Positions 1 through 6,479 of a stretch of DNA of 6,479 nucleotides are shown here, piece by piece. Made by a program: the position numbers and the translations under genes. The stretch is from IMG/VR virus record IMGVR_UViG_3300008222_000006, one strand, 5' to 3'. The DNA is from a virus. Positions within the stretch are counted from its first letter, which is position 1. Every line of letters begins with the position of its first letter. The notes under the pieces were generated by a model. It saw nothing but the letters and a program-made list of their open reading frames with translations, was not told the DNA's origin and did no database searches.

Positions 1-123
1 ACCAGATTCATTATTGACACACTGATTAGTTACGCCGTTCCAATGGGCGCCAGTACCACATTTATTAACACACTGACCCTCAACAGAGTTAGAGTCAGCA
101 GGACAGCCACCGTTATTATCTAA
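1..123. repeat. Terminal direct repeat, copy 1 (identical to 6357..6479)
   Basis: Base-by-base comparison: accagattcattattgacac...ccaccgttattatctaa occurs at both window ends. Confidence 0.95.
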
Positions 124-570
124 AGGTTCAGCAGCTAGGCATTGAGAAAATGAAAGGTAAGTTCCAGTATTATCACACATGATTTGTTCAGGTCGATCAC
201 AATGTGTCCATTGTCCAGTGTTCCTGGGGAGATCATCAGAGCAAAGGCAGCCATCAGGTTGATCACCTACATCTGGACAATAAGTAATTGGTGCGCAACT
301 ACCATATAAATATATCGGATTGGGGTTTCCTACTGGTGCGTAATGACAAGCGGAATAATAAGTGGCTATGTGAGTGCTGCCAATTCTAAAAACATATCCA
401 CTATTTGAGCCTTGAGTAAGGCAGTTTGCATTAGTTCGTCCATCAGCAGTTACACGAGACTGACAAGCTGTATTAGCGGCTTGCAGAGAATCGTATACAT
501 GAAAACCTTCGTAAGCATTTGCGGTAAGTGGAAAGAAAAAAATAAGGAAGAGTAGCAAATACTTTTTCAT
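1..570 (-). CDS. pIII-like minor coat/adsorption protein, N-terminal 190 codons; the ORF continues across the circular junction into 5463..6356
   Basis: ATG at 570..568. My translation is MKKYLLLFLIFFFPLTANA|YEGFHVYDS..., a signal peptide with an ANA cleavage motif, followed by a very Cys-rich domain. The frame is open to base 1 and stays in phase with 6356 (570 nt = 190 codons). A weak AGG lies 6 nt upstream of the ATG. Confidence 0.85.
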   Translation of the reverse strand, partial: MKKYLLLFLIFFFPLTANAYEGFHVYDSLQAANTACQSRVTADGRTNANCLTQGSNSGYVFRIGSTHIATYYSACHYAPVGNPNPIYLYGSCAPITYCPDVGDQPDGCLCSDDLPRNTGQWTHCDRPEQIMCDNTGTYLSFSQCLAAEPLDNNGGCPADSNSVEGQCVNKCGTGAHWNGVTNQCVNNESG

Positions 571-580
571 GGGAAACCTA

Positions 581-649
581 TTAGGTCATGGCAATAGTCA
601 AAGAGACAAGGCCAGTAATTAGAATCAAAAAGTGGGGATCGGTGAACAT
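581..649 (-). CDS. 22-aa hydrophobic micro-ORF (MFTDPHFLILITGLVSLTIAMT), candidate pVII/pIX-like virion-tip protein
   Basis: ATG at 649..647 is preceded by GAGG with a 5-nt spacer (tcGAGGttcttATG). TAA at 583..581. It is one predicted TM helix. It sits between the coat terminator and pIII, the slot where VGJphi-type phages, as I recall, carry a ~29-aa ORF. Too short for the ORF track. Confidence 0.4.
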   Translation of the reverse strand: MFTDPHFLILITGLVSLTIAMT

Positions 650-658
650 AAGAACCTC

Positions 659-686
659 GAAAAAAAGGGGGTAAAGAAATACCCCC
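659..686 (-). terminator. Rho-independent terminator after the major coat gene
   Basis: The minus strand reads GGGGGTA-tttctt-TACCCCC (7-bp stem, 6-nt loop; plus 667..686), followed directly by TTTTTTT (plus 660..666). It starts 8 nt after the coat stop codon. A strong terminator after gene VIII is a classic Ff feature. Confidence 0.8.
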
Positions 687-693
687 AAATGAG

Positions 694-909
694 TTAGAAG
701 AACATCCCCTTAACCCAGCGCAGACCAAGACCAATAACAGCTAAACCAATAAGCAAGCCGCCAGCCTCAACAACATCAGCAGTAGTAGCTGTCATTGCAT
801 CAGTGACACCAGTACCAAGAGCAGCACTAGCATGAGTTGAAATAAGAGCAGATCCAGAAAGAGCCGCTACAGATAAAGCCTTTTTAGCTTCTAACATTTT
901 TTTAAGCAT
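694..909 (-). CDS. Major coat protein precursor (pVIII-like), 71 aa
   Basis: ATG at 909..907 with GAGGA 7 nt upstream. Sequence: MLKKMLEAKKALSVAALSGSALISTHASA|ALGTGVTDAMTATTADVVEAGGLLIGLAVIGLGLRWVKGMFF. It has a signal peptide with an ASA cleavage motif. The ~42-aa mature peptide has an acidic N-terminus, hydrophobic core and basic C-terminus. The track's longer 694..975 version begins at a TTG and overlaps the upstream gene. Confidence 0.85.
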   Translation of the reverse strand: MLKKMLEAKKALSVAALSGSALISTHASAALGTGVTDAMTATTADVVEAGGLLIGLAVIGLGLRWVKGMFF

Positions 910-925
910 GATCGTATCCTCGTAA

Positions 926-1162
926 TTAGACGTTCGGTAAGAACATTTTTTTAACAATACGAGCAGAGAAACCAAGCATAAGGATTAATACCAAACCGCC
1001 CCAAAGTTCTGAGTACTCATCAGGTGTTAAAGCTGTAGCAGAAGAATCTAAGCCCAGTTCATTTGTTAATTGGGAAGGAGTGAGAACGTACCAGCCTGTA
1101 ACGCACGAAGGCGTATTATCGGAAGCTGTAGTAATTGCCCCATCACAACCAACAAAATTCAT
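926..1162 (-). CDS. 78-aa membrane protein with coat-like C-terminus (candidate minor structural protein)
   Basis: ATG at 1162. There is a C-terminal TM segment (LWGGLVLILMLGF) followed by the basic tail ARIVKKMF, which resembles the coat tail LRWVKGMFF. Two Cys lie in the N-terminal part. It sits between the ssDNA-binding gene and the coat gene. No clear SD, and no N-terminal signal peptide from the ATG. Confidence 0.6.
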   Translation of the reverse strand: MNFVGCDGAITTASDNTPSCVTGWYVLTPSQLTNELGLDSSATALTPDEYSELWGGLVLILMLGFSARIVKKMFLPNV

Positions 1163-1228
1163 GACAGGAGCCCGCAGAAGGGGCGAAACGCAGAGTAAAA
1201 CATTGAGTCACCTAAAGCGTATAAATAA

Positions 1229-1248
1229 AACCCTTGTTAAAAGGCGTT
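1229..1248 (-). terminator. Bulged hairpin with U-rich tail in the ssb-ORF78 intergenic region (possible attenuator)
   Basis: The minus strand reads AACGCCTT-ttaac-AAGGGTT (7 bp with one bulge), followed by TTATTTAT. The stem is weak. Confidence 0.3.
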
Positions 1249-1269
1249 AGATATAAGCTCCTGATTAGT

Positions 1270-1304
1270 AAAAATTACTTAGTTAAGAGGTTACCCTTAA
1301 CTAA
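1270..1304 (-). terminator. 9-bp perfect hairpin just after the ssb-like stop codon (terminator/attenuator or ssDNA structural signal)
   Basis: Plus strand: ttagttaag (1279..1287) pairs with cttaactaa (1296..1304) around an 8-nt loop. On the minus strand a T5 run follows 4 nt after the stem (plus 1270..1274). Confidence 0.35.
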
Positions 1305-1313
1305 AAAATCTGA

Positions 1314-1622
1314 TTAAACAGCAGTTTTCAAATCACTTTGAAAATTACCAAGTGGTAAAGCAGTACCAACAGCATTTAACTTATGGCCACCGCCTTGAAA
1401 AGCAAATACAGAAACAGCTACATCTACTTTTTTATTAATCAATTTTGAAAAAGCCATTTCAGAACCGCCAGCAATTTGAGCGGCATTCAGAGCGACTTTA
1501 GAAGTATCTACATCACCATCATCCATAATAACGAGGGTTTTTTGTAAGATACGTTCACCAGTTTTTTTGCTGGCATATGAATCATCGATAATCGACAATA
1601 ATTTACCTGATACTTTTAACAT
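1314..1622 (-). CDS. ssDNA-binding protein candidate (gene V / RstB position), 102 aa
   Basis: ATG at 1622 with AAGGA about 7 nt upstream. It starts 13 nt after the Rep stop. Size and position match inovirus ssDNA-binding proteins. The function is assigned by synteny only. Confidence 0.6.
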   Translation of the reverse strand: MLKVSGKLLSIIDDSYASKKTGERILQKTLVIMDDGDVDTSKVALNAAQIAGGSEMAFSKLINKKVDVAVSVFAFQGGGHKLNAVGTALPLGNFQSDLKTAV

Positions 1623-1634
1623 GACAATTTCCTT

Positions 1635-2747
1635 TTAAGCGGCTCTATACCAAGTTGGAATAGAGAGTTCTTGGGTAACTACTTCAGTAGCTTTCTTTAC
1701 AAAAATAGGGCTGATGCTAGAAATATTGCAAGGACGGCAAATATCAATACCAATTTTACGAAGTCTAGCGCGGTGCAATTTAACTTGAGTTTTAGTGGCA
1801 TCGAAGGATTTCCCATGGAGCCATTCAAGAAAGTATATAGAGGTAGTGTGAGCAGCTTTAGTAGAAGTAACATAATTATTTCTAAAAAGAAGTTCTGCGA
1901 TTGTTTCATATTCCATTGAAGTCACCTGCAACTTTTCGTCTAGTGATCTGAATTTTGTATGCTCTTCATCGAAGGCGGCATCTGCAAATAAACCCCAGTA
2001 ACGGGCGTTCATTCGACGTAATAATTCGGATTTAAATTCTTGTTCAAATCTAACTACACCGTTTTCCTGACAGTAAAGAAAGACCTTCTTTAAGTAAGCA
2101 TACTCTAAAGAATTCTCACCGACAGAATTTTTTATTTTCTTCATTGAGTGTAGTTTTAATTCGTGAGCCTTATCATAAACTTTTGAATACATGAGAGAAG
2201 AAACACCACCAGAAGCAGTACGCCAATCACATGAACAGCCGTTTGGGTATAAATTAGGGTTAGAGTTTCGATAAGGGAGAGTAGCTAAACCTTTAATATA
2301 ATCTTTAGAAAAACCGCCAGTAGCTAAATTTGAGGTTACATCAATGCGCTGAAAAATAGCCCCATCAGTCATGGTTACAAACTTGGCTGAACCTTTCTGT
2401 TTTTCGGTAACTTGCCATGTACGAGTGCATTTAGTGAAAGGAGGTAAACCAAGTGAAATAAGGATTTTATTGTAAACAGCGACACAATCATCAAGAGAGG
2501 TTAAGCCGAAAAGGTTATCAAGACGATTAAATTTAGAAGGGTTTCCATCCATCGTGATTCGGTTACCAGAAATGCGGATATTTATAACTGAGCTAAAAGA
2601 ACCTTTATGAGAAAAAGTGGGCTGTGAAATGGTTAATATATCGCCCGTTTCGACATTAATATTCGCATAAGCCCGTTCAGAGACGATAGGGAGCGCGAAG
2701 TCGAAATCTTGATACATCTTAAGCCAATCATAAAAGGGATTGTACAT
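1635..2747 (-). CDS. Rolling-circle replication initiator (pII/RstA-like), 370 aa
   Basis: ATG at 2747 with AGGA 7 nt upstream. It is the first and largest gene of the core operon. From memory, three motifs resemble the RstA/Rep_trans-type initiator families: N-terminal FYDWL, IFQRIDVTSN (R-I-D) and KVYDKAHELK (YDK with a candidate catalytic Tyr). Not verified by search. Confidence 0.8.
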   Translation of the reverse strand: MYNPFYDWLKMYQDFDFALPIVSERAYANINVETGDILTISQPTFSHKGSFSSVINIRISGNRITMDGNPSKFNRLDNLFGLTSLDDCVAVYNKILISLGLPPFTKCTRTWQVTEKQKGSAKFVTMTDGAIFQRIDVTSNLATGGFSKDYIKGLATLPYRNSNPNLYPNGCSCDWRTASGGVSSLMYSKVYDKAHELKLHSMKKIKNSVGENSLEYAYLKKVFLYCQENGVVRFEQEFKSELLRRMNARYWGLFADAAFDEEHTKFRSLDEKLQVTSMEYETIAELLFRNNYVTSTKAAHTTSIYFLEWLHGKSFDATKTQVKLHRARLRKIGIDICRPCNISSISPIFVKKATEVVTQELSIPTWYRAA

Positions 2748-2784
2748 GAATGAATCCTGAGTACTGAGAGCTGCGTATGTTATA

Positions 2785-2812
2785 GTTATATGTTAGGAAT
2801 ATATACTAACAA
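2785..2812 (-). promoter_or_regulatory. Candidate sigma70 promoter for the rep operon
   Basis: On the minus strand: TTGTTA (plus 2807..2812), a 16-nt spacer, then TATAAC (plus 2785..2790). The -10 element lies about 38 nt upstream of the rep ATG. Confidence 0.45.
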
Positions 2813-2861
2813 TTCTTAGAAAGCAAATACAAAGTATTGCTTTTCTAAGTTCTTAGAAAAG
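2813..2861. promoter_or_regulatory. Operator-like repeats in the rep / ORF54 divergent region
   Basis: A perfect 22-bp palindrome cttttctaag-tt-cttagaaaag spans 2840..2861. A third copy of the half-site, ttcttagaaag (2813..2823), abuts the candidate rep -35. An imperfect inverted repeat gcaaatac-aaa-gtattgc lies between them (2823..2840). Confidence 0.6.
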
Positions 2862-2887
2862 GATTTCCAAGAGAGTGAGAGAAGAAG

Positions 2888-3052
2888 ATGCCAAGCAAAC
2901 ACATAGACAAAGATCAGTGGAAGGAAATCGAAAAAATTTCCGTAAATGAAACAATTACCAAAAAAGAGGTAATTTATCCAAATAATATCCTTAAGCTATT
3001 GATAGCTAAAGGATTAGAAGCATATTCCAAAGAGAAGCCAAGGACGGAGTGA
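2888..3052 (+). CDS. 54-aa plus-strand ORF, candidate small transcriptional regulator (possibly ribbon-helix-helix-like), divergent from rep
   Basis: My translation is MPSKHIDKDQWKEIEKISVNETITKKEVIYPNNILKLLIAKGLEAYSKEKPRTE, from ATG 2888 to TGA 3050..3052. A purine-rich stretch (gagagaagaag) lies directly upstream. It is the only plausible plus-strand gene. It occupies the position that rstR holds relative to rstA in CTXphi. Below the ORF-track length cutoff. Confidence 0.5.
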   Translation: MPSKHIDKDQWKEIEKISVNETITKKEVIYPNNILKLLIAKGLEAYSKEKPRTE

Positions 3053-3063
3053 TCTGGGAAAAA

Positions 3064-3107
3064 GTCGGGATACCGACCTAAAGTTGGGGTGTCACTGGAA
3101 CCCCAAC
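3064..3107. other. Two GC-rich hairpins downstream of ORF54
   Basis: First: gtcgg-gata-ccgac (3064..3077). Second: gttggggt-(9 nt)-accccaac (3083..3107, 8-bp stem), followed on the plus strand by atctttaactt. The second may terminate ORF54 transcription or fold in viral ssDNA. Confidence 0.5.
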
Positions 3108-3142
3108 ATCTTTAACTTCGTCAGCAATAGTATGGCGAGTGG

Positions 3143-3199
3143 CAAAAGATGGACAAAGACAAAGACGGTTAACAAAAAGAGGGTTTGTGTTTTTAAAAA
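3143..3199. repeat. Iteron-like CAAA(A)GA repeats plus an AT palindrome
   Basis: The repeats are caaaaga (3143..3149), caaaga (3154..3159), caaaga (3160..3165) and caaaaaga (3173..3180). The palindrome tttttaaaaa follows at 3190..3199. Confidence 0.5.
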
Positions 3200-3209
3200 G
3201 AATGCAGAC

Positions 3210-3230
3210 TCTGGGGAAGGATTCCCCAGA
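3210..3230. other. 9-bp perfect hairpin, tctggggaa-gga-ttccccaga
   Basis: Arms at 3210..3218 and 3222..3230 with a 3-nt loop, about 45 nt downstream of the HTH gene stop on the minus strand. The T-rich tract (ttcttttt) begins only 9 nt after the stem, so it is not a canonical terminator. Confidence 0.5.
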
Positions 3231-3273
3231 AGGAGTGCGGAGCAGTTAAAAGCGTTAATATGCTGCGCATCAG

Positions 3274-3486
3274 TCAAACCAAATTTTTCTGATCATCATA
3301 GGGCAGAGTGATATTAAATTCAGTATAGGCGATCCAGCGGAGTGCAAGCTCATTAGTGAGCTTAACCTGACAATCAGAAGCTTCTATTTTTTGAATAGTA
3401 TTAAGTGTCAAACCTAGCCTTTCGGCTAGCTCCCTTTGTTTCAATTTAAGTCTAATTCTAGACTCCTTAAAAGTATCGCTATGCAT
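3274..3486 (-). CDS. XRE/Cro-C1-type helix-turn-helix transcriptional regulator, 70 aa
   Basis: Sequence: MHSDTFKESRIRLKLKQRELAERLGLTLNTIQKIEASD.... The segment QRELAERLGLTLNTIQKIE is a textbook HTH_3 pattern. ATG at 3486 with AGGA 9 nt upstream. This ATG overlaps the stop of the upstream ORF (ATGCATAG). The track's 80-aa version starts at a TTG. Confidence 0.85.
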   Translation of the reverse strand: MHSDTFKESRIRLKLKQRELAERLGLTLNTIQKIEASDCQVKLTNELALRWIAYTEFNITLPYDDQKNLV

Positions 3487-3739
3487 GGTCAACAGTCCTA
3501 AAAGCATCCTGATCAATCAGTTCATGAGCAAGATCAGGGAAATCCAAACGTAAAATATTAAAAAGCTCCTTTTGTAGCTGGCAATGAAAAGAGTCATTTT
3601 TTGTAAAAATAGCGTAGCTGACAGAACCATTTCTAATGAAAGTACGTAAAACAATGTGACGTTTTTCCAGAGTGAAAACAAAGTCACCAGTTTCAAAAGT
3701 AATAGCAGTTTCGGAAGTCCAAGCAATCATAAAAGACAT
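3479..3739 (-). CDS. 86-aa acidic protein of unknown function (accessory cassette, gene 2)
   Basis: ATG at 3739 with GGAGA 7 nt upstream. Its start overlaps the upstream stop (TAATG) and its stop overlaps the HTH start. I recognise no family. Confidence 0.65.
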   Translation of the reverse strand: MSFMIAWTSETAITFETGDFVFTLEKRHIVLRTFIRNGSVSYAIFTKNDSFHCQLQKELFNILRLDFPDLAHELIDQDAFRTVDHA

Positions 3740-3930
3740 TAGATAATCTCCATTTCAAGCAAACCAATAGAAGTAATATGACGTAGGGTAATCGGTGAGA
3801 ACTTAGAGTAAAAGAGTTTTCCGGATATTTCTTGGTTGGCTGTGTAATGGCCGTTGGAGTAGTGGCGAATAACCCAAACCTTTGAGCTATTCCACTTATC
3901 TTGAATTCTGGTAGTAGTCATAATATTCAT
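3739..3930 (-). CDS. 63-aa (or 60-aa) basic protein of unknown function (accessory cassette, gene 1)
   Basis: ATG at 3930 lies immediately after AAGGGA. A second in-frame ATG at 3921 has more typical 9-nt SD spacing. It is the first gene after the candidate promoter. I recognise no family. Confidence 0.6.
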   Translation of the reverse strand: MNIMTTTRIQDKWNSSKVWVIRHYSNGHYTANQEISGKLFYSKFSPITLRHITSIGLLEMEII

Positions 3931-3944
3931 TCCCTTTGATTAGT

Positions 3945-4008
3945 TTACATAATTATTATATATAATTTTTATGTAAGAATCAAGGTATTTTGCATAAATA
4001 TTATGTAA
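3945..4008. promoter_or_regulatory. Four TTACATAA-type half-sites arranged as two inverted pairs around the cassette promoter
   Basis: First pair: ttacataa (3945..3952) and ttatgtaa (3969..3976), an inverted pair with a 16-bp spacer that brackets the -10. Second pair: ttgcataa (3990..3997) and ttatgtaa (4001..4008), with a 3-bp spacer, just upstream of the -35. Confidence 0.6.
3955..3983 (-). promoter_or_regulatory. Candidate sigma70 promoter of the accessory cassette
   Basis: On the minus strand: TTGATT (plus 3978..3983), a 17-nt spacer, then a perfect TATAAT (plus 3955..3960). The -10 element lies about 25 nt upstream of the ORF63 ATG. Confidence 0.6.
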
Positions 4009-4044
4009 AAATTTATCCGTTTTCCCCCCTGGTTAATTGAGTGA

Positions 4045-5040
4045 TCAGATTTTTAGTGTGCTTTGTGGTTGATCTGGAATCGTATGATCAAAGATACGAT
4101 CATCAATCATGGAATTACAGATGTTGTCTGGAACAATGAGTTTGGAAGCTTGTTGTGTAAAACAACTGCAAGACGGTTTACCGTTCTTGTTAATGCGAAT
4201 ACAAAGGGTTTTAGGGAAACTAACAGGAGTAGTGAGAGTGTCGTAGATAGGAGCGGTTGAAGGTATCCCAAAAATTCTAGGCTTATAGAGATTAAGATAA
4301 TCTGTTTGATCCAATGGGTAGACAGGAGCAAAACTACTACCTGTAATCTTTGTTGGAGCGTCATTGGAAAGAACAGACCCATCAGCATTATGAAGCTTAC
4401 TGTCAGGTGATCCACCAAGTGAAGTAGCAAAGTATATTGCATATCCAATAACTCCTATTGTGCCCAAAATAACTAGAAGTAGTTTTTTGGGTGGGTTGAA
4501 TTTGTGAGTATCAAGTTCAGTAGATTTGTAAGTACCGAAATACTTTTTATCAATAATTCTGTTAGAGCTAGCAGAAGCTTGTTTAGCGTGGTAATCGGTC
4601 GGATCTATAGTCATCTCACTAAAGATTCTTTGAGTTACCATTTTTGAGCCAAACTTTCTCTCATAGTGATAGTGAGGTGCAGCAAGTCTACGAAGACGAA
4701 CATCAATCAAAGAAGGGTGTTGAGAGATAATAAATAAATCAACACCGTTATGTCGTGAAGTGTTGAGTTTTGTAATGTGTGGAGGAGCTTCTTTTTTAGT
4801 ATCGGGTTTTGCTATTGGGAAAATCTCTTGAGCTTCATCAATAAAGATAATTGCACCAGCAGGTAGCTCATACCATTTTAAAACGTCCTCTTTAGACATC
4901 TCAATCCAGCTATCAAATACAACCTCTTTAATGTTGTAGTAGTAAACCGGACGATCTTTAAATTGTTTGTCTTCTCTCAACATTTTTATAGTGTTAAGAG
5001 TTTTTGAAGCGCCAATAACACCAGTAATTAGATAAATCAT
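4045..5040 (-). CDS. Zot / pI-family phage assembly ATPase, 331 aa
   Basis: The N-terminal P-loop is ITGVIGASKT, a deviant Walker A (GxxGxSKT). As I recall, CTXphi Zot has GAPGSYKT. Walker B is AIIFIDEAQEIFP, comparable to FLFIDECGRIWP in Zot as I recall it. A central TM helix (LLLVILGTIGVIGYAIYFATSL) is followed by a periplasmic C-domain containing Cys. It lies right after the pVI-like gene. Confidence 0.9.
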   Translation of the reverse strand: MIYLITGVIGASKTLNTIKMLREDKQFKDRPVYYYNIKEVVFDSWIEMSKEDVLKWYELPAGAIIFIDEAQEIFPIAKPDTKKEAPPHITKLNTSRHNGVDLFIISQHPSLIDVRLRRLAAPHYHYERKFGSKMVTQRIFSEMTIDPTDYHAKQASASSNRIIDKKYFGTYKSTELDTHKFNPPKKLLLVILGTIGVIGYAIYFATSLGGSPDSKLHNADGSVLSNDAPTKITGSSFAPVYPLDQTDYLNLYKPRIFGIPSTAPIYDTLTTPVSFPKTLCIRINKNGKPSCSCFTQQASKLIVPDNICNSMIDDRIFDHTIPDQPQSTLKI

Positions 5041-5066
5041 AAAAAAGCCCCTGCGGGGTTTTTTTT
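5041..5066 (-). terminator. Terminator-like hairpin abutting the zot start codon and containing its SD
   Basis: The minus-sense RNA reads AAAAAAAA-CCCC-GCA-GGGG-C-UUUUUU-AUG. The stem pairs plus 5048..5051 with 5055..5058. The only SD-like element (AGGGG, 7 nt before the ATG) forms the 3' arm of the stem. The flanking A and U runs could extend the pairing. Confidence 0.55.
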
Positions 5067-5120
5067 ATGCATATTGTGACTTCGCTTACAAACATGCATG
5101 AAAAAAACAAAAAAAATTAA

Positions 5121-5459
5121 TTAAGCGAAAAACTTAAATTTCTTGGGTCGGCCAAAAGCTTTAAGAACTAGAACAGCACCTACAGTTGCAATGATCATTT
5201 TGAAAACAGTATCAAGGCCAGCAAGTTTCAAAACCATCAGCAGATCAGAAGGAAGACCGTTAAATTTTTCCATAATAAGATCGGTGACATAATCAAGAAC
5301 GATTTCTGTACCAACATAAGTAACAGCAACAATGCCTAATAAACGTATGATCCAGCCGATCAGGGGAGGCAGAACAAAAATAACAAAAGCTAAAGTCTTG
5401 CCCCAAGAAGAAACAACACCAGTAACTAAAGCAGAAATTACACCAAGTGGACCGAACAT
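5121..5459 (-). CDS. pVI-like minor coat/membrane protein, 112 aa
   Basis: ATG at 5459 with GGGAG 9 nt upstream. It starts 3 nt after the pIII-like stop. It has several hydrophobic segments and a basic tail (RPKKFKFFA). Its length equals Ff pVI, and it sits between pIII and pI. Confidence 0.75.
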   Translation of the reverse strand: MFGPLGVISALVTGVVSSWGKTLAFVIFVLPPLIGWIIRLLGIVAVTYVGTEIVLDYVTDLIMEKFNGLPSDLLMVLKLAGLDTVFKMIIATVGAVLVLKAFGRPKKFKFFA

Positions 5460-5462
5460 ATT

Positions 5463-6479
5463 TTATAACTCCCGAATTGCGCCATAGAGCATGAAAGAAC
5501 AGAAAATCATTCCAGCGAAAAGTATTAAAGGATTGATAGCTTCAATAGTGGGGCAGACAAAATCATCATAATTAAAGTATTGAGTACCGAAACTAAAAGT
5601 CATAGAGCGAGGAGCAGGACAGCCACCCGCCTCACCTTCAATGCTAAAAATAGCGGACAAACCAAGTTCATCAACGAGGTTAAATTCTTCGGTACCAATA
5701 GCATTAGATAAAACACCATTTTCGTCAGTTTCACCCATAGCTTTGAATTCATCTAAAGCAGGAGAAGCCATTAACTGTTCAAGAGATTGAGCAGAACCTT
5801 CACAGTATTTTGTATGTTGATTAGCAAGAGCAGCACATTCAAAAACACCACCCTCACAAGTAAACGGAGTGCCAGAGTCACAAGAATTAATATCACTTAT
5901 AGAAGCTTCAGCAGGATCAGGAATGCGGCATTTTAATTCCCAAGTTTGATGTAGTAGAGCACATTGAATAGCATCACCAGAACAAGCAATGGGAGAATCG
6001 CAGGTACCAGTTCCAGTAACAGCGGAATCAGGTTCTGGAGGTTCTTCAGTAGTGTCAGTTTGAGTAGCACTAACACCAGTTACAGCGCCAGCAGCATCTT
6101 TTTGAGTAGTGGTGACAACTGTTGTATTAGAAGTAGAACCATCAATATTATTAGTGATAGTTGTATTTGTAGTGGTTTCGGTAGTGGTTCCGTCAGGATT
6201 GGTAGTAATAACAGTATTAGAAGTTGATTGAGGGTCAGTATCAATAACACAAGCGCCAGCAACTAGAATTTTATTAGGAGGGCAGGAGGTAGGAGCACAA
6301 GCACCAGTAACATTAAGAGCATATCCATTAGGACATGAAGATTGGTCGCCCTCACCACCAGATTCATTATTGACACACTGATTAGTTACGCCGTTCCAAT
6401 GGGCGCCAGTACCACATTTATTAACACACTGACCCTCAACAGAGTTAGAGTCAGCAGGACAGCCACCGTTATTATCTAA
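5463..6479 (-). CDS. pIII-like adsorption protein, C-terminal part; the full gene is complement(join(5463..6356,1..570)), 487 aa
   Basis: I translated the minus strand codon by codon from 5771 up to 6479 and found no stop. The track's 102-aa ORF (5463..5771) is therefore only the tail of this gene. This part contains a Thr/Asn-rich linker (about 6000..6240), a second Cys-rich domain and a C-terminal anchor (INPLILFAGMIFCSFMLYGAIREL). Confidence 0.85.
   Translation of the reverse strand, partial: LDNNGGCPADSNSVEGQCVNKCGTGAHWNGVTNQCVNNESGGEGDQSSCPNGYALNVTGACAPTSCPPNKILVAGACVIDTDPQSTSNTVITTNPDGTTTETTTNTTITNNIDGSTSNTTVVTTTQKDAAGAVTGVSATQTDTTEEPPEPDSAVTGTGTCDSPIACSGDAIQCALLHQTWELKCRIPDPAEASISDINSCDSGTPFTCEGGVFECAALANQHTKYCEGSAQSLEQLMASPALDEFKAMGETDENGVLSNAIGTEEFNLVDELGLSAIFSIEGEAGGCPAPRSMTFSFGTQYFNYDDFVCPTIEAINPLILFAGMIFCSFMLYGAIREL
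6357..6479. repeat. Terminal direct repeat, copy 2 (identical to 1..123)
   Basis: Same 123 nt as the window start. It lies inside an open reading frame, so it looks like a circularisation or concatemer overlap rather than a biological LTR. Confidence 0.95.

What the first reader, a model, noticed from the sequence alone, without database searches (positions are those of the whole stretch)
3274..3930. Uncharacterised three-gene, translationally coupled cassette in the post-zot cargo slot
A compact operon sits directly downstream of the zot-like gene, the slot where CTXphi carries ctxAB. It encodes a 63-aa basic protein, an 86-aa acidic protein and a 70-aa XRE-type HTH. The junctions overlap (TAATG at 3739; ATGCATAG at 3479..3486). 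The operon has its own near-consensus promoter and operator repeats. I recognise no family for the first two proteins. Small coupled genes ending in an XRE regulator fit several roles. One is a toxin/antitoxin or tripartite addiction module. Others are a superinfection-exclusion or anti-defence module, or the phage's lysogeny and immunity switch. None of the three is needed for the canonical inovirus life cycle, so this is the most likely place for new biology in the window.
Basis: partly seen in the sequence, partly recalled or inferred. Interest (0 to 1): 0.7.

Follow-up and report, generated by a model that had tools for sequence, protein, structure and literature searches.

The report
Self-regulated three-gene cargo operon, inovirus
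A small filamentous phage from a metagenome carries a real three-gene operon, seen in none of the relatives examined, that ends in a Cro-like DNA-binding protein likely to switch off its own promoter; what its other two small proteins do is unknown.

Summary
On the minus strand, 3930-3274, three overlapping ORFs fill the gap between the zot-like gene and a structured intergenic region. They encode 63 (or 60), 86 and 70 aa proteins, each with a Shine-Dalgarno-like site. No shuffle of 5000 reproduced this ORF packing. A TTGATT-17-TATAAT promoter lies between TTTRCATAA inverted repeats, and that motif occurs nowhere else in the genome.

The third protein is a Cro/434-type XRE HTH. It probably represses only its own operon (inferred).

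ORF86 is a true orphan in 1.84 billion representative proteins. ORF63 is not an orphan. It belongs to an uncatalogued family of at least 99 clusters, found in the early operons of tailed phages and prophages, mostly from gut Firmicutes. Its predicted fold, a beta-sheet plus a C-terminal helix, has no characterised match.

None of the three genes occurs in 125 loci of Rep relatives. At least four relatives carry a ~85-aa coiled-coil gene in this slot. The conserved regulator next to rep is a different gene, a divergent 54-aa ORF.

The trio is therefore lineage-specific, self-contained cargo. Membership tests for toxin-antitoxin families, RstR, HicA and DUF1488 all failed. The payload function remains unresolved, and interest is moderate.

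The parts
3989..4009 (.). Operator-like 21-bp near-perfect palindrome, TTTGCATAA-ATA-TTATGTAAA, just upstream of the -35
   Evidence: (I1). The motif is confined to this region: 3 hits against 0.36 expected, and 0 of 200 shuffles reached 3.
3978..3983 (-). -35 hexamer TTGATT of the cassette promoter
   Evidence: The promoter matches 10 of 12 positions with a 17-nt spacer. Such a match occurs in 8.7% of shuffled spacers.
3955..3960 (-). -10 hexamer TATAAT of the cassette promoter
3944..3977 (.). Inverted half-sites TTACATAA / TTATGTAA flanking and overlapping the -10; degenerate 19-bp operator-like sites at 3945-3963 and 3958-3976
   Evidence: (I4)
3739..3930 (-). ORF63: 63 aa from ATG 3930, more likely 60 aa from ATG 3921. 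Basic (pI 9.6). Member of an uncatalogued family of tailed-phage early proteins. Predicted beta-sheet plus C-terminal helix.
3479..3739 (-). ORF86: 86 aa, acidic (pI 5.4), an orphan. Its start overlaps the ORF63 stop (TAATG).
3274..3486 (-). HTH70: a 70-aa XRE/Cro-type helix-turn-helix protein. Its ATG overlaps the ORF86 stop (ATGCATAG). Presumed autorepressor.
3053..3273 (-). Structured intergenic region downstream of the cassette. Hairpins lie at 3213-3231 and 3084-3108. A terminator-like hairpin GTCGGtatcCCGAC plus T5 lies at 3077-3059 on the minus strand.
   Evidence: z = -4.9; 0 of 200 shuffles folded as well; sequence
2888..3052 (+). Context, not part of the cassette: a 54-aa ORF (phrog_5219) convergent with the trio and divergent from rep. 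This is the regulator position that is conserved in relatives.
4045..5040 (-). Context: the zot-like assembly ATPase (gI-type) immediately upstream of the cassette
1635..2747 (-). Context: the rolling-circle replication protein (G2P N- and C-terminal domains)

Best explanation
The trio is a self-contained, self-regulated accessory ('moron'-type) operon sitting in the variable slot between zot and the intergenic region of a 6.36-kb circular inovirus.

Proposed mechanism:
- A sigma-70-type promoter at 3983-3955 drives one mRNA for ORF63, ORF86 and HTH70.
- Overlapping stop and start codons couple their translation.
- Transcription ends in the hairpin-rich intergenic region, at about 3077-3059.
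- HTH70, a 70-aa Cro/434-type XRE protein, binds as a dimer to the TTTRCATAA inverted repeats. These sit just upstream of the -35 and flank the -10, so binding shuts off the operon's own promoter (negative feedback).
- That motif occurs nowhere else in the genome. The regulator is therefore predicted to control only this cassette, not phage replication.

The payload is ORF63 plus ORF86. ORF63 is a small protein of a family otherwise found in the early operons of tailed phages. ORF86 is a phage-specific orphan. My best guess is that they act on the host or on competing phages, for example in host takeover or superinfection interference, and are kept at a low set level by the feedback loop.

Shown: the ORFs, the coupling, the HTH domain, the confinement of the motif, the lineage specificity and the family distribution of ORF63.
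Inferred: operator binding, autorepression, the site of termination and the payload's role.
For: - ORF packing is far beyond chance: 0 of 5000 shuffles. RBS-like sites and overlaps are present. Independent gene calls give 63/86/70 aa on four other contigs.
- HTH_3 scores above Pfam's cut-off. The closest solved structures are 434 repressor and 434 Cro, of the same size, at E about 0.02.
- The promoter and palindromes lie in the 114-nt spacer. The motif is found only there: 3 hits against 0.36 expected.
- The downstream region is significantly structured, z = -4.9.
- None of the three genes was found in 125 Rep-relative loci or in phiAFP1, silverpheasant213 or D_HF32_91.
- At least four relatives carry an unrelated ~85-aa coiled-coil gene in the slot, and it is absent from this genome.
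- The regulator position beside rep is filled by the conserved 54-aa ORF.
- ORF63 homologues lie in early-gene arrays of tailed phages and prophages.
- Inoviruses are known to carry diverse accessory regulator, TA and exclusion modules (PMC6813254).
Against: - There is no experimental or expression data.
- All five contigs carrying the cassette are 100% identical over it, so purifying selection could not be measured.
- The promoter match alone is weak, arising in 8.7% of shuffles.
- Spacing between half-sites differs: 3 nt in the palindrome against 16 nt across the -10. The operator architecture is therefore uncertain.
- The payload function is a guess. ORF86 has no homologue and only a low-confidence model, pLDDT 49.5. 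The ORF63 fold matches nothing characterised.
- Read-through from the upstream structural operon was not excluded.
Confidence: 0.5

Rival explanations
1. It is a tripartite toxin-antitoxin (addiction) module. Basic ORF63 is a growth-inhibiting protein and acidic ORF86 is its neutralising partner. HTH70 is a separate transcriptional autoregulator, by the logic of omega-epsilon-zeta or paaR-paaA-parE but with the regulator encoded last. The module would stabilise the episomal phage in the host population.
For: - The operon is compact and translationally coupled, with a basic/acidic pair of pI 9.6 and 5.4.
- It has an autoregulation-type promoter.
- The best NCBIfam hits for HTH70 are antitoxin families: Y4mF/HipB-like at 1.6e-6, MqsA and HigA.
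- Inoviruses carry many TA pairs with shuffled, unrelated partners (PMC6813254).
- ORF63 relatives sit among tailed-phage early genes, a class that often inhibits host growth (general knowledge).
- The gene just downstream of ORF63 homologues is acidic in the five contexts checked, which is weak evidence.
Against: - No toxin or antitoxin model in Pfam, NCBIfam or PADLOC matches ORF63 or ORF86.
- The HTH70 antitoxin hits are far below their cut-offs: 28 against 71.65 bits, 21.5 against 61.8, and 17.2 against 47.7.
- ORF63 homologues occur without any ORF86-like or HTH70-like neighbour, and their downstream genes are unrelated to each other.
- The confident ORF63 model matches no RelE, HicA, MazF or other toxin fold.
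- ORF63 was not found in plasmids.
Confidence: 0.2
2. It is the phage's immunity or chronic-infection switch, or a swapped-in heteroimmune version of it. HTH70 would act as a Cro- or RstR-like master regulator. ORF63, whose relatives sit beside HTH regulators, would act as a co-regulator or anti-repressor.
For: - The module lies in the zot-to-rep regulatory region, where CTXphi and Pf-type phages keep their repressors (general knowledge).
- HTH70 resembles 434 Cro and 434 repressor and weakly resembles RstR.
- In prophages resembling phage nd4 (gut Firmicutes), ORF63 homologues directly follow an HTH_38 gene next to cI/cro-like HTH_3 genes. They are fused in frame to HTH_38 in 3 clusters and to a PucR-type HTH in 1 cluster.
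- Relatives carry a different small gene in the same slot. This could be a non-homologous regulator swap.
Against: - The operator motif is absent from the rep/ORF54 intergenic region and from the rest of the genome. That region has its own, different inverted repeats, CTTAGAAAAG-type.
- The conserved divergent regulator next to rep is ORF54, not HTH70.
- The RstR model scores 19.7 bits against an 80-bit cut-off.
- The fusions come from single short contigs or from loss of a stop codon, and may be assembly or gene-calling artefacts.
Confidence: 0.2
3. The ORFs are not functional genes: either chance open frames or decaying remnants in a non-essential spacer.
For: ORF86 has no homologue in 1.84 billion representative proteins. 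There is no sequence variation with which to test selection.
Against: - No shuffle of 5000 reproduces the packing.
- All three ORFs are on the same strand as the other phage genes, have RBS-like sites and precise overlaps, and were called independently by JGI.
- ORF63 keeps every invariant residue of its family.
- HTH70 passes a curated Pfam threshold.
- A 6.4-kb ssDNA phage has little room for junk (general knowledge).
Confidence: 0.03

Closest known systems
Cro / 434-repressor type XRE proteins (Pfam HTH_3, PF01381)
   Same: HTH70 passes the HTH_3 threshold. It has the size of 434 Cro, 70 against 71 aa, and aligns from residue 3-5 with 434 Cro and 434 repressor. Its gene lies downstream of a promoter embedded in inverted repeats.
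   Different: Similarity to any specific member is low, E about 0.02. It is the last gene of a three-gene operon, not part of a divergent cI/cro pair. Its putative operators occur at one promoter only.
RstR of CTXphi and similar inovirus repressors (NCBIfam NF041951)
   Same: Both are small XRE-type regulators of a filamentous phage, located in the region between zot and rep.
   Different: The score is 19.7 bits against an 80-bit cut-off. HTH70 is co-directional with rep and lies about 530 nt from it. The divergent position next to rep is taken by the unrelated 54-aa ORF.
Toxin-first type II TA modules with XRE antitoxins (HigBA, HicAB, MqsRA) and three-component TA systems (omega-epsilon-zeta, PaaR-PaaA-ParE)
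   Same: Small overlapping genes; an XRE protein at the 3' end; an autoregulation-type promoter; a basic/acidic pair. TA cargo is known in inoviruses (PMC6813254).
   Different: No component reaches any family threshold. The ORF63 model has no N-terminal helix and gave no HicA, RelE or other characterised match in Foldseek. ORF63 relatives lack a conserved partner. In the known three-component systems the regulator is encoded first (general knowledge).
Unnamed ORF63 family of tailed-phage and prophage early proteins (for example WRQ08020.1 of Phage nd4 and WDQ45430.1 of Enterocloster phage PMBT24)
   Same: Identity is 38-62% over the roughly 45-aa core KxW-x2-K-DGHY-x2-NQ-x3-G. ORF63 scores E = 4e-29 against the family profile.
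   Different: Every other member whose genomic context I examined lies in a double-stranded DNA tailed phage or prophage, mostly of gut Firmicutes, often after an HTH_38 gene. This copy is in a single-stranded DNA inovirus whose Rep relatives infect Gammaproteobacteria. The family has no Pfam or PHROG model and no known function.
ctxAB-type cargo downstream of zot in CTXphi
   Same: The position is the same: cargo between the zot-like gene and the intergenic/regulatory region, with its own promoter.
   Different: There is no sequence or domain similarity, no signal peptides, and the cassette carries its own regulator.

Membership tests
XRE / HTH_3 (PF01381) | Match to the HTH_3 profile above Pfam's gathering score | tested here: met
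   29 bits against a cut-off of 23, E = 1.1e-6. Supported by phrog_7950 'transcriptional repressor' at 5e-7.
XRE / HTH_3 (PF01381) | Sequence-specific binding to inverted-repeat operators | not testable with these tools
   Candidate operators exist at 3944-4009. Binding is inferred.
Type II TA antitoxins with XRE fold (HipB/Y4mF, MqsA, HigA) | Score above the NCBIfam curated cut-off | tested here: not met
   TIGR03070 scored 28 against 71.65, TIGR03830 scored 21.5 against 61.8, and TIGR02607 scored 17.2 against 47.7.
Type II TA toxins (RelE/HigB, HicA, MqsR, MazF, ParE and others) | Recognisable toxin domain or fold in a partner gene | tested here: not met
   ORF63 and ORF86 gave no hit at E <= 0.001 in Pfam, NCBIfam or PADLOC. 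The only matches at laxer limits were weak and unrelated to toxins. The ORF63 model (pLDDT 86) has no PDB match below E = 0.39. The ORF86 model is too poor to test.
Type II TA systems in general | Toxin and antitoxin co-occur as a conserved pair | tested here: not met
   ORF63 homologues in 5 contexts have no ORF86-like or HTH70-like neighbour, and their downstream genes are unrelated. ORF86 has no homologues at all.
Type II TA systems in general | Toxicity of one component, rescued by another | not testable with these tools
   This needs expression experiments.
RstR-family inovirus repressor (NF041951) | Profile score above cut-off, and a divergent position next to the replication gene | tested here: not met
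   19.7 bits against 80. The divergent position is occupied by ORF54.
HicA toxin (lead for ORF63, from the invariant GH motif) | HicA profile match, or a dsRBD-like alpha-beta-beta-beta-alpha fold | tested here: not met
   No Pfam hit. The model is four to five strands plus one C-terminal helix with no N-terminal helix. No HicA appeared among the 50 Foldseek matches listed, the best at E = 0.39.
DUF1488 (PF07369; lead for ORF86 from PDB 2gpi) | Match to the family profile | tested here: not met
   The pairwise hit to 2gpi is full-length but has E = 0.52. In the same Pfam run, the 2gpi sequence scored 4.8e-20 and ORF86 scored nothing. 2gpi was not among the fold matches, though that model is unreliable.
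Conserved inovirus core or accessory genes (morphogenesis, replication) | Homologues present in related inoviruses | tested here: not met
   No hit for ORF63, ORF86 or HTH70 in 46 + 79 Rep-relative loci at E <= 0.05, or in three complete relatives and one IMG/VR locus, L011, which is only a distant Zot relative at 24% identity. IMG/VR gave no ORF86 relative.
Unnamed ORF63 family (tailed-phage early protein) | Significant profile match and retention of the invariant residues | tested here: met
   The window protein scores 4.3e-29 against the family profile. D11, K17, H28, N32 and G37 are invariant, and W19, G27 and Y29 are kept.
XerCD-dependent integrative inoviruses (dif-like attP) | A 28-bp dif-like site | tested here: not met
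Shuffles give 16-20. The TTTRCATAA repeats do not have dif geometry.

The most novel reading that the evidence does not exclude
ORF63 defines a new, widespread family of small phage proteins that work together with helix-turn-helix regulators. The support is genomic: ORF63 homologues sit next to HTH_38 genes, are occasionally fused to HTH domains, and here share an operon with an XRE protein. The family has also crossed from double-stranded DNA tailed phages of Firmicutes into a single-stranded DNA inovirus of a gammaproteobacterium. In the inovirus it has been paired with a de novo or fast-evolving partner (ORF86) and a dedicated repressor. Together these would form a new three-component module: either a previously unknown toxin/neutraliser/regulator addiction system or a new anti-repressor-type switch.
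Probability: 0.15. Interest if true: 0.6.

Novelty: new variant of a known kind. Interest (0 to 1): 0.4.

Why it matters
Filamentous phages change host behaviour mainly through the few cargo genes they carry beyond the core, such as ctxAB, TA modules and exclusion proteins. This cassette is a clean, complete example of such cargo, and it comes with its own feedback regulator.

One of its genes links an uncatalogued family of tailed-phage early proteins to an inovirus. The family has at least 99 clusters, and its largest cluster holds about 800 member sequences. If the function of ORF63 were solved in this minimal 6.4-kb system, it would annotate that whole family.

As it stands nothing here overturns current understanding. 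It is a well-delimited candidate, not a discovery.

Tried and rejected
1. HicA/HicB idea. ORF63's invariant G-H and C-terminal helix suggested a HicA toxin, with ORF86 + HTH70 as a split HicB. Rejected: no profile hit, the wrong topology, and no Foldseek match.
2. ORF86 as DUF1488. A full-length but non-significant hit to 2gpi was not confirmed by the Pfam model, and DUF1488 is essentially absent from the phage and plasmid collections.
3. ORF86's 'strong' hits to 1238-aa and 1565-aa proteins (2.4e-32 and 2.3e-5). These are repeat proteins matched over 17 and 5 stretches. I judge the scores to be inflated by the repeats, not evidence of homology.
4. Operator repeats as dif-like XerCD attP sites. 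Rejected: the best dif match is no better than in shuffles.
5. Selection test (dN/dS). Impossible, because all contigs are 100% identical over the cassette.
6. Megablast of the whole window against phage records: no match.
7. A single-protein Rep scan of metagenomes found nothing. The alignment-based scan worked.
8. Rfam: nothing relevant.
9. Foldseek on the ORF86 model is uninformative because pLDDT is 49.5.
10. Plasmid searches for ORF63 and HTH70: no match.
Full report
WHAT THE WINDOW IS. The window is a complete filamentous-phage (inovirus) genome. Its two ends share a 123-nt direct repeat, so the circle is 6356 nt. Every gene but one lies on the minus strand. The order is replication protein (2747-1635, G2P N- and C-terminal domains), a 102-aa ORF, a 78-aa ORF, the major coat protein, a large pIII-like gene that runs across the window ends, a g6-like gene (5459-5121), and the zot-like assembly ATPase (5040-4045). 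Four other JGI metagenome contigs carry the same phage and are 100% identical over the zot-to-rep stretch, apart from one mismatch in zot on L004. The nearest described relatives are Alteromonas phage phiAFP1 and Escherichia phage If1, at about 50% Rep identity. Rep relatives in genomes are all Gammaproteobacteria, including Cellvibrio, Pseudomonas, Haemophilus and Pectobacterium. The whole-genome megablast against phage records found nothing.

On the minus strand, ORF63 (3930-3739), ORF86 (3739-3479) and the HTH gene (3486-3274) fill the space between zot and a non-coding region. The ORF63 stop and ORF86 start share one base (TAATG). The HTH start lies 8 nt inside ORF86 (ATGCATAG). ORF86 and the HTH gene each have a GGAG or AGGA 9 nt upstream of their ATG. 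For ORF63 the GGGA is 9 nt from the second ATG (3921), so a 60-aa product is more likely than 63 aa, and one JGI gene call used that start. The 70-aa start of the HTH is also the one that aligns residue-for-residue with 434 Cro and 434 repressor. Calculated pI values are 9.6, 5.4 and 7.9. None of 5000 shuffles of the region gave comparable one-strand ORF coverage. GC content of the trio, 35-38%, is like the rest of the genome.

PROMOTER, OPERATORS, TERMINATION. The 114-nt spacer after zot contains TTGATT-17-TATAAT. That match alone is modest, since 8.7% of shuffled spacers reach 10/12. It is, however, embedded in a set of TTTRCATAA repeats. One is a 21-bp near-perfect palindrome at 3989-4009, just upstream of the -35. 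Others are inverted half-sites on both sides of the -10. The motif occurs three times, all here, against 0.36 expected, and 0 of 200 shuffles reached three. It is absent from the rep/ORF54 intergenic region, which has its own different inverted repeats. I checked whether the repeats could be dif-like XerCD sites. Downstream of the HTH gene, 3280-3050 folds far better than shuffles, z = -4.9. It includes a terminator-like hairpin plus T5 on the minus strand at 3077-3059.

THE THREE PROTEINS. The third protein passes Pfam HTH_3, 29 against 23 bits. Its best PHROG is a transcriptional repressor family. Its closest solved relatives are 434 repressor and 434 Cro, at E about 0.02 and of the same length. 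All hits to specific subfamilies are far below their curated cut-offs: the HipB/Y4mF, MqsA and HigA antitoxins, and RstR.

ORF86 is an orphan.
- The word-indexed search of 5.8 billion clusters and the exhaustive HMMER search of 1.84 billion representatives returned itself plus two long repeat proteins.
- Those two were matched in 17 and 5 short stretches. I regard them as repeat-inflated artefacts.
- A full-length but non-significant hit to PDB 2gpi (DUF1488, E = 0.52) was not confirmed. The DUF1488 Pfam model recognises 2gpi at 4.8e-20 and does not recognise ORF86.
- With no alignment available, the AlphaFold model is unreliable at pLDDT 49.5, and its fold search is uninformative.

ORF63 is not an orphan.
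- tblastn found 36-48% identical ORFs in Phage nd4, Enterocloster phages and a faecal phage contig.
- A profile built from these found 99 clusters. The largest has 797 member sequences.
- None is named by its source, apart from two labelled only 'hypothetical protein'. The family has no Pfam or PHROG model and was not found in plasmids.
- The conserved core is about 45 aa, with invariant D11, K17, H28, N32 and G37.
- With this alignment AlphaFold gives a confident model, pLDDT 86: four to five beta-strands followed by one helix.
- Foldseek finds nothing below E = 0.39 in the PDB. In BFVD it finds only uncharacterised phage proteins, the best at 6e-3.

CONTEXT OF ORF63 RELATIVES. They sit in arrays of small early genes of tailed phages. 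In prophages of gut Firmicutes that resemble phage nd4, they are the gene directly after a small HTH_38 protein. Nearby are cI/cro-like HTH_3 genes and, downstream, Gam/ERF/SSB recombination genes. Three clusters are in-frame HTH_38 fusions and one is fused to a PucR-type HTH. These come from single contigs and may be artefacts. None of these loci encodes anything like ORF86 or HTH70. The genes downstream of the ORF63 homologue are unrelated to each other, although all are acidic.

IS THE TRIO CONSERVED IN RELATED INOVIRUSES? No. I collected 46 loci from genomes and 79 from metagenomes that encode Rep relatives at 37-74% identity. I then searched all six-frame ORFs. There was no hit for ORF63, ORF86 or HTH70 at E <= 0.05. 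By contrast, the 54-aa plus-strand ORF (2888-3052, phrog_5219) has homologues in 19 of these loci, each lying just upstream of rep and divergent from it. It also has homologues in phage silverpheasant213, where it is unannotated, and in Inovirus D_HF32_91. phiAFP1 has an analogous 'putative regulator' at the same position. So the conserved regulator position is taken by ORF54, not by the XRE protein. In the post-zot slot, phiAFP1, silverpheasant213, L029 and L068 carry a ~85-aa coiled-coil protein. These are weakly related to each other, and the window has no counterpart. The closest Rep relative, L066 at 74%, has yet another arrangement. The slot is therefore variable, and the trio is specific to this phage lineage.

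MOST LIKELY MECHANISM. I commit to a self-contained, negatively autoregulated cargo operon. The promoter at 3983-3955 makes one mRNA. Coupled translation gives the three proteins. The Cro-like HTH70 dimer binds the TTTRCATAA repeats and shuts off its own promoter. Transcription ends in the structured intergenic region. Because the motif is confined to this promoter, the regulator is predicted not to control phage replication. Given the company ORF63 relatives keep, the payload most plausibly acts on the host or on competing phages. This last step is inference only.

RIVALS. A three-component toxin-antitoxin module (0.2) fits the operon's shape, and inoviruses are known to carry TA modules (PMC6813254). 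It fails every membership test I could run. An immunity or chronic-infection switch role (0.2) fits the position and the recurrent association of ORF63 relatives with HTH genes. It is weakened by the confinement of the operators and by ORF54 holding the conserved regulator position. Non-functional ORFs (0.03) are very unlikely.

NOVELTY AND SCORE. Cargo and regulator modules in the variable region of inoviruses are a known kind. This one has an unusual composition: an uncatalogued tailed-phage early protein, an orphan, and a dedicated Cro-like regulator. No function has been demonstrated. I rate it a new variant of a known kind, with interest 0.4. The most novel reading not excluded is a new HTH-associated small-protein family forming a new three-component addiction or switch module. 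I give that a probability of about 0.15 and an interest of about 0.6 if true.

Noticed in passing
window 1-123 and 6357-6479: The window has a 123-nt terminal direct repeat, so it is a complete circular genome of 6356 nt. The pIII-like gene (487 aa on sister contigs) runs across the window ends and is therefore missing from the ORF list.
   Followed up: partly
window 2888-3052 (+): A 54-aa ORF (phrog_5219, 4.6e-9) lies divergent from rep. Homologues sit at the same divergent position in 19 Rep-relative loci and in two described inoviruses; in MZ474491 (376-522) it is unannotated. It looks ribbon-helix-helix-like by eye. It is probably the phage's conserved rep-promoter regulator.
   Followed up: partly
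window 2812-2862: Nested inverted repeats lie in the rep/ORF54 divergent promoter region: CTTAGAAAGCAAATAC / GTATTGCTTTTCTAAG and CTTTTCTAAG / CTTAGAAAAG. They differ from the cassette's repeats. They are candidate ORF54 operators or origin hairpins.
   Followed up: no
window 3053-3273: This intergenic region has significantly stable single-strand structure, z = -4.9. It contains a perfect 8-bp-stem hairpin at 3213-3231 and a stem-loop at 3084-3108. It may hold the packaging signal or minus-strand origin, as well as convergent terminators.
   Followed up: partly
window 5041-5066 (-): An A8-CCCCGCAGGGG-CT6 hairpin lies immediately before the zot ATG, between g6 and zot. It looks like a terminator or attenuator. 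It probably also explains the weak Rfam Atu_C8 hit at 5028-5130.
   Followed up: no
L014:130-384, L012:6556-6825, L029:~4170-4428, L068:1747-2010: Related inoviruses carry a ~85-aa protein with a coiled-coil C-terminal half in the post-zot slot. The copies are weakly related to each other, and this phage has none. Function unknown.
   Followed up: partly
L015-L019 (gut Firmicutes prophages), P0008, P0009, P0011, P0089: ORF63-family genes directly follow a small HTH_38 gene. In a few clusters they are fused in frame to HTH_38 or to a PucR-type HTH. This may be a functional link or an assembly artefact.
   Followed up: partly
P0101 and P0102 (hits to ORF86, window 3479-3739): The exhaustive search gave E = 2.4e-32 for a 1238-aa tandem-repeat protein, matched in 17 stretches to residues about 9-50 of ORF86. 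This is an example of repeat-inflated scores, not homology.
   Followed up: yes
L066:459-737: The closest Rep relative (74% identity) has neither the ORF54 homologue nor the trio. Instead it has a 92-aa protein, ribbon-helix-helix-like by eye, co-directional with rep. Even the regulator next to rep is therefore exchangeable in this group.
   Followed up: no
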